Shown: piece after piece, positions 1 to 41,632 of the stretch
Layout: every line of letters starts with the position of its first letter
How positions within the stretch are numbered: the stretch's first letter is position 1
Sequence record: NC_027994.1
DNA length: 41,632 bases
Source: Escherichia phage K1H
Reading direction: 5' to 3' (one strand)
Made by a program: the position numbers and the translations under genes
The notes under the pieces: model-generated
The model's input: only the letters and a program-made list of their open reading frames with translations
Databases searched by the model: none
What the model was told of the DNA's origin: nothing

Positions 1-1251
1 ATGAGTATTCAGCTATCCGCACCGCAGGCACTGTTCCTGAATTGCGATAACAAATACAAAGCCTATGTCGGCGGCTTCGGCAGCGGAAAGACATTTGTTG
101 GCTGCCTTGACCTGCTTACGTTTATGCTCAAGCATCCAGGTACGCGCCTGGGTTACTTCGGCCCGACATACCCGGCTATCCGTGACATCTTCTACCCGAC
201 ATTTGAGGAAGCCGCTAACCTGCTCGGCCTCGATGTGCTGGTTAAATCTGGCGACAAAGAAGTCGTGGTTACTCGCGGTAAGACGGTGCTCGGTACAGTT
301 ATCTGCCGTTCTATGGATAACCCAGGCTCGATAGTCGGCTTCAAAATCGCTGCTGCGGTCGTGGATGAGCTTGATGTATTGAGCCGTGAGAAAGCTGAGC
401 TGGCGTGGAACAAAATAGTCGCCCGTATGCGTCTGGTTATCCCCGGCGTAACTAACCACATCTCTGTCACCACGACACCGGAAGGGTTCAAGTTCGTCTA
501 CGCCAAGTTCAAAGAGAACCCGACGCCGAGTTACTCGATGGTGCAGGCTTCTACACACGAGAACGCGCGATTCCTGCCGCCTGACTACATTAGCTCACTG
601 ACCGAGACTTACCCCGCGCAACTGATTAACGCGTACCTGAACGGTGAGTTCGTTAACCTGACATCCGGCAGCGTGTATTATGCGTATGACCGTCGCAAGC
701 ACCGCAGCAAAGAGACAATTCAACCGGGCGATACACTGTACATCGGGCAGGACTTCAACGTTACGAAGAACGCCAGCGCCGTGTATGTGCAACGTAAAGA
801 CGGCTGGCACGCGGTGGCAGAACTGAAAGGTCTGTTTGATACGCCGGACACCGTGCGTGTAATTACTGAGAAGTGGAAGTCGCAGGGCCACCGCATAGTC
901 GTTTACCCGGACGCCAGCGGCAAGAACCGCAAGACCAACTCGGCGTCAATCTCAGATATTGCGTTACTCCAGCAGGCCGGTTTCGATGTTCGCGCTAAAT
1001 CCGCCAACCCTCCGGTTAAAGACCGTGTTTTAGCCGTGAATACCGCACTGGAAAAAGGTAAGCTGTGGGTTAATGACCACTTATGCCCCGAGATAGCGAA
1101 GACGCTGGAGCAGCAGGCATACGATGATAACGGAGAGCCAGCTAAAGACGGCATCATTGACCATATGGCGGATGCTCTCGGCTATCCTGTAGTTTACGAG
1201 ATGCCGGTGGTTAAACCAGTAATCAACATCCCGGTGACTTTCGCACTTTAA
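1..1251 (+). CDS. terL: Terminase large subunit
   Basis: 416-aa ORF; N-terminal Walker A-like GGFGSGKT; directly downstream of small terminase and upstream of portal. Confidence 0.85.
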   Translation: MSIQLSAPQALFLNCDNKYKAYVGGFGSGKTFVGCLDLLTFMLKHPGTRLGYFGPTYPAIRDIFYPTFEEAANLLGLDVLVKSGDKEVVVTRGKTVLGTVICRSMDNPGSIVGFKIAAAVVDELDVLSREKAELAWNKIVARMRLVIPGVTNHISVTTTPEGFKFVYAKFKENPTPSYSMVQASTHENARFLPPDYISSLTETYPAQLINAYLNGEFVNLTSGSVYYAYDRRKHRSKETIQPGDTLYIGQDFNVTKNASAVYVQRKDGWHAVAELKGLFDTPDTVRVITEKWKSQGHRIVVYPDASGKNRKTNSASISDIALLQQAGFDVRAKSANPPVKDRVLAVNTALEKGKLWVNDHLCPEIAKTLEQQAYDDNGEPAKDGIIDHMADALGYPVVYEMPVVKPVINIPVTFAL

Positions 1252-1262
1252 GAGGACAACAA

Positions 1263-2756
1263 ATGGTTTCCGCAAACATTAACGCAGGGCAAGGGCAGAA
1301 CGTTAAAACCCGCCACCGCCAGTACGAAGAGTATTTCCCTAAGTGGCAGAAGGTGCGACATGCGCTTTCTGGCGACCTGACATCGTATCTACGTGACGTC
1401 AGTAAGAACGAGCCGGACCCGGTTTACGGTCGCCAGCGTCAGGCTGAATACGAAGCGGGGGCAATTTGCTACAACTTCACCAAGCGAACGCTTTCAGGCA
1501 TGGTCGGCAGCGTAATGCGCAAAGACCCCGAGATGATTATTCCGTCTCAGATGGAATACCTGACCACTAACTGTGACGGGTCGGGCGTTGGCCTGTGGCA
1601 GCACGCACAGGATACTCTGTATGAGATTGATGCTGTTGGTCGCGGTGGTTTGCTGGTTGACGCCCCCGCGGTAGAAGTAGCTACCATGGCAGAGCAAAAC
1701 GAGGGTTTACTAAACCCAACAATCGCTTTCTACACCGCAGAGAACATCATCAACTGGCGTCTCCAGCGCGTCGGGTCTGTTAATCGTGCGGTTATGGTTG
1801 TATTGCGTGAGGAATACGAGTACACCGATGGCGCGGATGAGTTCAGCCCCAACTACGGCGAGCAATACCGAGTCCTTGATATTTTCGAAGGCCAGTATCG
1901 CCAGCGTCTGTACCGCTTTAACCAGAAAGGTGCACTGACGGAAGGTGGCTATATCGAAATATTCCCGAAACTCGGTAATATTCCGGTCGGGGTGATTCCG
2001 TTCACGTTCATCGGCGCGGGAAATAACGACTCAACCCCTGACGATGCACCTTTGCTGCCGTTGGCTGAACTTAATATCGGGCACTTCCGCAACAGCGCGG
2101 ACAATGAGGAGTCCAGCTTCGTCGTAGGCCAGCCTACTCTGTTCATCGCCCCCGGTGAGAACATGAGCATGGGACAATGGAAAGAAGCCAACCCTCACGG
2201 AGTGCGTATGGGGTCACGTTCTGGCCATAACATCGGTTACGGCGGCAATGCGTTTCTGGTCCAGGCCGGTGAGAACAACCTAGCCAAGCAGAACATGTTG
2301 GATAAAGAGAACCAGGCAATCCAGATTGGTGCACAGCTTATTACCCCGACGCAGCAAATCACCGCGGAATCGGCACGCCTGCAACGCGGCGCTGATACGT
2401 CCGTTATGGCAACAATCGCACGTAACGTAAGCATGGCGTATACCGATGCGTTGCGCTGGGTCGCGGGTATGCTTGGGATTAGCGACAGCACTGAAATTGA
2501 GTTCAAACTGAACATGGAGTTCTTCCTGCAACCAATGACCGCTCAGGACCGCGCGCAGTGGATGGCGGATATTAACGCGGGCCTGTTACCGGCTACCGCT
2601 TACTATGCTGCGTTGCGTAAGGCGGGGGTAACTGACTGGACAGACGAGGACATTCAGAACGCTATCGAGGATGCGCCTCTGCCATTAGGTGCTGTTGCTC
2701 AGGTGGCTGGGGAGATTCCGCAGTCGGCGCAGCAAAAAGACCCCACCCAGCAGTAA
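1263..2756 (+). CDS. Portal protein
   Basis: 497-aa ORF immediately after terL, canonical position and size; followed by a hairpin terminator. Confidence 0.75.
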   Translation: MVSANINAGQGQNVKTRHRQYEEYFPKWQKVRHALSGDLTSYLRDVSKNEPDPVYGRQRQAEYEAGAICYNFTKRTLSGMVGSVMRKDPEMIIPSQMEYLTTNCDGSGVGLWQHAQDTLYEIDAVGRGGLLVDAPAVEVATMAEQNEGLLNPTIAFYTAENIINWRLQRVGSVNRAVMVVLREEYEYTDGADEFSPNYGEQYRVLDIFEGQYRQRLYRFNQKGALTEGGYIEIFPKLGNIPVGVIPFTFIGAGNNDSTPDDAPLLPLAELNIGHFRNSADNEESSFVVGQPTLFIAPGENMSMGQWKEANPHGVRMGSRSGHNIGYGGNAFLVQAGENNLAKQNMLDKENQAIQIGAQLITPTQQITAESARLQRGADTSVMATIARNVSMAYTDALRWVAGMLGISDSTEIEFKLNMEFFLQPMTAQDRAQWMADINAGLLPATAYYAALRKAGVTDWTDEDIQNAIEDAPLPLGAVAQVAGEIPQSAQQKDPTQQ

Positions 2757-2766
2757 GTTCACATAT

Positions 2767-2789
2767 AGCCCCGAAAGGGGCTTTCTTAT
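2767..2789 (+). terminator. Intrinsic terminator-like hairpin after portal gene
   Basis: AGCCCC-GAAA-GGGGCT stem-loop followed by TTCTTATA. Confidence 0.5.
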
Positions 2790-2792
2790 AGT

Positions 2793-3869
2793 ATGCTATT
2801 AACTTTAGCGCCACAGGGTTTATCTATGAGCTTACTTACATCACTAATCAGCCACCAAATATGGCTGCAACGCACCGCATCCGGTGAGGTGAAAGACCTC
2901 GCGCCGTTCATTAAGGAGATGCGGGACGAAATCAAACGGCAGGTGCTGCTATTCGGCGACGACGGTCGCAGCACTGCGCGACTGAATAAACTGTTACGTG
3001 ACCTTGAAGAAGTACTGACAGGACTTACTGGTGACTGGCAAACAAAGCTGGCAGAAGACCTCAAGGAACTGGCGGTGTATGAAGCTGAGTGGAACGTAAA
3101 GACCCTGACCGCCAACGTAGATGCGGAATTTGTTACGCCCACCGCCGAACAGGTGTGGGCCGCTGCTGAGTTTCAGCCATTATCATTGAGTGGCAAGCCA
3201 GTTGATTTCACTAAACTGATGTCAGGTTGGGGTGAAACGGAAGTAGCACGTCTTGTAACCAGCGTTAAGATGGGCTTTGTACAAGGTCAAACAACACGGC
3301 AGATTGTTAAGAATGTAGTAGGCGCCGGTGGGCTGGCTGACATCTCTGAGCGTAACGCCGCTACCGTCATCCGCACCGCGCTGTCTCACGTGTCCAACGA
3401 AGCCCGTAACGAGACGTACCGCCAGAACGACGACATCATCGAGAAGTACGAGTGGGTGTCAACGCTTGACAGCCGCACCAGTACGATTTGCAGGGTCAGA
3501 GACGGGATGACGTGGGAAATTGGTAAGGGGCCGATACCCCCAGCCCATCCGAACTGCCGGTCGTGCACGGCTCCGGTAATCAGTTCCGAGTTCGACTTCC
3601 TCGATAAAGGCGCAAAACGCGCGGCTAAAGGCGCGGAAGGTGGCACTCAGGTAAGCGCAGACACCACTTACTACGAGTTCCTTAAACAACAACCGGCGTG
3701 GTTTCAGGACCAGGCGCTCGGCCCGGTGCGAGGTAAGATTTTCCGTAACAGCGGTATATCGCCGGAAGAGTTTCGCGTAATATCTGTAGATGGTTTCGGG
3801 AATCCGCTCACGCTTAAGCAGATGGCGGAACTCGATAAACGTGTTGCTGATTATCTGAAAGGGTATTAA
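2793..3869 (+). CDS. Head morphogenesis protein (putative, Mu F / SPP1 gp7-like by position)
   Basis: 358-aa ORF between portal and capsid assembly genes; start uncertain (2793 or internal ATG near 2826). Confidence 0.55.
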   Translation: MLLTLAPQGLSMSLLTSLISHQIWLQRTASGEVKDLAPFIKEMRDEIKRQVLLFGDDGRSTARLNKLLRDLEEVLTGLTGDWQTKLAEDLKELAVYEAEWNVKTLTANVDAEFVTPTAEQVWAAAEFQPLSLSGKPVDFTKLMSGWGETEVARLVTSVKMGFVQGQTTRQIVKNVVGAGGLADISERNAATVIRTALSHVSNEARNETYRQNDDIIEKYEWVSTLDSRTSTICRVRDGMTWEIGKGPIPPAHPNCRSCTAPVISSEFDFLDKGAKRAAKGAEGGTQVSADTTYYEFLKQQPAWFQDQALGPVRGKIFRNSGISPEEFRVISVDGFGNPLTLKQMAELDKRVADYLKGY

Positions 3870-4330
3870 TGATGGGCTTTTTCAAAGTAACTGATGTACC
3901 GTCACGTCGCGTAGTCCAGTACGCCCGCGTGTCTGGCTCTGGTGAGAACGTGGTGTTTATTGATGATGAAAGTGTACTCGGTACACCCGAAGACGATATG
4001 CCGTTTGCAGATAAAACCGGTATTGCGTTACCCGCGGCGGGCATGCTTTATGAAATTCCGTATCTGGCGGATGCAGGTGACGTGTATTTCTCGGTGCAAC
4101 CGAAAGACACCGAGCTGGTCGACGGTAGCGCCACCATCACCGTCGAAGTTAAGGCGGGTAAAGCGCCGTGTGTACTGACCTGGTACAAAGACGGTAAGGA
4201 AGTGGTAAACGCCCCGGAAGAGGCTTTGTCTCTAACGGTTAATGCAGTTGGCGAATACTTTGTTAAAGTTACTGATGCCGATGGTGTAGAGGCCGTAAGC
4301 AAAGCGGCGAAGGTTACTAAGCCAGAATGA
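3869..4330 (+). CDS. Hypothetical structural protein
   Basis: 153-aa ORF with ATGA-type overlap to upstream gene; followed by bidirectional terminator. Confidence 0.5.
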   Translation: MMGFFKVTDVPSRRVVQYARVSGSGENVVFIDDESVLGTPEDDMPFADKTGIALPAAGMLYEIPYLADAGDVYFSVQPKDTELVDGSATITVEVKAGKAPCVLTWYKDGKEVVNAPEEALSLTVNAVGEYFVKVTDADGVEAVSKAAKVTKPE

Positions 4331-4331
4331 T

Positions 4332-4359
4332 AAAAGGCCCCTTTCGGGGCCTTATTTTT
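4332..4359. terminator. Bidirectional intrinsic terminator
   Basis: GGCCCC-TTTC-GGGGCC with T-run on + strand and A-run (T-run on - strand) on the other side. Confidence 0.6.
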
Positions 4360-4361
4360 CA

Positions 4362-4463
4362 TCAAAGTTCACCATTCCCGCTATCTGCGTCCTCGACCCC
4401 GCTAACAGCCCACACAAACAATCCTAAATTAACCAGTAACACAAATGAAATTGCTACCATCAT
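4362..4463 (-). CDS. Small hydrophobic peptide (33 aa, MMVAISFVLLVNLGLFVWAVSGVEDADSGNGEL)
   Basis: Internal ATG of track ORF 4362..4553; GGAGG Shine-Dalgarno 4-5 nt upstream; own promoter (TTGCAG-17-TACTAT) and terminator; single predicted TM helix. Confidence 0.4.
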   Translation of the reverse strand: MMVAISFVLLVNLGLFVWAVSGVEDADSGNGEL

Positions 4464-4489
4464 AACCACCTCCACTATACGTTTACTTA

Positions 4490-4518
4490 ATAGTACCCTA
4501 TTATGTTGGTGTCTGCAA
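4490..4518 (-). promoter_or_regulatory. Sigma70-like promoter, class 1 (TTGCAG-N17-TACTAT) with embedded dyad TAATAG-N4-CTATTA
   Basis: -35 at about 4513-4518 and -10 at about 4490-4495 (minus strand); spacer nearly identical to three other class-1 promoters. Confidence 0.5.
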
Positions 4519-4559
4519 ACTATTTGTTTACGTATTCCAGTTATTCCACTCAATTGTAA

Positions 4560-4584
4560 ATGTTGGAATAAGCTATTCGAATAG
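4560..4584. repeat. Half-site cluster GAATAA / CTATTC / GAATAG plus ATGTTGGAATAA direct-repeat copy 1
   Basis: ATGTTGGAATAA (4560-4571) recurs at 5343-5354; CTATTCGAATAG is a perfect 12-bp palindrome (4573-4584) abutting a -35 hexamer. Confidence 0.6.
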
Positions 4585-4613
4585 TTGACTTTTCACCAAA
4601 AATGTGCTAAGCT
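4585..4613 (+). promoter_or_regulatory. Sigma70-like promoter (TTGACT-N17-TAAGCT with TGn extended -10)
   Basis: TTGACT 4585-4590; TG at -15/-14; weak -10 TAAGCT 4608-4613. Confidence 0.4.
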
Positions 4614-4792
4614 CCACCTGAGCTTGTGAAGTATGAACAAGCGACCGCGGCGCGGGCAGGTAACGGAGCGGGACGTAAGTCCTGAGTGTAGTTACGCTGA
4701 CGCGTTCGGAAGGGCCATACTCTATTGCTTGTGTAAAAAGTAACTGGTTTACTGAGATTACGCCGTTTCTATGTTTAAATGATAAGGACTAG

Positions 4793-4820
4793 CGCCCCGC
4801 TTTAAGGCGGGGCTTTACTT
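4793..4820 (+). terminator. Intrinsic terminator
   Basis: GC-rich stem CCCCGC/GCGGGG followed by CTTTACTT; the same hairpin sequence recurs inverted at about 34970. Confidence 0.5.
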
Positions 4821-4837
4821 ATCGAGAAAGGGGAAAC

Positions 4838-5224
4838 ATGAATCTTAAAGCAACTGTCGTAGCGGGAGCATGTTTCATCATCCTGGCTTACGCACACGGC
4901 ATCTACCAGTATCGCAGCGGCTGGAACGGAGGCCGGGCAAATCTCGTTTCGCAGCAACAGCAGAAAGCACAGGCTGAGTTAGCTAAGAAAACACAACGGC
5001 AGCAGCAGGATGAGTCGAAGGCCGCAGCCGCTGATAACGAAGGCAAGACGAAATCAGAGGTAATCACCCGTGAAGTCGTTAAGTACATTAAAACGCCTGG
5101 CCGCAGCGTGTGCACTTTTGACCCTGAGCGCGTGCAGCTCAAGTCCCGCGCCGTCGCAAACGCCAATTCCATCCCCGGATACGACGATGATGCAGCCGCC
5201 GTGCAAACTGGCACTGCCAAGTAA
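4838..5224 (+). CDS. Rz: i-spanin (Rz-like)
   Basis: 128 aa; N-terminal TM segment, Q/A/K-rich coiled-coil periplasmic domain; contains overlapping +1-frame lipoprotein ORF; AAAGGGG SD upstream. Confidence 0.75.
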   Translation: MNLKATVVAGACFIILAYAHGIYQYRSGWNGGRANLVSQQQQKAQAELAKKTQRQQQDESKAAAADNEGKTKSEVITREVVKYIKTPGRSVCTFDPERVQLKSRAVANANSIPGYDDDAAAVQTGTAK

Positions 5225-5333
5225 CGACGCGGACGAGGATTTAGCTATTGACGTCCAGAACGCAGAATGTGTACGGCAACTGAGACTTAAAGTGTTCATG
5301 TTGCAGGATTACGTGAGGAATATTCTGGAATAG
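5070..5333 (+). CDS. Rz1: o-spanin (Rz1-like outer-membrane lipoprotein)
   Basis: +1 frame inside and beyond Rz; signal peptide with lipobox LSAC, proline-rich mature region. Confidence 0.7.
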   Translation: MKSLSTLKRLAAACALLTLSACSSSPAPSQTPIPSPDTTMMQPPCKLALPSNDADEDLAIDVQNAECVRQLRLKVFMLQDYVRNILE

Positions 5334-5342
5334 TTGCCTTGT

Positions 5343-5367
5343 ATGTTGGAATAATTTATTCTTGACA
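5343..5367. repeat. ATGTTGGAATAA direct-repeat copy 2 plus palindrome GAATAA-T-TTATTC and TTGACA
   Basis: Second copy of 12-mer; 13-bp palindrome 5349-5361; TTGACA 5362-5367 without a convincing -10; followed by hairpin AATCCGGG-TGGC-CCGGATT. Confidence 0.55.
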
Positions 5368-5412
5368 TGTAAATCCGGGTGGCCCGGATTCCAACGTCCA
5401 GGGGACATACTG

Positions 5413-6039
5413 ATGAGCGAAGAAGTGAAAGACGAAACTATCGAACAACAAGAGACTAAGACCACGTTTACCAAAGAAGAAGTTGACGCGCTGGTATCCG
5501 GTCTTAAAGCTAACAACGAGAAACTCTTGTCTGAAAAGAAAGCTGCCGCCGCTGCCGCGAAAGAAGCCGCAGATGCGAAGCTGAAAGCCGAACAGGAACG
5601 CGCAAAACAGAACGGCGAACTTGAGGCATTCGAGAAAACGTTACGCAGTCAGTATGAGCCAGTTCTCGCCGAGAAGGACGGTAAGATTAGCAAAATGGCT
5701 GAGCGTATCCTCGGCGCAGAACGTAAATCAGTTATCAGCCAGTTGTCTGGAATGTTGATTGATGAGAGCGCAGCGGATATCATCGCTATGATGGTCAAGA
5801 CCGAATTCGACGGCGATGACGTTGTGACCAAGTTCACAGGTGCAGATGGTAATGTCATCACCACCGACGCAGAGCAATTTAAAAAGTATCTGCGTGAGCA
5901 CAAAGCATTTTCGCATCTGATTAAAGCAGATGCAGCAACCGGCGGCGGGGCTTCCGGTAACAAAAATTCTACTGGCGGGGCCGGTGGTGCGGACGTAATC
6001 CAGCAAAAACTTAACGCCAAATACGGCAAACGAGGATAA
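5413..6039 (+). CDS. Scaffolding protein (putative)
   Basis: 208 aa from ATG 5413 with AGGGGA SD; acidic, alanine/lysine-rich helical protein directly upstream of major capsid gene. Track ORF starts earlier (5362). Confidence 0.65.
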   Translation: MSEEVKDETIEQQETKTTFTKEEVDALVSGLKANNEKLLSEKKAAAAAAKEAADAKLKAEQERAKQNGELEAFEKTLRSQYEPVLAEKDGKISKMAERILGAERKSVISQLSGMLIDESAADIIAMMVKTEFDGDDVVTKFTGADGNVITTDAEQFKKYLREHKAFSHLIKADAATGGGASGNKNSTGGAGGADVIQQKLNAKYGKRG

Positions 6040-6045
6040 CAGAAT

Positions 6046-7014
6046 ATGTCTCTGTCAGATATGAAGGTTTATAACGACGATATCGTCGGTACCACTATCG
6101 AACTGCTTGGTCAGAAAACTGACCAGTTTAACGCGGCCTCCGGTGGCGCAATTGTACTGTCTACTGCCTCATGGCGCGGTGATTTCTCCCGTGAGTCTTT
6201 CTTTAACCAGATTGCCTCCGCTAAACGCCGCGTTGACCGTTACGCCGCTATCGCGTCTCAGGCAGCTACCGCGCTGACTCAGGGCGAGCATGTAGGCGTT
6301 AAAGTCGCTGGCGGCTTCGGACCGGTACTGTTCGAGCCTGCGCAAATGACCTGGCTGAACGAAGACCCGGCGAGCGCGATTCGTGCTATTTCCGAAGGCT
6401 TCTCTGACGCACTGTTAGCGGACCAGCTTAACACCGCTGTTGGTGCCGCCGTTGCCGCGGTATCAGGTCAGACTGCACTGGTTAACAATGTATCCGCGAC
6501 CGCTGGCTTGTCCCTGAACGTGCTGAACAACAGCCACGCTAAATTCGGCGACCAGTCTCAGCTGCTGATTACCGACATCATGACTGGTGCTGCTTATCAC
6601 ACGCTGGTAGATAAAGCGCTGACTAACGCAAACCAGCTGTTCGTTGCCGGTAACGTTATGGTTGTCGATGTTCTCGGCAAGCGTTACGTAATCTCTGACA
6701 TTCCTGCGCTGTACGAGGCCGGTACTCCGAACAAGACTAAGGTCCTGTCCGTAGTTGCAAACGGCATCATCGTTGATAATGCTTCTGATATTATCAGCAA
6801 CATTGATACCAGCAACGGTAACACCCGCATCCAGACCACCTGGCAGGCGGATTACAGCTTCGGCCTGAAACTGAAAGGCTATAGCTGGGATGTCGCCAAC
6901 GGCGGTAAATCTCCGCTGGACGCAGAACTGTTCACCGCGACCAACTGGGACAAAGCTGTTGCCGAGAGCAAACACACCCTCGGTACTCTGGCAATCGCCG
7001 ACGCGGACAAGTGA
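6046..7014 (+). CDS. Major capsid protein
   Basis: 322 aa following scaffold; followed by strong terminator. Confidence 0.75.
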   Translation: MSLSDMKVYNDDIVGTTIELLGQKTDQFNAASGGAIVLSTASWRGDFSRESFFNQIASAKRRVDRYAAIASQAATALTQGEHVGVKVAGGFGPVLFEPAQMTWLNEDPASAIRAISEGFSDALLADQLNTAVGAAVAAVSGQTALVNNVSATAGLSLNVLNNSHAKFGDQSQLLITDIMTGAAYHTLVDKALTNANQLFVAGNVMVVDVLGKRYVISDIPALYEAGTPNKTKVLSVVANGIIVDNASDIISNIDTSNGNTRIQTTWQADYSFGLKLKGYSWDVANGGKSPLDAELFTATNWDKAVAESKHTLGTLAIADADK

Positions 7015-7034
7015 TACAGTTAGTGGTAAAAACA

Positions 7035-7057
7035 AAGGGGCTACGGCCCCTTTTTAC
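7035..7057 (+). terminator. Intrinsic terminator after capsid gene
   Basis: GGGGC-TACG-GCCCC plus TTTTT. Confidence 0.6.
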
Positions 7058-7071
7058 TAGGAGAAATTAAA

Positions 7072-7239
7072 GTGGAAATTAAATATGTACCAATGCCGAT
7101 TACCATCGAGCAGAAGCGAGAATATAACCGTCGGGGGTTCCGTGTAGTAGATGCTCGTTTCGCACCAGAAGGCACCGTGGTAGAATCGGCTAAAGAAGAG
7201 ACACCACGCCGCCAGCGTCGGGCTAAATCAGAGGAATAA
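7072..7239 (+). CDS. Small basic protein (55 aa, GTG start)
   Basis: AGGAGA SD 7 nt upstream of GTG; ORF ends 3 nt before next gene; below ORF-track size cutoff. Confidence 0.4.
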   Translation: MEIKYVPMPITIEQKREYNRRGFRVVDARFAPEGTVVESAKEETPRRQRRAKSEE

Positions 7240-7242
7240 TTT

Positions 7243-7755
7243 ATGCCGCTAATCGTGGAAGACGGGTCGATAGTACCTAACGCTGACAGTTACGTTAGTC
7301 TGGCCGACGCCCGCGCGTTAGCGGCTAATTACGGTCTTGTGTTGCCGGCAGACGATACCGCCGCAGAGGTGGCCCTGCGCAACGGCGCTACTTATGTTGG
7401 GCTTGCGGAACCTCAGATGTGCGGTCGACGTGCATCCGCCGAACAGTCTCTGGCGTACCCACGTACAGGAACAACACTAAACGGCTTCACCGTAGCGGAT
7501 AATGTTATCCCGTCGCAGTTAATCCGGGCACAAGTAATCGCTGCGGTTACGTATGGTGCGGGTACTGATGTTCGGGCTAACTCAGATGGGCGTTCCGTGC
7601 AGACTGAGCGTGTTGAGGGTGCTGTGACAGTGACATACTTCAACAACGGCAACAGCGGCGCCACAACCGCTATTACCGCTGCGGACGACGCATTACGCCC
7701 GTTACTGTGTGGCGGTCTTAACAACGGCTTCTCATTTAATGTGTACCGGGGTTAA
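7243..7755 (+). CDS. Head-tail connector/adaptor protein (putative)
   Basis: 170 aa; position after capsid; N-terminus resembles gp6-like connector proteins (weak recollection). Confidence 0.5.
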   Translation: MPLIVEDGSIVPNADSYVSLADARALAANYGLVLPADDTAAEVALRNGATYVGLAEPQMCGRRASAEQSLAYPRTGTTLNGFTVADNVIPSQLIRAQVIAAVTYGAGTDVRANSDGRSVQTERVEGAVTVTYFNNGNSGATTAITAADDALRPLLCGGLNNGFSFNVYRG

Positions 7756-7757
7756 AA

Positions 7758-7985
7758 ATGGCGAAGACTAAAACAGAGATATTTACGCTAATCGGGTCCG
7801 AGCTACCTGACAACACGACCGGGCAAATTACACCAGCTAAGTTGCGTGGCGTACTTACGCAGATGGCCGACTCGCCTATTTACACCACTCCCGGTGTTAA
7901 AGATGTTGAAGTTCTCCGTGCCACATCAACAGTAACGCAAGCGCCTACCGCGCTACTGGTTATCTCGAGACTGGAGGCCGCCTGA
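7758..7985 (+). CDS. Hypothetical protein (structural module)
   Basis: 75-aa ORF, tightly packed. Confidence 0.5.
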   Translation: MAKTKTEIFTLIGSELPDNTTGQITPAKLRGVLTQMADSPIYTTPGVKDVEVLRATSTVTQAPTALLVISRLEAA

Positions 7986-8083
7986 TGAATAAGTTCACAT
8001 GTGGTGTAGTTTTTGGTTTTCTTACCGCGGTAGTCTTGCACAGTTACGGTGTTCTTTTGACGCTGCAAGAGGTGTTAAAATGA
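7985..8083 (+). CDS. Small hydrophobic peptide (32 aa, MNKFTCGVVFGFLTAVVLHSYGVLLTLQEVLK)
   Basis: GGAGG SD 7 nt upstream; start overlaps upstream stop (TGATG) and stop overlaps downstream start (ATGA). Confidence 0.4.
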   Translation: MNKFTCGVVFGFLTAVVLHSYGVLLTLQEVLK

Positions 8084-8439
8084 GCACCGCCTTTAGTAAA
8101 CGTATGCAAGGCGTGGGTACACGCCTACTAACCAAATTCGGCAGCACGGTATCTCTGGTTCGCGCTGGCTCGAAAGTGTGGGATGAAGTTCTCGGCGAAT
8201 ACATCTGGTCAGATGATGAAGTGCTGCCGCTGAAAGCCGTACCCGTTCCGGTTAACTCGGGCTTGGTTAACGGCACAACCATTCAGGCGGGAGACATGAT
8301 TGTTAAAGCCGATTGCAGCGTCGTTCCTAAGATGGAAGACAAGGTGCAATTCGGCGGCGAGCAGTGGTCGGTAGTATCCATTGAGAAGAAGATGGTTAAC
8401 GATGACGTTGCGGCTTACTTCATTCAGGTGAGAAAATGA
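8080..8439 (+). CDS. Head-tail joining / head closure protein (putative)
   Basis: 119 aa from ATG 8080 with GAGGTG SD; track ORF extends to 7999 without SD. Confidence 0.5.
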   Translation: MSTAFSKRMQGVGTRLLTKFGSTVSLVRAGSKVWDEVLGEYIWSDDEVLPLKAVPVPVNSGLVNGTTIQAGDMIVKADCSVVPKMEDKVQFGGEQWSVVSIEKKMVNDDVAAYFIQVRK

Positions 8440-8831
8440 GTTTCGCGCTCGATGTCTCTAAGTTCGTGGAAAAGGCGAAGAAGAACCCTGAGAAGGTGAT
8501 GCGTCAGGTGTCTATCAAGCTGTTTTCCGCTATCATAAAGGCGAGTCCGGTAGACACTGGCCGCTTTCGTATGAACTGGATGGCATCTGGCGGTACTCCT
8601 GCTTCCGGGATTACGGACGCTACGGATAAATCAGGAAACACAGCAACCGGAAACGCTACGAGTTTCGTGCTGAAAGCCGCTGACTGGCATGAGTTCACGC
8701 TGACAAATAATCTGCCGTATGCGCAACGGCTGGAGTATGGTTGGTCGCAACAGGCGCCAGCCGGGGTTGTCAGGACTAATGTGTCTCGCTTCCAGCAACT
8801 CATTAACGAAGAAGCCAACAAGGTGAAATGA
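8436..8831 (+). CDS. Neck / tail completion protein (putative)
   Basis: 131 aa, overlapping starts/stops typical of morphogenesis operon. Confidence 0.5.
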   Translation: MSFALDVSKFVEKAKKNPEKVMRQVSIKLFSAIIKASPVDTGRFRMNWMASGGTPASGITDATDKSGNTATGNATSFVLKAADWHEFTLTNNLPYAQRLEYGWSQQAPAGVVRTNVSRFQQLINEEANKVK

Positions 8832-9244
8832 TGGGCTACTTTGAGGACTTAACAAAAGCGTTCGATGTTCCGCTGGTAGCCTTCGGAACCGCCAACGGCA
8901 TCAAGGTCGCGCTTGAAAACATCGACGCGCCGACGTCAACCGATACGCCATATCTGGCAAGTTACATGTTACTTGCGGATACGGAACAGGCGGATTTGTT
9001 CTTCACGGAACAACGCGCCGGTGTTTATCAGGTAGACATTAACTACGCATCGGTGAAAGGTAGCGCGCCAATCAATAAAATGGCAGACTTACTTAACACG
9101 GCGTTTAAAGCAGGTAAGTCATTTTCACGTAACGACATCTGCGCCGAGGTTCAATCGGTTAGCCTGGGGCCGCTGATTGTAGAAAACGGATGGGCCAAAC
9201 GACCATTGTCAATTAACTTTATTGCATTCACCAAGAGGCTGTGA
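8828..9244 (+). CDS. Tail terminator-like protein (putative)
   Basis: 138 aa, position immediately upstream of major tail protein. Confidence 0.45.
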   Translation: MMGYFEDLTKAFDVPLVAFGTANGIKVALENIDAPTSTDTPYLASYMLLADTEQADLFFTEQRAGVYQVDINYASVKGSAPINKMADLLNTAFKAGKSFSRNDICAEVQSVSLGPLIVENGWAKRPLSINFIAFTKRL

Positions 9245-9246
9245 AT

Positions 9247-10413
9247 ATGGCTACAACTCCTTTTAAGGGCGCGAATACCGCGCAATTCTATGTGGCGGAA
9301 GTCACCCCGGGCGTAACACCGACTAACCCGGTCTGGTCACCGTTGCGTAACACTGGCGGTGTTCCTGCTATCACCCGCGACACGCTGACCTCCAACGAAC
9401 TGGACGGCAGCCGTGAAACTACATCCATCCGCACCGGTAACAAACAGGTTAGCGGTGAATACGCGATCGAGCTTAGCTCGAAAAGCCAGGATGACTGGCT
9501 GGCTGGTGCTTTAGGCTCTACGTGGCAATCCGGTGTTTCCCTGTCCAGTCTGTCGATTACCGTCGCACCCGCGGGCAAGACGTTCACACGCGCTACCGGC
9601 AGTTTTATCACTGACGGAGTTGGGGTAGGCGACCTGATTGCATTTACCGATTTAACAGGCGATAACGCAAAACCATTTATTGTTACTGCAGTAACGGCTA
9701 CGGTTGTTACCGGTGCGGGCATCCAACACACCCTGACCACCGAGACAAAAACTAGTAAGGCTAAAACCGGCGACACGCTGGAAACCGGTAACACGTGTAA
9801 GACGTTCTCTATCCTTACCTGGTACAAAGGCCAGTGCGGCGGTACTGACGCGTACACGTTAACCAAAGGCGTGGAAGTTTCTGGTTTTACCATCGAACAG
9901 GCTGTTAACGCGATGGTAACTGGCAGCTTCCCATTCATCGGTCGCAGTCAGGAGATTCTCACTACGCCGCCGACCGGTTCCAACTTCTCATCTGTTACTT
10001 TTGGTGATGAGCCGTTCTCTTCGGTTGACGTTTCCGTGTTCGATGGCTCTACGCCGTTGCGTTGTGATAGCCTTACTATCACCAACGACAACAGCGCGTC
10101 CGCACAGTTCGAACTCGGCAACACTAACGTAGCGTTTGTGGAGCGTAGCCGAGCAGCTAACACCTTCTCCATCTCCGGTAAGCTGTACGACATGGCGATG
10201 ATTCAGAAGTTTATCAACGAGCAGCAGGTGGAGATTAACTCTATTCTGGCTGGGGTAAACGGGGCTATGTCTTTCAGTTTGAAACGTGCAGAACTTACGG
10301 CGGTTACACCTGAGATTGGAGGACCTGAGTCAATCACTCAGTCTATTGAAGGCCAGGCTACTGGCAACCAGTACCAGTCGTCTATTGTTATTCAGCGTAT
10401 CACATACGCATAA
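9247..10413 (+). CDS. Major tail protein
   Basis: 389 aa from ATG 9247 (AGAGG SD); Thr/Ser/Gly-rich; followed by strong terminator. Confidence 0.65.
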   Translation: MATTPFKGANTAQFYVAEVTPGVTPTNPVWSPLRNTGGVPAITRDTLTSNELDGSRETTSIRTGNKQVSGEYAIELSSKSQDDWLAGALGSTWQSGVSLSSLSITVAPAGKTFTRATGSFITDGVGVGDLIAFTDLTGDNAKPFIVTAVTATVVTGAGIQHTLTTETKTSKAKTGDTLETGNTCKTFSILTWYKGQCGGTDAYTLTKGVEVSGFTIEQAVNAMVTGSFPFIGRSQEILTTPPTGSNFSSVTFGDEPFSSVDVSVFDGSTPLRCDSLTITNDNSASAQFELGNTNVAFVERSRAANTFSISGKLYDMAMIQKFINEQQVEINSILAGVNGAMSFSLKRAELTAVTPEIGGPESITQSIEGQATGNQYQSSIVIQRITYA

Positions 10414-10417
10414 AACT

Positions 10418-10441
10418 AAGGCCCCGTTTGGGGCCTTTTTC
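10418..10441. terminator. Bidirectional intrinsic terminator
   Basis: ACTAAGGCCCC-GTTT-GGGGCCTTTTT between convergent genes; same hairpin with loop inverted at 23140-23163. Confidence 0.65.
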
Positions 10442-10996
10442 TTACAAACCTAATCTTAAAGCAATGCCTATAGCGTTCGATTTAACGTAACCCGGTATGA
10501 TGTAGGTGTCATAATCTTTTACACCATCAATATCGTACAGGTAACCGCGGCTGTCCCCTTCAAACGTATGGCCGTCTCTGTGCAAGCGGACGATTCTCAC
10601 ATCATGCCCCGCGGCAACGATAGGGGCTACTTCGCTGGCGAACCCGCCATCAGACACCACAAAAACTTCGTCGCCGTCGGGCAAGTTTCCGGCAAGATAC
10701 TTACCGAAATAATCATCACCGAATACCGGTTTAATGAATTGCTCGGAAATGGCAATCATGAACTGACGCCGAGACAACCCGTTAAGGAAACCCTCTGGCT
10801 TTTCTTTCCGCGCCCGGTCGTCGTAGCCGTCGAGAAACTCGCGGTAAGCATCCCGGCCTAACGCAGCCATAGCAATATTGAACATCGGATTCTTGAAACT
10901 GGCGACACCCTTCGCAAAGCCCATTTCTACCAGCGCCCTAGCAAGTGTGTCTTTCCCGCAGCCCGCAGGACCATTAAGAATAATTACCTTAGCCAT
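10442..10996 (-). CDS. P-loop nucleotide/nucleoside-monophosphate kinase-like protein
   Basis: 184 aa; Walker A GPAGCGKDT near N-terminus (GKDT variant as in phage dNMP kinases). Confidence 0.55.
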   Translation of the reverse strand: MAKVIILNGPAGCGKDTLARALVEMGFAKGVASFKNPMFNIAMAALGRDAYREFLDGYDDRARKEKPEGFLNGLSRRQFMIAISEQFIKPVFGDDYFGKYLAGNLPDGDEVFVVSDGGFASEVAPIVAAGHDVRIVRLHRDGHTFEGDSRGYLYDIDGVKDYDTYIIPGYVKSNAIGIALRLGL

Positions 10997-11481
10997 TATT
11001 TATCACTCCCATGTGGTTTTAAGTGTGTAGAGTTCCCGTTACAGTCGTATTCAGTAACTGCGTGAGTGGTTATGCCGAGTTCGCGGAAATGCTTTATTAC
11101 CGCTGGAGAGTCGTCGAATGCACACAAGATTCTCTCCGGCCCAATAGCACGCAACACCTCTTCTTTAATTACGATGTCTTTTCTGTTGTCGTGTTTGCTG
11201 CGCATGATTAACTGATAAAATTCGACGCGGTGGCGCTGCAACCACATTCTGGTTTCTTTTTCCGCGTCATCACTACGGCCTGTTAAGATAATAACGGCAT
11301 AGCGACGATTAAGGGCGTTACACAGTTCGATGTTATCTTTAATGGGTGCATCGTCTTTGCACGCCATGTTAAATGGTTTCCACGCCCAGGTTTCGCCGTA
11401 GTTATCTTTCGGCAGCAGGTGTAAACGATGGGTACCATCTGCCAATGTCCCGTCTAAATCGAAAATCACAATATCTTTCAC
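10996..11481 (-). CDS. HAD-superfamily phosphatase (nucleotidase or Pnk-phosphatase-like)
   Basis: 161 aa; N-terminal DxDGT motif (FDLDGTL). Confidence 0.6.
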   Translation of the reverse strand: MKDIVIFDLDGTLADGTHRLHLLPKDNYGETWAWKPFNMACKDDAPIKDNIELCNALNRRYAVIILTGRSDDAEKETRMWLQRHRVEFYQLIMRSKHDNRKDIVIKEEVLRAIGPERILCAFDDSPAVIKHFRELGITTHAVTEYDCNGNSTHLKPHGSDK

Positions 11482-12608
11482 CCAAGCATCTCCGGTGAAA
11501 TAGTTAAACGTGCGACCTCGCCATATTCGGCGCTATAAGTAATTACGTTTGCACTGCGGCCCGACATCCACCCACCGCGGGAGGCATATGCATCTTTAGC
11601 CGCGAGAGTGCGGTGTTGCTCAACAATCATGTTACGGCTTTCTACAATCTTTTGGTGGTGCAGGTGACCCACGTGGGCGTAGCTGTAAACACTCTCGCCG
11701 AACGCTTTGCGGAACTTGGCGATCATAACCGGTTCGATAGCGTCGAATCGTGCTTTATGCCCATGATGGAAGAACAGCGTCGTTTTGCCGTGTTGCACCA
11801 TCTTGTAAACATCCGGCGACGTATCGACGAACACACGCGGCTCATTGTCATACAGCGTACTAAACATCTCAGCTAACCAAATCATTCCGCTTTCGTCGTG
11901 GTTACCTTGCACGATAAGCAAGCGAACATTTTTATGTTTAACGAGAGCCATATCAATGACACGGCGGACCATACGAATCATGTAGCGTACAAGTTTCTGA
12001 TAGCGGGTGTCAGCGTCAAGAACATGACCACTGGCAGGTGTAACGGCGTCCAGACTATCGAAATGCGCAAGGTCGCCCAGCAGATTAATAACTCCTGTTC
12101 CGGTATCCGGTGCTTTCTGGAACGCTGCGTCGAACCAGCGGGAGAACAGGTCTTCCGCAATCTTCATGTCCCAGTCGTCGCCGCTCTCGTCAGCCCAGGC
12201 CAGCATACCGAGATGGAAATCAGACACAGTGTAAAGGTTGAGTAGCTTGTCGTCTCGTTTGGCGCGAACGGCTTTAACAGGTGCAACTGGTGTAATCTCC
12301 GACTTCATGCCTTCGATTACGGCTTTCATCAATTCAACCTGACGTTCGGCATCGGTGTCGGTCTTAACCCATTGCAACTTGGTGTTGCCAAACTCATCCA
12401 CCAGTGATGACGTTCCTTTAATCTTGTAGCCGTCCGGTACAAGGTAACTAACGTCACGCCCGTGGCCTACACCTTTCTTAGCCAGCTTCGCTTTACGGAT
12501 ACGAATAACGCGGTCGGAGATGCCGTATTTACGGGCGATGTCGATATTCTTCATACCGGCGTTCAATTCTTCCTGCAACTGTTCGTCGGTTATTTTCTTC
12601 TGGGCCAT
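11478..12608 (-). CDS. Calcineurin-like metallophosphoesterase with N-terminal HTH domain
   Basis: 376 aa; motifs DFH, GDLAHFD, GNHDE, HHGH, GHLHH; N-terminal approx 50 aa HTH-like; GAGGAAG SD. Confidence 0.65.
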   Translation of the reverse strand: MAQKKITDEQLQEELNAGMKNIDIARKYGISDRVIRIRKAKLAKKGVGHGRDVSYLVPDGYKIKGTSSLVDEFGNTKLQWVKTDTDAERQVELMKAVIEGMKSEITPVAPVKAVRAKRDDKLLNLYTVSDFHLGMLAWADESGDDWDMKIAEDLFSRWFDAAFQKAPDTGTGVINLLGDLAHFDSLDAVTPASGHVLDADTRYQKLVRYMIRMVRRVIDMALVKHKNVRLLIVQGNHDESGMIWLAEMFSTLYDNEPRVFVDTSPDVYKMVQHGKTTLFFHHGHKARFDAIEPVMIAKFRKAFGESVYSYAHVGHLHHQKIVESRNMIVEQHRTLAAKDAYASRGGWMSGRSANVITYSAEYGEVARLTISPEMLG

Positions 12609-12673
12609 GCTTACTTCCTCGTGTTTAGGATTTGTCCTATTTAACCACAGTGCATTCCTTTAAATAAAGGCGA

Positions 12674-13000
12674 CTATTTACTTTCCGCACCTATTGCCCA
12701 TCCGGTCATTACCATTTGCAGACGCGTGGCTGTCAGTAGGCTGTAGAATGCATCTCCGTTTTTCTCTACAGAACGTATTACCGTGTAGGTTACGGCTTGC
12801 GGGGGTAGGCCCGATTTACCAACCTCTACGGCGGCCTCACACTCGCGAACTGTAGAGTCCTTAAATGCCTTTACAATAGTAGGGTCGGCTTTCTCAAGCA
12901 CACCAGAAGTCATAAGAACAGATTCACTAAATACCTGTTCGCACGGGGCCCCAAAAGTAGCAAAAGACATAAGCCCCAGAGCTAATACTAATTTACGCAT
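12674..13000 (-). CDS. Small secreted/periplasmic protein (signal peptide)
   Basis: 108 aa; N-terminal MRKLVLALGLMSFATFGAP signal sequence; GAGGGA SD; class-1 promoter directly upstream. Confidence 0.5.
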   Translation of the reverse strand: MRKLVLALGLMSFATFGAPCEQVFSESVLMTSGVLEKADPTIVKAFKDSTVRECEAAVEVGKSGLPPQAVTYTVIRSVEKNGDAFYSLLTATRLQMVMTGWAIGAESK

Positions 13001-13028
13001 AATTGTTCCCTCAGTAAGTTACAGGTGA

Positions 13029-13057
13029 ATAGTACCCTATTATATTGGGGTGTGCAA
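13029..13057 (-). promoter_or_regulatory. Sigma70-like promoter, class 1 (TTGCAC-N17-TACTAT) with dyad GAATAG-TACC-CTATTA
   Basis: -35 at 13052-13057, -10 at 13029-13034 on minus strand; 34-bp segment nearly identical to 35234-35268. Confidence 0.55.
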
Positions 13058-13164
13058 GTAGTGTGCTAGAATAAGTTTGCGCCTAGTGTCGCACACGAAA
13101 AGCGGGTGGTTCCCGTCTGGCGCATTAACCTTAACCCGTAACCTCTTAACCAAAGGATTAAAGA

Positions 13165-13581
13165 ATGAAACTTTCTGATTTTTATTTTGCTGACCGCCAC
13201 GCTGCTGGTACTAAAATGCCTATCCTTCTGCCGAGCGGTAAAGACTCCGGCGAATGGTTGCAGGTCATAGGCCCTGATTGTGATGCAGGTGTTCGTGCAG
13301 GCCGCGCCTACACAACGGCAATTAGACGCCTTACGGAAGAACTCGCGCCATTAGATAAAGAGTGTGAGGCGCTGAATAACTGGGCGCGCTATAACGACGA
13401 GAAGGGCTGGCGGGTGATGGACCTGAACAAGCAGCTTGCCGTGGAAATCGTCACCGGTTGGTCATTCGATGAGCCGTTCAGCAAAGAGGCGCTGGCTAAC
13501 CTGTTCGACCAGTACAGCGGACTGGCAGAAGCTGTAGTTAAGCACCACACCGATAGCCGCGAGAAACTCTCGGAAAAGTAA
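13165..13581 (+). CDS. Tail assembly chaperone (lambda gpG-like by position)
   Basis: 138-aa acidic protein upstream of tape measure gene. Confidence 0.5.
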   Translation: MKLSDFYFADRHAAGTKMPILLPSGKDSGEWLQVIGPDCDAGVRAGRAYTTAIRRLTEELAPLDKECEALNNWARYNDEKGWRVMDLNKQLAVEIVTGWSFDEPFSKEALANLFDQYSGLAEAVVKHHTDSREKLSEK

Positions 13582-13670
13582 AAGCGCTGTATGAATTTGC
13601 GCAATGGTGTTTTGTTGACCGCCATAAGCGTAAGCAATTTGACGACATCGCGGCGGGCCACCAGGCGGCT

Positions 13671-13943
13671 TTGATTGCAATGGGCGTGATTAAAGAACCG
13701 CAGATGAAAGAAGCGACGGGGCCAGAATGCCCCGTTTCTCTTATCGATGTGTTCGAGAAATACCGTGCCATTAAATTCCTACAGCGCGAAACAGATGATA
13801 CTATCGTTATAATCCCGCGCGACGCGCTCAAATGGCAAGATTTGGTAGCGTTTCGTGATGTCGCCGGTTACGGCATAAGTTTGTTCGAAGCCGAGGTTAT
13901 CATGGGCTTAGACGGAATATTTGAGGGCAGAGAAGATGGCTGA
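13671..13943 (+). CDS. Hypothetical protein (possible second tail chaperone)
   Basis: 90-aa ORF (TTG start in track, ATG at 13680) between chaperone and tape measure; no SD seen. Confidence 0.3.
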   Translation: MIAMGVIKEPQMKEATGPECPVSLIDVFEKYRAIKFLQRETDDTIVIIPRDALKWQDLVAFRDVAGYGISLFEAEVIMGLDGIFEGREDG

Positions 13944-16248
13944 TACGGCTTCCCTAATCGCCAGAGTAAAAACTGAAGGGGCTGACGTCGCTGCCAAACA
14001 GCTTGACGCTATGGCGGCATCCGCAGACCGAGCGGACACATCTGTAAACAAACTAACGCCGGATGTTAGTAAAGCTAACACAGCTACTTCTAAAGCCGCG
14101 TCCGATGGTTTTGCCAAGTTCCGTAACGCCGCCGGGCAGGTAGGCTTCCAGGTGCAGGACATGGTTGTCCAGTTGCAATCTGGTACGTCCGCATTCGTAG
14201 CAATCGGGCAACAAGGTTCGCAGCTTGCGGGTGCCTTCGGCCCAGGTGGTGCGGTGCTTGGGGCTGTAATTGCTCTTGCGTCCGCAATCGGCGGGGTCCT
14301 GTACAAGTCGCTAACAGAGGCGGAGGGGAGTTCAAAAGACCTCGAAGCCGCACAGAAACAGTTAAAAGATACTTTCCAGCAAACGGCATCCGGTTCTCTT
14401 GAACTGACAGACGGCCTTATCCAGCTTACCCAAATCAGCAGAGAAGCGGCGGAGACTCAGCTTGCTTTGGCTAAGGCTAACGCTGACCTTATCGCACAGC
14501 AAACAGCTAAAGCCGTTCGTGAGGACGCAGAATCGTGGGAAACATGGAAAGCCTCCACGGCATCGGCGATCAGCCAGTACGATGCACTGGTATCTAAGGG
14601 TGCGGATGTAGGCGACACATTAGAAAAACTCGGCGGCACTTACGAAGGTAACATCGTAGGTGTCAACATGCTGGCGCAGAATATCGCAGAGCTTAGCAGT
14701 AAGTTTGGGGTTAACCGCGACCAGGCGCTGGAGATGATAGCGGCGCAGAGCGCGTTTAACAAAGAGCCGACCGCCGAGAATGCACGCCGTATCGCCGATG
14801 TGTTTACTGACTGGCTAGGTAATACAAAACAGTTGAACCCGGAACTTATCCGCCTGACTGACAACGCCAACAAGAACGCCACGGCACTGGAGAACGCGGA
14901 GAAGTCGGCAAACGCGGTGGCGGAGGCCCAAAAGAATCTCGGCCGTAACGTCAACTCAACCACGCAGAGATTCCAGGAACAGAACGAAGCTATCGTCAAA
15001 AACCAGCAAATCGCCATCTTAAGCGACCGTGAGCGTATCCGGGCGCAAGCTGAACTGGATAAGCAGGCGTTTGCTAAACGTGAAGCTGTCACCAAAGAAC
15101 AGATAGCCGCGTATAACGCCGCCCGTGACGCGGAAGCGCAGCAAGACATCGCCCGCATTGACAAGACCGAGAAAGAGAAGGCAGACCGCGAGGCTAAATC
15201 TAACGAGAAACGTCTGGCGGCGCAGGCCAAACGTGAAGAAACGGCGGCGCAACGTCAGAAGAAAGCCGCTGAAGATTTCCTGGCTACTGTCGACCGCACT
15301 ACTGGAGACGAAATTTCTCGCATCACGGCGGCAGAAGAACAGAAACTGGCGAAACTTGAAGAGTTCAACCGTGCCGGAACAATAAGCCAGCAGCAGTACG
15401 AAAACGCCAAAACGCAGATTATGCTCACAGCCGAGCAGGCCCGACAGGAAGAACTGGATAAGAAAAGAAAAGAGCAGCAGGAAAAGCAACAGAAAGGTGA
15501 CGACTTCATGGCTCAGATTATGGGCCAGAACGCTACTGAGCTTGAGCTTCTCGACATCCAGGAACAGCAGAAGCTGGCGGTAGCAGATAAGTACCGTGAG
15601 CAGGGGCTTATTAGCGAGAAGCAGTATCAGGCCGCGCTTAACGCCATCAACGAGCAATACGCCACCAAGCGCGCCGACGCAACGGCAACCGCCTTCGGTA
15701 ACATGGCCTCAAACATCGGGTCTGCGTTGGGTGAGGCTTCCGGCGCGTACAAAGCATTCGCTATTGTGCAGGCCACTATCGCCACGTACACCGCGGCTAT
15801 TGAGGCGTACAAGTCTACGGCGGCTATCCCTGTTGTTGGCCCGTTTCTGGCTCCTGTAGCCGCTGCCGCTGCCGTTGGGGCGGGTATGGCGCAGATTTCA
15901 GCTATCAGGTCAGCACGTGAACAGGGCGGTCAGTTATCCGCGGGGCAGGCTTCTACTATCGCTGAACGTGGTAAACCCGAAGTTATCATGCCCGCTGGCG
16001 CATCGCGTGTACGCACCGCGCAGCAGATGAAAGAAATTATGGGGCAAAACGGGTCTTCTTCCGGCCCATCTAATGTTACCATTGTAAATAATACATCGAG
16101 TCAGATTGGCAACGTATCCACCGAGCAGGATGATGAAGGCCGTCTGCGTATCATCATTGAAGAACAGGTTGCCGCGTCTTTGCAGAACAGCAACAGTAAG
16201 ATTAGCAAGGCCCGCAAGGCCACAAGAAATGCGCCGGGGTTTAAATAA
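13936..16248 (+). CDS. Tail tape measure protein
   Basis: About 770 aa, Ala/Gln/Lys-rich coiled coil; GAGGG SD before ATG 13936 (track start 13921 is TTG). Confidence 0.8.
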   Translation: MADTASLIARVKTEGADVAAKQLDAMAASADRADTSVNKLTPDVSKANTATSKAASDGFAKFRNAAGQVGFQVQDMVVQLQSGTSAFVAIGQQGSQLAGAFGPGGAVLGAVIALASAIGGVLYKSLTEAEGSSKDLEAAQKQLKDTFQQTASGSLELTDGLIQLTQISREAAETQLALAKANADLIAQQTAKAVREDAESWETWKASTASAISQYDALVSKGADVGDTLEKLGGTYEGNIVGVNMLAQNIAELSSKFGVNRDQALEMIAAQSAFNKEPTAENARRIADVFTDWLGNTKQLNPELIRLTDNANKNATALENAEKSANAVAEAQKNLGRNVNSTTQRFQEQNEAIVKNQQIAILSDRERIRAQAELDKQAFAKREAVTKEQIAAYNAARDAEAQQDIARIDKTEKEKADREAKSNEKRLAAQAKREETAAQRQKKAAEDFLATVDRTTGDEISRITAAEEQKLAKLEEFNRAGTISQQQYENAKTQIMLTAEQARQEELDKKRKEQQEKQQKGDDFMAQIMGQNATELELLDIQEQQKLAVADKYREQGLISEKQYQAALNAINEQYATKRADATATAFGNMASNIGSALGEASGAYKAFAIVQATIATYTAAIEAYKSTAAIPVVGPFLAPVAAAAAVGAGMAQISAIRSAREQGGQLSAGQASTIAERGKPEVIMPAGASRVRTAQQMKEIMGQNGSSSGPSNVTIVNNTSSQIGNVSTEQDDEGRLRIIIEEQVAASLQNSNSKISKARKATRNAPGFK

Positions 16249-16748
16249 TGAGCGACTTATATTTCCCACGTAGCCTTAAGCCGGTGGTGTCGAAAGGCTA
16301 TTCGATGACCAGACGCAACAACGTCTGGAGTGTTGATTTAGCTGGCGGCGGTGTACGTCAGGGGCGCGACACGTATTACGACGTGTTCCCGATAAGCGTA
16401 ACCCTGATTACCTCAGCGCTGGGGCGTCAGGCGTTTCTGTCGTTCCTCGAAAAAGTCGATGGTGGTGCGTCAAGTTTCTGGATGGCGCATGACTTCGGCA
16501 TGGGTATTCAGGATTACCAAGTAACAATCACGTCAACCATCGCAGAGTCCACAGAAGACGGCATTAACTGGACGATTACTTTCACGGCAACCGCCGAGAA
16601 GTCACCGTTCCAGGACCTTGAGAACCAGTGCCTGATTAACAATCTGCCGGATTTGTTTGGTTGCTATGGTGACGGGCTGGGGTGTTTCCTTAAAGCCTAC
16701 GGAACCGCGCAATCAACGTTTCCACGAATTTGGGACCCGATGCAATGA
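16248..16748 (+). CDS. Minor/distal tail protein (lambda gpM-like by position)
   Basis: 166 aa immediately after tape measure, ATGA overlap. Confidence 0.55.
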   Translation: MSDLYFPRSLKPVVSKGYSMTRRNNVWSVDLAGGGVRQGRDTYYDVFPISVTLITSALGRQAFLSFLEKVDGGASSFWMAHDFGMGIQDYQVTITSTIAESTEDGINWTITFTATAEKSPFQDLENQCLINNLPDLFGCYGDGLGCFLKAYGTAQSTFPRIWDPMQ

Positions 16749-17260
16749 GTCAGGAATCAGTAGAAGCAGCCTACCGCCGTAAGCTGGCGTCGAACCCAGA
16801 TGGTGAGATGGACTACATCACGTTGCAAATCAGCCACCCGTTGCTGTCGAAGACGTACTATCTTGTGCGCGGGCTGCAGGAACTTACGGCGACACTGGAA
16901 ACCGGCGAAACTATCACATTCGAACCCACCCCGATGGAAGCGTCGGGGGCTGCTAACAACAGTGATATGGACCAGACGACGACGTTTACTCTACCGGATA
17001 TTCTCAATCAACTGGACGATGAGATGGATAAAATCCCGATGAGTAACACCGAGTTGCCGAAATTCGTCTTCCGCCGTTATGTCAGTACCGACCTGTCTTA
17101 TCCGGCGGACGGCCCGGTCGTGTACGAGTTACAGGCTATCAACCAGGAGAAAGGCGAGTTCTCCGCAGATGTCGGTACACCTATGCTGAACCAACGAAGC
17201 ACTGGTATACTGATGACACCTAAAGAGATACCGTTATTACGCGGCCTGTTGACCACATGA
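16730..17260 (+). CDS. Minor tail protein (lambda gpL-like by position)
   Basis: 176 aa; gene order M-L-K-J. Confidence 0.55.
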   Translation: MGPDAMSQESVEAAYRRKLASNPDGEMDYITLQISHPLLSKTYYLVRGLQELTATLETGETITFEPTPMEASGAANNSDMDQTTTFTLPDILNQLDDEMDKIPMSNTELPKFVFRRYVSTDLSYPADGPVVYELQAINQEKGEFSADVGTPMLNQRSTGILMTPKEIPLLRGLLTT

Positions 17261-17622
17261 ATATTAACGACTACACGGGCATACCTTACGACTTTCGCAA
17301 ACGCAATTGCTGGCATCACGTGCGCATTGTCCGCGCGGATGCAGGGTTAGAAACCCCTGCGTTCGACGTTACAAGCCCTACGGCAATTAACGAAGCGTTT
17401 GACGAAGGCCACCGTGACACGAAGGGGCTTACAAAAATTGATAAGCCTGAAAACTTCTGCGCGGTGCTTATGGGTTATCGCCGCGGGGGTCGTATCGTGT
17501 GGCATGCGGGAGTTTACTTCGACGGGATGGTGAGTCATTGCGAGCTTGCATCCCGCCAGGTACGGCTTGACAGGCTGGCGGACCTCAGAGACACGTACAC
17601 GGAGATTGAATTTTGGCGATAA
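17257..17622 (+). CDS. Tail assembly protein with NlpC/P60-like Cys/His motifs (gpK-like)
   Basis: 121 aa; NCWHH, HAGVY and HCE motifs consistent with papain-like Cys-His-His triad. Confidence 0.55.
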   Translation: MNINDYTGIPYDFRKRNCWHHVRIVRADAGLETPAFDVTSPTAINEAFDEGHRDTKGLTKIDKPENFCAVLMGYRRGGRIVWHAGVYFDGMVSHCELASRQVRLDRLADLRDTYTEIEFWR

Positions 17623-20168
17623 TCCTGCACTACTCGCGAAACGCTGATGGCGCTTTCGACCGTACAAAACACGTCGGGATGCCGATGGAGTTTGTTGTTA
17701 GCCGTATTCCGGACGGCGTGCCGGTGCGCGTCTACCTCGGCGAGATTGGCGATGATACTGATGTAACCGACGACTTCGATGCGCTTAAAGACGAAGACGC
17801 CGTGTACCACATTATTGAGGGAGCTGGTAGCGGGGCGCTTGGCGCCGTTAGTAAGGTGTTTGGTTTTATCCTTAAGCCAATCGCTAAGTTGTTCGGCCTG
17901 AACATGTCTGCAAACGCCAACTACACGGCGACTAATAACCAGACAACATCGCCAAATAACAGCCTTACCGACCGCTCAAACAAGCCGCGTCCTTACGAGC
18001 GCTCTTATGACATCTGCGGGACTGTACAGACAATCCCTAACGACCTTATGCAGACGTATAAGGCGTTCAACTCCACGGGTGCTTTGCTGGAGTATTCGTA
18101 TTATGACGCTGGGCGCGGGCATCTGCATATCGAGGCTGATGGCGTCACAGAGGGCGACACCCTGATAAGCGACATCACAGGTTCCTCTGTTGCCATATAC
18201 GCGCCGTATACGTCACCGAACAACACCACATCTCCGCAACTACAAATCGGCGACATCATTGACCAGAAACTCTATGTGACATACTCCAACGACGACGTTG
18301 ACGGTATTGTACTAAAAGCGCCAAACGACATTGGGGCCAACCCAAGCGCTGATGGTACCGCAAAACGTATTTCAAACACCGGCTACATCTATGACCCGTC
18401 AGGGGACTCTGCTTTTTCTGAGTTTCTTAGCGTCGGTGATGTGGCAGTGCTGAGCAACTTTGACGTTGCTGATGTCACTAACCTGAACGGCTCGTTTGAG
18501 GTTTTATACGTTGACGACTTCGAAGTAAGATTAGCGGTAAACGGTGCGTCTAACTGGGCGGCGTTGACCAGCGGGCAGACGTACACGTTAACAGAGCGTT
18601 CAGATACGTTTATGGGCCCGAGCAACACCTATGACGTATCCCTTACCGACTGGTATTACATGGTGCGCGGAGAAGTTGACCGAGTACTTGCTAACGTTGC
18701 CGGGCAGAACGGCCTCTACAAATACGACGGTGGCTATAATCGCACCAGCGTAACGGTAGAACTCCAGTACCAGATGATTGACTCTCGGCGCAACCCATTG
18801 AGCGATATTTACACAGTACAGGCTACAATTACCGGTAATAGCACGGATTACGTCGGTACGTCTATCTACGGGCAATTGCCTACTGCATCGCGTTTCCGCG
18901 CCCGTATGCGCCGTATAACGAATTTTGATAAGGACTACAACGGTACAGTAAGCGACGAGATAACCTTCATCAACCTGTACGGGCAGTCGCTGGACACAAC
19001 CCCACACTACGGCAACCGAACTACCGTGCATTGCGCACGTAAACAGACGCCGCGTGCCGCCAGTATCGACAACCCAGAACTGCGCATGATTTCGACCGAG
19101 ATGTGTTACAAATACCTCGGCAATGGGGTATTCGATACAGTAATGACGCCTAATACACAGGCGGTGCAGTCGCTAATCAGACTGGCGCGTGACCCGGCGG
19201 TTGGTAATCTGGAGCTGACAACGGCAAACATGGACAAGTTACTTGCTGTGCAGGAAGAGATTGAATCTTATTTTGGCAGCGAATTAGCCGGGCAATTCTG
19301 CTACACGTTCGACGACTACGACACGACGATGCAGGACATTGTTCAGGCCATAGCTGAAGCCGTGTTCTGTACTGCGTACCGTAAAGGCGCGGACATTATG
19401 CTGCGTTTCGACCGTCCGGTTGCAGGGCCTGAAATGGTGTTCACCCACCGTAGTAAGACGACCGGTACGGAGAAATGGACACGCACGTTCAACGATTCTA
19501 CGACCTACGATAGCCTGTCGTTCTCATACATCGACCCGGATACTAACGTACAGGAAACGATTTACATCCCGGAAGAACTGGGTGCAAATACGGAGGAATA
19601 CGAATCAAAGGGCGTGCGTAACTACCAACAGGCATATTGGCTGGCGTGGCGTCGCTATCAGCGCAATGCGTTAAGTAAAGTTGTTGTAGAGTTCGAAGCT
19701 ACGGAAGAAGGTGCGCTCGCTACGCCCGGTGGGGTAATCAGCGTAGTTAAAGGTTCACGTATCGCGCCACAGGACGGCTATGTTGTTGCCGTTAACGGGC
19801 TTACACTTACGCTATCCCAGCCTGTTACGTTTACTCCTGGCGATGACCACTCCATCATCCTCAAGAAGCGCGATGGCTCAGTGCAGAGTATCTCTGTCAT
19901 CAAAGGAAGACACGACCGCGAAGTGATTATGCTCTCCGCGCCGGAAGAAGCAATCTACACGGGGAATAGCGCACTAAAAACTGAGTTTTCATTCGGCAAC
20001 GAAGCAAGGCATAATGCTCAGAAGATAGTTGTTTCTTCAATCGACCCTGGCGACGACCGCACGGTCAAGATTACTGGCTACAACTATGACGACGGATTCT
20101 ACAAATACGACGGCGTCGCGCCATACGGCAGCGGTTTCTCCGACGGATTCAGCAATGGTTTTAATTAA
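17613..20168 (+). CDS. Tail tip / host specificity protein (gpJ-like, possibly with gpI-like N-terminus)
   Basis: 851 aa, largest tail gene after tape measure; TTG start in track, first ATG at about 17679. Confidence 0.65.
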   Translation: MAIILHYSRNADGAFDRTKHVGMPMEFVVSRIPDGVPVRVYLGEIGDDTDVTDDFDALKDEDAVYHIIEGAGSGALGAVSKVFGFILKPIAKLFGLNMSANANYTATNNQTTSPNNSLTDRSNKPRPYERSYDICGTVQTIPNDLMQTYKAFNSTGALLEYSYYDAGRGHLHIEADGVTEGDTLISDITGSSVAIYAPYTSPNNTTSPQLQIGDIIDQKLYVTYSNDDVDGIVLKAPNDIGANPSADGTAKRISNTGYIYDPSGDSAFSEFLSVGDVAVLSNFDVADVTNLNGSFEVLYVDDFEVRLAVNGASNWAALTSGQTYTLTERSDTFMGPSNTYDVSLTDWYYMVRGEVDRVLANVAGQNGLYKYDGGYNRTSVTVELQYQMIDSRRNPLSDIYTVQATITGNSTDYVGTSIYGQLPTASRFRARMRRITNFDKDYNGTVSDEITFINLYGQSLDTTPHYGNRTTVHCARKQTPRAASIDNPELRMISTEMCYKYLGNGVFDTVMTPNTQAVQSLIRLARDPAVGNLELTTANMDKLLAVQEEIESYFGSELAGQFCYTFDDYDTTMQDIVQAIAEAVFCTAYRKGADIMLRFDRPVAGPEMVFTHRSKTTGTEKWTRTFNDSTTYDSLSFSYIDPDTNVQETIYIPEELGANTEEYESKGVRNYQQAYWLAWRRYQRNALSKVVVEFEATEEGALATPGGVISVVKGSRIAPQDGYVVAVNGLTLTLSQPVTFTPGDDHSIILKKRDGSVQSISVIKGRHDREVIMLSAPEEAIYTGNSALKTEFSFGNEARHNAQKIVVSSIDPGDDRTVKITGYNYDDGFYKYDGVAPYGSGFSDGFSNGFN

Positions 20169-20180
20169 AGAGGACTCTAT

Positions 20181-23135
20181 ATGTCAAGCGGATGCGGTGA
20201 CGTTTTAAGCCTGGCGGATTTACAAACCGCCAAGAAACATCAGATTTTCGAGGCCGAGGTTATCACTGGCAAATCCGGCGGTGTCGCCGGTGGTGCCGAT
20301 ATTGATTACGCGACAAATCAGGTTACTGGACAGACCCAGAAGACGTTACCTGCCGTGTTGCGTGATGCTGGTTTTAAACTGGCAGATTTTGATTTCACGT
20401 CAGGCGGTACACTATCCGCTAACGACCGAAACACCGCAGTTTTGTGGCCGTCGTCCTCTGGCGGTGACGGGGATTGGTACTATTGGTTGGGCGCTCTGCC
20501 AAAAACTATCCCGGCGTCATCTTCTCCGCAGTCTACAGGAGGCGTGTCCGAAGGGGCATGGCAACGCGCCGGGTCGGTCGTACTGAGGCAGCAAATATCT
20601 AATGCGAACGGCGCAATTCTGTACCCAGATTTACATGTGGCGCGATGGAAGGACGAATACGACCCGCGCGCATGGGGCGCCGTGGGCGACGGCGTAACTG
20701 ATGATACCCAATCTATTTTTAATGTATTAGCCGCTTCACCCAACAATTGGATTATAGACGGCAGGGGCTTGACTTATAAAGTTTCCCAATTACCCGACAT
20801 TAGTAAATTTAAGAATGCTGCATTCGTTTACGAGCGCGTAGCCGGGCAACCGCTTACTTATGTAGCTGATGGCTTCTTTAACAGCTCACTAACTAAGGTG
20901 ACGGATACCCCGTTCTACAACGCATGGACGCAGGATAAAACTTTCGTCTACGACAATGTTATTTACGCTCCGTTTATGGCAGGCGAACGACATGGCGTTC
21001 AAAACTTACATGTAGCTTGGGTTCGCTCTGGTGACGACGGGCAGACTTGGTCAATGCCTGAGTGGTTGACCCCAATCCATGCTGACTATAATGCTAGTGT
21101 TTCCGCGGACAGAGTTAACTACCACTGCATGAGCATGGGTACGTGCGGCAACCGATTATATGCAGTTATAGAAACCCGCTACTTATCTAATATGCGGATG
21201 AAGAAGGCAGAACTTTGGTCACGCCCAATGCCGTATTTTAGACACCCAACCGGCGGAATAGCTATTAGTTCTGGCTCCACTACTGCTACCATTGTCATAG
21301 AAAATCATGGCCTAAAAGCAGGAGATGCGGTTAACTTCTCTAATACATCGGCAACTGGCGTATCGGGTAATATGACGGTTGCGTCTATAATTAACCGAAA
21401 TACGTTCACTGTTACGCTCTCAAGCCCGGCGAGTTCCACCATAAACAATGCGGGTGTTACCTGGAACTTCGCAACGCGATTCTGGGACAGCCCGTGGGAA
21501 ATTACCGAATTGCCTGGGGTAGCATACTCCGCTAACGCTGATTTGTGTGTCACGGAGACACATAGTTTTGCGGTTATAGATGATGTTAACTACACTATCG
21601 CTGTCGGCTATCACAACGGCGATGTGCCCCCTAGGCGTCTCGGTGTCTTGTATTTTAGTAACGTGTATGACAATCCTGGCGTATTCGTTCGTCGCACTGT
21701 CGCTCAGGCATACGCTGATAACGCTTCTGAGCCGTGCGTGAAAAGTTATGACGGTGTACTCTACCTTACCACACGCGGCACATTACCTACTTCCCCTGGC
21801 TCTACACTGGCGATGAGCACCGATTCTGGGCAAAACTGGAGCTACTTGCGATTTCCGAACAATGTACATCACTCCAATCTTCCGTTCGCTAAAGTAGGTG
21901 ACTATCTCTACATCTTTGGTACAGAACGTGCCTTTGGCGAGTGGGAAGGGGGCGAGCCGGACAGCCGCTATGAAGGCTCGTATCCAAGGACCTTTATGTG
22001 CAAAGTTAATGTGTCGTCCTGGCCTCCATCTTTAGATGATGTTCAGTGGTTTAATATTACCGACCAAATATACCAGGGTCATATCGTTAACACTGCTGTC
22101 GGCGTCGGCTCGGTCTGTGTTAAAGATGGCTGGTTGTACTATATCTTTGGTGGGGAAGACTTCTTCTCTCCCTGGAGCATAGGGGATAACAGTGCGAAGT
22201 TATGGTACAAACATGATGGACATCCTGCTGACTTATATAGCTACCGGATAAAGATTGAAGACCACCCGTATGTATCCCGTGATTTCAAATACGGAGCAAC
22301 TCCTAACCGTACACTACCTGTCGCCATGGGGGTAGATGGTGTACGTCATGTAGGGGCACCTTTAACATTTGATAATGATGTAAGCGTGTACTCCCTGCAT
22401 GTAACGGGGCTGGAATACGATGGTACACAACAGTCCGCCGTGCGTGCACAGTTTGATGGTGATTACGGGCTGATTTCAAAAACAGTCCCCACTAAAACCC
22501 CATCGGGTCAAAGACTGATAGTTAGCGGTGGTGATGGTGCATCCAGTTCCGATGGTGCGTTGCTGCAACTGTACGGGGCAAACCATGCAATGCCTAACAG
22601 GGCTATTATGTATGCGTCAGGAGGCTTCTACTCATACAACAATTTCCTTCCTTACTTAGACTCGCAAGTGTCTTTAGGTTCGGCAGGTAATAGGTGGACT
22701 ACGGTGTACGCGACCACCGGTACGATAAACACGTCTGATGGTACACTTAAGACGAATAAAGAGGAAATTGAGGGACAACTCCTTACCGCATGGGAAGATA
22801 TACATGTAATATCTTTTAAGTGGCTTGAAAGCCTAGCAATCAAGGGTGACACTGCAAGGATACACTTCGGTGTGATAGCCCAAGATGTGCGAGACATCTT
22901 GGTCAACCATGGGCTTATGGAGAAAGATTCTACCGATTGTAAATATGCTTTCTTGTGCTACGACCCAATTGAAGCTGCGTATGATATTGATGAAGATGGC
23001 CAGACTGTACAAGTATCCCCTCCCGGCGGCAGATGGGGGGTTAGGGCGGACCAGATGTTCTTCATAGAGATTGCCTATCAGCGTAAGAAGATGCGCGAGT
23101 TCGAGAAGAGGCTGGCAGCACTAGAAGATAAATAA
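20181..23135 (+). CDS. Tailspike / receptor-binding depolymerase with C-terminal intramolecular chaperone domain
   Basis: 984 aa; GAVGDGVTDDT motif (pectate-lyase-like beta-helix signature), two Asp-box-like motifs (SGDDGQTW, STDSGQNW), C-terminal region resembling self-cleaving chaperone domains of tail fibers/endosialidases. Confidence 0.65.
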   Translation: MSSGCGDVLSLADLQTAKKHQIFEAEVITGKSGGVAGGADIDYATNQVTGQTQKTLPAVLRDAGFKLADFDFTSGGTLSANDRNTAVLWPSSSGGDGDWYYWLGALPKTIPASSSPQSTGGVSEGAWQRAGSVVLRQQISNANGAILYPDLHVARWKDEYDPRAWGAVGDGVTDDTQSIFNVLAASPNNWIIDGRGLTYKVSQLPDISKFKNAAFVYERVAGQPLTYVADGFFNSSLTKVTDTPFYNAWTQDKTFVYDNVIYAPFMAGERHGVQNLHVAWVRSGDDGQTWSMPEWLTPIHADYNASVSADRVNYHCMSMGTCGNRLYAVIETRYLSNMRMKKAELWSRPMPYFRHPTGGIAISSGSTTATIVIENHGLKAGDAVNFSNTSATGVSGNMTVASIINRNTFTVTLSSPASSTINNAGVTWNFATRFWDSPWEITELPGVAYSANADLCVTETHSFAVIDDVNYTIAVGYHNGDVPPRRLGVLYFSNVYDNPGVFVRRTVAQAYADNASEPCVKSYDGVLYLTTRGTLPTSPGSTLAMSTDSGQNWSYLRFPNNVHHSNLPFAKVGDYLYIFGTERAFGEWEGGEPDSRYEGSYPRTFMCKVNVSSWPPSLDDVQWFNITDQIYQGHIVNTAVGVGSVCVKDGWLYYIFGGEDFFSPWSIGDNSAKLWYKHDGHPADLYSYRIKIEDHPYVSRDFKYGATPNRTLPVAMGVDGVRHVGAPLTFDNDVSVYSLHVTGLEYDGTQQSAVRAQFDGDYGLISKTVPTKTPSGQRLIVSGGDGASSSDGALLQLYGANHAMPNRAIMYASGGFYSYNNFLPYLDSQVSLGSAGNRWTTVYATTGTINTSDGTLKTNKEEIEGQLLTAWEDIHVISFKWLESLAIKGDTARIHFGVIAQDVRDILVNHGLMEKDSTDCKYAFLCYDPIEAAYDIDEDGQTVQVSPPGGRWGVRADQMFFIEIAYQRKKMREFEKRLAALEDK

Positions 23136-23139
23136 AACT

Positions 23140-23163
23140 AAGGCCCCAAACGGGGCCTTTTCT
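23140..23163. terminator. Bidirectional intrinsic terminator
   Basis: GGCCCC-AAAC-GGGGCC plus TTTTCTC between convergent tailspike and leftward operon. Confidence 0.65.
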
Positions 23164-23367
23164 CTACCCTTCAGATAACTTCTCCAGTATGAACGCCAGT
23201 TGTGCATTAGCGGCGTCTCTTTGCTGCCGTAGTCGTAGAATCTCTTCTTCTAGTTCCTTGATACGTTTTATTTCTCGCTTTAACTGCATAGCAAGAAGTT
23301 GCTCGCGGGCATTAAGAGCAGATTTTACCAATTCGTTGCAGGCGTCAATATCAAACTCATTATTCAT
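23164..23367 (-). CDS. Hypothetical coiled-coil protein
   Basis: 67 aa, last gene of leftward operon. Confidence 0.45.
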   Translation of the reverse strand: MNNEFDIDACNELVKSALNAREQLLAMQLKREIKRIKELEEEILRLRQQRDAANAQLAFILEKLSEG

Positions 23368-23549
23368 TTCTTACCTTCGCTTTTCTTGAAACTGCGCTTT
23401 ATATCCGGCAGCGTGTAGCACCGTGATTTTTCGTATTTACCGTCCGAGCTTACCAAAACAAAGCTGTTGCCGTCTTTTGATATGTACTCGATGGCGAAAA
23501 TATTAAATGAATGTACGCTGTATATTTCATCGCCAACATTAAGTTTCAT
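23364..23549 (-). CDS. Hypothetical protein
   Basis: 61 aa, overlaps neighbours by 4 nt. Confidence 0.45.
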   Translation of the reverse strand: MKLNVGDEIYSVHSFNIFAIEYISKDGNSFVLVSSDGKYEKSRCYTLPDIKRSFKKSEGKK

Positions 23550-24979
23550 TTCTTACCTCGTCTCTTCATGTAATTAAGCAACTCTTCCTGTACAGATTTC
23601 TTCTCGTCGGTTCGCGCGGCAACAACTTCGTCCAGCGTGTCTTTAGCAACGATGTGGTACAGGAACACCGGCCTCTCGTGTCCTGCCTGTTTCTGGCGGA
23701 CCGGGCCTATTCGCTCGACAACCTGCAAATAGTGTTCAAGATTCCAGCCTTGCGAGATGAACGCCAGATGGTGTCCGCCGTCCTGTAAATTCAAACCATG
23801 ACCGGCTGACGCAGGGTGGACGCACAAAATCTCGATTTCGCCGCGGTTCCATGCTTCCATCTGCTTATTACCCTTAGCACCTTTCGCGAATGCCTGCGCC
23901 TGCGGGAAACGTTTCAGGATACGCTCCAGTTCGTGCTTGAACTGATAGGCTACCAGTAGCGGAGCACCCTGTAACTCCTCAACAATTGACTCCAGCGCAT
24001 CCAGTTTCGTGTCGTGCACTTTCTCCCAGTCTTTGGTTGCTTCTCCGTCTGGCCCTGATACATACACAGCACCAGAAGCAATCTGCAAACACTTTGACGT
24101 CTTTGCCGCGGCGTTAGCCGCTTCAACTTCTCCGCTTTCCAGTTCCGCGAATAACTTTTCCTCCATATCGATGTACGCCTGACGCGCCTTCTTCGGCAGG
24201 TCGATTTCAACCGGTACAATAATCGGCGCTTCGCAACCAAACCACTCGGCGGCGTCAATCGTGAGACTAATGTCTTTCATCTTCTGATGAATCTCATTAT
24301 CCGCACCCGGTCGTGCGTGATACTCCCGCGCCATCGCGGATTTCCCTTTCTGTACCGAGTTAAACCAGCGGTCTGTGAATGCCGTGTACGAAGAACCAAG
24401 GCAACCAAGGCGCTCGCCAGCGTCGATAAACCAGTTCTGCCCCCACAAGTCCTTGAGGCCGTTCGGCGACGGTGTGCCTGTCAGGTTAATGAAACGCTTA
24501 ACCTTTCCGAACGCCACTTTGCTTAGCGCCTTAGCCCGTTTGCTTCCTCCAGAACGGCTACGGAAAGATTTCAGCTTCGTGCTCTCATCAGCAACGATAA
24601 CCGTAAAAGGCCAGTCGTCTTTGCCGTAGTAGTCAATCAGCCACTCGATAACTTCGTAGTTTGTGCACACCACGTTAGCATCTGACTCCAGCGCCGCGAT
24701 ACGGCGCTTCTCTGAACCGGTTGCGTCTACGACACTCAGACAGGGGAAGTTCCAACGTGCCTGTTCCGCGGGCCACGTACCTGACGCAACACGTAAAGGA
24801 GCCAGAATTAACACTCGGTCGTCGTCATTAAGTTGCCCATTACGGAACAGCCGATTGAGAACCCACAACGTTGACCCCGACTTACCGCTGCCCATGCTCG
24901 CCCAGATATTGCAGCGATGGTGCCGCAGCATGAACGAAGTCATGAGCTTCTGGTATTCGCGCCTTTGAAACTTACTCAT
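23546..24979 (-). CDS. SNF2/DEAD-like superfamily II helicase
   Basis: 477 aa; Walker A-like SMGSGKS, DExx box VADEST, C-terminal helicase motifs. Confidence 0.75.
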   Translation of the reverse strand: MSKFQRREYQKLMTSFMLRHHRCNIWASMGSGKSGSTLWVLNRLFRNGQLNDDDRVLILAPLRVASGTWPAEQARWNFPCLSVVDATGSEKRRIAALESDANVVCTNYEVIEWLIDYYGKDDWPFTVIVADESTKLKSFRSRSGGSKRAKALSKVAFGKVKRFINLTGTPSPNGLKDLWGQNWFIDAGERLGCLGSSYTAFTDRWFNSVQKGKSAMAREYHARPGADNEIHQKMKDISLTIDAAEWFGCEAPIIVPVEIDLPKKARQAYIDMEEKLFAELESGEVEAANAAAKTSKCLQIASGAVYVSGPDGEATKDWEKVHDTKLDALESIVEELQGAPLLVAYQFKHELERILKRFPQAQAFAKGAKGNKQMEAWNRGEIEILCVHPASAGHGLNLQDGGHHLAFISQGWNLEHYLQVVERIGPVRQKQAGHERPVFLYHIVAKDTLDEVVAARTDEKKSVQEELLNYMKRRGKK

Positions 24980-25796
24980 TTACCGCCCCCATAAACGCCT
25001 TTATAAATTCGGCGGCTACTTGCGGGACGATGGCATTGCCGTAACCGCGCAATCGTCCCACTCTGGCGGGTATCCCATTAGCCAGCGGGAATGCGCCGGG
25101 TTCAACCGGCCGGAACTTTCCATCACGGCATCCGAGCCAGTCAGCATCTGACCAGAAGCCGTGGTGCGGGTTGGTTGACTCGCTTTCAATCCCTGCTCTG
25201 TTGAGTAGTCCAGCCTGTCGAATGTTCTGTCCCTCCCGTCCGTGCGAATCACTGTCTCTCCGCTCCCTCTGAAGTCGTTCGCTGTCGGTGTAGGCCAGTT
25301 CGTGCGCGCCAAAGAAGAGTCGTTCTCTTTTGTGCGGTGCGCCGACGCTACAAGCTGGGAGTACAGCAAACCCGACGGCGTAGTCTTCTCCTTCCAGGTG
25401 AGCTTGTAAATCGCACATCCACGATTTTGCAATTGCTGCCGCAACCTGCTCCCCAAAGATGACTGGAGGGCGGCACTCGCTGATGAGGTCGAGGAAGACC
25501 GGCGCGAGGTGTCTCGGGTCGAACTGTCCGAGTTGCTTTCCCGCCGCGCTAAACGGTTGGCAAGGCGGGCTTCCCGTCCAGAGAGGCGCATCTTCCGGAA
25601 CTCCCGCAAGTCTGAGCGCGAGAGGCCAGCCGCCGATACCCGCGAAAAAATGACACTGGGTGAACCCGTCAAGGTCTTCTGGCTTAACTTCGGTAATGCT
25701 TCTTTCATCTACAACTCCAAAAGGTATGTGACCCTGTTTTATCAACTCACGCAGCCACGCGGCTGCGCCTTTATCCCATTCATTGTAATAGTTCAT
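24972..25796 (-). CDS. DNA (cytosine-5)-methyltransferase (orphan)
   Basis: 274 aa; motif I FAGIGG and motif [13 protein letters not shown] (catalytic Pro-Cys); no adjacent restriction endonuclease. Confidence 0.7.
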
Positions 25797-25984
25797 TTCG
25801 CCACCAGAACTAACTCTTTACGCCCGAACGCCGTAACGTTACCGGTTACATCTTCGATAACCAGTTTACCGTTCGACTCGACGAACACCGTATCAACGGC
25901 AACAGGTTGACGTGTCTTAACGTTGAAAATCATGTCACCCGGTACGATGTCACGTGCTGGTTTGCGGTCATATTCGTGTTTCAT
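25793..25984 (-). CDS. Hypothetical protein
   Basis: 63 aa; first gene downstream of class-2 promoter at about 26018-26046. Confidence 0.45.
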   Translation of the reverse strand: MKHEYDRKPARDIVPGDMIFNVKTRQPVAVDTVFVESNGKLVIEDVTGNVTAFGRKELVLVAK

Positions 25985-26014
25985 TTCTCAATTCCTTATA
26001 TTGTTGGTGTAGGA

Positions 26015-26314
26015 CTAACTATAATAGCTAGCTATTAGGTCGTCAACCTGTTTAAACGAACCAACGACAAAAACATTCGCACCACGTTTACGCATCCGCT
26101 CATGTTCCCGTAGCTGGTGCGGGTCTGGCTTCGTGTTCTCGTCTTTCTTAACCTCGACGAACCAGACTATGCCGCCGGGGAGAATTACCAGCAGGTCTGG
26201 GGCGCCGGAACGCCCCTCGTAGGAGAGTTTGCGAACGAGGCCGCCAAGGGCCTCGAATCGGTCTTTTGCGTATTTCTGTACGCGGCCCTCTTTAGTCATG
26301 AGCGTAGATCCCAA
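26015..26314 (-). CDS. VRR-NUC domain nuclease (putative)
   Basis: PD-(D/E)XK-like ...PDLLVILPGG...VEVKK; likely true start is the ATG 5 codons in (ATGA overlap with upstream small ORF). Confidence 0.55.
   Translation of the reverse strand: MGSTLMTKEGRVQKYAKDRFEALGGLVRKLSYEGRSGAPDLLVILPGGIVWFVEVKKDENTKPDPHQLREHERMRKRGANVFVVGSFKQVDDLIASYYS
26018..26046 (-). promoter_or_regulatory. Sigma70-like promoter, class 2 (TTGACG-N17-TATAGT) with perfect 16-bp palindrome TAATAGCTAGCTATTA
   Basis: Minus-strand -35 at about 26041-26046 and -10 at about 26018-26023; overlaps 3' end of VRR-NUC gene. Confidence 0.55.
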
Positions 26315-26447
26315 GTAATGAAAGCCCCGCCTAGAACGGCGACACCGGCAAACTTAAAGAACAGGCCATAACAGAACATCGCGGCTATTCCTGCACCGAG
26401 TAGCAGTGCGAGCATGGTTACTATCACCCGAAATACGAACATTGTCA
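26296..26447 (-). CDS. Small membrane protein (about 49 aa, two hydrophobic segments)
   Basis: ATG preceded by GGGAGGGG SD; stop overlaps VRR-NUC ATG; coordinates approximate (+/-2). Confidence 0.35.
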
Positions 26448-26651
26448 TAATACGCACCCCTCCCGTTTGGTATGCTCAATTCCGCAGCGCGGGCAGATTC
26501 GACAGTCTTCTTCATAAAACCAGTAAATTTTCATTCCAGCACCCACAGATAAATTGCGATGAACATGCCCAATATGGCAACCATCATGACGTATTGACCC
26601 TCGTGACAGTAGACACCGGCAGCAAATCCCGCCAGTACCGCGATAATCAGT

Positions 26652-28832
26652 TTACTTGGCATAACGCTTCATCTCCGCGCCTTCTGCTACAAGAGGGAAC
26701 CCCTCGGCCCACTCTGGTAATTCGCACATCAATCGTTCCAGTTCTGCGACATTGTATTCTGGTAAATCTGGTGTCTCGCAGATAATCTCATCGTGAACAT
26801 GAAGCACAATCGGGTAGCCGTTTGCTTCGACGTTCAGCAGTGCATTAGCCAACAAATCACGGCACAGCGCCTGAGTGCAGTTTTCCACGAGTTTACCGGA
26901 ATATGTGTACTGGAAGCCCCACTGACGGGTTAACTGGTTTTCGCCCTGGTACTTGATGCGCACGTTGGTAGACACCTTCCCGTCTTCGTCTGTCTCTTTC
27001 GACACGCTTAGCCCAACACCCGGATAAGACATAACGCGGCCCGACGGCAACGTCATCCGCAACCACCAACCGGCGACTTTGTTGCCGTTGTTGTCCGTTT
27101 CTACGTTGCGCGAAAACTTAACTCCCCGCGGCCCTGCGGTGAACTCTTTGCCCGGATTGCGGATAGCTGCCATAGCTGCGTCTTCAATATCCCGCCAGAA
27201 AGCTACTGTTTCCGGGTGTGACTCACGCCACATACGCTTGATAGCGTCGCAGGTACGCCACACTTTCTTATCAAGAATATAAGATGGTCGGTCATCATTT
27301 TCACCTGGACGTGGTGGTCGCTTGGCTTCCTGAATACGCGCCCACTCATATCCACGTGCGGTAGCAGCCCAGATGTGGTCGGGGAAAGTCCCGTCCATTG
27401 TTTTTGTCATATCAACAAGGTCAAGGCCGAGGTTCTTGGCGAACTGTACGAATGCGCCGACACCCCCCGCGTAGCCAAGTCCAAGTTCGCATGCCTTACC
27501 AATCTGGCGTAAGTCTTTACGTTCTTTCTTAATGTAATCCGGCTCCATGCCGAACATCTTGCCTGCGGTTACGCAGTAAATATCCAGCCCGGCACGGAAC
27601 GTATCAAGCGCGGTTTCTTCGCCAGCCAGCCACGCCAAACCGCGGCCTTCAACGTTCGAGTAGTCGGCGACGACAAACTTATGTCCGGCTTCCGGGATAA
27701 TGCAGCTGCGAACCGTAGATGCCGTTAGCTTGGCTACATCAAAACGGCGATGTGCTCGGCCCTTAAGTAATGCTGAAATACCTTTATCCAGTTCATCATC
27801 GTGATAGTACCCACGCGCCAGGTTCTGCGGCTGGAAGCCTTTACCCGCAAATCGTAACGTACGTTTAGCTCCACCATACTGGATGCAACCGCGACGGCGG
27901 TCGTCAGACGAGCGGCCTAACAGCAGCGGGTTATATTTCGTTGACGCAGTGGATGCCGCCCCGAGGCGCATTTCTATAATCGTGCGGGCGTCGTCCGGTA
28001 AATCATCGTCAGCAAGCAGGTCGTTAAGCGTTGACTTCTGCGCGTTGTGGATGCGATGCGCAGGCGCCAGTTCACGCAGAATCGGCAGGAAGTCCTTACC
28101 TGTAAGCGAGCCGCCGTATTTACGTTGGGCTTCTTCCTGTAACTGTGCCTTGTGTTTCTCCACAGCTTCAATTGCGGCTTCCGCCAGCGCAACGTCGACC
28201 TTAAACCCGCGGTCGTTAATTAACTGGTCCAGTTCCAGTACACGGTCTTCGAACTCGGAGTTACCCCAACGCGGCAACTTATGGAACACTTCACGCATCG
28301 CGGTGATGTCGCTAACGGCGTACTTGATGAACAGCGCCCACTCATCCGGGTGCGTTTCAGCAGTGTAGCGGCGAATTTTGTAGTTCTTCGGCGTCGGTTT
28401 AGAGAAACGCTGAATAAGCGCTTTGCCTCGTTTGTCTTTCGCGTTGTCTGCAGACACGCCAAGCACTTCGCACAATGCGTCGAGTGAACCCGGCAGCGCG
28501 TGACGAAACGCCCAAATCATCGTATCAATGGTGTTGCTTACGGGAATATCAAAACCCCAGCAGTGCTTCATGATGAGTCTGTCGAACATTGAGCCGTTGT
28601 GCCACACCATCTTAATACGGCTGTTTGGTTTCACCAGACGGCGTAACGCGCGGTGCAAATCACCCGGCATGTCGCTGCCGTTGGTGCAATCCCATACCTG
28701 CACAGGCTCGTCGTCAAAAGCATATGTGCAGATTAGAACTTCGGTGGTTGGATGTTCGGCGTAAGCGTAGGAGCCGACTTTCTTCAAATCGGCTTCGGAG
28801 AATGTTTCAAAGTCTAAGAACAGGTAACTCAT
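26652..28832 (-). CDS. DNA polymerase I-like (family A) with 3'-5' exonuclease domain
   Basis: 726 aa; N-terminal DFETFSE exonuclease motif; size and position in replication module. Confidence 0.85.
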   Translation of the reverse strand: MSYLFLDFETFSEADLKKVGSYAYAEHPTTEVLICTYAFDDEPVQVWDCTNGSDMPGDLHRALRRLVKPNSRIKMVWHNGSMFDRLIMKHCWGFDIPVSNTIDTMIWAFRHALPGSLDALCEVLGVSADNAKDKRGKALIQRFSKPTPKNYKIRRYTAETHPDEWALFIKYAVSDITAMREVFHKLPRWGNSEFEDRVLELDQLINDRGFKVDVALAEAAIEAVEKHKAQLQEEAQRKYGGSLTGKDFLPILRELAPAHRIHNAQKSTLNDLLADDDLPDDARTIIEMRLGAASTASTKYNPLLLGRSSDDRRRGCIQYGGAKRTLRFAGKGFQPQNLARGYYHDDELDKGISALLKGRAHRRFDVAKLTASTVRSCIIPEAGHKFVVADYSNVEGRGLAWLAGEETALDTFRAGLDIYCVTAGKMFGMEPDYIKKERKDLRQIGKACELGLGYAGGVGAFVQFAKNLGLDLVDMTKTMDGTFPDHIWAATARGYEWARIQEAKRPPRPGENDDRPSYILDKKVWRTCDAIKRMWRESHPETVAFWRDIEDAAMAAIRNPGKEFTAGPRGVKFSRNVETDNNGNKVAGWWLRMTLPSGRVMSYPGVGLSVSKETDEDGKVSTNVRIKYQGENQLTRQWGFQYTYSGKLVENCTQALCRDLLANALLNVEANGYPIVLHVHDEIICETPDLPEYNVAELERLMCELPEWAEGFPLVAEGAEMKRYAK

Positions 28833-28845
28833 TATTTTTGACCCT

Positions 28846-28872
28846 TAGTAAAAAGGCCCAATGAAGGGCCTT
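28846..28872 (-). terminator. Intrinsic terminator/attenuator between SSB-like gene and DNA polymerase
   Basis: GGCCC-N6-GGGCC followed by TTTTT on minus strand. Confidence 0.45.
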
Positions 28873-28891
28873 AGTTAAATTGATTCAGATA

Positions 28892-29518
28892 TTAGCGACG
28901 ACGACGCTCGCGGCGCGGTGCTTCATCTTCTTCGTCGTCTTCCAGGTCATTTACGCTGGCAGCGACTTTAGAACCGCCAAACGCTTTGCCTTCGCCAATG
29001 TATTTAATCGCCAGCAGGTTAACGCCGAGGACTTTATATTTCTGACTGAACCAGATTTCAACGCTTACGTTAGCGACGCAGCCGCTGTAAACCTGTTCAC
29101 CTTCAATCTGTTCGCCGTCTACATTGAAGTCCTGTTCTACCTGAGTCTCGCCTTTTTTAGAGGTTACAATCAGTGGCTGTTTCTGTGCCTTCGCCTTGAA
29201 GTAGAAGCCTTCCGGGAAGTCTTCAAACGGATTGTCGCGCTCGGCAATGTCTTTAATCGCACATTTATCCATGTGCTTACCTTCGCCGTAGTTGGACTTC
29301 ATCCACTTCTCAGCGGCAGCTGCGCCCAACGCTTCTTCAACCACAGCGTAAACGGTGTCGTAGAGCGCGTCGATTTGTGCGTGGTCAGACGGCAGGATGA
29401 TAGTCGCGCTGTACTGGCCTTTAGTGATTGAGCCATCATCGTTTTCACGGTCTTTTTCGCGTTCGAATACGTTAACCCATGCAGTGTTTACTTTACGCAG
29501 ATTCAGTTTAATACCCAT
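28892..29518 (-). CDS. Single-stranded DNA-binding protein-like (DUF2815-like, tentative)
   Basis: 208 aa; acidic C-terminal tail (DLEDDEEDE); position between nuclease and polymerase. Confidence 0.45.
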   Translation of the reverse strand: MGIKLNLRKVNTAWVNVFEREKDRENDDGSITKGQYSATIILPSDHAQIDALYDTVYAVVEEALGAAAAEKWMKSNYGEGKHMDKCAIKDIAERDNPFEDFPEGFYFKAKAQKQPLIVTSKKGETQVEQDFNVDGEQIEGEQVYSGCVANVSVEIWFSQKYKVLGVNLLAIKYIGEGKAFGGSKVAASVNDLEDDEEDEAPRRERRRR

Positions 29519-29571
29519 CGTGATTTCTCGCTTTTCAGTTTACTCCGGGAACTGCCCGGCCAGTGATTAGA

Positions 29572-29600
29572 ACTATAATAGCTAACTATTCAGGTGTCAA
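29572..29600 (-). promoter_or_regulatory. Sigma70-like promoter, class 2 (TTGACA-N17-TATAGT) with dyad TAATAG-CTAA-CTATTC
   Basis: Minus-strand -35 at 29595-29600, -10 at 29572-29577. Confidence 0.55.
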
Positions 29601-29604
29601 CACT

Positions 29605-30870
29605 TTATTCCGAATCTTCTTCACTAACCTGATTCCACTCAGGACGTTTGTCGTCTGCCGTTGCGACACATGGTGCGCCTGGCTTACGGGTAATAAACGG
29701 CTCAAGCGCTGCCATCTCATCCGCCGAAAGAACTTTTGCTGCCTCCGTAGGGGTCATCAATACCTCTTTTTTGAGAATGTCGCCGTGTGACACTTCAATC
29801 GCATCGGCATCTTTCCACGCACGATTACCCTGGCGGCCTTCTACCAGTTTGTACCCTGGCACTTTCTTACCGGAATGCAATGCGGCGGACATCGCTTTCT
29901 CAACCTTGTCGATGTGCTGGCGCAACAGCGGCAACTTCTCATACTCAACTACGAGTTGCTCCGTCGTCAGTTCCAGCACAAAGTCGTCTTCAAGTTCTTC
30001 CGCCAGTACAGAATTAACCGTCTTTGTACGCGCGGCACACTGTTCAGAGAACCGGCACCACTGGCAACCATCTACTGACGGCTTAAAGTCTGACGCTTTC
30101 AGGTTCTTCTTACCGCGGAAATATGCATCAAGTGCTAACAGTGCTCGTTTTTGTGCGAACTTAGCGAACAGTTCCAGGCCTTCAACCGAGATATCCCACT
30201 CCGACGCACCCCCAGCGTACGGCTGGAAGATGACCAGACGAACAGTTGTTATGTTATAACGTCTCTTGAGTCGGCGATAGACACCGAGCGCGTAAAGCAT
30301 AAGCTGCTTGTTTTCTTTCGCTTCGACGCGATGCCGTCCTGTTTTCAGGTCACCAATAATGAGCATGTGCTCGTCGGTGTTTGCCAGTTCCTGTACGGCA
30401 ACAAGGTCAGCAGTTCCGAACGTTTCAACGCCTTCGTAGCCTGGGTGCAACACCTCAGTAAGATTGACGCGCATTTCCAGCTTAGCGTAAGTCGCTACAT
30501 CAATAATCGCTTTGCAGTAGTCGGTGTACTTGCGCACCTGCTCAATCATGTCCGTCGTAATCAGTACCGCGCCTTTCATTGGGCTGATTAGCGCCTTAAT
30601 CTGGCCTTTACCCTCATCCAGCACATAAGCGCCAACTTCACGCTCTAATGGCAGAGCAGTGCCTTTGATGTACTGGTTAAGGTGCATCTCCGCTATGGTG
30701 TGGCATGCAGTCCCTGTAACGGCGGCTTTACCAGACGTGTTGGGAATATCTTTCTCACAGGCCAGTGACGCACTGCACGCCAGCCACTTTTTAGCGCCAG
30801 ACGGCGACAGTAAGGCGTGCACATCGTTATTGCCGCCGCGTTCCTTTAAAATCATACCCTGCTCTCCCAC
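29605..30870 (-). CDS. PD-(D/E)XK family nuclease (DUF2800-like, Cas4/RecB-type with C-terminal Cys cluster)
   Basis: 421 aa; N-terminal LSPSGAKKWLAC..., C-terminal CQWCRFSEQC cluster. Confidence 0.6.
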   Translation of the reverse strand: MGEQGMILKERGGNNDVHALLSPSGAKKWLACSASLACEKDIPNTSGKAAVTGTACHTIAEMHLNQYIKGTALPLEREVGAYVLDEGKGQIKALISPMKGAVLITTDMIEQVRKYTDYCKAIIDVATYAKLEMRVNLTEVLHPGYEGVETFGTADLVAVQELANTDEHMLIIGDLKTGRHRVEAKENKQLMLYALGVYRRLKRRYNITTVRLVIFQPYAGGASEWDISVEGLELFAKFAQKRALLALDAYFRGKKNLKASDFKPSVDGCQWCRFSEQCAARTKTVNSVLAEELEDDFVLELTTEQLVVEYEKLPLLRQHIDKVEKAMSAALHSGKKVPGYKLVEGRQGNRAWKDADAIEVSHGDILKKEVLMTPTEAAKVLSADEMAALEPFITRKPGAPCVATADDKRPEWNQVSEEDSE

Positions 30871-31124
30871 TGGTCAATTAAATGTCGTGTCTTATGGTCG
30901 CAGTGCATAGCCCAGCCATACATCGACTCGAAGACGTAAAAGTCCGGTTTGGCGAAAGTCGTGCGCTTAATATGTGACACGTGGCGGCCTATGTCTTTAG
31001 GCCGTGGCACTTTGCCTAAGTACGCCATATCTTCCATCTGGTGCGAGCCAGACGGCGCACGTAACAGCCATAGCGCCTCTGTGCTATCCCTCCTGTCTAC
31101 GGCGCGGTAGAGTTGGTAAATCAT
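30852..31124 (-). CDS. Hypothetical protein
   Basis: 90 aa; GAGGG SD; hairpin upstream. Confidence 0.45.
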   Translation of the reverse strand: MIYQLYRAVDRRDSTEALWLLRAPSGSHQMEDMAYLGKVPRPKDIGRHVSHIKRTTFAKPDFYVFESMYGWAMHCDHKTRHLIDQWESRV

Positions 31125-31167
31125 AATCCCGACCCTCAGTTAAAGCGGCCCGAAGGCCGCGGGATAA

Positions 31168-31686
31168 TTATTCTTCTTCGAAATACTTGTTCTTGATTGC
31201 CGTCAGGCGTTCCAGGTATTCGGCAAGGTCTTCGTCTTTAATCGCGGCAATCTTCATCTTCTTACCGGTGAACTCTTCCAGCAGTTCATCGGAATCATCG
31301 CACGCGGCGTCGCTCGGACCTTCGTTAATTGCATCGTCGATAGCCTGAATCTGGTCACGCAGAGACTGGTAATCTACTTCTTCCTTCTCTTCCGGTTCTG
31401 GCGTCGGTTCCTCTACTTTAGATTTACGCGGCTTGCGTTTCGGCTTCTCTTCTTCTGCTGGTTTAGTGTCGACGATGTCTTCACCTTCAACCGGGATTTC
31501 TTTCGCCTTCTCGACTTCTTCAAGTGCTTTAGCCAGTTCTTTTTTAACTGTCTCTACCCCAGTTACCGCGACGTCAACAGTCAATTCACCTACAGATTTG
31601 CTAGTCGGTTGTTTCACACTGTTTGCAGCAATCAGTTCGTGGGCGACTACGAAACGTTCCAGTAATACCAAGAATTTCTCTAACAT
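31168..31686 (-). CDS. Highly acidic early protein (function unknown)
   Basis: 172 aa, very rich in Glu/Asp with short lysine-rich patch; first gene of leftward operon from class-2 promoter; GAGGAG SD. Confidence 0.5.
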   Translation of the reverse strand: MLEKFLVLLERFVVAHELIAANSVKQPTSKSVGELTVDVAVTGVETVKKELAKALEEVEKAKEIPVEGEDIVDTKPAEEEKPKRKPRKSKVEEPTPEPEEKEEVDYQSLRDQIQAIDDAINEGPSDAACDDSDELLEEFTGKKMKIAAIKDEDLAEYLERLTAIKNKYFEEE

Positions 31687-31717
31687 TTGTTTCTCTCCTC
31701 TCGTTTGGTATGTGTTA

Positions 31718-31747
31718 ACTATAATAGCGAACTATTCACGTTGTCAA
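31718..31747 (-). promoter_or_regulatory. Sigma70-like promoter, class 2 (TTGACA-N18-TATAGT) with dyad TAATAG-CGAA-CTATTC
   Basis: Minus-strand -35 at 31742-31747, -10 at 31718-31723. Confidence 0.55.
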
Positions 31748-31751
31748 TGGG

Positions 31752-31782
31752 CTTTTCTAAAATAATTAATATGGTACTATTC
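31752..31782 (+). promoter_or_regulatory. Weak plus-strand promoter (-10 TACTAT, poor -35) with dyad TAATAT-GGTA-CTATTC
   Basis: TACTAT at 31775-31780; overlaps the divergent class-2 promoter; AAGGAG SD before ATG 31812. Confidence 0.4.
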
Positions 31783-31811
31783 ACATATCAACTGACTAAG
31801 GAGTAATTGAC

Positions 31812-32027
31812 ATGCAACCATCTGAACTAGGCATCCGTGTAGAACAGCGCCGTAAAGAACTCGGCATTTCCCAACGCCGTCTGGCTGTCCTGGCCGGTGT
31901 TTCCCAGGGCGCGATTAACCAGCTGGCACTCGGTGTAACTAAGGACGTCCGCCCAGCGACGCTGTTTAAACTGGCGGAAGTGCTAGAGGTAGACGCCAAG
32001 TGGCTGGCGTTCGGTGAAGGGGCTTAA
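31812..32027 (+). CDS. XRE-family (Cro/CI-type) HTH transcriptional regulator
   Basis: 71 aa; RRKELGISQRRLAVLAGVSQGAINQ... typical HTH_XRE helix-turn-helix. Confidence 0.7.
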   Translation: MQPSELGIRVEQRRKELGISQRRLAVLAGVSQGAINQLALGVTKDVRPATLFKLAEVLEVDAKWLAFGEGA

Positions 32028-32042
32028 CGCCCCTTTCTTTTT
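32018..32042 (+). terminator. Intrinsic terminator after HTH gene
   Basis: GGGGC-TTAAC-GCCCC plus TTTCTTTTT; stop codon lies in loop. Confidence 0.55.
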
Positions 32043-32044
32043 GC

Positions 32045-34312
32045 CTATTCTAAATCCTCCTCTGTCACTGTTAACAGTTCATTCGGTTCGTATATCGTCT
32101 TCGGAATCTTGTTATCAGTTATCCGGGTGTTCAGCCTGTAACGGCCAGGGATTATCTGATTGTTTTCGTCAGTCCCCGGAACAAGATACCCAGCCTCAAC
32201 CATTTTCTTAATCTTCCCGCGTTCTATGGCTTCTTTGGAGTTAAACGCCTTTGCATTGGGGTCAGACTGTGCGAGCTTATTAGCGGCGGCGACTGTGATG
32301 CCTTCGTTGCCGTTGTAGGTTCCTTCCGCCAGTTCAAACGCCGCCAGTATCGTGGCTTCTGAACTGTTGACGGCGTTCTCTATGGTTTTACGTACGTTTT
32401 CTTTACCTTCTTTCGTCAACCCTTCTTCCCGCTCTTTCTCCTCGTCAGTCTTGAACGGCTCGAAACCCCACGGCATTAACACAAGTGCCTTATGCGGCTC
32501 CGGCAGGTCGAGGTTTACGATTGTGCCGTATTCCTCCGTGCTACCGAGGAACTCAACCGCACGGTACTCTTTCGGCGGCGGCGCTTCACGGAACTGTACA
32601 GACTCCAGCACCATACCAACCGTCTTCTGTTGAGGCCCGTGCTTGAATTTCGAGTGGTATACATTTATCTGGCGGTCGGTAGCTCGTTCGATTGTCAGTT
32701 CCACGTCGACGCCAGCATACAGCGCCCCACTGCCACGGGCTTTCTTTCCGCCCTTCGGCGTATGGTGGACAACGCCTACCGCAGCTTTAGTCGCGTCACG
32801 TACTTCTTTCAGGATGGCGATAACCTTACCCATGCCGATTGCCGTTGATGAACTGTTCTCGTCGAACTTATCAATCGTCAGGGCTAGCGTCTGGTTGAGG
32901 GTGTCGAACGCAACCATGCCGATGGGTTCGTCACCCGCAGTTTCACGCATCAACTTAATCAGGCTTTTCAGTTTTCCGACTTCGCCCATGTCGATGACAT
33001 GTACATAATCTTTACCTTCCTCGCTATACTTAGCTGCGAGCGCATCGATACGGGTGCGTGTAGCTGCGCCGCCCTCACCGTCGATATAAAAATGGTGGCA
33101 ACGCTGCGTATCTGCCCCCGCAAACCGGTATCCGGCGGCGCTCAGGTACATCATCCCCAGCGTATAGAACGATTTGTACGTTCCGGATTCCCCGACAATA
33201 TCCCAGATACAATCTGACGGCATGTACCCTTCAACGACGAAATCCGCCTTTACCGGTTCCGGTAACTCGTCATCCTCTGAGTCCTCGTCATCTTCCAGGT
33301 CGTCGAGGCTGCATGAAACAGATTCACGTGCACCCCATCCGATGGCCTCTGCGACTTCACTGAACGGCAGCCCCGTCGCATCGCACGCATACTTCCACAC
33401 CTCTTTCGGTGACATGCCTTCGGTCGCCGTAATGTCAGTGTCGTGAATCATGGTTACGTTCGGCGCCTCATATCCCTCTCGCGGGAAGCACAGCAGGAAG
33501 TCATCCGGGCGCGGCGTCGGGTCGCTGTAGTTTTCTGCGTGTTCTGGCGTAGCTGGCATCTTAAGGCCTCGTGGCGTCATGATACCGCCATACTCGAACG
33601 CCAGTGCCTCGAACGCGTCGGTAAACGCGGTGCGCAGTTCTTCCGGTATCTGGTAATCCGATGCGCTGCTAACGTCAACGGCAGGGATGCCTTCCAGTAA
33701 CTCGTCCGGGTCAATCAGGTCGTTGCGGCGTGACCAGATAACGGTAGAGCCAACCGGAGGCAGGTACATCGGTTGCGAAAGAGTGAACCCGCTGCGGTCA
33801 GCACCCATGCTTTTGAAGAAGTGTTCCAGCAATCCATGGCGAACACGGATGATGTCACCACCTTCGACCGGACGGGCCAGCGGCATGACGACGCGAAAGC
33901 GCGGGGACTCGTCGGTATGTGATGCCGTGGTATAGATACACATGCCCCGGCGGCTGCGTTTAACTAAGCGCACCGCTTCCTGATACTCTTCTGGTGTTGC
34001 GCTGTCGAAGTCCAGATACGCCAGCGACGATTTGCTTACAGACGCGTCACAGCGATAGAAAAAGCCTTTACGCGCTTGCTTAAAGTCGCCGGTTTCCGGG
34101 TCTTTTACAGTGCTGTGCGTCGAGTCGCACGCGGCGGTGATATAACCGGGCGCGGTCTTCGGGTTAATTCCGTCACGGACAGCATCGAGTGGCTGGATTA
34201 ACTCTTTCAGGTCGTCCAGTGTTGCCGTGTGTGTGGTTCTGACGTTTATATCCTTTTTCTCTGCCCGCGCGTTGCGACGTGACCACGAGTAGGATAAAAT
34301 TACATCGGACAT
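32045..34312 (-). CDS. DNA primase/helicase-like replication protein
   Basis: 755 aa; central RecA/P-loop-like segment GESGTYKS and hhhhD motif VAFDTL; assignment by size and context. Confidence 0.65.
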   Translation of the reverse strand: MSDVILSYSWSRRNARAEKKDINVRTTHTATLDDLKELIQPLDAVRDGINPKTAPGYITAACDSTHSTVKDPETGDFKQARKGFFYRCDASVSKSSLAYLDFDSATPEEYQEAVRLVKRSRRGMCIYTTASHTDESPRFRVVMPLARPVEGGDIIRVRHGLLEHFFKSMGADRSGFTLSQPMYLPPVGSTVIWSRRNDLIDPDELLEGIPAVDVSSASDYQIPEELRTAFTDAFEALAFEYGGIMTPRGLKMPATPEHAENYSDPTPRPDDFLLCFPREGYEAPNVTMIHDTDITATEGMSPKEVWKYACDATGLPFSEVAEAIGWGARESVSCSLDDLEDDEDSEDDELPEPVKADFVVEGYMPSDCIWDIVGESGTYKSFYTLGMMYLSAAGYRFAGADTQRCHHFYIDGEGGAATRTRIDALAAKYSEEGKDYVHVIDMGEVGKLKSLIKLMRETAGDEPIGMVAFDTLNQTLALTIDKFDENSSSTAIGMGKVIAILKEVRDATKAAVGVVHHTPKGGKKARGSGALYAGVDVELTIERATDRQINVYHSKFKHGPQQKTVGMVLESVQFREAPPPKEYRAVEFLGSTEEYGTIVNLDLPEPHKALVLMPWGFEPFKTDEEKEREEGLTKEGKENVRKTIENAVNSSEATILAAFELAEGTYNGNEGITVAAANKLAQSDPNAKAFNSKEAIERGKIKKMVEAGYLVPGTDENNQIIPGRYRLNTRITDNKIPKTIYEPNELLTVTEEDLE

Positions 34313-34370
34313 GTTGTATTTCCTTCAGCAAGTAATTTGGCCTCGGCGTTCACCGCGTCGGGGCTTTCTT

Positions 34371-34691
34371 TTATTCCAGGTCGTGGGAGATATTACCCTC
34401 GGGCACCAACACTTTTCCAATACTTCTCGCTTTCTCTGTAATAGGCGTCGCTCTTGTTGCCCGATAAAACTTTCCTTTATTAAGAATCTCACCATGTCGC
34501 TCGAGCACATCTAAAGCATGTTTGATCGGGTTTACACCGTAATTATCCAACCGGTATCTCCGAAGCCCGTCTACCGTAAAAGCGCCGTTCGCTTCGGTCA
34601 GTCTGCGTGCACACATTAATATGTGTTTCTGGAATTTAGTTAGCATCTTTAACGTTCTCCTTAATCCACGCCTCCACAGTAGCGCGGTCAA
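34371..34691 (-). CDS. Hypothetical protein
   Basis: 106-aa track ORF overlapping upstream gene by 56 nt; true start probably an internal ATG. Confidence 0.4.
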   Translation of the reverse strand: MTALLWRRGLRRTLKMLTKFQKHILMCARRLTEANGAFTVDGLRRYRLDNYGVNPIKHALDVLERHGEILNKGKFYRATRATPITEKARSIGKVLVPEGNISHDLE

Positions 34692-34815
34692 AGGTACCTG
34701 GCTGACGGTAGCCGTTAATAACCCGGCAACACTCAGGGAACTTACCCGACCGCAGCCAGCGATTAAGCGTCATAGGAGAAACTCCGATTAAGTCTGCTAC
34801 TTCTTTCTGTGTCAT
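34636..34815 (-). CDS. AlpA/excisionase-family HTH DNA-binding protein
   Basis: 59 aa from ATG 34815 (AGAGGG SD); MTQKEVADLIGVSPMTLNRWLRSGKFP... matches AlpA-like pattern. Confidence 0.55.
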   Translation of the reverse strand: MTQKEVADLIGVSPMTLNRWLRSGKFPECCRVINGYRQPGTFDRATVEAWIKENVKDAN

Positions 34816-34844
34816 TTTACACGCCCTCTTTATCAAGTGAAACA

Positions 34845-34873
34845 ACTATAACACCCACAATAGCCAAACACAA
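34845..34873 (-). promoter_or_regulatory. Putative minus-strand promoter (TTGTGT-N17-TATAGT)
   Basis: TATAGT -10 as in class-2 promoters; 23 nt upstream of AlpA-like ATG. Confidence 0.35.
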
Positions 34874-34877
34874 CCTA

Positions 34878-34905
34878 TTGACAAAATAAAATGTAGCTGT
34901 AAAAT
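34878..34905 (+). promoter_or_regulatory. Strong sigma70-like promoter (TTGACA-N16-TAAAAT)
   Basis: Consensus -35, near-consensus -10; faces a 390-nt region lacking any ATG. Confidence 0.55.
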
Positions 34906-35236
34906 CAATGTATCGAAGGACCTTAATTCAGAATTACTTAGAAACATCATTCTTAAGTCTCGGGTACTTAAAGCCCCGCCCTAAAGCGGGGCGCTAAACA
35001 GTACTCTTGGTAACGTTAGTATCTAAGTTTCCTCAAAGTAACAGCAAGTAGCAAGAAAGCCTCCGTCTATTTAAATTTTACCCTCCTTCATAAGCTACTG
35101 ATAATTAAAAGTTTCTATAGTTGCCGTAAGCGAGGTAGAGAGTACTTCACTCCGCTGGGGTGGGCTAACGCCCACCCACTGCGTTGCGTACTCCTTTAAG
35201 AAACGAAAGAATCACAACGGCAACGTAACTATTCTC

Positions 35237-35267
35237 TTGCACACCCCAACATAATAGGATACTATTC
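35237..35267 (+). promoter_or_regulatory. Sigma70-like promoter, class 1 (TTGCAC-N17-TACTAT) with dyad TAATAG-GATA-CTATTC
   Basis: -35 35237-35242, -10 35260-35265; about 30 nt upstream of first early-right gene. Confidence 0.55.
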
Positions 35268-35299
35268 ACTTATCGGAACGAGACAGAGGAGTGAGGGTT

Positions 35300-35497
35300 A
35301 TGTTTAAGAATGGTCAGTTGGTTAAATGCGCCGACGGTGAACACGGCATAATTGAATTAAAATCTGCTTTATTTCCAGGAAAGTACGTAGTTACCGTGCA
35401 AAATGTGAGAGGAGTAAATTCACAAATATACGTAGCGGAGGAGAACTTAAAACTCATCGGCAACAATTTTAAATTTAAAGGGGGGAGGGTGAAGTGA
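35300..35497 (+). CDS. Hypothetical early protein
   Basis: 65 aa from ATG 35300 (GAGGAG SD); track start GTG 35291. Confidence 0.5.
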   Translation: MFKNGQLVKCADGEHGIIELKSALFPGKYVVTVQNVRGVNSQIYVAEENLKLIGNNFKFKGGRVK

Positions 35498-35706
35498 TGG
35501 AAGAATTATTTGAAGAACTGAAACATCATGATTTCGAGGAAATATATTTCGTAGCTGAACGCTACGAGGTGCATTTATCGGACGTGATTACAATTATAAC
35601 GATGGATAGCCAGCAAATGCTAAATAGCTTACGAGCAATACGAGCAATACGAACGGCATCGAATCATGATGCTTGTGCCGACGACGCTGAGGGAGGTTGC
35701 CGTTAA
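35494..35706 (+). CDS. Hypothetical early protein
   Basis: 70 aa, ATGA overlap with upstream gene. Confidence 0.5.
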   Translation: MMEELFEELKHHDFEEIYFVAERYEVHLSDVITIITMDSQQMLNSLRAIRAIRTASNHDACADDAEGGCR

Positions 35707-35909
35707 TGCGAATCCGTATAACTGACCGCAGGCTTATCCGTATAACTGACCGCAGGCTTATCCGTATAACTGACCGCAGGCTTATAGATTTCGGTATCTC
35801 GGTAGGTGATGTTTTTCCGGCGTTCAGCATCAACCATTATGGTTTTATGATTGAGTACAAAGGGTCGTTATTGTTCGTGTATCGGGATGAATGTGAGGTT
35901 CTGGTATGA
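35706..35909 (+). CDS. Small protein with triplicated RLIRITDR peptide repeat
   Basis: 67 aa from ATG 35706 (TAATG overlap, GGAGG SD 10 nt upstream); N-terminus encoded by three perfect 24-bp tandem repeats. Confidence 0.45.
   Translation: MRIRITDRRLIRITDRRLIRITDRRLIDFGISVGDVFPAFSINHYGFMIEYKGSLLFVYRDECEVLV
35712..35785. repeat. Tandem direct repeat, 3 perfect copies of 24 bp (ATCCGTATAACTGACCGCAGGCTT)
   Basis: Read directly from sequence: copies at 35712-35735, 35736-35759, 35760-35783, followed by a 2-bp partial copy. Confidence 0.9.
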
Positions 35910-36061
35910 GAGAAGCATTTGAACGGTGGGCTGTGGTCGAGGGTCTGCCGGTTAACAAGGGTTCAAAGAAAGAGTACCTGAACGTTAAGACGCGTCTCGC
36001 GTGGCGGGCGTGGAAAGCTGGTGTGCAATCCTTGATTGAAAGAGGTGTGAGGTATGGGTGA
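35906..36061 (+). CDS. Hypothetical small protein (51 aa)
   Basis: ATGA overlap with upstream and downstream genes; below ORF-track size cutoff. Confidence 0.35.
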   Translation: MREAFERWAVVEGLPVNKGSKKEYLNVKTRLAWRAWKAGVQSLIERGVRYG

Positions 36062-36254
36062 GTGGATTAAGTGTAGTGAGATGCTGCCGGGTAATGGGTA
36101 TACGGATAAAGAGTTCCTGGTGTATGAAACGTTAAATAACGCAGTTCAGCACGATTATTACATAGTTCCTGATGACGGGAGAAAGCCTTTCTGGAATCAC
36201 TACGATAAGTACGTGACGCACTGGATGCCGTTACCCGAGCCGCCAGAAGTGTGA
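36054..36254 (+). CDS. Hypothetical protein
   Basis: 66 aa, translationally coupled. Confidence 0.5.
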   Translation: MGEWIKCSEMLPGNGYTDKEFLVYETLNNAVQHDYYIVPDDGRKPFWNHYDKYVTHWMPLPEPPEV

Positions 36255-36388
36255 TGTTCAATAGTTTGGGATTTTACTGAGTGACTTACGCTGCTACACA
36301 GCAGCGTACAACTTTAACTTAGTGTCGTCAAAAGGCGACACTTTCATCAAACGCAACAATCGAAGCGACTATTGCAGGAGATGCAACA

Positions 36389-36562
36389 ATGATTACTAAA
36401 GAACAGGCTGAACGACTAATCACGTTAATCGACACGATGGTTGATGCGAAAACCGATTTAGCAACGGCAACAGAGGAATCCGCTACCTGGTCGCTTGAAG
36501 AAAGAGAAGCAGAAGCGGAAAGGGAGTTACTGGCGTTCATCGACTCTATAACACACCAATAA
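36389..36562 (+). CDS. Hypothetical small protein (57 aa)
   Basis: AGGAG SD 8 nt upstream of ATG; acidic helical protein; antisense track ORF 36328..36540 judged spurious. Confidence 0.4.
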   Translation: MITKEQAERLITLIDTMVDAKTDLATATEESATWSLEEREAEAERELLAFIDSITHQ

Positions 36563-36569
36563 AATTTAC

Positions 36570-36600
36570 TTGCACACTAAGATAGAATAGGCTACTATTC
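36570..36600 (+). promoter_or_regulatory. Sigma70-like promoter, class 1 (TTGCAC-N17-TACTAT) with dyad GAATAG-GCTA-CTATTC
   Basis: -35 36570-36575, -10 36593-36598; perfect 6-bp half-sites. Confidence 0.55.
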
Positions 36601-36628
36601 ATTTACACAAGCGAGAGGGGAGACAGAG

Positions 36629-36766
36629 ATGGGCTGGTACGGTAGCTGGACTTTAGGCGAACTGGTAGACGCTTACGAAATAATTAGTAGCGCTTCGGTG
36701 TGTGACGGCGACACTAAATCGCTGCTAGTCGGGGTGGATGAGAAAAGGGGTGAAGCTGATGAGTAA
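36629..36766 (+). CDS. Hypothetical small protein (45 aa)
   Basis: GAGAGGGGA SD; overlaps start of next gene. Confidence 0.35.
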   Translation: MGWYGSWTLGELVDAYEIISSASVCDGDTKSLLVGVDEKRGEADE

Positions 36767-37307
36767 CAAAAACGAAATATTCGAGTACCTGATCGACCAG
36801 CTACGGCAGCAGGTAAATAACAGCCGGAGCGAAGACCTGGCTCATGAGGTGCAGTCACTTAAGAATCAGTTACGTGATGCTTCGGTGCAGATTAAGGAGT
36901 TACATATGGCGCTGGCTACCGCCACCGGGGATGTAGAGGCTTACAAACTTGTGCGTAAGGGTGGGTACATTTCTAGGGGCCAGGGCTACGTGGTTGGCGA
37001 ACATGCGCCCGGGCCAACGGTAAATTGTCGGTGCACCCAGACGCCTGTACCGCCGGAGCAATCTGGTTGCCGTAAAGAAGATACCCAGGAATGCGAGCAC
37101 TCTTGGATTATTATGCCTGGGTTGTTTCTCAGCGAAGGCAATCCGAACAACGTTCCTGGTAGCGAGCTTTGCTCTAAATGTGGTAAACGTGAGTGGGACG
37201 ACAAGGAATATAAACCGAAAAACGATACTCAGGAATGTGATCATGATTGGGTTCTTGATGCCGACGAGGATTATTTTGTGTGCCGCAGATGTGGAGAGAC
37301 GACATGA
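36759..37307 (+). CDS. Cys-rich (zinc-ribbon-like) protein with N-terminal coiled coil
   Basis: 182 aa from ATG 36759; paired Cys motifs CRC, CSKCG, CRRCG plus ECEH/ECDH. Confidence 0.5.
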   Translation: MSNKNEIFEYLIDQLRQQVNNSRSEDLAHEVQSLKNQLRDASVQIKELHMALATATGDVEAYKLVRKGGYISRGQGYVVGEHAPGPTVNCRCTQTPVPPEQSGCRKEDTQECEHSWIIMPGLFLSEGNPNNVPGSELCSKCGKREWDDKEYKPKNDTQECDHDWVLDADEDYFVCRRCGETT

Positions 37308-37507
37308 CCAGCATCTTATTTATCTGGGTGCTAACTGCTGGCCAGATGCAACTAGCGGCATCAGAAACGTTTTATTCGATGGAGGCGTGCCAGTCAGCGG
37401 CACGCGCCGCAGAGAACGCGCACTTCCTGTTTCAGGGCGACAAGCCCAACGATTCGGAGGTACGCGCTATCTGCTCACCTAAGCGACTTGGTAAACAGGA
37501 GAAATAA
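37304..37507 (+). CDS. Small protein with N-terminal signal/TM segment
   Basis: 67 aa from ATG 37304 (ATGA overlap); MTSILFIWVLTAGQMQLAAS hydrophobic N-terminus. Confidence 0.45.
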   Translation: MTSILFIWVLTAGQMQLAASETFYSMEACQSAARAAENAHFLFQGDKPNDSEVRAICSPKRLGKQEK

Positions 37508-37800
37508 TGTCGTTAGCAACTGACATCCTGAAACGAAGCGGCCTTGCGCCGCTGTCGCCGAGAGCGAATACGCGTATACACAAGCGCCGCCGTAATGCAC
37601 TGTACCCCGAGATTCAGGCCAGACGCAAAGCGGTACGCGCCTGTGGATTCCAGAACGGGAAGGCTGTGAATCTCGGTGAGTTTAAAACACAGGAACGCGC
37701 AGCAATCGCTAATCGGCTATTTAATTACTGGAAATCGTTGGGATACGATGATATTCCGACGAAACCGCAGAGACGCCAATACATCTGGAGACATAAATAA
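37507..37800 (+). CDS. Hypothetical basic protein
   Basis: 97 aa, Arg/Lys-rich. Confidence 0.5.
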   Translation: MSLATDILKRSGLAPLSPRANTRIHKRRRNALYPEIQARRKAVRACGFQNGKAVNLGEFKTQERAAIANRLFNYWKSLGYDDIPTKPQRRQYIWRHK

Positions 37801-37831
37801 ACAACTATTAGGATAATTCCTACCCGTGGTA

Positions 37832-37869
37832 TCCTCCAGTTACTGCATACTTAATACGCACCTGGAGGA
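37832..37869 (+). promoter_or_regulatory. RNA hairpin sequestering holin Shine-Dalgarno
   Basis: TCCTCCAG (37832-37839) pairs with CTGGAGGA (37862-37869); the GGAGGA SD of the TTG-initiated holin lies in the 3' arm. Confidence 0.45.
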
Positions 37870-37875
37870 TTCATC

Positions 37876-38184
37876 TTGGATAAATTTACTGAAACAGTGA
37901 CGGGGTGGCTTCTCGCTGCCGCACTGGTCGGTGGATTGGTCGGGCTAAGACAACATAAAAAGTCTATATCCGGGCCGATTGACGGACTGGTATTTCTTCT
38001 CACCGGCTTCGCGTGTGCTATTTTCGGTGCACCTCTTGCCGCTCAATGGTTCGGTATTACCGGTGAGCGTGAGATAGCTGGCCTCGGATTCATCATTGCC
38101 ATTCTCTGGATGCCTATCTATTCCCGCCTTTCTGGCATCGTATCGGGTGGCGATATTGCCCGCCCAGGAGGACCGCATGACTGA
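37876..38184 (+). CDS. Holin (putative, multi-TM)
   Basis: 102 aa, TTG start, 2-3 predicted TM helices, immediately upstream of endolysin. Confidence 0.6.
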   Translation: MDKFTETVTGWLLAAALVGGLVGLRQHKKSISGPIDGLVFLLTGFACAIFGAPLAAQWFGITGEREIAGLGFIIAILWMPIYSRLSGIVSGGDIARPGGPHD

Positions 38185-38449
38185 GCTATTCTGGTTTGTC
38201 ACAATGCTTTCAATGGGCGCTTCGTCCCTGTTCAACGTGTATAATGAACGCGTGGACGACGGGCTGTTCGGGCGTGTTCTCTATATCCTGACTGCTATCG
38301 TCTGTGCCGCCGGATGTATTCACCTGTTACAGGGCAGCATGTCGCCTACGCTGCCTGAGACATTAATCACATTAGTCGCGCTGCGCCAGATTCGCCAGGC
38401 GTGGCTGTCATACGGAGGGCATAAGCGTGTCTCGAAATATTTCAGATAA
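38177..38449 (+). CDS. Second small membrane protein of lysis cassette (holin/antiholin-like)
   Basis: 90 aa from ATG 38177 overlapping holin stop; two hydrophobic segments. Confidence 0.45.
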   Translation: MTELFWFVTMLSMGASSLFNVYNERVDDGLFGRVLYILTAIVCAAGCIHLLQGSMSPTLPETLITLVALRQIRQAWLSYGGHKRVSKYFR

Positions 38450-38915
38450 TGGATTGCATTTCTGTGCCGCGTTCGAGGGATTCCGCGGAACTGCGTATCG
38501 CGCTACGCCGAACGAGAAGTACCTGACTATTGGTTATGGTCACTACGGGCCAGACGTAACACCAGGTAAGACCATCACACCAGGACAGGGCTTGCTGTTA
38601 CTGAATCGCGATATGGCTAAGGCTGTAGCTGCTGTTGACGCAGCAGCACACCACTCCCTGACACAGGCGCAGTTTGATGCAGTGTGCGACCTGGTCTATA
38701 ACGCAGGTGCTGGCGTGATTGCGTCTACTACGGGCGCAGGCAAGGCACTGCGTTCTGGTGATACTGCAACACTGCGGGCTAAGCTGGCGCTGTTCATCAA
38801 CCAGAACGGCAAACCACTACTTGGCCTGCGTCGCCGTACAGCCGGGCGTCTGGCGCTGTTCGACGGTAAACCGTGGCAAGAGGCTGAGGCTATTGGGCGC
38901 GAGGTGGAAGGTTGA
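38427..38915 (+). CDS. Endolysin, GH24 lysozyme-like
   Basis: 162 aa; FEGFRGTAY...TIGYGH motif typical of phage lysozymes; GTG start with GGAGGG SD. Confidence 0.8.
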   Translation: MSRNISDNGLHFCAAFEGFRGTAYRATPNEKYLTIGYGHYGPDVTPGKTITPGQGLLLLNRDMAKAVAAVDAAAHHSLTQAQFDAVCDLVYNAGAGVIASTTGAGKALRSGDTATLRAKLALFINQNGKPLLGLRRRTAGRLALFDGKPWQEAEAIGREVEG

Positions 38916-38979
38916 CACCTAAGACCAATCAGACGATACTTAAATCACCTCCTGTCCCATCCCTCTGCTCTCCAGTTTT

Positions 38980-39012
38980 ATCCCGGCCCTGACCCAGCCG
39001 GGATTTTTTTTA
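38980..39012 (+). terminator. Strong intrinsic terminator after endolysin
   Basis: ATCCCGGC-N9-GCCGGGAT followed by 9 T. Confidence 0.75.
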
Positions 39013-39033
39013 TCTATTTTCTGCAATGACTAG

Positions 39034-39062
39034 TTGACTATTACTCTTACACCAATTATATT
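39034..39062 (+). promoter_or_regulatory. Sigma70-like promoter (TTGACT-N17-TATATT)
   Basis: Right after terminator, about 35 nt upstream of small gene at 39096. Confidence 0.5.
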
Positions 39063-39095
39063 TACTCCATCGACAACGAGAACGGAGTAGCGAAG

Positions 39096-39245
39096 ATGAA
39101 AATAACAGATACCGAAGCATTCGAAGACGCGCAACTGTTGGCACGCGTCGCCGTTAGTAACATGGGTGGAAGCATTCCAGCGGACGCGTTCTGGTTCGCT
39201 GCGATGCAGACACTTAAAGCAGCTTATGCAGGAGAGAAGAAATGA
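39096..39245 (+). CDS. Hypothetical small protein (49 aa)
   Basis: GGAG SD; ATGA overlap with next ORF. Confidence 0.35.
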   Translation: MKITDTEAFEDAQLLARVAVSNMGGSIPADAFWFAAMQTLKAAYAGEKK

Positions 39246-39400
39246 GCGAACAAGGCCCAGTAAGCCAGCCGTTACGAGTAGGCCGTAAAGTCAGTCACAC
39301 CCCGTTCCCGACACGCGAGGAACTGATGAAACGCAACAGTTTCCCGGGGCCGGACAAGAACAAGTATCTCAATCGCATGTGGGGAGAGCGTAAAGAATGA
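39242..39400 (+). CDS. Hypothetical small protein (52 aa)
   Basis: ATGA overlaps at both ends. Confidence 0.35.
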   Translation: MSEQGPVSQPLRVGRKVSHTPFPTREELMKRNSFPGPDKNKYLNRMWGERKE

Positions 39401-39582
39401 CTGACCGTGAATACGAAAAGATGATGGTAGAGGCTGTTAACGGCGGCGTAGACATCGGTCACGTGATGCACGCCCTGAATACTAAAATCGCAGTAGCTGA
39501 GCAGATGGTTGAGTCGCTTTACGAGACACGCCGTGAACTGATTAACCGCTTCAACCTGAACAAGGGTGATACCAATGCCTAA
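39397..39582 (+). CDS. Hypothetical protein
   Basis: 61-aa track ORF, coupled. Confidence 0.45.
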   Translation: MTDREYEKMMVEAVNGGVDIGHVMHALNTKIAVAEQMVESLYETRRELINRFNLNKGDTNA

Positions 39583-39823
39583 AATCACAATCGCATCACT
39601 CGAACGCCGTATTATGGTGCTCGAGTCAGAGAAACAGACGTTAGGCGGGCAACTGTCGATTAACGGTGAGTACCAGTTAGCCGCATTTAAGGTTCTTCTC
39701 ATGTTGTTGAGAGGAGAAGAGGAAAAGATGAACGCCTGCGAGCATGATTACCGCCTGCATTTAGTTGATGGGGTGCATCGAGTCACATGCTTAAAATGCG
39801 GTAAAGCGTATGAAGTCGCCTAA
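39566..39823 (+). CDS. Hypothetical protein with C-terminal CxxC...CxxC-like pairs
   Basis: 85-aa track ORF (GTG 39566 or ATG 39575). Confidence 0.45.
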   Translation: MIPMPKITIASLERRIMVLESEKQTLGGQLSINGEYQLAAFKVLLMLLRGEEEKMNACEHDYRLHLVDGVHRVTCLKCGKAYEVA

Positions 39824-39992
39824 ACCAGTAGTAATTGATGGTGTCCTGTGGAAACCCTACTCGGTTAACCATATCGACGCCGACGGGAAGAAGTTTAGCT
39901 TCTACATTTTTGCAATTAGCCGGGAGCACGCCGCCTGTGTGGTCGACGATATACGAGAAACGGCGTGGCTTGGCGATGAGATAGGGGGGTAA
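39810..39992 (+). CDS. Hypothetical protein
   Basis: 60 aa. Confidence 0.4.
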   Translation: MKSPKPVVIDGVLWKPYSVNHIDADGKKFSFYIFAISREHAACVVDDIRETAWLGDEIGG

Positions 39993-39994
39993 GT

Positions 39995-40225
39995 ATGTTT
40001 CACGAACTGAAGATATTACCTGATCATTTTGAGCCTGTTATGGCTGGAATCAAGCTGGCGGAACTTCGATTAAACGACCGCGACTTTAAGGAATATGACA
40101 CTCTGTGCCTGCGAGAATACGAAAACGGTGGGTACACAGGCCGTATCGTTTACCGCCGCATCATTCATGTTGCGGACGTAGGGGCTTACCTGCCTGGATA
40201 CGTGCTATTAAGTATGGAGGGTTGA
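39995..40225 (+). CDS. ASCH/DUF3850-like small protein (tentative)
   Basis: 76 aa; MFHELKILPDHFEPVMAGIKLAELRLNDRDF... resembles DUF3850 N-terminus from memory. Confidence 0.4.
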   Translation: MFHELKILPDHFEPVMAGIKLAELRLNDRDFKEYDTLCLREYENGGYTGRIVYRRIIHVADVGAYLPGYVLLSMEG

Positions 40226-40227
40226 GT

Positions 40228-40320
40228 ATGAGTCTTGAGGTGGTTATTGGCCTTGTCGCAGCAGGTTATTTTATCGGCGTATTGATTGGGTTTATGTGGG
40301 GTAGAGACAGTGTTCAGTGA
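40228..40320 (+). CDS. Tiny hydrophobic peptide (30 aa, MSLEVVIGLVAAGYFIGVLIGFMWGRDSVQ)
   Basis: GGAGGG SD 6 nt upstream of ATG; single TM helix. Confidence 0.35.
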   Translation: MSLEVVIGLVAAGYFIGVLIGFMWGRDSVQ

Positions 40321-40476
40321 CATCAACGCGGCAATCGAAGAAGCAATCTGGCGCCGGTACAATGGTGAGCAGCAACGGCACTTCTGCCTTGTGCAACGCG
40401 GCAACATGATTGCTGTGGTTCAGGACCGCGATAATAAATATCCGAATGCGATGTGGACAACGAGGAATTTCTTAGG

Positions 40477-40713
40477 ATGATTACCAGCATTCCGAACCTG
40501 ATTAAAGAATTTGGCACAATGGCGGAGACATGCCGACAAACCGGCATCAACGAAATGACGATTGCGAAGTACAGCAAAGACGTCGATTGTGAACGCCATG
40601 TAATTTATAACAATCGTCTGATGACGCACGTTAAGACAAGCCCGGTGTTATTCACGCGCCGGGGTATTACTAAAACAGAGCAACGTATTGCTAAAGAGGG
40701 GAGTGGGGAATGA
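40477..40713 (+). CDS. Putative DNA-binding protein (HTH-like)
   Basis: 78 aa from ATG 40477; CRQTGINEMTIAKYS segment resembles HTH; track start 40453 is GTG. Confidence 0.4.
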   Translation: MITSIPNLIKEFGTMAETCRQTGINEMTIAKYSKDVDCERHVIYNNRLMTHVKTSPVLFTRRGITKTEQRIAKEGSGE

Positions 40714-40868
40714 TTAGTATTCTGGAGTTCATCGACAACCAAGTTTGGTACGAGCCAGAGTTAAATAAGTATTCAGTTAATGGGAAAATATTTCGGCGCA
40801 AAGGCCAGGCAGAGCGTTACGCAGCTAAACTATACCGTCAGCTTGTCAAGGATGGTTTCTTCAAATGA
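40710..40868 (+). CDS. Hypothetical small protein (52 aa)
   Basis: ATGA overlaps at both ends. Confidence 0.35.
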   Translation: MISILEFIDNQVWYEPELNKYSVNGKIFRRKGQAERYAAKLYRQLVKDGFFK

Positions 40869-40966
40869 GACTACTAATCATCCCTAACGCCTGGGCCATT
40901 CCCGTAGCTAACGACCATTACGGCGGCGACGGTAAAAGAGCACCACGCCACGGCCTATACAACTGA
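40865..40966 (+). CDS. Hypothetical small protein (33 aa)
   Basis: Coupled ORF; followed by terminator. Confidence 0.25.
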   Translation: MRLLIIPNAWAIPVANDHYGGDGKRAPRHGLYN

Positions 40967-40969
40967 TAC

Positions 40970-40994
40970 AAGCCCTCTACCGAGGGCTTTTCTG
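40970..40994 (+). terminator. Intrinsic terminator
   Basis: AGCCCTC-TACC-GAGGGCT plus TTTTCTG. Confidence 0.55.
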
Positions 40995-41022
40995 TACATC
41001 CTGCCCAATCACCTTATATAAT
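40993..41022 (+). promoter_or_regulatory. Putative sigma70-like promoter of terminase operon (TGTACA-N18-TATAAT)
   Basis: Consensus -10 TATAAT at 41017-41022; weak -35. Confidence 0.4.
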
Positions 41023-41087
41023 CCATTTAGACGCGTAGGGCGCGTCTGGTGCGCTCTGATGGTCAGACGCATATGCAAGGGGATTAT

Positions 41088-41632
41088 ATGAAGCTGAAAC
41101 TCAAGCAGCCATCGCCAGAGGTGGTGCAAGCTGCACATGAAGAAGCTGTTAGCGCAAACCGCCGACGTAAACGACCGCGTGGGAAACAGAGCCTTTATCA
41201 ATCGTCCCGTAATTCCGCCGCGTTGTGGGACCCGGACTATTGCGACGCGTTAATCGAGTTCTTCGACCGCACGTCATGGGAGGCTATGCCGACAGGAGCG
41301 CACGGAGACTACAAAGCAGTCATTGCGGATAAACCGCCATCACTGGCTCGCTTCGCCTTACACATCGGTGTAACTATCCCGATTATTAAGCTGTGGCTGC
41401 GTGAGATTCCCGCATTTGCAGAAGCCTATGAAACAGCACAGGCGCTGGAAGAGGCATATTTCACTGAGACAGGGGCCGCGGGCATCTCTGCTACGTTCTC
41501 CGCAGCTAAACTGGGCCTCGGTAAAGAGAAACCAGTCGAATCCACCGAAGAAACGGCACCGACTGAGATTATTTTTAGTGTTGCAGAGCCTGTAGGTAAA
41601 ATTGTAACAACGAATATGGGTGAGGTAGAGGA
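41088..41632 (+). CDS. terS: Terminase small subunit (3' end truncated by window)
   Basis: Open frame from ATG 41088 to window end (no stop; absent from ORF track); basic N-terminus, precedes terL on the circular/permuted map. Confidence 0.65.
   Translation, partial: MKLKLKQPSPEVVQAAHEEAVSANRRRKRPRGKQSLYQSSRNSAALWDPDYCDALIEFFDRTSWEAMPTGAHGDYKAVIADKPPSLARFALHIGVTIPIIKLWLREIPAFAEAYETAQALEEAYFTETGAAGISATFSAAKLGLGKEKPVESTEETAPTEIIFSVAEPVGKIVTTNMGEVE

Follow-up and report, generated by a model that had tools for sequence, protein, structure and literature searches.

By comparison of related sequences, PR1, a near-consensus promoter of Escherichia phage K1H, most likely gives rise to a folded leader RNA that codes for no protein. 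The window analysed here is the whole 41,632-nt record of K1H (NC_027994.1), a virulent E. coli phage with a Kagunavirus genome and ~96% identity to K1G and K1ind2/3 over the region studied. This region is the rightward half of a divergent early control region with two layers (Table 1). The original prediction had likewise proposed a selected, structured non-coding transcript of the plus strand; comparative data support the transcript, but the argument from ATG depletion fails. The sequence elements, their conservation, their covariation and the paralogy are direct observations, and those that speak for a plus-strand RNA are the invariance of PR1, stems kept by compensatory changes, variation of hairpin 2 in its loop only, strand asymmetry of folding, and a covarying paralogue elsewhere in the genome.

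Table 1. Coordinates of the genes, promoters and predicted RNA elements in the window
Feature	Position	Strand	Sequence or basis
Locus 2 promoter	4585..4613	+	TTGACT-17-TAAGCT with TGn; read from sequence
Locus 2 RNA, SL-I and long SL-II	4620..4733	+	covariance model R2, 77 bits, E=3e-18
Locus 2 intrinsic terminator	4794..4823	+	GCCCCGC-UUUAAG-GCGGGGC then UUUACUUAUC; terminator scan
Xre-type HTH_3 protein gene	31812..32027	+	Pfam HTH_3, E=2e-12; PHROG transcriptional repressor families
Helicase-primase gene	32045-34312	leftward	PHROG 3228
HTH_17 / excisionase-like small DNA-binding protein gene	34636..34815	-	Pfam HTH_17, E=3e-9; PHROG 66
PL, putative leftward promoter of the HTH gene	34845..34873	-	TTGTGT-17-TATAGT, extended -10 (TGn); read from sequence
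PR1, near-consensus sigma-70 promoter	34878..34905	+	TTGACA-16-TAAAAT; 11/12 consensus match
SL-0	34936..34958	+	ACUUAGAA / UUCUUAAGU, loop ACAUCA; in MFE and centroid folds
SL-1, two-tier stem-loop	34962..35006	+	extended form of the originally predicted hairpin 1
Pyrimidine-rich linker	35007..35096	+	box GUCUAUU 35066-35072; hypervariable triplet 35051-35054
Right module type A	35097..35283	+	ACUGAUAAUUAAAAGUUUCUAUAG box, hairpin 2, C-rich tract, PR2-specific block, PR2, first transcribed bases
Hairpin 2	35157..35177	+	GGGGUGGGC-UAAC-GCCCACCC; possible extension to 35139-35194 via GAGUAC / GUACUC
Block GAAACGAAAGAATCACAACGGCAACGTAACTATTCTC	35200..35236	+	just upstream of the PR2 -35; absent from other operator promoters
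PR2	35237..35268	+	TTGCAC-17-TACTAT; 35 nt upstream of the first gene's ATG

PR1 and the stem-loops downstream of it

PL and PR1 stand back to back, with 4 bp between their -35 hexamers. PL would drive the HTH_17 gene, which is the first leftward gene and is followed by an ORF of unknown function and the helicase-primase gene. In the alignment columns of PL, other module types read TTGCTT-17-TATACT or TTGATT-17-TATACT. A Kagunavirus RNA-seq study, with results at the gene level only, assigned the HTH gene to the early class (PMC12645636). PR1 itself was present as claimed. Sites with an 11/12 match number three in the genome, PR1 included, against 0.3 expected in block shuffles, and promoter-like sites in the region are mildly enriched (7 vs 3.9 ± 2.0). 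The 28-mer of PR1 is invariant in all 10 distinct relatives that share its module type, whereas 10 of the 28 nucleotides that follow vary, a contrast with a p of about 4e-4 by our hypergeometric estimate. PR1 probably fires, with a predicted start at ~34912, and the AATAG-N4-CTATT operator described below is absent at it.

Two stem-loops follow the predicted start. The stems of SL-0 are invariant among relatives, and variation is confined to loop positions. In SL-1, an outer stem (GGGUACU[UA] / [UA]..AGUACUC) encloses an inner stem (GCCCCGC / GCGGGGC, 34973-34992), the latter being the hairpin GCCCCGC-CCTAAA-GCGGGGC that had been recognized from the letters alone. The SL-1 shape is retained in the variants L045 and L053 despite ~15 internal changes, while the flanks are identical. 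In a model-guided alignment of the PR1 module stems, 99% of cells pair, and 8 pairs and 15 cells are changed on both sides compared with 2.9 and 3.3 in shuffles (0/500), counts biased toward the structure by the fitting of the alignment to the model, and taken from a module type with only two independent SL-1 variants. Structure prediction and covariation in relatives agreed with the proposed structured transcript, in that the SL-0 and SL-1 stems are kept by compensatory changes.

The signal is also strand specific. A conserved G·U pair of the PR1 module would be A·C on the opposite strand, and SL-1 folds with z = -4.1 on the plus strand versus -2.6 on the minus strand. The plus strand folded more exceptionally than the minus strand in 4/4 SL-1 variants tested and in 7/7 module types. 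The terminator at 4794-4813 recurs in inverted orientation as the inner hairpin of SL-1, with the U-tract side toward the minus strand, an arrangement that could point to a leftward role. No match to Rfam 15 was found at the gathering threshold in the genome or in nine related loci, and under permissive filters the best hit had E=0.07, below threshold. Three further candidates were set aside: a small hairpin at 35009-35032, which is broken by substitutions; a 5'-3' closing helix, GAAGGA : UCCGUC, with only partial covariation (GC:4, AU:2, AC:3); and a minus-strand sRNA running from 35104 to 35075 and ending at hairpin 1, the promoter of which is kept only in the closest relatives.

The missing ATGs on the plus strand, the starting point of the original prediction, carry no such signal. 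The plus strand is indeed free of ATG over 34911-35299, and four CAT triplets there represent minus-strand ATGs. However, the expectation of about six holds only under single-base composition (6.1); dinucleotide shuffles give 1.70 ± 1.15 because TG is rare in the region, and the depletion is not significant against these controls (P(0)=0.15). The same span holds 0-5 ATG in relatives, so the depletion is not conserved, and the count falls below the shuffle expectation in only one of 10 module types (L007, P=0.01). The 392-nt ATG-free run ranks sixth-longest in the genome, and there are two GTG triplets (35160 and 35291) rather than one. The absence of ATG is a matter of chance. No ORF of at least 35 aa lies in the region, as had been stated. 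ORFs of 26-34 aa are conserved neither in frame nor in length among relatives and module types, and in L025 the one that recurs is disrupted by 10 inserted nucleotides. Small ORFs of both strands were rejected as not conserved. Further to the right, a perfect 24-bp repeat in three copies occupies 35712-35785. It was considered as a set of iterons and rejected, being in-frame in a small ORF and present in 1-3 copies or zero in relatives.

The module exchange, PR2 and its operator

The region is a mosaic junction, and every combination of left and right modules is found among relatives. The spacer length is kept at 381-418 nt despite left modules that are unrelated in sequence. Other Guernseyvirinae carry unrelated yet likewise structured modules at the same position, and each module type places long stem-loops directly 3' of a TTGAC(A/T) promoter. 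The linker islands TCTATT and AAGnnACTGAT are the sole islands common to all module types and recur in the paralogous unit at 4700-4790. The likeness of the TCTATT box to boxA (GCUCUUUA) is faint (4-6/8 match) and was judged too weak. The right edge of the linker is the junction of module exchange. Beyond it, the type-A right module shows a median identity of 95.7% over 21 contigs, a value inflated by the grouping of contigs by module type, whereas the flanking genes and left module of these contigs reach only 53-65%. The type-A module is retained even where the downstream gene and its SD differ. Searches of E. coli chromosomes, plasmids and GTDB genomes returned no homologues except mislabelled phage contigs, and in the literature on Guernseyvirinae we found nothing on transcripts, ncRNA or an origin.

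The second predicted hairpin, GGGGTGGGC-TAAC-GCCCACCC, was also confirmed. Among type-A variants, none of its 17 stem positions varies, compared with three of the four loop positions (p about 0.003, our estimate). Other right modules have unrelated hairpins at this position, namely GGUGCC-UUCG-GGCACC and GGGCAGGC-UUAAG-GCCUGCCC followed by UUUAGUU; the hairpin of type-B right modules has a UUCG tetraloop, and the UUAAG hairpin shows a C-G to U-A swap plus a G·U pair. The hairpin 2 of Jersey-type right modules has a usable U tract. In K1H, the tails of hairpins 1 and 2 (GCUAAACA and ACUGCGUU) have no U tract, and an intrinsic terminator scan of 34000-36500 on both strands called neither hairpin. 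Hairpin 2 is therefore not an intrinsic terminator in K1H, and no termination site that the RNA might control is evident ahead of PR2. Just after hairpin 2, at 35171-35248, the C/G ratio is 2.45 and exceeds the 99th percentile of sense-strand windows, which is 1.85; the maximum falls in much the same position in every module type. This C-rich tract doubles as a conserved block of DNA beside PR2, so its composition may have a cause other than Rho-dependent attenuation.

Two base-pairing schemes for this part of the RNA were rejected. A long-range helix, GUUGCCGU (35120) : ACGGCAAC (35217), appears when each of the three right-module types is folded in isolation, but L045 and L053 lack its 5' half through deletion; its octamer is the commonest in the genome, with 18 copies. 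For an anti-SD pairing of UCACUCC (35147) or (CUCA)n with the SD of the first gene, duplex energies lay within those of shuffles (fraction 0.04-0.57), and relatives that combine this module with a different SD count against an anti-SD leader.

The reading of the stretch as one ~390-nt untranslated region from PR1 was right in that no ORF interrupts it, but it missed PR2. With PR2 and its operator inside it, the stretch is more than a single 390-nt UTR. A palindrome, the operator AATAGGATACTATT (35253-35266), overlaps the -10 of PR2, the predicted start of which is ~35272, ahead of the SD GGAG and the ATG at 35300. The 18-nt PR2/operator motif has seven copies genome-wide compared with 0.05 expected. 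At promoters, AATAG-N4-CTATT occurs seven times perfectly and once with one mismatch, against about 1 expected, and the operator copies with flanks read or a gene start listed lie 24-57 nt upstream of a start codon. PR2 is 93% conserved into Salmonella Jerseyvirus. The block just ahead of it shows no variation across Kagunavirus and Jerseyvirus, and searches with its 19-mer anchor recovered 32 viral and 26 metagenome stretches. The block lies within the most C-rich, G-poor part of the predicted PR1 transcript and may be an activator site, a Rho-loading tract or both; a 10-bp insertion (one helical turn) is tolerated in this block in L025.

The Xre-type gene is flanked by divergent operator copies (31723, 31768). 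Its product is most likely the regulator of PR2 and of the other operator-bearing promoters, a candidate whose link to the operator we infer. We know of no RNA-polymerase gene in this phage group. In Kagunavirus genome papers (PMC9825357, PMC7203180), the motif was reported as a PHIRE 'phage promoter' with the consensus tgAATAGTa-ccTATTat-T, the reverse complement of the PR2/operator motif, and in seven copies, as in K1H. These papers credit a phage RNA polymerase, whereas no RNA-polymerase gene was found among the K1H proteins scanned (a partial proteome), and they are silent on the palindromy of the motif, the adjacent Xre-type gene, PR1 and the structured RNAs.

The paralogous unit before the capsid genes

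A second unit of the same layout, locus 2, precedes the capsid genes. In its promoter, a palindrome (AAGCTC-N5-GAGCTT) overlaps the -10 and +1, with CTATTCGAATAG upstream. This promoter is of the type found in L-f modules, which hold the PR1-leader position in other phages. The locus 2 RNA belongs to the covarying L-f family, and other Kagunaviruses carry L-f also at the PR1-leader position. In a model-guided alignment of 29 distinct L-f sequences, 94.8% of cells pair, with 78 double-change cells compared with 21 ± 3.4 in controls and a covariation score of 0.257 versus 0.102 (0/500; slid controls <=0.035). In a subset aligned without guidance, 154/154 cells were paired, and one pair occurred with three Watson-Crick types. 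All five apical pairs covary. Invariant G·U pairs fit the plus strand only, and the changes from U-A to U-G or from G-C to G-U likewise pair only on the plus strand.

Between the RNA and the terminator of locus 2, linker boxes align with 35060-35120. The terminator ends 14 nt upstream of the ATG at 4838 and abuts the ribosome-binding site of that gene, which encodes an Rz-like spanin and is followed by scaffold and major head protein genes (PHROGs). Both units are oriented like their downstream genes. Within K1H, the R2 covariance model matched only 4620-4733. The PR1 module is thus not detectably homologous to L-f, so the equivalence of the two units rests on position and architecture.

Possible functions and comparison with known systems

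We tentatively favour a PR1 RNA that acts as a cis-acting leader and controls elongation or termination, in a put-like manner or as an attenuator. In this model, host RNA polymerase would use the operator-free PR1 right at DNA entry, and the RNA would stay untranslated, with its first ~100 nt folding as SL-0 and the two-tier SL-1, followed by the pyrimidine-rich linker with its conserved boxes, hairpin 2 and the C-rich tract. A phage regulator, most likely the Xre-type protein (31812), would probably switch PR2 through the operator. The PR1 RNA would act on the polymerase that transcribes it or on its own 3' end, setting the share of unregulated transcription that gets past the hairpins, the Rho-prone tract and the terminators to reach the right-hand operon, where small early genes are followed by holin and endolysin and then by packaging genes. 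The mode may be attenuation or put-like antitermination, possibly with processing in addition. The same design recurs at 4585-4838, with a promoter, a covarying RNA, linker boxes, a real terminator and spanin/scaffold/capsid genes. Where the RNA ends and whether it affects termination are matters of inference, and as PR2 alone could express the right operon, the leader may be dispensable.

A role in processing or stability, in which RNase III-type sites or protective 5'/3' stem-loops would trim and stabilise early-right mRNA, much as in the T7 early leader, and leave elongation unaffected, is unlikely but fits several structures. SL-1 and the extended hairpin 2 are hairpins of 45-56 nt with internal loops, the Jersey-type module is one near-continuous hairpin of ~115 nt, the L-f RNA starts with a stem-loop at ~+2, the classic 5' stabiliser position, and neither hairpin of K1H has a U tract. 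Such a role leaves unexplained why a strong terminator ends the 4585-4838 unit right before its gene and why a second promoter follows the processing sites. We give rather little credence to a stand-alone sRNA, by which PR1 would make a discrete, trans-acting RNA of ~90-270 nt with targets in host or phage, or one that titrates a protein by binding it. The layout of promoter, structured RNA and hairpin suits an sRNA, as do the U tract of the Jersey-type hairpin 2, the change of hairpin 1 to GCGGGGCUUUAAAAU in L025, and locus 2 as a complete promoter-RNA-terminator cassette of ~200 nt. However, the single-stranded parts, where a seed would sit, vary most; no significant complementarity to other phage sites or to the SD of the first gene was found; both units always point toward downstream genes; no terminator closes the PR1 unit in K1H; and no Rfam family matches.

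It is quite doubtful that the region works as DNA only, through protein sites, cruciforms or recombination remains, with a spacer that merely insulates divergent promoters. Hairpins are inherently symmetrical on both strands, the L-f palindrome over the -10 and +1 must work as DNA, and both the mosaic junction with all its module combinations and the tolerated 10-bp insertion upstream of PR2 in L025 would suit such an element. Against this, conserved and newly arisen G·U pairs are A·C mismatches on the other strand, folding z-scores are strand-asymmetric in every module type, type B has a UUCG tetraloop, and compensatory changes are seen even in irregular multi-helix shapes, which a dimeric DNA-binding site does not need. 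Very improbable is a replication origin or primer-RNA region beside the helicase-primase operon that is activated by PR1 transcription, an option the original prediction had raised. Its position, with replication genes on one side and the right operon on the other, a cumulative GC-skew minimum at ~35,000-35,300, an AT-rich box (35097-35120), and a phage that encodes a PolA-type polymerase and a primase-helicase would fit. Yet GC skew flips at every change of gene direction and so carries no replication signal, the region holds no iterons, direct repeats or DnaA box (<=1 mismatch), the AT-rich box is missing from type-B right modules, and the paralogous unit sits among capsid genes. An ordinary intergenic spacer with a meaningless promoter-like site, hairpins and ATG gap, for which the non-significant gap and the merely mild enrichment of promoter-like sites could be cited, is scarcely credible and already disfavoured by the invariant promoter, the covarying stems, the conserved spacer length and the paralogous unit.

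Gene regulation in Kagunavirus and Jerseyvirus was essentially undescribed before, and both are common therapeutic and engineering chassis (PMC11990801). The regulatory map now includes an operator-free early promoter pair, a set of eight operator sites with a candidate Xre-type regulator, and two promoter-proximal structured RNAs that are supported by covariation and match no Rfam family. No N- or Q-like antiterminator was found among the proteins scanned. If the RNAs control termination, they would explain read-through of many hairpins without such a protein and would offer compact, portable parts to tune expression in engineered phages. If they are merely processing or stability elements, they would mark sites that payload insertions must avoid.

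Several known phage leaders resemble these units. Like the P4 CI RNA and the P1-P7 C4 RNA, the PR1 RNA would be a structured RNA within an untranslated phage operon leader, close to a primase-helicase-type replication module. Unlike them, it has no match to Rfam C4, and no complementary target boxes were found downstream in K1H. The P4 CI and C4 RNAs serve lysogenic immunity, whereas no lysogeny genes have been reported for the phage family of K1H (PMC9825357).

The early leader of phage T7 comprises the tandem promoters A1-A3, a leader of ~400 nt and the RNase III site R0.3. K1H is similar in being virulent and in its tandem strong host-type early promoters, a leader of several hundred nucleotides and imperfect hairpins with internal loops. 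The T7 leader differs in lying at the genome end and being coupled to DNA entry, whereas the second promoter of K1H carries an operator, K1H-type modules are swapped among relatives, and RNase III sites here are only candidates. The late leader of lambda (PR'-qut-6S RNA-tR') has a constitutive sigma-70 promoter, an untranslated RNA of ~200 nt and a terminator, followed by lysis, packaging and head genes. It is a close match to locus 2 (4585-4838) and a loose one to the PR1 region, where the hairpin is not followed by a U tract and a further promoter lies downstream. We identified no Q-like protein in K1H, and the conserved feature is RNA secondary structure rather than a DNA Q-binding element or pause signal.

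HK022 putL and putR are antiterminator RNAs, two copies per genome, whose stem-loops lie shortly after strong host-type promoters. Compensatory changes account for most differences between the two copies, and the transcription unit has terminators further on. K1H resembles HK022 in architecture, with adjacent stem-loops 3' of a promoter at two loci and terminators downstream: SL-0 and SL-1 follow PR1, and SL-I and SL-II follow the promoter at 4585, with a terminator at 4794-4813. The stem-loops of K1H are longer (23+45 nt and 22+68 nt), its loci precede the early and capsid operons rather than lying at PL and PR, and K1H is virulent, unlike HK022; a put-like action on RNA polymerase is suggested by analogy. 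Guernseyvirinae may, although we think it unlikely, regulate read-through into operons by promoter-proximal, RNA-only, self-acting antiterminators that are analogous to put but unrelated to it in sequence, occupy two loci per genome, ahead of the early-right operon and ahead of the spanin-scaffold-capsid operon, and are swapped as modules. No earlier case of antitermination by RNA only would then be known from virulent phages, and this one would lie in a genus used for therapy and engineering.

Position and modular anatomy of the spacer

The window covers a complete genome of Kagunavirus type (Guernseyvirinae); over 34600-35500, its identity to phages K1ind2, K1ind3, and K1G was 95.6-95.8%. 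The spacer (34878-35299) sits within the genome's one large divergent intergenic region, and the structural genes come after the right-hand block, across the start of the record. The spacer matched PLSDB CP088689.1 (44,086 bp; an E. coli "plasmid" from blood) with 94.7% identity, and this record is evidently the genome of a Kagunavirus.

Coordinates of the spacer, operator, and locus 2 features
Feature	Coordinates	Strand	Description
Unknown ORF, then helicase-primase		-	755 aa (helicase-primase); left of spacer
HTH_17/excisionase-like protein	34636-34815	-	59 aa; left of spacer
PL	34845-34873	-	leftward promoter
PR1	34878-34905	+	rightward promoter
SL-0	34936-34958	+	stem-loop
SL-1	34962-35006	+	two-tier stem-loop
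Anchor	35211-35229		invariant 19-mer
PR2	35237-35268	+	TTGCAC-17-TACTAT; 14-bp palindrome AATAG-N4-CTATT over -10; predicted start near 35272
Small ORFs without assigned function, then holin, endolysin	from ATG 35300	+	right of spacer
Operator copies	4489, 13028, 26023, 29577, 31723, 31768, 35253, 36586		AATAG-N4-CTATT
Xre-type HTH_3 protein	31812-32027	+	71 aa; flanked by two divergent operator-bearing promoters
Locus-2 promoter	4585-4613	+	TTGACT-17-TAAGCT, extended -10; sequence reading
Locus-2 structured RNA	4620-4733	+	covariance model match
Locus-2 linker boxes	between RNA and terminator	+	align with 35060-35120
Locus-2 intrinsic terminator	4794-4813 plus UUUACUUAUC	+	tool-detected
Rz-like spanin, scaffold, major head protein	ATG 14 nt after locus-2 terminator	+	

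PR1 (TTGACA-16-TAAAAT) was found as originally predicted, with 11 of 12 consensus matches; the whole genome contains three such sites, compared with 0.3 expected in block shuffles. All 28 bp of PR1 were invariant in 10 distinct sequences carrying the window's type of left module, whereas 10 of the 28 following positions varied (p ~4e-4, our hypergeometric estimate). The plus strand of 34911-35299 indeed lacks ATG, but the proposed selection against it did not hold: the "about six" expected applies to single-base composition alone, and preserving dinucleotides lowers it to 1.7, with P(0) = 0.15. The window contains five longer ATG-free runs, and the same span in relatives contains 0-5 ATG. The ATG gap is therefore no evidence of selection. 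No ORF in the spacer was kept in frame or length across relatives.

The comparative set comprised 47 distinct viral, metagenomic, and GenBank sequences retrieved via the anchor. The HTH start codon lies 381-418 nt from the anchor in all 47, and despite this held length the spacer sequences fell into ten clusters. The spacer consists of two exchangeable halves. The left modules are L-w (window's type), L-f (fPoEco01-like), L-j (Jersey-like), and the L015 type; the right modules are A (window), B, and C. Nearly all left-right combinations were found, joined at two short boxes that the modules share, GTCTATT and AAGnnACTGAT. Right module A (35097-35283) showed a median identity of 95.7%, a figure inflated by grouping by module type, among contigs whose flanking genes were 53-65% identical, and it was retained even with a different downstream gene.

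Several small-scale features were also observed. A hypervariable triplet (35051-35054) between two CAAG repeats reads TAG, TGG, TGA, TCA, TCG, CGG, or TGAT in nine relatives, flanked by 13 invariant bases upstream and at least 16 downstream. Type-B right modules (L003, L004, L036, and others) carry a (CTCA)n repeat ~60-85 nt upstream of the anchor, just 5' of a GGUGCC-UUCG-GGCACC hairpin, with 7 units in SCS44 (L003) and ~4 in the others. GTTGCCGT / ACGGCAAC is the commonest 8-mer in the genome (18 copies, including 35120 (+) and 35217 (-), versus ~1.3 expected for a random octamer), and TGCCGTTG is equally frequent; this abundance could come from codon or dinucleotide bias or from a recognition site. 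Right of the spacer, a perfect 24-bp tandem repeat (ATCCGTATAACTGACCGCAGGCTT x3.1, 35712-35785) lies in-frame in a small ORF (ATG 35707), encoding RITDRRLI x3, and is present in 1, 2, or 3 copies or absent in relatives. A 9-bp repeat, TACGAGCAA x2.6, is located at 35630-35652.

Structured RNAs in the spacer and at locus 2

Both predicted GC hairpins exist, at 34973-34992 (hairpin 1) and 35157-35177 (hairpin 2), neither with a U tract in the window, and SL-1 contains hairpin 1 as its inner tier. Covariation in related phages was present in SL-1, with compensatory changes above shuffles: in a covariance-model-guided alignment, 99% of cells paired, and double-sided changes affected 8 pairs and 15 cells, compared with 2.9 and 3.3 in shuffles (0/500). 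In two SL-1 variants (L045 and L053), ~15 changes were confined to the hairpin and the fold shape was unchanged. One conserved G·U pair of SL-1 would give A·C on the opposite strand. Variation in SL-0 was confined to the loop; in hairpin 2, 0 of 17 stem positions and 3 of 4 loop positions varied. Right modules B and C have unrelated hairpins at the place of hairpin 2. The one in B has a UUCG loop; the one in C has a U tract and shows both a C-G to U-A swap and a variant with G·U. Folding z-scores were lower on the plus strand in all seven module types tested and all four SL-1 variants.

In each of four sequence subtypes, the L-f module folds as a short stem-loop and an irregular hairpin of 68 nt. 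In an unguided alignment, all 154 cells of its well-aligned helices paired; one position showed U-A, C-G, and A-U, and invariant G·U pairs were present. The L-f-derived model matched the plus strand of the window at locus 2 (77 bits, E=3e-18). Among the 29 distinct members of the family, 94.8% of cells paired, double-sided changes numbered 78 cells versus 21 ± 3.4 in shuffles, all five apical pairs covaried, and the covariation score was 0.257 versus 0.102 (0/500; slid controls ≤ 0.035).

Locus 2 (4585-4838) forms a complete cassette in which a covarying RNA of ~200 nt lies between a promoter and an intrinsic terminator; the inner SL-1 hairpin copies this terminator in inverted form. The RNA occurs at both loci in L019, L022, and L028, the three L-f phages with loci that extend far enough. 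Its 5' motif was found in 42 viral stretches, Jerseyvirus included, all but three on 40.9-45.1 kb contigs, and was absent from bacterial genomes except one short contig. This 6-kb GTDB contig (JAEWLW010000073.1, L071) was assigned to a Bacillota MAG but probably comes from a phage and was mis-binned. In IMG/VR, the locus-2 RNA (subtype d) is near-identical on Kagunavirus and Jerseyvirus contigs (69.8-82.2 bits, model search). No Rfam family matched either structured RNA.

The spacer unit and locus 2 share one design, consisting of a promoter, promoter-proximal structured RNA, boxes common to both, a GC hairpin, and co-oriented genes. The L-w module is equivalent to the covarying L-f family by position and architecture only.

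PR2 and the operator set

A 34-nt element at 35236-35269, missed in the original prediction, recurs in the genome: motif ATAATAGGnTACTATTCA had 7 matches versus 0.05 expected. The palindrome occurs at promoters in seven perfect copies and one single-mismatch copy, compared with ~1 expected, and is missing from PR1 and PL. The element lies 24-57 nt upstream of a start codon among copies with flanks read or gene start listed, and two copies are the other two 11/12 promoters. The first rightward gene is therefore predicted to have its own regulated promoter, PR2. Accordingly, the proposed ~390-nt untranslated region stands as non-coding but not as a single unit, since PR2 lies within it.

The palindrome at at least eight promoters looks like a single-regulator regulon. 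The Xre-type HTH_3 gene runs opposite to the surrounding leftward replication block, and its product is the obvious candidate regulator. In L025 and L052, the invariant block upstream of PR2 is set apart from the -35 by an insertion of 10 bp (TTTCAATGAA), or one turn of the helix, suggesting that this block is a face-of-helix protein-binding site and not part of the core promoter. In Salmonella phage Kenya-K2 (L005, Jerseyvirus), PR2 is succeeded, at 80-230 nt past the anchor, by an additional ~130-nt leader with a GC hairpin and by a second operator-type promoter, all ahead of the first gene; promoter-hairpin-promoter tandems thus recur.

Operator-type promoters also accompany two other features. 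A minus-strand mini-ORF (ATG 4462, within 4362-4518) encodes a ~33-aa hydrophobic peptide (MMVAISFVLLVNLGLFVWAV...), has its own such promoter (4518-4489), and is wedged between the bidirectional terminator of the Hoc-like gene (4334-4353) and the locus-2 promoter. In L022, L025, L027, L035, and others, 2 to 4.8 copies of a 12-bp tandem repeat, TGGTGTAACAGG, lie ~1.0-1.25 kb downstream of the anchor and directly 5' of the promoter equivalent to window 36570-36601; the window itself yielded no such repeat in the tandem-repeat scan.

The PR2 motif has been published before as a predicted promoter: in the fBC-Eco01 and Golestan genomes, it appears as the reverse complement in seven PHIRE "phage promoters" and is called a "phage RNA polymerase promoter" (PMC9825357, PMC7203180). 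The literature found on these phages mentions neither PR1 nor the modular spacer, the two structured RNAs, or the reading of the motif as a palindromic operator with an Xre-type candidate regulator.

Possible roles of the structured RNAs

The proposal of a selected, structured plus-strand RNA was supported by promoter invariance, stem compensation, strand asymmetry, and the paralogue, but not by ATG depletion. A leader for processing or stability, comparable to the RNase III sites of T7, would account for the two-tier hairpins but leaves the locus-2 terminator unexplained. A trans-acting small RNA would suit the cassette at locus 2, but variability is highest in the single-stranded parts, and no targets were found. 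A purely DNA-level element is contradicted by the strand-specific wobble pairs, and a replication origin or primer RNA, an option in the original prediction, has no support, with no iterons, DnaA boxes, or independent skew signal. Chance is excluded by the conservation pattern.

At locus 2, the hairpin is a genuine terminator that abuts the ribosome-binding site of the next gene, an arrangement that makes little sense unless the RNA affects whether polymerase gets past the hairpin. We therefore prefer the reading that the structured RNA may be a cis-acting leader controlling elongation or termination. In the spacer unit, transcription from unregulated PR1 would reach the right operon by way of this leader, with operator-controlled PR2 as a second, regulated source. 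The tract that follows hairpin 2 is rich in C and poor in G (C/G = 2.45, > 99th percentile of sense-strand windows) and would fit a Rho-sensitive untranslated leader, but it is also conserved as DNA beside PR2. The RNAs would belong to the phage promoter-proximal leader RNAs. Analogous systems would be the HK022 put RNAs or the lambda PR'-6S-tR' leader.

Follow-up and report, generated by a model that had tools for sequence, protein, structure and literature searches.

We consider the perfect 24-bp tandem array carried by the window (the whole stretch of phage DNA analysed, 41,632 nt) to be, with a probability of roughly 85%, a coding variable-number tandem repeat (VNTR) generated by slippage, and not a set of replication-origin iterons. 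Its identical units stand head to tail, each 24-bp unit corresponds to eight codons, and the open reading frame (ORF) that contains them is intact and coupled to its neighbours. Among near-identical genomes the copy number is polymorphic, and it has changed recurrently and independently. The copy-number variation is most likely neutral or mildly modulatory, probably near neutral, and nothing in the sequences compared points to a function of the array DNA as such.

A perfect 24-bp tandem array

The unit ATCCGTATAACTGACCGCAGGCTT was found three times head to tail with 0 mismatches at 35712-35783, followed by AT to position 35785 (Table 1). Tandem Repeats Finder (TRF) reported a period of 24, 3.1 copies, 100% matches and a score of 148, which made the array the strongest tandem repeat in the window; the runner-up scored 46. 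None of 100 dinucleotide-preserving shuffles gave a match to the 24-mer, and chance is no explanation for the array. The description of three perfect in-frame repeats within a 67-aa ORF, given by a sequence-only reading of this DNA, was thus confirmed. No further copy of the 24-mer was present in the window on either strand, at 3 or at 6 mismatches, and a search of 185,579 bacterial and archaeal genomes for the unit yielded no copy. A k-mer scan of the whole window for clustered repeats (k = 9-12, at least three copies within 400 bp) gave nothing convincing besides the array. One other k-mer cluster was seen in the structural-gene region, where the 10-mer ACCGGTAACA or its reverse complement occurred three times within about 350 bp (9433-9794).

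The GC content of the unit was 50%, and the unit contained neither dyad symmetry nor a palindromic half-site. The fold of the array region was weaker than that of shuffled controls (RNA z +1.87, DNA z +0.86). Two resemblances at the repeat junction were rejected. An 11-nt inverted match between the junction (TTATCCGTATA) and 36099-36109 is of a kind expected about 0.6 times by chance in 2.3 kb, and it is present only with two or more copies of the unit. The likeness of the junction to a DnaA box (TTATCCGTA versus TTATCCACA, compared by eye) includes 2 mismatches and is missing from the G-junction and single-copy alleles.

Table 1. Features in and around the array (window coordinates).
Feature	Position	Strand	Remarks
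Replicative helicase-primase, 755 aa	32045..34312	-	AAA_25; phrog_3228; presumed initiator, used to test the iteron reading
Small HTH_17 protein	34636-34845	-	End of replication module
Divergent intergenic region, 445 bp	34846..35290	.	Between leftward replication module and rightward small-gene operon
Sigma-70-like, near-consensus promoter TTGACA-16-TAAAAT (predicted)	34878-34905	+	Inside divergent intergenic region
Upstream small gene	35497..35706	+	Translationally coupled to repeat gene (TAATG)
Shine-Dalgarno GGAGG	35692..35696	+	9 nt before ATG, within conserved junction cassette GGAGGTTGCCGTTAATG
Gene for 67-aa SH3-like small beta-barrel protein (predicted)	35706..35909	+	phrog_30395 subfamily of wider 63-aa family phrog_10916
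Three perfect 24-bp tandem units + 2 nt of a fourth	35712..35785	+	Encode (IRITDRRL)x3
Unit boundaries	35712-35735, 35736-35759, 35760-35783	+	
Downstream small gene	35906..36061	+	phrog_15836; overlaps repeat gene by ATGA

Genome context

The window region matched Kagunavirus (Guernseyvirinae) genomes, the best match being Escherichia phage K1G with 96.8% identity over 97% of a 24.6-kb query; by this similarity the window is a K1G-like Kagunavirus. Its gene order was the one usual for the genus, with structural genes on the plus strand, a leftward replication module, a divergent intergenic region and a rightward, tightly packed string of small genes that includes the repeat gene. The divergent intergenic region holds the turning point of the GC skew and the lowest GC content, together with two GC-rich hairpins (about 34973-34993 and 35158-35177). 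By eye, a second candidate promoter, TTGCAC-17-TACTAT, was seen there at about 35233-35268. An Rfam search over 34300-36600 gave no credible match. The pieces at window 35236-35269 and 34969-34996 recur elsewhere in the genome of phage fFiEco02, which suggests that they are repeated promoter or terminator elements.

The gene upstream of the repeat gene contained a second in-frame tandem duplication, of 9 bp (TACGAGCAA, 2.6 copies, 35630-35652), 60 nt upstream of the array. It gives LRAIRAIRT in the protein; every relative examined was one unit shorter (LRAIRT or LQAIKT), and so the duplication is private to the window. It fits a slippage-prone history. The antisense ORFs at 35594-35833 and 35703-35837 had no significant family match (one weak, chance-level PHROG match, E 0.044, for the 44-aa ORF), and both overlie two plus-strand genes that do have family matches. 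The former had been suspected to be an artefact in the sequence-only reading, and this result bears the suspicion out.

Unrelated upstream genes of different Kagunaviruses share a tail of about 17 aa, TASNHDA[CR]A[DE]D[AS]EGGCR, which is followed by GGAGGTTGCCGTTAATG (window 35655-35708, and relatives L010, L013, L014, L018 and L020). The shared tail and GGAGGTTGCCGTTAATG look like a conserved mosaic junction and RBS cassette placed before the SH3-like gene, and the junction is likely to be a recombination linker. Phage G AB-2017 was identical downstream and unrelated upstream, the switch lying at the first codons of the repeat gene. In some Kagunaviruses paralogues stand side by side, the 51-aa form being immediately preceded by the 63-aa phrog_10916 form (L013, 401-607; L020, 458-664); of the SH3-like paralogues, the window has the repeat-bearing form only. 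The neighbouring DUF551 gene is labelled 'valyl-tRNA synthetase' in GenBank, a label without Pfam support.

The repeat-bearing gene and its protein

The window protein begins MRIRITDRRLIRITDRRLIRITDRRLIDFG / MRIRITDRRLIRITDRRLIRITDRRLIDFGISVGD, and its three IRITDRRL units occupy residues 3-26, in frame as codons 3-26. Stop/start overlaps tie the gene to both neighbours (TAATG at 35704-35708 upstream, ATGA at 35906-35909 downstream), and the downstream overlap shows that the frame has to be maintained across the repeat. The protein matched the profile of phrog_30395 with an E-value of 3.9e-39, the 51 positions of that family being aligned to residues 19-67, and the profile of the wider family phrog_10916 with an E-value of 3.8e-06. 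A profile search yielded 116 relatives from the wider family, nearly all of 63 aa, with the consensus MRIRITDVDYVxPxxYxDxxLxYFGVSVGDEF...

The structural model of the window protein had an overall pLDDT of 80, with residues 1-10 below 50 and the core beginning from E18-21. The model of a 63-aa relative (pLDDT 90) consisted of strand beta1 at residues 2-5, a loop at residues 6-20, and then a helix and four strands. On these models, the fold of the repeat protein is predicted to be SH3-like, an SH3-type five-strand barrel. With the window protein as query, the top PDB match in Foldseek was the FeoA-like PA4359; SH3, Hfq and integrase C-terminal domains came next, and no match reached E<1e-3. No Pfam family, FeoA included, matched the protein at E<=1. 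Membership of the FeoA family (PF04023) was therefore rejected, the likeness being at the level of the fold only (2h3j, E 0.075; 3e19, E 0.32). Across GenBank records the homologues of the repeat gene are variously labelled 'FeoA family protein', 'glycosyl hydrolase' or hypothetical; the first two labels are unsupported, again because of the Pfam result.

The 24-bp unit encodes strand beta1 (IRIT) and the turn that follows it (DRRL). Compared with the 63-aa family, whose beta1-beta2 loop has 15 residues, the 51-aa subfamily is without about 12 residues of that loop. Any alignment of a repeat is arbitrary, which leaves two readings of the extra 8 or 16 residues of multi-copy alleles. They may be an N-terminal tail, as AlphaFold places them, a reading that depends on the gap placement by MAFFT, or they may re-lengthen the beta1-beta2 (RT-type) loop, with the first MRIRIT serving as beta1. 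To judge from the models, the insert would sit where the fold is permissive and would therefore be tolerated.

With every unit the gene gains an ATA and an AGG codon, which are the rarest for their amino acids in the long ORFs (14% of Ile and 5.8% of Arg codons, respectively), and no tRNA genes were found in the phage. Three copies bring seven ATA/AGG codons plus CGA into the first 27 codons. Lower expression is a possible side effect of the added codons, going by codon usage.

Copy number among related phages

We drew the gene of relatives from 40 GenBank phage records, IMG/VR contigs and metagenome contigs, and read the 5' ends. The single-copy form (51 aa) was the commonest; it was present in G AB-2017, L AB-2017, NTEC3, JSSK01, phiEc3, LF7074P3, EC3-1, BUCT825, TPH05A and several contigs. 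Two copies (59 aa) were carried by K1ind3, fTaEco01, Esher4, UTI89UKE1, fKuEco01, one IMG/VR contig and five metagenome contigs, and three copies (67 aa) by the window, K1G and UTI-CM001 only. No allele of more than three copies was seen in the metagenome contigs or in a collection of 5.8 billion proteins; the close subfamily in that collection was mostly of 51 aa, apart from a single 59-aa cluster, and no greater length could be attributed to additional repeats.

All multi-copy alleles had one C-terminal allele (FPAFSINHY) in common. Over the 470 nt downstream of the array they differed from one another by 0-5 nt, or by 0-2 nt when Esher4 was left aside, and G AB-2017, the nearest single-copy phage, differed from the window by 2 nt over the same distance. 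Since phages with one, two and three copies are nearly identical over these 470 nt, copy number changes far faster than point substitutions accumulate.

The first base of the unit was polymorphic, giving ATC (Ile) or GTC (Val). The A/A/A array of the window and K1G matches the A/A two-copy alleles (fKuEco01 and L029), and the A/G/G array of UTI-CM001 matches the A/G two-copy alleles. The two three-copy arrays thus arose from different two-copy alleles, and the expansion from two to three copies took place at least twice. On the sequences, the simplest history would be one duplication, one substitution and two independent expansions from two to three copies. Single-copy units differed from one another synonymously (ATC/ATT, CGT/CGA, CGA/AGA) or by occasional single amino-acid changes, and this synonymous variation indicates that the protein, and not a DNA motif, is what is conserved.

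Proposed origin of the array and alternative explanations

As the most probable course of events, one sub-lineage of K1-specific Kagunavirus would have acquired a duplication of a 24-bp segment at the 5' end of the SH3-like gene. This first duplication probably came about at the 2-nt microhomology AT...AT on either side of the single-copy unit (GA|ATCCGT...GGCTT|ATAGAT). Once two identical 24-bp copies were present, replication slippage or unequal recombination would have changed their number repeatedly and given rise to the 1-, 2- and 3-copy alleles, a mechanism suggested by the pattern of alleles. The unit length is a multiple of three, and so a change in copy number disturbs neither the frame nor the protein core nor the translational coupling with the gene downstream. 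Residues added by further units (8 or 16) would be tolerated as a floppy N-terminal tail or a longer beta1-beta2 loop; in the models, the 15-residue loop of the wider 63-aa family, lost by the 51-aa subfamily, appears to sit at the position of the insert.

The sequence-only reading had put iteron-like origin repeats in its headline and had offered a protein-binding array and a recently expanded repeat protein beside them; with copy numbers of 1, 2 and 3 between near-identical flanks, the last of these options stood and the headline was not supported. Initiator binding sites embedded in the gene, for the helicase-primase or an HTH protein, as with the lambda ori iterons in gene O, now seem very improbable. 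Three direct repeats of iteron-like size do lie in an early region, and the helicase-primase gene is about 1.4 kb away, but most relatives with the same replication module have one copy. Copy number in related phages had been proposed as a check, the origin to be given up if the number varied with no phenotype and no protein binding, and the number does vary, from 1 to 3 in viable phages. The helicase-primase of fFiEco02 is 96.3% identical to that of the window as protein and 90.4% as DNA, yet the 24-mer is absent from the whole fFiEco02 genome at up to 6 mismatches; this phage also has the right half of the intergenic region, at 97% identity, and carries only the 63-aa, repeat-less paralogue. 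The surrounding 1.1 kb has matches in 197 phage records, and the gene, present in only 40 of them, is accordingly dispensable. The synonymous variation within the unit and its 50% GC content without symmetry or secondary structure also speak against initiator binding. No AT-rich block adjoins the array, as 200-nt windows over and after it have 45-48% GC; the lowest values, 36-39%, lie 150-900 nt upstream. The cumulative GC skew, another suggested check, does turn within about 0.5 kb of the array, but its minimum falls at about 35100-35300, 450-600 bp away, at the switch in gene strand and not at the repeat. Because this turn coincides with the flip in gene orientation, it is inseparable from transcription-linked skew and uninformative on the repeat. 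Of the properties of an iteron origin that we tested, several direct repeats of about 17-24 bp were present (3 x 24 bp, in the window, K1G and UTI-CM001 only), and conservation with the initiator, constraint at the DNA level and an adjacent AT-rich unwinding region were all absent. Our literature searches turned up neither a Kagunavirus origin nor the 24-bp repeat. On the sequence comparison, the iteron reading appears already largely refuted; if there is any origin nearby, 34846-35290 would be the better candidate region.

A protein-binding array (operator-like or a roadblock) for a regulator such as the HTH_17 protein, gained only in the K1G sub-lineage, is equally hard to credit. A multimeric DNA-binding protein could find binding sites in perfect repeats with a 24-bp period, and an HTH gene is nearby, but no further copy of the motif exists in the genome, at promoters for instance, the unit has no palindromic half-site, and close relatives with one copy are viable. 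A non-exhaustive comparison showed no systematic difference in the HTH gene between 1-, 2- and 3-copy phages; between the window and fFiEco02 this gene has 69% nucleotide identity. Inflation of the repeat by sequencing or assembly is next to impossible: tandem repeats are prone to mis-assembly, but a typical read is longer than the 72-bp array, many independent isolates and metagenomes contain two-copy alleles, UTI-CM001 has a distinct A/G/G three-copy allele, and the three-copy allele of the window stands also in the independent GenBank record of K1G, which excludes an assembly artefact. Selection could also lie behind the recurrent expansion, which took place in a clade that otherwise shows almost no substitutions. 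Repeat number would then be tuned through the length of the loop or tail and partner binding, or through ATA/AGG codons that throttle translation of the gene and the coupled downstream genes. We regard such tuning as unlikely. In its favour are a minimum of three changes in copy number against 0-2 substitutions per 470 nt in the clade, the two expansions to three copies, the insert at the site of the 15-residue loop and the rare codons in a phage without tRNA genes, but the high mutation rate of perfect tandem repeats gives the same pattern without selection. In addition, one-copy alleles are the commonest, three copies are the maximum seen, and the unrelated 9-bp in-frame duplication upstream points to slippage-prone replication rather than targeted selection. 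Were the tuning true, a host-takeover protein of K1-specific Kagunaviruses would have its binding or its dosage adjusted time and again, which would explain the recurrent expansions in a near-invariant clade.

Significance and comparison with known systems

A coding VNTR is a well-known kind of feature, and the array is a new but unremarkable instance of it. Its value is mainly corrective: a striking perfect repeat in a phage early region does not amount to an origin annotation without comparative support, and for this array the comparison of relatives settled the origin question in a few steps. The locus also offers a ready strain-typing marker (1, 2 or 3 copies plus the A/G junction allele) for therapy with, or engineering of, K1-specific Kagunaviruses such as CM001, and the array shows where in a small SH3-like protein an insertion is permitted.

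With the SH3-like small beta-barrels (SH3, FeoA, Hfq/Sm and the integrase C-terminal domain; PHROG families 30395 and 10916) the comparison of the repeat protein is at the level described above, the Pfam search at E<=1 giving no family among them. Like the lambda ori, with its four iterons in gene O, the array consists of direct repeats of about 20 bp that are translated within an early gene. In lambda, the iterons (18-19 bp) are imperfect copies, with internal dyad symmetry, inside the gene of the initiator itself; an AT-rich region adjoins them, and they are conserved together with the O protein that matches them. In contrast, the array is perfect, has no symmetry and no AT-rich flank, lies in an unrelated SH3-like gene, and is built of a unit that is single-copy or absent in phages with the same helicase-primase.

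Compared with typical coding VNTRs, the array is very short (1-3 copies) and its protein very small (51-67 aa). At this array there is no evidence of on/off phase variation, because the frame is always kept. In other respects the array resembles coding VNTRs and the slipped-strand, in-frame duplications of bacterial and phage genes: its units are perfect, head to tail and of a length that is a multiple of three, its copy number is polymorphic among near-identical genomes, it occupies a structurally permissive part of the protein, and the units of one genome resemble each other more than they resemble those of other genomes (A/A/A versus A/G/G).

What the first reader, a model, noticed from the sequence alone, without database searches (positions are those of the whole stretch)
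36759..37507. Cys-rich zinc-ribbon-like protein coupled to a small secreted/membrane protein in the early-right block
The 182-aa protein has an N-terminal coiled coil and at least four Cys/His pairs (CRC, ECEH, CSKCG, ECDH, CRRCG) suggesting a multi-zinc-finger nucleic-acid or protein-binding factor. It is ATGA-coupled to a 67-aa protein with a hydrophobic N-terminus. Neither matches a motif I can name, so they are candidates for host-takeover or anti-defence functions.
Basis: inference. Interest (0 to 1): 0.35.

Follow-up and report, generated by a model that had tools for sequence, protein, structure and literature searches.

The report
Hypervariable zinc-ribbon cassette protein of Kagunavirus
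The two genes are real, and the larger one is an uncharacterised phage protein with a constant coiled-coil stalk and swappable zinc-ribbon modules that differ between near-identical phages, which suggests a host-directed or counter-defence role; the small neighbour is a conserved soluble protein, not a secreted one.

Summary
The window is a Kagunavirus (Guernseyvirinae) siphophage genome. Both ORFs exist as described: 36759..37307 (182 aa) and 37304..37507 (67 aa), with an ATGA overlap.

The 182-aa protein (phrog_6094, function unknown) has these parts:
- a conserved heptad coiled coil
- an optional spacer
- a near-invariant EQSGCRKED junction
- two C-x-H-x-W…C-x-x-C-G zinc ribbons

The family is confined to this phage group but very diverse: 1318 clusters at 90% identity, against 49 for the 67-aa neighbour. 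Members carry 0-5 ribbon cassettes of several types, or an unrelated beta module. Phages K1G and K1ind3 are 98-99% identical to the window in the flanks and differ only inside this ORF. Every block tested shows purifying selection, so the diversity comes from in-frame cassette shuffling. The protein is acidic (pI 5.0), which argues against nucleic-acid binding.

The 67-aa protein models as a soluble beta-beta-alpha-beta fold. The "secreted/membrane" label is not supported. ATGA overlaps are the norm in this operon, so the overlap does not show that the two proteins work together.

My best reading is an accessory dimeric scaffold that displays interchangeable protein-binding cassettes for host takeover or counter-defence. 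This function is inferred, not shown.

The parts
36759..37307 (+). Gene for the 182-aa modular zinc-ribbon protein (phrog_6094; cassette architecture 'long ribbon + short ribbon')
36759..36959 (+). Constant N-terminal helical / coiled-coil region, aa 1-67. Invariant in the 90-sequence alignment: E9, Q14, R16, E30, V31, S33, L34, L38, L48. Heptad a/d positions V31-L52.
   Evidence: AF2 helices 4-21, 27-56, 59-67; alignment A1; local similarity to the T7 gp5.9 coiled coil; pooled pN/pS 0.27-0.33
36960..37055 (+). Optional spacer cassette, aa 68-99 (GGYxxxGxxYVVGEHxPGxxVNCRCTxTPVPP). Holds H81, C89 and C91. Present in some relatives and absent in others. AF2 models it as disordered.
37056..37091 (+). 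Junction motif EQSGCRKEDTQE, aa 100-111. C104 is invariant. Conserved at the protein level despite synonymous changes. It precedes every kind of C-terminal cassette.
   Evidence: (pN/pS 0.12)
37092..37181 (+). Zinc ribbon 1, long type: C112-E-H114-S-W...C138-S-K-C141(-G)
   Evidence: AF2 strands 116-119 and 135-138
37182..37235 (+). Inter-cassette linker, aa 142-159. It ends in KNDTQE, a copy of the KEDTQE that precedes ribbon 1 (internal repeat).
   Evidence: sequence; DxQx precedes 205 of 317 ribbons in the family
37236..37292 (+). Zinc ribbon 2, short type: C160-D-H162-D-W...C175-R-R-C178(-G)
   Evidence: AF2 strands 164-166 and 173-175, pLDDT about 75
37293..37296 (+). GGAG Shine-Dalgarno for the 67-aa gene, embedded in the last codons of the zinc-ribbon gene
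   Evidence: sequence
37304..37507 (+). Gene for the conserved 67-aa protein (phrog_3766). Predicted soluble beta-beta-alpha-beta fold. C29, H40 and C57 are nearly invariant.
36629..36766 (+). Upstream 45-aa ORF that overlaps the zinc-ribbon gene start by 8 nt. It is itself replaced in phage K1G.
34878..34905 (+). Best sigma-70-like promoter (11 of 12 matches) at the head of the rightward block that contains both genes. No plus-strand terminator-like site lies between it and the genes.
   Evidence: consensus match only

Best explanation
The 182-aa protein is a non-essential cytoplasmic accessory protein of Guernseyvirinae phages, transcribed with the small rightward genes from a host-type promoter. 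Its constant half (the coiled coil of aa 1-67 plus the EQSGCRKED junction) most likely forms a parallel dimeric stalk. Its variable half is an array of autonomous mini-domains on flexible linkers: here one long and one short C-x-H-x-W...C-x-x-C-G zinc ribbon, and in relatives 0-5 ribbons of other types or a roughly 55-aa beta module.

The cassettes are exchanged in frame between phages of E. coli and Salmonella, probably by recombination at the shared junction and at the DTQEC-type linkers. Each cassette is then kept by purifying selection. I read the cassettes as protein-binding heads that capture variable host proteins, either defence or takeover targets, with the dimeric stalk giving avidity or carrying the constant activity.

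The 67-aa protein is a separate, conserved, soluble small alpha/beta protein. It is co-translated with the zinc-ribbon protein, as most neighbours in this operon are, and is not a secreted partner.

Shown: the anatomy, the family restriction, the hypervariability, cassette replacement in near-identical backgrounds, purifying selection and acidity. Inferred: dimerisation, zinc binding, protein binding, the recombination route, early timing and the host-directed role.
For: Identity and context:
- The window is about 97% identical to Escherichia phage G AB-2017, a Kagunavirus.

Diversity:
- The family has 1318 clusters at 90% identity, against 49 for the adjacent 67-aa gene.
- In the same 49 IMG/VR loci the zinc-ribbon protein forms 33 clusters among 36 genes, with median pairwise identity 0.41.
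- The comparison genes form far fewer clusters: the 67-aa gene 8 among 49 genes (0.85), the 97-aa gene 9 among 46 genes (0.78), and the holins and endolysin 3-4 among 37-48 genes.
- Cassette architectures are combinatorial: A, BA, BAA, AA, BAC, BBD, EBBD, ABAA and others.

Localised replacement:
- K1ind3 and K1G match the window at 98-99% up to nt 36901 and 36631 respectively. K1G is again 98.1% identical from nt 37301. K1ind3 realigns from nt 37054 (90.8% over the rest of the region compared) and reached 98% in the megablast. The break lies inside the zinc-ribbon ORF in K1ind3; in K1G it starts at the upstream 45-aa ORF.

Selection:
- The junction keeps its amino acids while its codons vary, with pN/pS 0.12.
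- Other blocks also show purifying selection: N-terminal blocks 0.27-0.33, long ribbon 0.30, short ribbons 0.46.

Motif regularity:
- G follows CxxC in 310 of 317 ribbons, and W sits two residues after the His in 282 of 317.

Other support:
- Acidic: pI 4.98, with net charge -10 for aa 100-182.
- Accessory: 39 of 49 loci carry a family member directly upstream of the 67-aa gene, and 10 do not.
- Confined to this phage group: 84 representatives at 50% identity among 1.84 billion proteins, and the junction DNA pattern occurs only in these contigs.
- The junction plus a ribbon is fused to a different small gene in locus L014, so the cassette is portable.
- The coiled coil resembles the dimeric T7 gp5.9 coiled coil: hmmsearch E 0.028, hhalign probability 85%, 41% identity over 29 columns.
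Against: - There is no functional or interaction data of any kind, and no homology to any characterised anti-defence or takeover protein.
- The AF2 model is weak (mean pLDDT 57, pTM 0.24). Dimerisation and zinc sites are inferred from motifs, not from coordinates.
- Family pI ranges from 4.6 to 9.0, so a single charge-based mechanism is unlikely.
- The whole block is mosaic. DUF551, for example, forms 13 clusters among 23 genes, so part of the variability is a regional property.
- The pN/pS blocks were picked by motif patterns, which biases them towards conservation.
- Many relatives come from automated assemblies of sequencing runs.
Confidence: 0.4

Rival explanations
1. It is a nucleic-acid-binding regulator of transcription or translation, for example of the lysis/late genes that start about 570 nt downstream. 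The zinc ribbons would contact DNA or RNA and the coiled coil would dimerise the protein.
For: Zinc ribbons and dimeric coiled coils are common in phage regulators (established knowledge: Ogr/Delta, Mu Com, lambda Q). The gene lies two genes upstream of the holins. The top non-significant fold matches are zinc ribbons of RNA polymerase subunits.
Against: - The protein is acidic, pI 4.98, and the ribbon half has net charge -10.
- It is absent from 10 of 49 related loci that keep the same lysis cassette.
- Ribbon number and type change between phages that are 98-99% identical elsewhere, which is hard to reconcile with a fixed operator or RNA target.
- No Pfam hit to Ogr_Delta, zf-dskA_traR or any DNA-binding family at E<=1.
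- The very basic 97-aa protein next door (pI 11.3) is a better nucleic-acid-binding candidate.
Confidence: 0.12
2. It is a gp5.9-like inhibitor of host DNA-end or DNA-handling machines (RecBCD, MukBEF). The coiled-coil dimer would be the inhibitory DNA mimic and the ribbons would be accessory.
For: The best PDB sequence hit of the family profile is T7 gp5.9, with E 0.028 for aa 25-53 against gp5.9 residues 21-49, and SLKNQL is identical. hhalign gives probability 85%. gp5.9 is a parallel coiled-coil dimer that blocks RecBCD (PMC9836394). The whole protein is acidic. A phage with linear DNA plausibly needs such a function (established knowledge).
Against: - The RecB-contacting acidic residues of gp5.9 (E36, D38/E39, E45) align to D40, S42, V43 and H49, so only one is kept.
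- The aligned segment has about 5 acidic and 3 basic residues, against about 10 and 3 in gp5.9 (counted from the alignment). The N-terminal domain has pI 6.05.
- The match is short, sits in a coiled coil and is statistically marginal.
- RecBCD is conserved, so this reading does not explain the hypervariable cassettes.
Confidence: 0.12
3. The 182-aa and 67-aa proteins form an obligate two-component complex. The constant coiled coil would dock the conserved 67-aa protein and the cassettes would provide targeting.
For: The gene order is conserved. In 39 of 49 loci a family member lies directly upstream of the 67-aa gene, 33 of them with the ATGA overlap, whichever cassette ends the protein. Each cassette's 3' end carries the ribosome-binding site of the 67-aa gene.
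Against: - The 67-aa gene occurs without the zinc-ribbon gene in 10 of 49 loci, and in 473 phage records against 227 for the zinc-ribbon gene.
- Overlaps of 1, 4 or 8 nt are the rule for this operon.
- ATGA is inherent in the Met-Thr start of the 67-aa gene.
- No complex prediction could be run here.
Confidence: 0.15
4. The variability is largely neutral. The 3' half of the ORF would be a recombination sink where small, stable mini-domains accumulate and shuffle without any host-directed specificity.
For: The whole block is mosaic, with gene insertions and deletions. The same ribbon type occurs in another gene of this genome (39575..39823). Similar ribbons occur as tandem repeats in giant bacterial proteins that start with a signal-peptide-like sequence. 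The beta module occurs in other PHROG families.
Against: - Ligand residues and the C-x-H-x-W / C-x-x-C-G signature are kept in nearly all cassettes.
- pN/pS within cassette types is 0.30-0.46.
- The reading frame and the overlap with the next gene are preserved in all 39 loci.
Confidence: 0.12

Closest known systems
PHROG phrog_6094 (unknown function); neighbour gene phrog_3766
   Same: Full-length HMM matches: E 8e-63 for the 182-aa protein and E 1e-35 for the 67-aa protein. The closest annotated protein is AQN31797.1 (G_40) of phage G AB-2017, labelled 'hypothetical protein' and 98.9% identical.
   Different: The PHROG carries no function. Its 142-position profile hides the modular, variable-copy nature of the family: residues 1-181 of the query map to profile positions 1-137.
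T7 gp5.9, a parallel coiled-coil dimer that mimics DNA and inhibits RecBCD (and MukBEF)
   Same: A small, acidic protein of an enterobacterial phage. There is local similarity over 29 residues of the coiled coil in the same heptad register.
   Different: gp5.9 is 52 aa with no zinc ribbons. Its acidic RecB-contact residues are mostly not conserved here. The aligned segment here is near neutral. The statistics are marginal.
DksA/TraR family (coiled coil plus C4 zinc finger, binds the RNA polymerase secondary channel); Gre factors
   Same: Overall architecture: helices followed by a zinc module. A nearly invariant acidic C-E-D-L-A-H-E-V motif sits at the turn between helix 1 and helix 2 in the monomer model.
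   Different: No Pfam or NCBIfam match at E<=1. The ligand pattern is CxH...CxxC, not CxxC-x17-CxxC. Ribbon number varies. The hairpin may be an artefact of modelling a dimeric coiled coil as a monomer.
Small zinc-ribbon anti-defence proteins (Enki, 52 aa, active against AbiH and a retron) and the Lar zinc-ribbon restriction-alleviation family
   Same: Small phage-encoded zinc-ribbon proteins that neutralise host defences (for Enki; Lar from established knowledge).
   Different: No sequence relationship was found. No NCBIfam model, which should include the Lar family model, matched at E<=1. Those proteins are single ribbons without a coiled-coil stalk or cassette arrays.
Polymorphic 'constant N-terminus plus variable C-terminus' proteins of phages, such as tail-fibre tips and T4 internal proteins
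   Same: A constant N-terminal part joined to interchangeable C-terminal modules, with replacement in otherwise near-identical genomes.
   Different: These comparisons rest on established knowledge, not on tests here. The protein is not in the structural gene block. Its modules are 20-55-aa mini-domains, not receptor-binding domains. Nothing suggests it is packaged.
Ogr/Delta zinc-finger late activators (P4 Delta is a tandem duplication of the Ogr fold)
   Same: A phage zinc-binding protein with duplicated zinc modules.
   Different: No PF04606 match at E<=1. The protein is acidic, variable and dispensable.

Membership tests
phrog_6094 | Significant full-length match to the family HMM | tested here: met
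   E 8e-63, 211.5 bits, residues 1-181 against profile positions 1-137 of 142
Zinc ribbon (generic fold) | Two ligand pairs on two short beta-hairpin 'knuckles' | tested here: met
   C112-x-H114 / C138-x-x-C141 and C160-x-H162 / C175-x-x-C178. AF2 places strands 116-119/135-138 and 164-166/173-175 next to the ligands. The signature is kept in 317 ribbons of relatives. Model confidence is low to moderate.
Zinc ribbon (generic fold) | Bound zinc ion | not testable with these tools
   Needs metal analysis.
Zinc ribbon (generic fold) | Significant structural match to solved zinc ribbons | tested here: inconclusive
   The Foldseek top hits are zinc-ribbon proteins (RNA polymerase I A12.2, the NUDIX N-terminal ribbon, ribosomal proteins), but all have E >= 2.
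T7 gp5.9 RecBCD inhibitor | Sequence homology to gp5.9 | tested here: inconclusive
   hmmsearch E 0.028 over 29 residues. hhalign probability 85%, 41% identity. The region is a coiled coil, so convergence is possible.
T7 gp5.9 RecBCD inhibitor | Strongly acidic DNA-mimic surface with the RecB-contact residues E36, D38/E39 and E45 | tested here: not met
   These residues align to D40, S42, V43 and H49. The N-terminal domain has pI 6.05, against pI 4.0 for gp5.9.
DksA/TraR | C4 zinc finger CxxC-x17-CxxC, match to PF01258 | tested here: not met
   No such hit at E<=1 in Pfam or NCBIfam. The ligand pattern differs.
Ogr/Delta late activators | Match to PF04606 | tested here: not met
   No hit at E<=1.
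Known anti-phage defence or anti-defence families (PADLOC-DB; Lar family in NCBIfam) | HMM match | tested here: not met
   No PADLOC family matched at E<=1, and the NCBIfam scan returned no relevant family. No dedicated anti-defence library was available.
Sec signal peptide or transmembrane helix (67-aa protein) | Positively charged n-region followed by a hydrophobic core, or a hydrophobic span of about 19 residues or more | tested here: not met
   There is no K or R before the hydrophobic stretch (MTSILFIWVL...). The mean Kyte-Doolittle value over 19 residues is 1.37, below the usual cut-off of about 1.6. AF2 models residues 3-23 as a beta hairpin packed on helix 26-45, pLDDT about 80. No dedicated signal-peptide predictor was available.
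phrog_3766 (67-aa protein) | Full-length HMM match | tested here: met
   E 1.1e-35, residues 1-66 against profile positions 1-66 of 66

The most novel reading that the evidence does not exclude
The gene encodes a combinatorial display protein. A constant dimeric coiled-coil stalk carries swappable zinc-ribbon and beta cassettes, and each cassette neutralises a different host defence or takeover target. Cassettes would be traded between E. coli and Salmonella phages through the conserved EQSGCRKED / DTQEC linkers. On this reading, the cassette content of a Guernseyvirinae phage would predict which host defences it can overcome.
Probability: 0.3. Interest if true: 0.7.

Novelty: new variant of a known kind. 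Interest (0 to 1): 0.45.

Why it matters
Guernseyvirinae (K1-specific coliphages and Jersey-like Salmonella phages) are widely isolated for therapy and biocontrol, yet their small rightward genes have no assigned function.

This locus is the most diversified gene in its neighbourhood, and its diversity comes from in-frame shuffling of 20-55-aa mini-domains on a constant stalk. If the cassettes are specificity modules against host proteins, three things follow:
- The locus becomes a compact, readable marker of counter-defence or host-takeover repertoire.
- It offers a natural library of small zinc-ribbon binders.
- It is a tractable system for studying how phages evolve new specificities by domain exchange rather than point mutation.

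If it turns out to be neutral mosaicism, it is still a clear case of a cassette-accreting ORF and a warning against reading ATGA overlaps as evidence of functional coupling.

Tried and rejected
Family and homology searches:
- Pfam, NCBIfam and PADLOC scans of both proteins and of neighbours gave no family above its cut-off. The only hits were sub-threshold coiled-coil look-alikes: HisK-N-like at 21.6 bits (cut-off 27.8), syntaxin, TPR, Phage_scaffold and DivIC for longer relatives. I treat these, and record labels such as 'cell division protein', 'tolA-binding protein' and 'lactocepin', as coiled-coil or annotation artefacts.
- PDB sequence searches with the single proteins and with profiles gave only the marginal gp5.9 hit.
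- Literature searches on Kagunavirus or Guernseyvirinae plus zinc, and on Jerseyvirus early genes, found no description of this gene.

Structure:
- Fold search of the 182-aa model against PDB gave nothing significant. The model is too weak (pLDDT 57) to rely on.
- Fold search of the 67-aa model gave nothing in PDB (best E 0.38). In BFVD it matched only uncharacterised small phage proteins.

Ideas tested and dropped:
- The junction as a DNA- or RNA-level element, such as a recombination site or regulatory signal. Rejected as the main constraint, because third-codon positions vary while the amino acids are kept. It may still serve as microhomology for recombination.
- The junction and cassettes occurring in other phage groups. 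The DNA pattern scan of IMG/VR hit only the same Guernseyvirinae contigs. The exhaustive profile search found 84 representatives. The eleven short ones read in full were all family fragments. The outliers noted were three giant proteins with ribbon repeats, and not all 84 were inspected.
- An AP2-like DNA-binding domain in the 97-aa neighbour, which I recalled from memory. Pfam at E<=1 and PDB do not support it.

Methods note:
- The first dN/dS attempts used fixed-length windows that were not aligned across indels, and two runs crashed. Those outputs were discarded, apart from the three ungapped motif blocks that one search printed before it stopped. The ribbon and 67-aa values come from the corrected run.
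Full report
**What the window is.** The region 36400-38000 matches 306 phage records. The best is Escherichia phage G AB-2017 (Kagunavirus, Guernseyvirinae), at 96.9% identity over 97% of the query. Annotated relatives show the same layout: replication genes on the minus strand, a divergent control region, then a rightward block of small genes that runs into two holins and an endolysin. The best sigma-70-like promoter of the region (11 of 12 matches) is at 34878-34905. No plus-strand terminator-like site lies between it and the lysis genes. 'Early-right block' is therefore plausible, but it rests on consensus matches only.

**Checking the observation.**
- ORF 36759..37307 (182 aa) and ORF 37304..37507 (67 aa) exist and overlap as ATGA.
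- Both starts have Shine-Dalgarno sequences at good spacing (AGGGG at 36746-36750, GGAG at 37293-37296).
- Most relatives begin with MSNKNE-like residues, so 36759 is the start rather than 36738.
They resolve into two complete C-x-H...C-x-x-C units (aa 112-141 and 160-178) plus C89, C91 and C104.
- A six-frame scan of the whole window finds this motif only three times. Two are here and one is in another coiled-coil plus ribbon gene at 39575..39823.
- The two units are an internal repeat: KEDTQECEHSW against KNDTQECDHDW.

**Anatomy of the 182-aa protein.** AF2 with a 90-sequence alignment gives a weak overall model (pLDDT 57). Within it:
- Helices 4-21, 27-56 and 59-67 have pLDDT about 70-76.
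- Residues 68-111 are disordered.
- Two small beta units flank the ligand pairs, the second with pLDDT about 75.
- V31, L34, L38, A41, I45, L48 and L52 form a clean heptad pattern.
- The protein is acidic: pI 4.98, and aa 100-182 have pI 4.46 and net charge -10.

**Family.**
- The protein belongs to phrog_6094 (E 8e-63, function unknown).
- Pfam, NCBIfam and PADLOC give nothing above threshold.
- A search of 5.8 billion proteins finds 1318 clusters at 90% identity, with lengths of 133-291 aa among the 120 listed.
- An exhaustive profile search of 1.84 billion representatives at 50% identity finds only 84. The eleven short representatives I read in full were all fragments of the same phage family.
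- The family is therefore confined to Guernseyvirinae-like phages but very diverse within them.

**Modularity.** Relatives share three things: the N-terminal helices (invariant E9, Q14, R16, E30, V31, S33, L34, L38, L48), the nearly invariant junction E-Q-S-G-C-R-K-E-D, and then a variable array.
- I found 0-5 ribbons per protein.
- There are at least five recurrent types by single-linkage clustering.
- Architectures include A, BA (this window), BAA, AA, BAC, BBD, EBBD and ABAA.
- Some members instead carry a beta module of about 55 aa (W..W.GG.CPVP...RDG...W...DI..YR). This module also occurs in other PHROGs of unknown function.
- The coiled-coil region can also carry insertions.
- The ribbon signature is tight. 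G follows CxxC in 310 of 317 ribbons, W sits two residues after the His in 282 of 317, and a DxQx linker precedes 205 of 317.

**Diversity relative to the neighbours.** In 49 IMG/VR loci fetched with the conserved 67-aa protein, the same genomes give the following:

| Gene | Clusters at 90% / genes | Median pairwise identity |
|---|---|---|
| Zinc-ribbon protein | 33 / 36 | 0.41 |
| 67-aa protein | 8 / 49 | 0.85 |
| 97-aa protein | 9 / 46 | 0.78 |
| Holins, endolysin | 3-4 / 37-48 | 0.81-0.93 |

Database-wide the contrast is 1318 clusters against 49. In GenBank phages it is 227 records, mostly below 60% identity, against 473 records, mostly above 90%.

**Cassette replacement in near-identical backgrounds.**
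- Phage K1ind3 is 98.1% identical to the window up to nt 36901, then unalignable until nt 37054.
- K1G is 99.3% identical up to nt 36631 and 98.1% identical again from nt 37301. Between these points only small patches align, including the junction at 37056-37100.
- The hypervariable stretch is thus the zinc-ribbon ORF, plus the small upstream ORF in K1G.
- In locus L014 a junction plus ribbon is fused to the C-terminus of a different small gene downstream of the 67-aa gene, so the cassette is portable.

**Selection.**
- Codons of the junction vary at third positions (TCT/TCC/TCA, CGT/CGA/CGG/CGC, AAA/AAG, GAA/GAG, GAT/GAC) while the amino acids are kept.
- Pooled pN/pS is 0.12 for the junction, 0.27-0.33 for two N-terminal blocks, 0.30 for the long ribbon and 0.46 for short ribbons.
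- The blocks were chosen by motif patterns, which biases them towards conservation, so these are rough values.
- They indicate purifying selection on each part. The diversity therefore comes mainly from shuffling, and the junction is constrained as protein.

**The 67-aa protein.**
- It belongs to phrog_3766 and is highly conserved.
- AF2 (pLDDT 73) gives strand 3-11, strand 14-23, helix 26-45 and strand 52-58. The hydrophobic N-terminus is a beta hairpin in the model.
- There is no K or R before the hydrophobic stretch, and the mean hydropathy over 19 residues is 1.37.
- Foldseek finds nothing in PDB (best E 0.38). In BFVD it finds many uncharacterised phage proteins of 50-90 aa with the same fold.
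- I therefore reject 'secreted/membrane' with moderate confidence.
- C29, H40 and C57 are nearly invariant. Their role is unknown.

**Is the pair functionally coupled?** In 39 of 49 loci a family member lies directly upstream of the 67-aa gene. In 33 of these the overlap is ATGA; of the other six, several overlap by 1 nt. Three points weaken the inference:
- ATGA is inherent in the Met-Thr start of the 67-aa gene.
- Overlaps of 1, 4 or 8 nt are the rule in this operon: 35494/35497, 35906/35909, 36054/36061, 36759/36766 and 37507.
- The 67-aa gene stands alone in 10 of 49 loci.

The overlap shows co-translation, not partnership.

**Leads to known proteins.**
- The family profile's best PDB hit is T7 gp5.9, the coiled-coil dimeric DNA mimic that inhibits RecBCD. 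The E-value is 0.028 for aa 25-53 against gp5.9 residues 21-49, and SLKNQL is identical. hhalign gives probability 85%.
- According to the gp5.9 structure paper (PMC9836394), residues E36, D38/E39 and E45 contact RecB. Here they align to D40, S42, V43 and H49, and the N-terminal domain has pI 6.05.
- I take this as support for a parallel dimeric coiled coil, not for gp5.9-type DNA mimicry.
- DksA/TraR and Ogr/Delta share the general 'helices plus zinc module' idea but fail their sequence tests.

**Conclusion.** The zinc-ribbon reading holds. The 'secreted/membrane' and 'nucleic-acid-binding' readings do not.

My preferred mechanism (confidence 0.4) is an accessory, dimeric, cytoplasmic scaffold that displays interchangeable protein-binding mini-domains against variable host targets. 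The rivals are a regulator, a gp5.9-like inhibitor, an obligate complex with the 67-aa protein, and neutral mosaicism. Each is rated about 0.12-0.15.

Function is inferred throughout. Zinc content, oligomeric state, binding partners and deletion or cassette-swap phenotypes are the decisive tests.

Noticed in passing
window 39575..39823 (+): A second small gene with the same design: a coiled-coil-like N-terminus plus one C-terminal ribbon, C-E-H-D-Y...C-L-K-C-G. It belongs to phrog_9023 (function unknown, E 1.5e-46). Its ribbon resembles the CEHDYRL... cassette found in zinc-ribbon proteins of other loci (12 of 22 identical).
   Followed up: partly
window 35712..35785 (+): A perfect 24-bp tandem repeat of 3.1 copies (ATCCGTATAACTGACCGCAGGCTT). 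It gives an in-frame RITDRRLI x3 inside a small ORF (ATG at 35707, stop at 35909; the counterpart in relatives is annotated FeoA-like). The unit occurs once per contig in the 8 of 73 fetched loci that contain it, some of which come from the same contig. This is therefore a window-specific triplication or an assembly artefact.
   Followed up: partly
window 37507..37800 (+): A 97-aa, very basic protein (pI 11.3, net charge +16) lies immediately upstream of the holin genes. It matches phrog_9632 and phrog_4947 (function unknown). There are no Pfam or PDB hits. It is a better nucleic-acid-binding candidate than the zinc-ribbon protein. A weak sigma-70-like site at 37788-37817 follows it.
   Followed up: partly
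locus L014 about 1100..1390 (IMGVR_UViG_3300018471_000014): Downstream of the 67-aa gene, a small 'MVQRY...KLEAELQKYKDQFPDYVECANCGS'-type gene is fused in frame to GQSGCRKEDAKE plus a CEHVW...CLVCG ribbon. The junction plus ribbon cassette has moved onto a different scaffold.
   Followed up: partly
proteins P0244 (4195 aa), P0247 (2612 aa), P0253 (4071 aa): Three giant proteins carry 3-5 tandem copies of an EE-CEHEWVTDPET...C-S-K-C-G ribbon very like the phage short ribbon, in a repeat of roughly 30-38 aa near the N-terminus (E 3e-6 to 1e-3). Two of them start with a signal-peptide-like sequence. Their origin and function were not examined.
   Followed up: no
GenBank KY295895.1 (locus L002) and other records: Annotation problems in relatives. 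The 67-aa gene is not annotated in phage G AB-2017. The 45-aa upstream ORF is labelled 'lactocepin'. Some records call the zinc-ribbon gene or the 67-aa gene 'cell division protein' or 'tolA-binding protein', probably from coiled-coil similarity.
   Followed up: no
loci L001 3600..3958, L002 3611..3793 and 4146..4586, L003 4183..4580: Between the 67-aa and 97-aa genes, relatives carry one or two extra small MVQRY... genes, and G AB-2017 also has a 146-aa gene (other records label one in this region as a protease or HslV-family peptidase). These are absent from the window. This is an insertion/deletion hotspot directly downstream of the finding.
   Followed up: no
window 36054..36254 and 39995..40225 (+): Two further genes in the block. 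The first is a DUF551-type small protein, itself variable (13 clusters at 90% among 23 loci). The second is a 76-aa protein that matches phrog_986, annotated 'RNA-binding protein'.
   Followed up: no

Follow-up and report, generated by a model that had tools for sequence, protein, structure and literature searches.

A hairpin that encloses the holin ribosome-binding site of Kagunavirus phages, and its recurrence beside predicted promoters in related lineages

We have found that the Shine-Dalgarno (SD) sequence of the first lysis gene of a Kagunavirus phage lies wholly within one arm of a stable hairpin. Judging from its pattern of variation this hairpin is under selection within the genus, and hairpins of quite different sequence occupy the same position in related lineages of small siphoviruses. 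The other arm of the hairpin is associated with a predicted promoter. From this standpoint the hairpin would be mainly an insulator, and lysis-gene expression would depend on the cassette's own promoter, as for the lysozyme gene (gene e) of phage T4. We put the chances of this combined model at about even, and weigh it below against other explanations of the same element.

The lysis cassette and its leader hairpin

The stretch of DNA analyzed here (the window; 41,632 nt of Escherichia phage K1H, NC_027994.1) is, on the evidence of its sequence, that of a K1ind3-like virulent Kagunavirus (Guernseyvirinae). Around the hairpin, 1.6 kb of sequence shares 98.6% identity with Escherichia phage K1ind3 and has matches in 259 phage records. 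Kagunavirus and the related Guernseyvirinae genera are virulent siphoviruses with genomes of ~42 kb that are not known to encode an RNA polymerase.

The lysis genes form a three-gene cassette (holin-like, holin-like, endolysin) on the + strand, with the hairpin located in the 75-nt spacer at its 5′ side. The first gene (37876..38184) has a TTG start and encodes a 102-residue holin-like membrane protein matching phrog_2359 'holin' (E = 2.4e-32); its ends are the same as those annotated in K1ind3. The second gene (38177..38449) encodes a 90-residue holin-like membrane protein matching phrog_2508 'holin' (E = 3.9e-35). The two genes share 8 nt (ATGACTGA), the ATG of the second overlapping the stop codon of the first, and the SD of the second is AGGAGGA at 38166-38172. 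The endolysin gene (38427..38915; GTG start; PF00959 Phage_lysozyme, E = 4.3e-27) overlaps the second gene by 23 nt and has the SD GGAGGG at 38414-38419. The K1ind3 and Shashou annotations give the cassette genes identical ends, and the Shashou record predicts three transmembrane domains in the first product and two in the second. A Pfam search with the two holin-like proteins returned no holin family, and for the first of them no family of any kind above the cut-off.

An earlier note on this DNA had proposed that the second small membrane protein, overlapping the 3′ end of the holin gene, may be an antiholin or partner. It is an obligate partner in the sense that phrog_2508 is always paired with phrog_2359, the two standing 5′ of the endolysin gene in every lineage examined. 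Two small membrane proteins beside an endolysin make a candidate holin/antiholin pair, in which either protein could be the holin. Our literature search found no experimental paper on hole formation, or its inhibition, by the phrog_2359 and phrog_2508 pair. The spanins of Kagunavirus-type genomes are encoded away from the cassette.

The hairpin is a perfect 9-nt inverted repeat on the + strand, with six G-C pairs among its nine base pairs. The 5′ arm, ATCCTCCAG (37831..37839), contains the anti-SD sequence TCCTCC. It is followed by a 22-nt loop (37840..37861), within which the mRNA of the cassette itself is predicted to begin (+1 at ~37842), and by the 3′ arm, CTGGAGGAT (37862..37870). The stem had previously been given as 8 bp, so that the structure itself stands and its length was slightly understated. 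As had been claimed, the whole of the holin SD, GGAGGA (37864-37869), lies inside the 3′ arm. A 6-nt spacer, TTCATC, separates it from the TTG at 37876-37878. The assignment of this codon as the holin start also holds: it is the first possible start after an in-frame stop, it is annotated in both K1ind3 and Shashou, and it is invariant in the 35 leaders compared below. The Dhillonvirus orthologue (MDK...) has its ATG at the aligned position, and the next in-frame start of the window gene, a GTG at codon 8, has no SD.

The folding-energy calculation that the earlier note had called for bears out the structure. The core hairpin has a predicted energy of -14.2 kcal/mol, rising in magnitude to -16.7 kcal/mol with a weak GUGG/UCAU extension, and the SD:anti-SD duplex is worth -9.3 kcal/mol. 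In a 100-nt context the fold reaches -26.8 kcal/mol (z = -3.4), a value equaled by none of 200 shuffled sequences. The predicted probability that the SD is unpaired is 0.001-0.004 in transcripts starting at 37650, 37750, 37824 or 37826, all of which contain the 5′ arm. For the initiation region to open takes 12.3-13.6 kcal/mol in arm-containing transcripts, as against 6.7 kcal/mol in transcripts starting at 37841-37843. In the short transcript with the predicted start at ~37842 the SD is predicted still to pair in part with the coding region, with an unpaired probability of 0.16. Compared across 63 candidate genes (mean 7.2, sd 3.2 kcal/mol), the holin initiation region is tied for third most costly to open, at 13.0 kcal/mol. 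The hairpin very probably lowers initiation on the RNAs that contain it, and the folding costs give an estimate of the size of that effect.

The initiation regions of the second gene and the endolysin gene are also within the top nine of the 63 (12.4 and 10.5 kcal/mol to open). We considered masked ribosome sites at these two genes and rejected them, the local folds being no better than those of shuffled sequences (z = -0.03 and -1.08). At most, translational coupling is possible for these two genes.

A stem of this length is not in itself improbable, since in the 41.6 kb window four inverted repeats pair perfectly over 9 bp or more with loops of 3-30 nt, where dinucleotide shuffles give 3.8 ± 1.7. 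If these numbers were all that could be said, the element might be a chance inverted repeat without function. The comparative data described below contradict that reading: conservation is far above that of synonymous sites, variants extend the helix, and independent hairpins occupy the corresponding place in six lineages. On these grounds we treat a chance origin as excluded, its likelihood being practically nil. It is the combination of position, conservation and recurrence that indicates that the hairpin is more than chance.

A further hairpin enclosing an SD is present elsewhere in the window. In the structural operon a terminator-like hairpin, AGCCCC-GAAA-GGGGCT (2768-2783), carries the SD of the next gene, gene 2793, in its 3′ arm, with no evident promoter. 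The placement of an SD within a hairpin may thus be a general by-product of genome compaction in the phage of the window.

Conservation and recurrence of the hairpin

We compared 35 distinct leaders of the Kagunavirus type. Identity among them is 96-98% over positions -50 to -1 and 98.5% over the first 25 coding bases of the holin gene, while at the third-codon positions of the same holin genes it is only 64%, with 86 of 102 variable. The gene upstream of the leader is mosaic, being ORF38-like in some genomes and an HslV-like protease gene in others, and conservation begins a few bases past its stop codon. The leader is found in 119 GenBank phage records at an identity of at least 88.8%.

The substitutions within the hairpin are few and leave it intact. 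The 3′ arm has none among the 35 leaders, the loop is nearly invariant, and the 5′ arm has a single change, 37838 A to G in Salmonella phage PK1, which gives a G-U pair. Changes next to the stem lengthen it: 37840 T to G (leader L010) gives a helix of 11 bp, and the changes at 37857, 37859 and 37861 (L009/PK1) give one of 14 bp. No variant among the 35 leaders weakens the helix, the tally being one G-U pair and three variants that extend the helix to 11-14 bp. This pattern of substitution indicates that the hairpin element is under selection. Two other candidate structures fared differently and were rejected. In the small hairpin TAGGA/TCCTA (37809-37822), which appears in the 100-nt fold, 37811 G to A in 13 of the 35 leaders breaks a G-C pair without compensation, and in a coding-region hairpin, UUACUG/CAGUGA (37886-37900), variants at 37890 and 37896 break pairs.

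The same gene order, with phrog_2359 as the first lysis gene followed by phrog_2508 and an endolysin, is found in Jerseyvirus, Cornellvirus, Serratia phage Tsm2, Dhillonvirus and the KW1E-like siphoviruses. In each of these lineages a hairpin of distinct sequence lies directly before the orthologous start codon, making six lineages with Kagunavirus. The Jerseyvirus hairpin has the arms AATCTCCGAAGGT and ACTTTCGGAGATT, then a T-rich stretch (T5-T6), and precedes a GTG start. The remaining hairpins all precede ATG starts. Those of Cornellvirus (CTCCGTAGTG and CATTACGGAG) and Tsm2 (GCCTCGG and CTGAGGC) have no U-tract. That of Dhillonvirus (AGTCCCAGTGAG and CTTACTGGGACT) is followed by T6, the range in the genus being T6-T8, and that of KW1E (TCCCCGGA and TTCGGGGA) by T8, with T7-T8 across the KW1E group. 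Within this last group the hairpins of P0038 (ATCCCCAAA and TTTGGGGAT) and P0033 (GCCCCGGTAA and TTATCGGGGT) are likewise followed by T-rich sequence. The loops of the relatives are 6-8 nt long. In all lineages the 3′ arm is purine-rich and SD-like and lies 5-11 nt from the start codon.

Between neighboring lineages the differences in the arms are compensatory, a G-C pair in KW1E being replaced by A-U in P0038 and a T-A pair in Gluttony by C-G in P0028. The leaders have folding z-scores of -1.5 to -5.9, as against -0.5 and -0.6 in two relatives that do not have the arrangement. These negative controls, the Ounavirinae-like phages Wc4-1 and P0037, carry distant holin relatives behind a terminator, promoter and SD in conventional order. 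Pairing was judged from the fold of each lineage separately, a MAFFT alignment of the leaders placing the 3′ arms out of register; we did not use a structure-anchored alignment because it would have been circular. Taken together, these folds indicate that across the lineages it is the structure that is conserved and not the sequence.

The U-tracts that follow the homologous hairpin in Jerseyvirus, Dhillonvirus and the KW1E-like phages imply that it is an intrinsic terminator there. The Kagunavirus hairpin might on this basis be a relic, or a weak intrinsic terminator (attenuator), of the upstream gene cluster, its U-tract decayed to TTCATCTT and its overlap with the SD a side effect of the 75-nt spacer. 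The T5-T8 runs of the orthologous hairpins favor this explanation, as do the annotators of Shelanagig, who took the homologous hairpin for a terminator that contains the RBS, and the similar combination of hairpin and SD before gene 2793. The properties of the hairpin in the window do not. Its tail has five T in eight bases and no U run and its loop is 22 nt long, and for these reasons neither terminator scan called it. Furthermore, Tsm2, Cornellvirus and Kagunavirus keep a hairpin that covers the SD without any U-tract, every lineage has SD-like purines in the 3′ arm at the distance expected of a ribosome site, and the anti-SD core is invariant. We consider it unlikely that the element is such a relic.

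A predicted promoter overlapping the 5′ arm

Transcription from upstream should reach the hairpin. A strong sigma-70 promoter of the phage's own family, TTGCAC-N17-TACTAT, lies at 36570..36598 on the + strand and is a likely source of read-through, and a second copy facing the holin gene is at 35237-35265 on the same strand. With its conserved spacer this motif occurs 14 times, where 0.5 occurrences are expected; the paper describing fBC-Eco01 attributed the repeated motif to a phage polymerase. The lysis transcription unit ends at an intrinsic terminator, ATCCCGGC-N9-GCCGGGAT followed by T8 (38980..39012, + strand), and between 35200 and 39100 the + strand has no other canonical terminator. 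With two promoters and no canonical terminator before the holin gene, transcripts should run into the cassette carrying the mask, and it is from this arrangement that we infer the existence of read-through RNA.

The 5′ arm itself overlaps a predicted promoter. An extended -10 element, TGgTATCCT, is present at 37827..37835 on the + strand, its last five bases being the first five of the arm. With the usual 6-nt discriminator the predicted start is A37842, in the loop and shortly after the end of the anti-SD arm. None of the 35 leaders has a change in the TG, the TA or the final T; position 37829, which separates TG from TA, is occupied by G in 18 leaders and by C in the other 17, as one would expect if the element were an extended -10 of the TGn type. 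The hexamer TATCCT is weak, matching the -10 consensus at 4 of 6 positions. The A and the final T of this hexamer are also paired with the SD arm, which provides a second explanation for their conservation. Of TGgTATCCT only the TG and the first T are not part of the core helix, and the TG can pair within the weak GUGG/UCAU extension.

A sigma-70 -10 element overlaps or adjoins the 5′ arm in every lineage that has the hairpin. The elements are TGt/cTAATCT in Jerseyvirus, TGa/cTAAt/cCT in Cornellvirus, TGaTATAGT in Dhillonvirus and, at the corresponding site, TATACT in Tsm2. In the KW1E group near-consensus promoters, TTGACC-N17-TACTAT (or N18-TAACAT), end exactly where the 5′ arm begins. For 14 lineage representatives we scanned the last 100 nt before the first lysis gene, using a sigma-70 position matrix built from textbook frequencies. 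The arm-associated promoter was the top match in 12 of the 14 and the second in the window and in one Jerseyvirus. With the -10 element at the 5′ arm, the predicted transcript start consequently falls at the loop-side end of the arm, from -5 to +3 nt from its last base in the 14 representatives. The same scan of the two control relatives found nothing comparable. We infer from these placements that the cassette may use the embedded promoter. The only RNA-seq study of a Kagunavirus sorts genes into coarse temporal classes and places the lysozyme gene in a large 'middle' class (PMC12645636), and the Dhillonvirus literature that we searched makes no mention of transcription starts.

The mechanism that we favor would then operate as follows. 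Transcripts arriving from upstream would fold the 9-bp hairpin, the TCCTCC arm would hold GGAGGA, and the cassette would be poorly translated; in those relatives that have a U-tract, the same hairpin would also terminate the incoming transcripts. The weak extended -10 sigma-70 promoter TGgTATCCT would start RNA within the loop, giving the cassette an mRNA of its own that is free of the anti-SD arm and has an SD far more open to ribosomes. The weak promoter and the TTG codon would still limit output.

The embedded promoter is not the only promoter-like site in the leader. A lineage-specific site in the window, TGGAGA-N17-TAGGAT, outscores TGgTATCCT on the sigma-70 matrix (7.8 against 6.6), and a consensus scan found GAGACA-N18-GATAAT at 37788..37817 (+ strand; 9 of 12 matches). 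The -35 element of the latter lies in the mosaic upstream gene and is missing from leaders with an HslV-like upstream gene, and the final T of its -10 element is lost in one variant (37817 T to A). Transcripts from the GATAAT or TAGGAT sites would, according to the folding models, be fully masked.

These sites bear on the main rival explanation, that the hairpin is a constant throttle, carried by all holin mRNA with no unmasked transcript, and that hairpin and TTG together fix a low rate of holin synthesis that sets the time of lysis. Any transcript starting no later than 37826 does indeed have its SD fully masked, the TTG is invariant, and there is a precedent in the S gene of phage lambda, where a stem-loop governs access to the SD and the rate of holin translation sets the lysis time. 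The promoter-like sites upstream of the hairpin would supply the masked transcripts; these sites are, however, not conserved among the leaders. Nor does a constant throttle explain why a -10 element adjoins the 5′ arm in every lineage, or why TG-n-TA is conserved with n left free, and the transcripts of the near-consensus promoters in the KW1E group cannot contain the arm at all. Energetically, a helix of -14 kcal/mol set against an SD interaction of -9 kcal/mol would nearly abolish initiation rather than tune it, according to the relation reportedly established by de Smit and van Duin. The earlier note had read the hairpin as throttled or regulated holin translation. The masking of the SD and the selection on the hairpin uphold part of that reading; a simple constant brake that sets lysis time is not supported as stated, because the relatives show terminator U-tracts and a -10 element at the 5′ arm. 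We regard a constant throttle as possible, though somewhat unlikely. Were it correct, the gene would be another example of a holin with a weak initiation region.

The hairpin might alternatively be a regulated switch, opened late in infection by temperature or by a trans-acting factor such as a phage protein, a small RNA or a helicase. Several features of the region could be taken in this sense: the conservation of the loop and of the first 25 coding bases goes far beyond what a simple hairpin needs, there is a conserved box upstream, GGATAA(A/T)TCC, and a conserved CU-rich candidate small RNA (38947-39012) lies just 3′ of the cassette. Against this, the near-invariance of the loop is equally explained, and makes sense, if the loop serves as the 5′ UTR in the mRNA made from the embedded promoter. 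The candidate small RNA is pyrimidine-rich and so would compete for the SD, not free it; we also rejected it as a regulator targeting the holin site, where its predicted duplex is average (-14.0 kcal/mol, against a mean of -14.5 kcal/mol over 63 sites). The helix is perfect and GC-rich, unlike those of RNA thermometers, and an Rfam search of the leader region (37500-38300) gave no match even at E ≤ 1. A switch of this kind seems to us very improbable.

Returning to the insulator with an embedded promoter, one extension of it would add timing. The ~50-nt element could combine a terminator or mask with an extended -10 promoter that is active after the early, -35-dependent TTGCAC-N17-TACTAT promoters have been shut off by a phage factor. 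The AsiA protein of T4 shuts off -35-dependent promoters, and an extended -10 promoter could stay active after such a shut-off because it needs no -35 contact. This would amount to a built-in early-to-late lysis switch for small sigma-70-dependent siphoviruses, of a kind previously undescribed. It is a speculative proposal that we think quite unlikely to be right.

Our search of the literature found no description of this hairpin/promoter element. Kagunavirus, Jerseyvirus and Dhillonvirus phages are therapy candidates isolated by the hundred, and we know of no late sigma factor or antiterminator in these genera. If the favored mechanism is correct, one compact element allows the lysis cassette to sit among strongly transcribed small genes without early killing of the host, and the 5′ arm, the TG motif and the TTG codon are handles for engineering lysis time. 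It would also extend the principle of T4 gene e to siphoviruses driven by host promoters, and to holins.

Comparison with known systems

Of the systems that resemble this element, the S gene of phage lambda likewise has its holin SD inside a stem-loop upstream of the gene, and the rate of holin translation is the timing variable. In lambda the stem-loop controls access to the SD for Met1, and the dual start yields both holin and antiholin, so that the structure apportions ribosomes between Met1 and Met3. The gene in the window has, by contrast, a single TTG start. Its product begins M-D-K-F-T-E-T-V, with no Met-Lys-Met and no dual start of the lambda type, and the orthologues begin MDK, MHK or MDD, also without a second start. 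The possible antiholin here is encoded by a separate gene. A last difference is that the lambda late transcript always has the structure, whereas the cassette's own transcript here probably does not.

The mRNAs of type I toxins (hok, tisB, timP) provide a second parallel. Their full-length RNA has a sequestered ribosome site and a 5′-shortened form is translatable. As in the leader described here, the product is a small toxic membrane protein, and the long RNA with its paired SD would be inert while a form free of the 5′ segment would be active. The short form of the toxin mRNAs arises by RNA processing, whereas here it would come from a second transcription start. The toxins also have an antisense RNA as antidote, and no antisense partner is evident at the holin leader.

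The predicted promoter itself resembles galP1, an extended -10 (TGn) sigma-70 promoter. In both, TG stands one base upstream of a TA...T hexamer and there is no usable -35 element. The promoter here is a predicted one, and its TATCCT is weaker than the hexamers of typical extended -10 examples.

The logic of the favored mechanism is that of gene e of T4, whose masking was reportedly described by McPheeters et al. in 1986. Early read-through RNA of the T4 genes e, soc, 49 and I-TevI has a masked ribosome site, and a late promoter lies inside the DNA of the hairpin (PMC3014915). Membership of the T4 gene e-type class can be claimed only with a transcript start inside the hairpin, and the start in the present leader is one predicted from sequence. 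The two systems differ in that the promoter here would be a host sigma-70 promoter (extended -10, or -35/-10 in the KW1E group), while the T4 late promoter needs gp55/gp33; in that a holin-like gene heads a three-gene cassette here, while T4 protects the endolysin alone; and in that the hairpins of several relatives would also be intrinsic terminators. They also have several features in common. In both, long transcripts enclose the SD in a helix, and the promoter, predicted in our case, lies in the DNA of the 5′ strand, so that its own transcripts would be free of the mask. In both, the mask protects a lysis gene that would do harm if expressed early, and the arrangement is kept in related phages although their sequences have diverged.

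Translation signals in the lysis cassette

All three genes of the lysis cassette, the two holin-like genes and the endolysin, carry a strong Shine-Dalgarno sequence (GGAGGA, AGGAGGA and GGAGGG, respectively), and their ends overlap. The regions from Shine-Dalgarno to start codon of the second and third genes lie at 38166-38179 and 38414-38429, and two of the three genes begin with a non-ATG codon (TTG, GTG). When the 63 candidate genes of the window are ordered by opening cost, the energy predicted to be required to open the initiation region, all three lysis genes fall within the top nine, and the local folds at the initiation regions of gene 2 and the endolysin are no better than those of shuffled sequences. 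The overlapping gene ends, strong Shine-Dalgarno sequences and high opening costs are consistent with translational coupling within the cassette, and a block at the first lysis gene may therefore gate the whole of it.

A second instance of a Shine-Dalgarno sequence within a hairpin is present in the structural operon (2768-2795, + strand). Here a hairpin AGCCCC-GAAA-GGGGCT, followed by TTCTTATAGT, directly precedes the ATG (2793) of an SPP1 gp7-like head gene, whose only Shine-Dalgarno-like purines (GGGG) sit in the 3' arm. Opening this site is predicted to cost 13.0 kcal/mol, the same as opening the holin site.

The left boundary of the holin leader

The gene preceding the lysis cassette is mosaic among the Kagunaviruses (window 37507-37803; loci L005, L006 and L037 in related phages), its product being a protein of 97 aa (phrog_9632) in this window and, in others, an HslV-like protease. 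One gene gives way to the other within a few bases of 37801-37805, at the left boundary of the conserved leader. Directly after the stop codon of whichever gene occupies this position is a conserved box, GGATAA(A/T)TCC, with the window copy GGATAATTCC at 37811-37820 (+ strand). The box is found in Kagunavirus, Jerseyvirus, Cornellvirus and Tsm2 (for example at about 645-654 of locus L111, and also in L112 and L113). Its distance from the hairpin varies, placing it 6 to about 31 nt 5' of the TGn element (the predicted extended -10), and this variation rules out a role as a -35 element. The box could instead mark the boundary of a module or bind a regulator.

A candidate small RNA and the phage promoter family

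Directly downstream of the endolysin is a candidate small-RNA gene (38912-39012, + strand) with no ORF inside. A promoter-like TTGACA-N17-GATACT (38912-38940, + strand; predicted +1 at A38947) precedes 33 nt of unstructured, CU-rich sequence, ACCUCCUGUCCCAUCCCUCUGCUCUCC..., which contains anti-Shine-Dalgarno-like motifs and is followed by a terminator, ATCCCGGC-N9-GCCGGGAT-T8, forming the 3' end. The module is kept in Kagunavirus, even where extra genes separate it from the endolysin, and is also present in Jerseyvirus (Shelanagig, PK1) and Tsm2, with a shorter version in SP-031; the terminator stem shows compensatory changes across these relatives. The Rfam matches are full-length and below threshold, and they are to regulatory RNAs of CU-rich sequence: 'toxic small RNA' RF02278 (25.9 bits, E = 0.0018) and anti-hemB (RF02837). 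In duplex predictions over ribosome sites the top targets reach -26 to -29 kcal/mol, compared to a mean of -14.5, and belong to genes at positions 36629, 13936, 29605-30855 (minus strand), 36738 and 39995; the lysis genes are absent from these top targets.

The phage has its own sigma-70 promoter family, TTGCA(C/G)-N17-TACTAT, in which the spacer (...AACATAATAGGnTACTATTCA) is conserved. The window contains 14 copies of the core motif AATAGTnnnnTATTA, where 0.5 would be expected. Promoters of the family lie at 35237-35265, 36570-36598 and about 31750-31781 (+ strand) and at 4489-4503, 13028-13042 and 29576-29590 (- strand). This is the PHIRE motif of the fBC-Eco01 paper, where it was ascribed to a phage-encoded RNA polymerase; these phages have no such polymerase.

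A similar leader before an exonuclease gene

The design of the holin leader also occurs before the DNA repair exonuclease gene of Escherichia phage Gluttony (Dhillonvirus; locus L034, 2375-2424), where a terminator is followed by CCGTGGTATATTG-CCTCCAG-gtcatctcaaa-CTGGAAG-taaattaat-ATG. This leader and that of the Kagunavirus holin have in common both the 9-mer CCGTGGTAT, containing the TGg extended -10, and the arms CTCCAG/CTGGA(G/A)G. The combination of promoter and masking hairpin may therefore be a module that is not confined to lysis genes.
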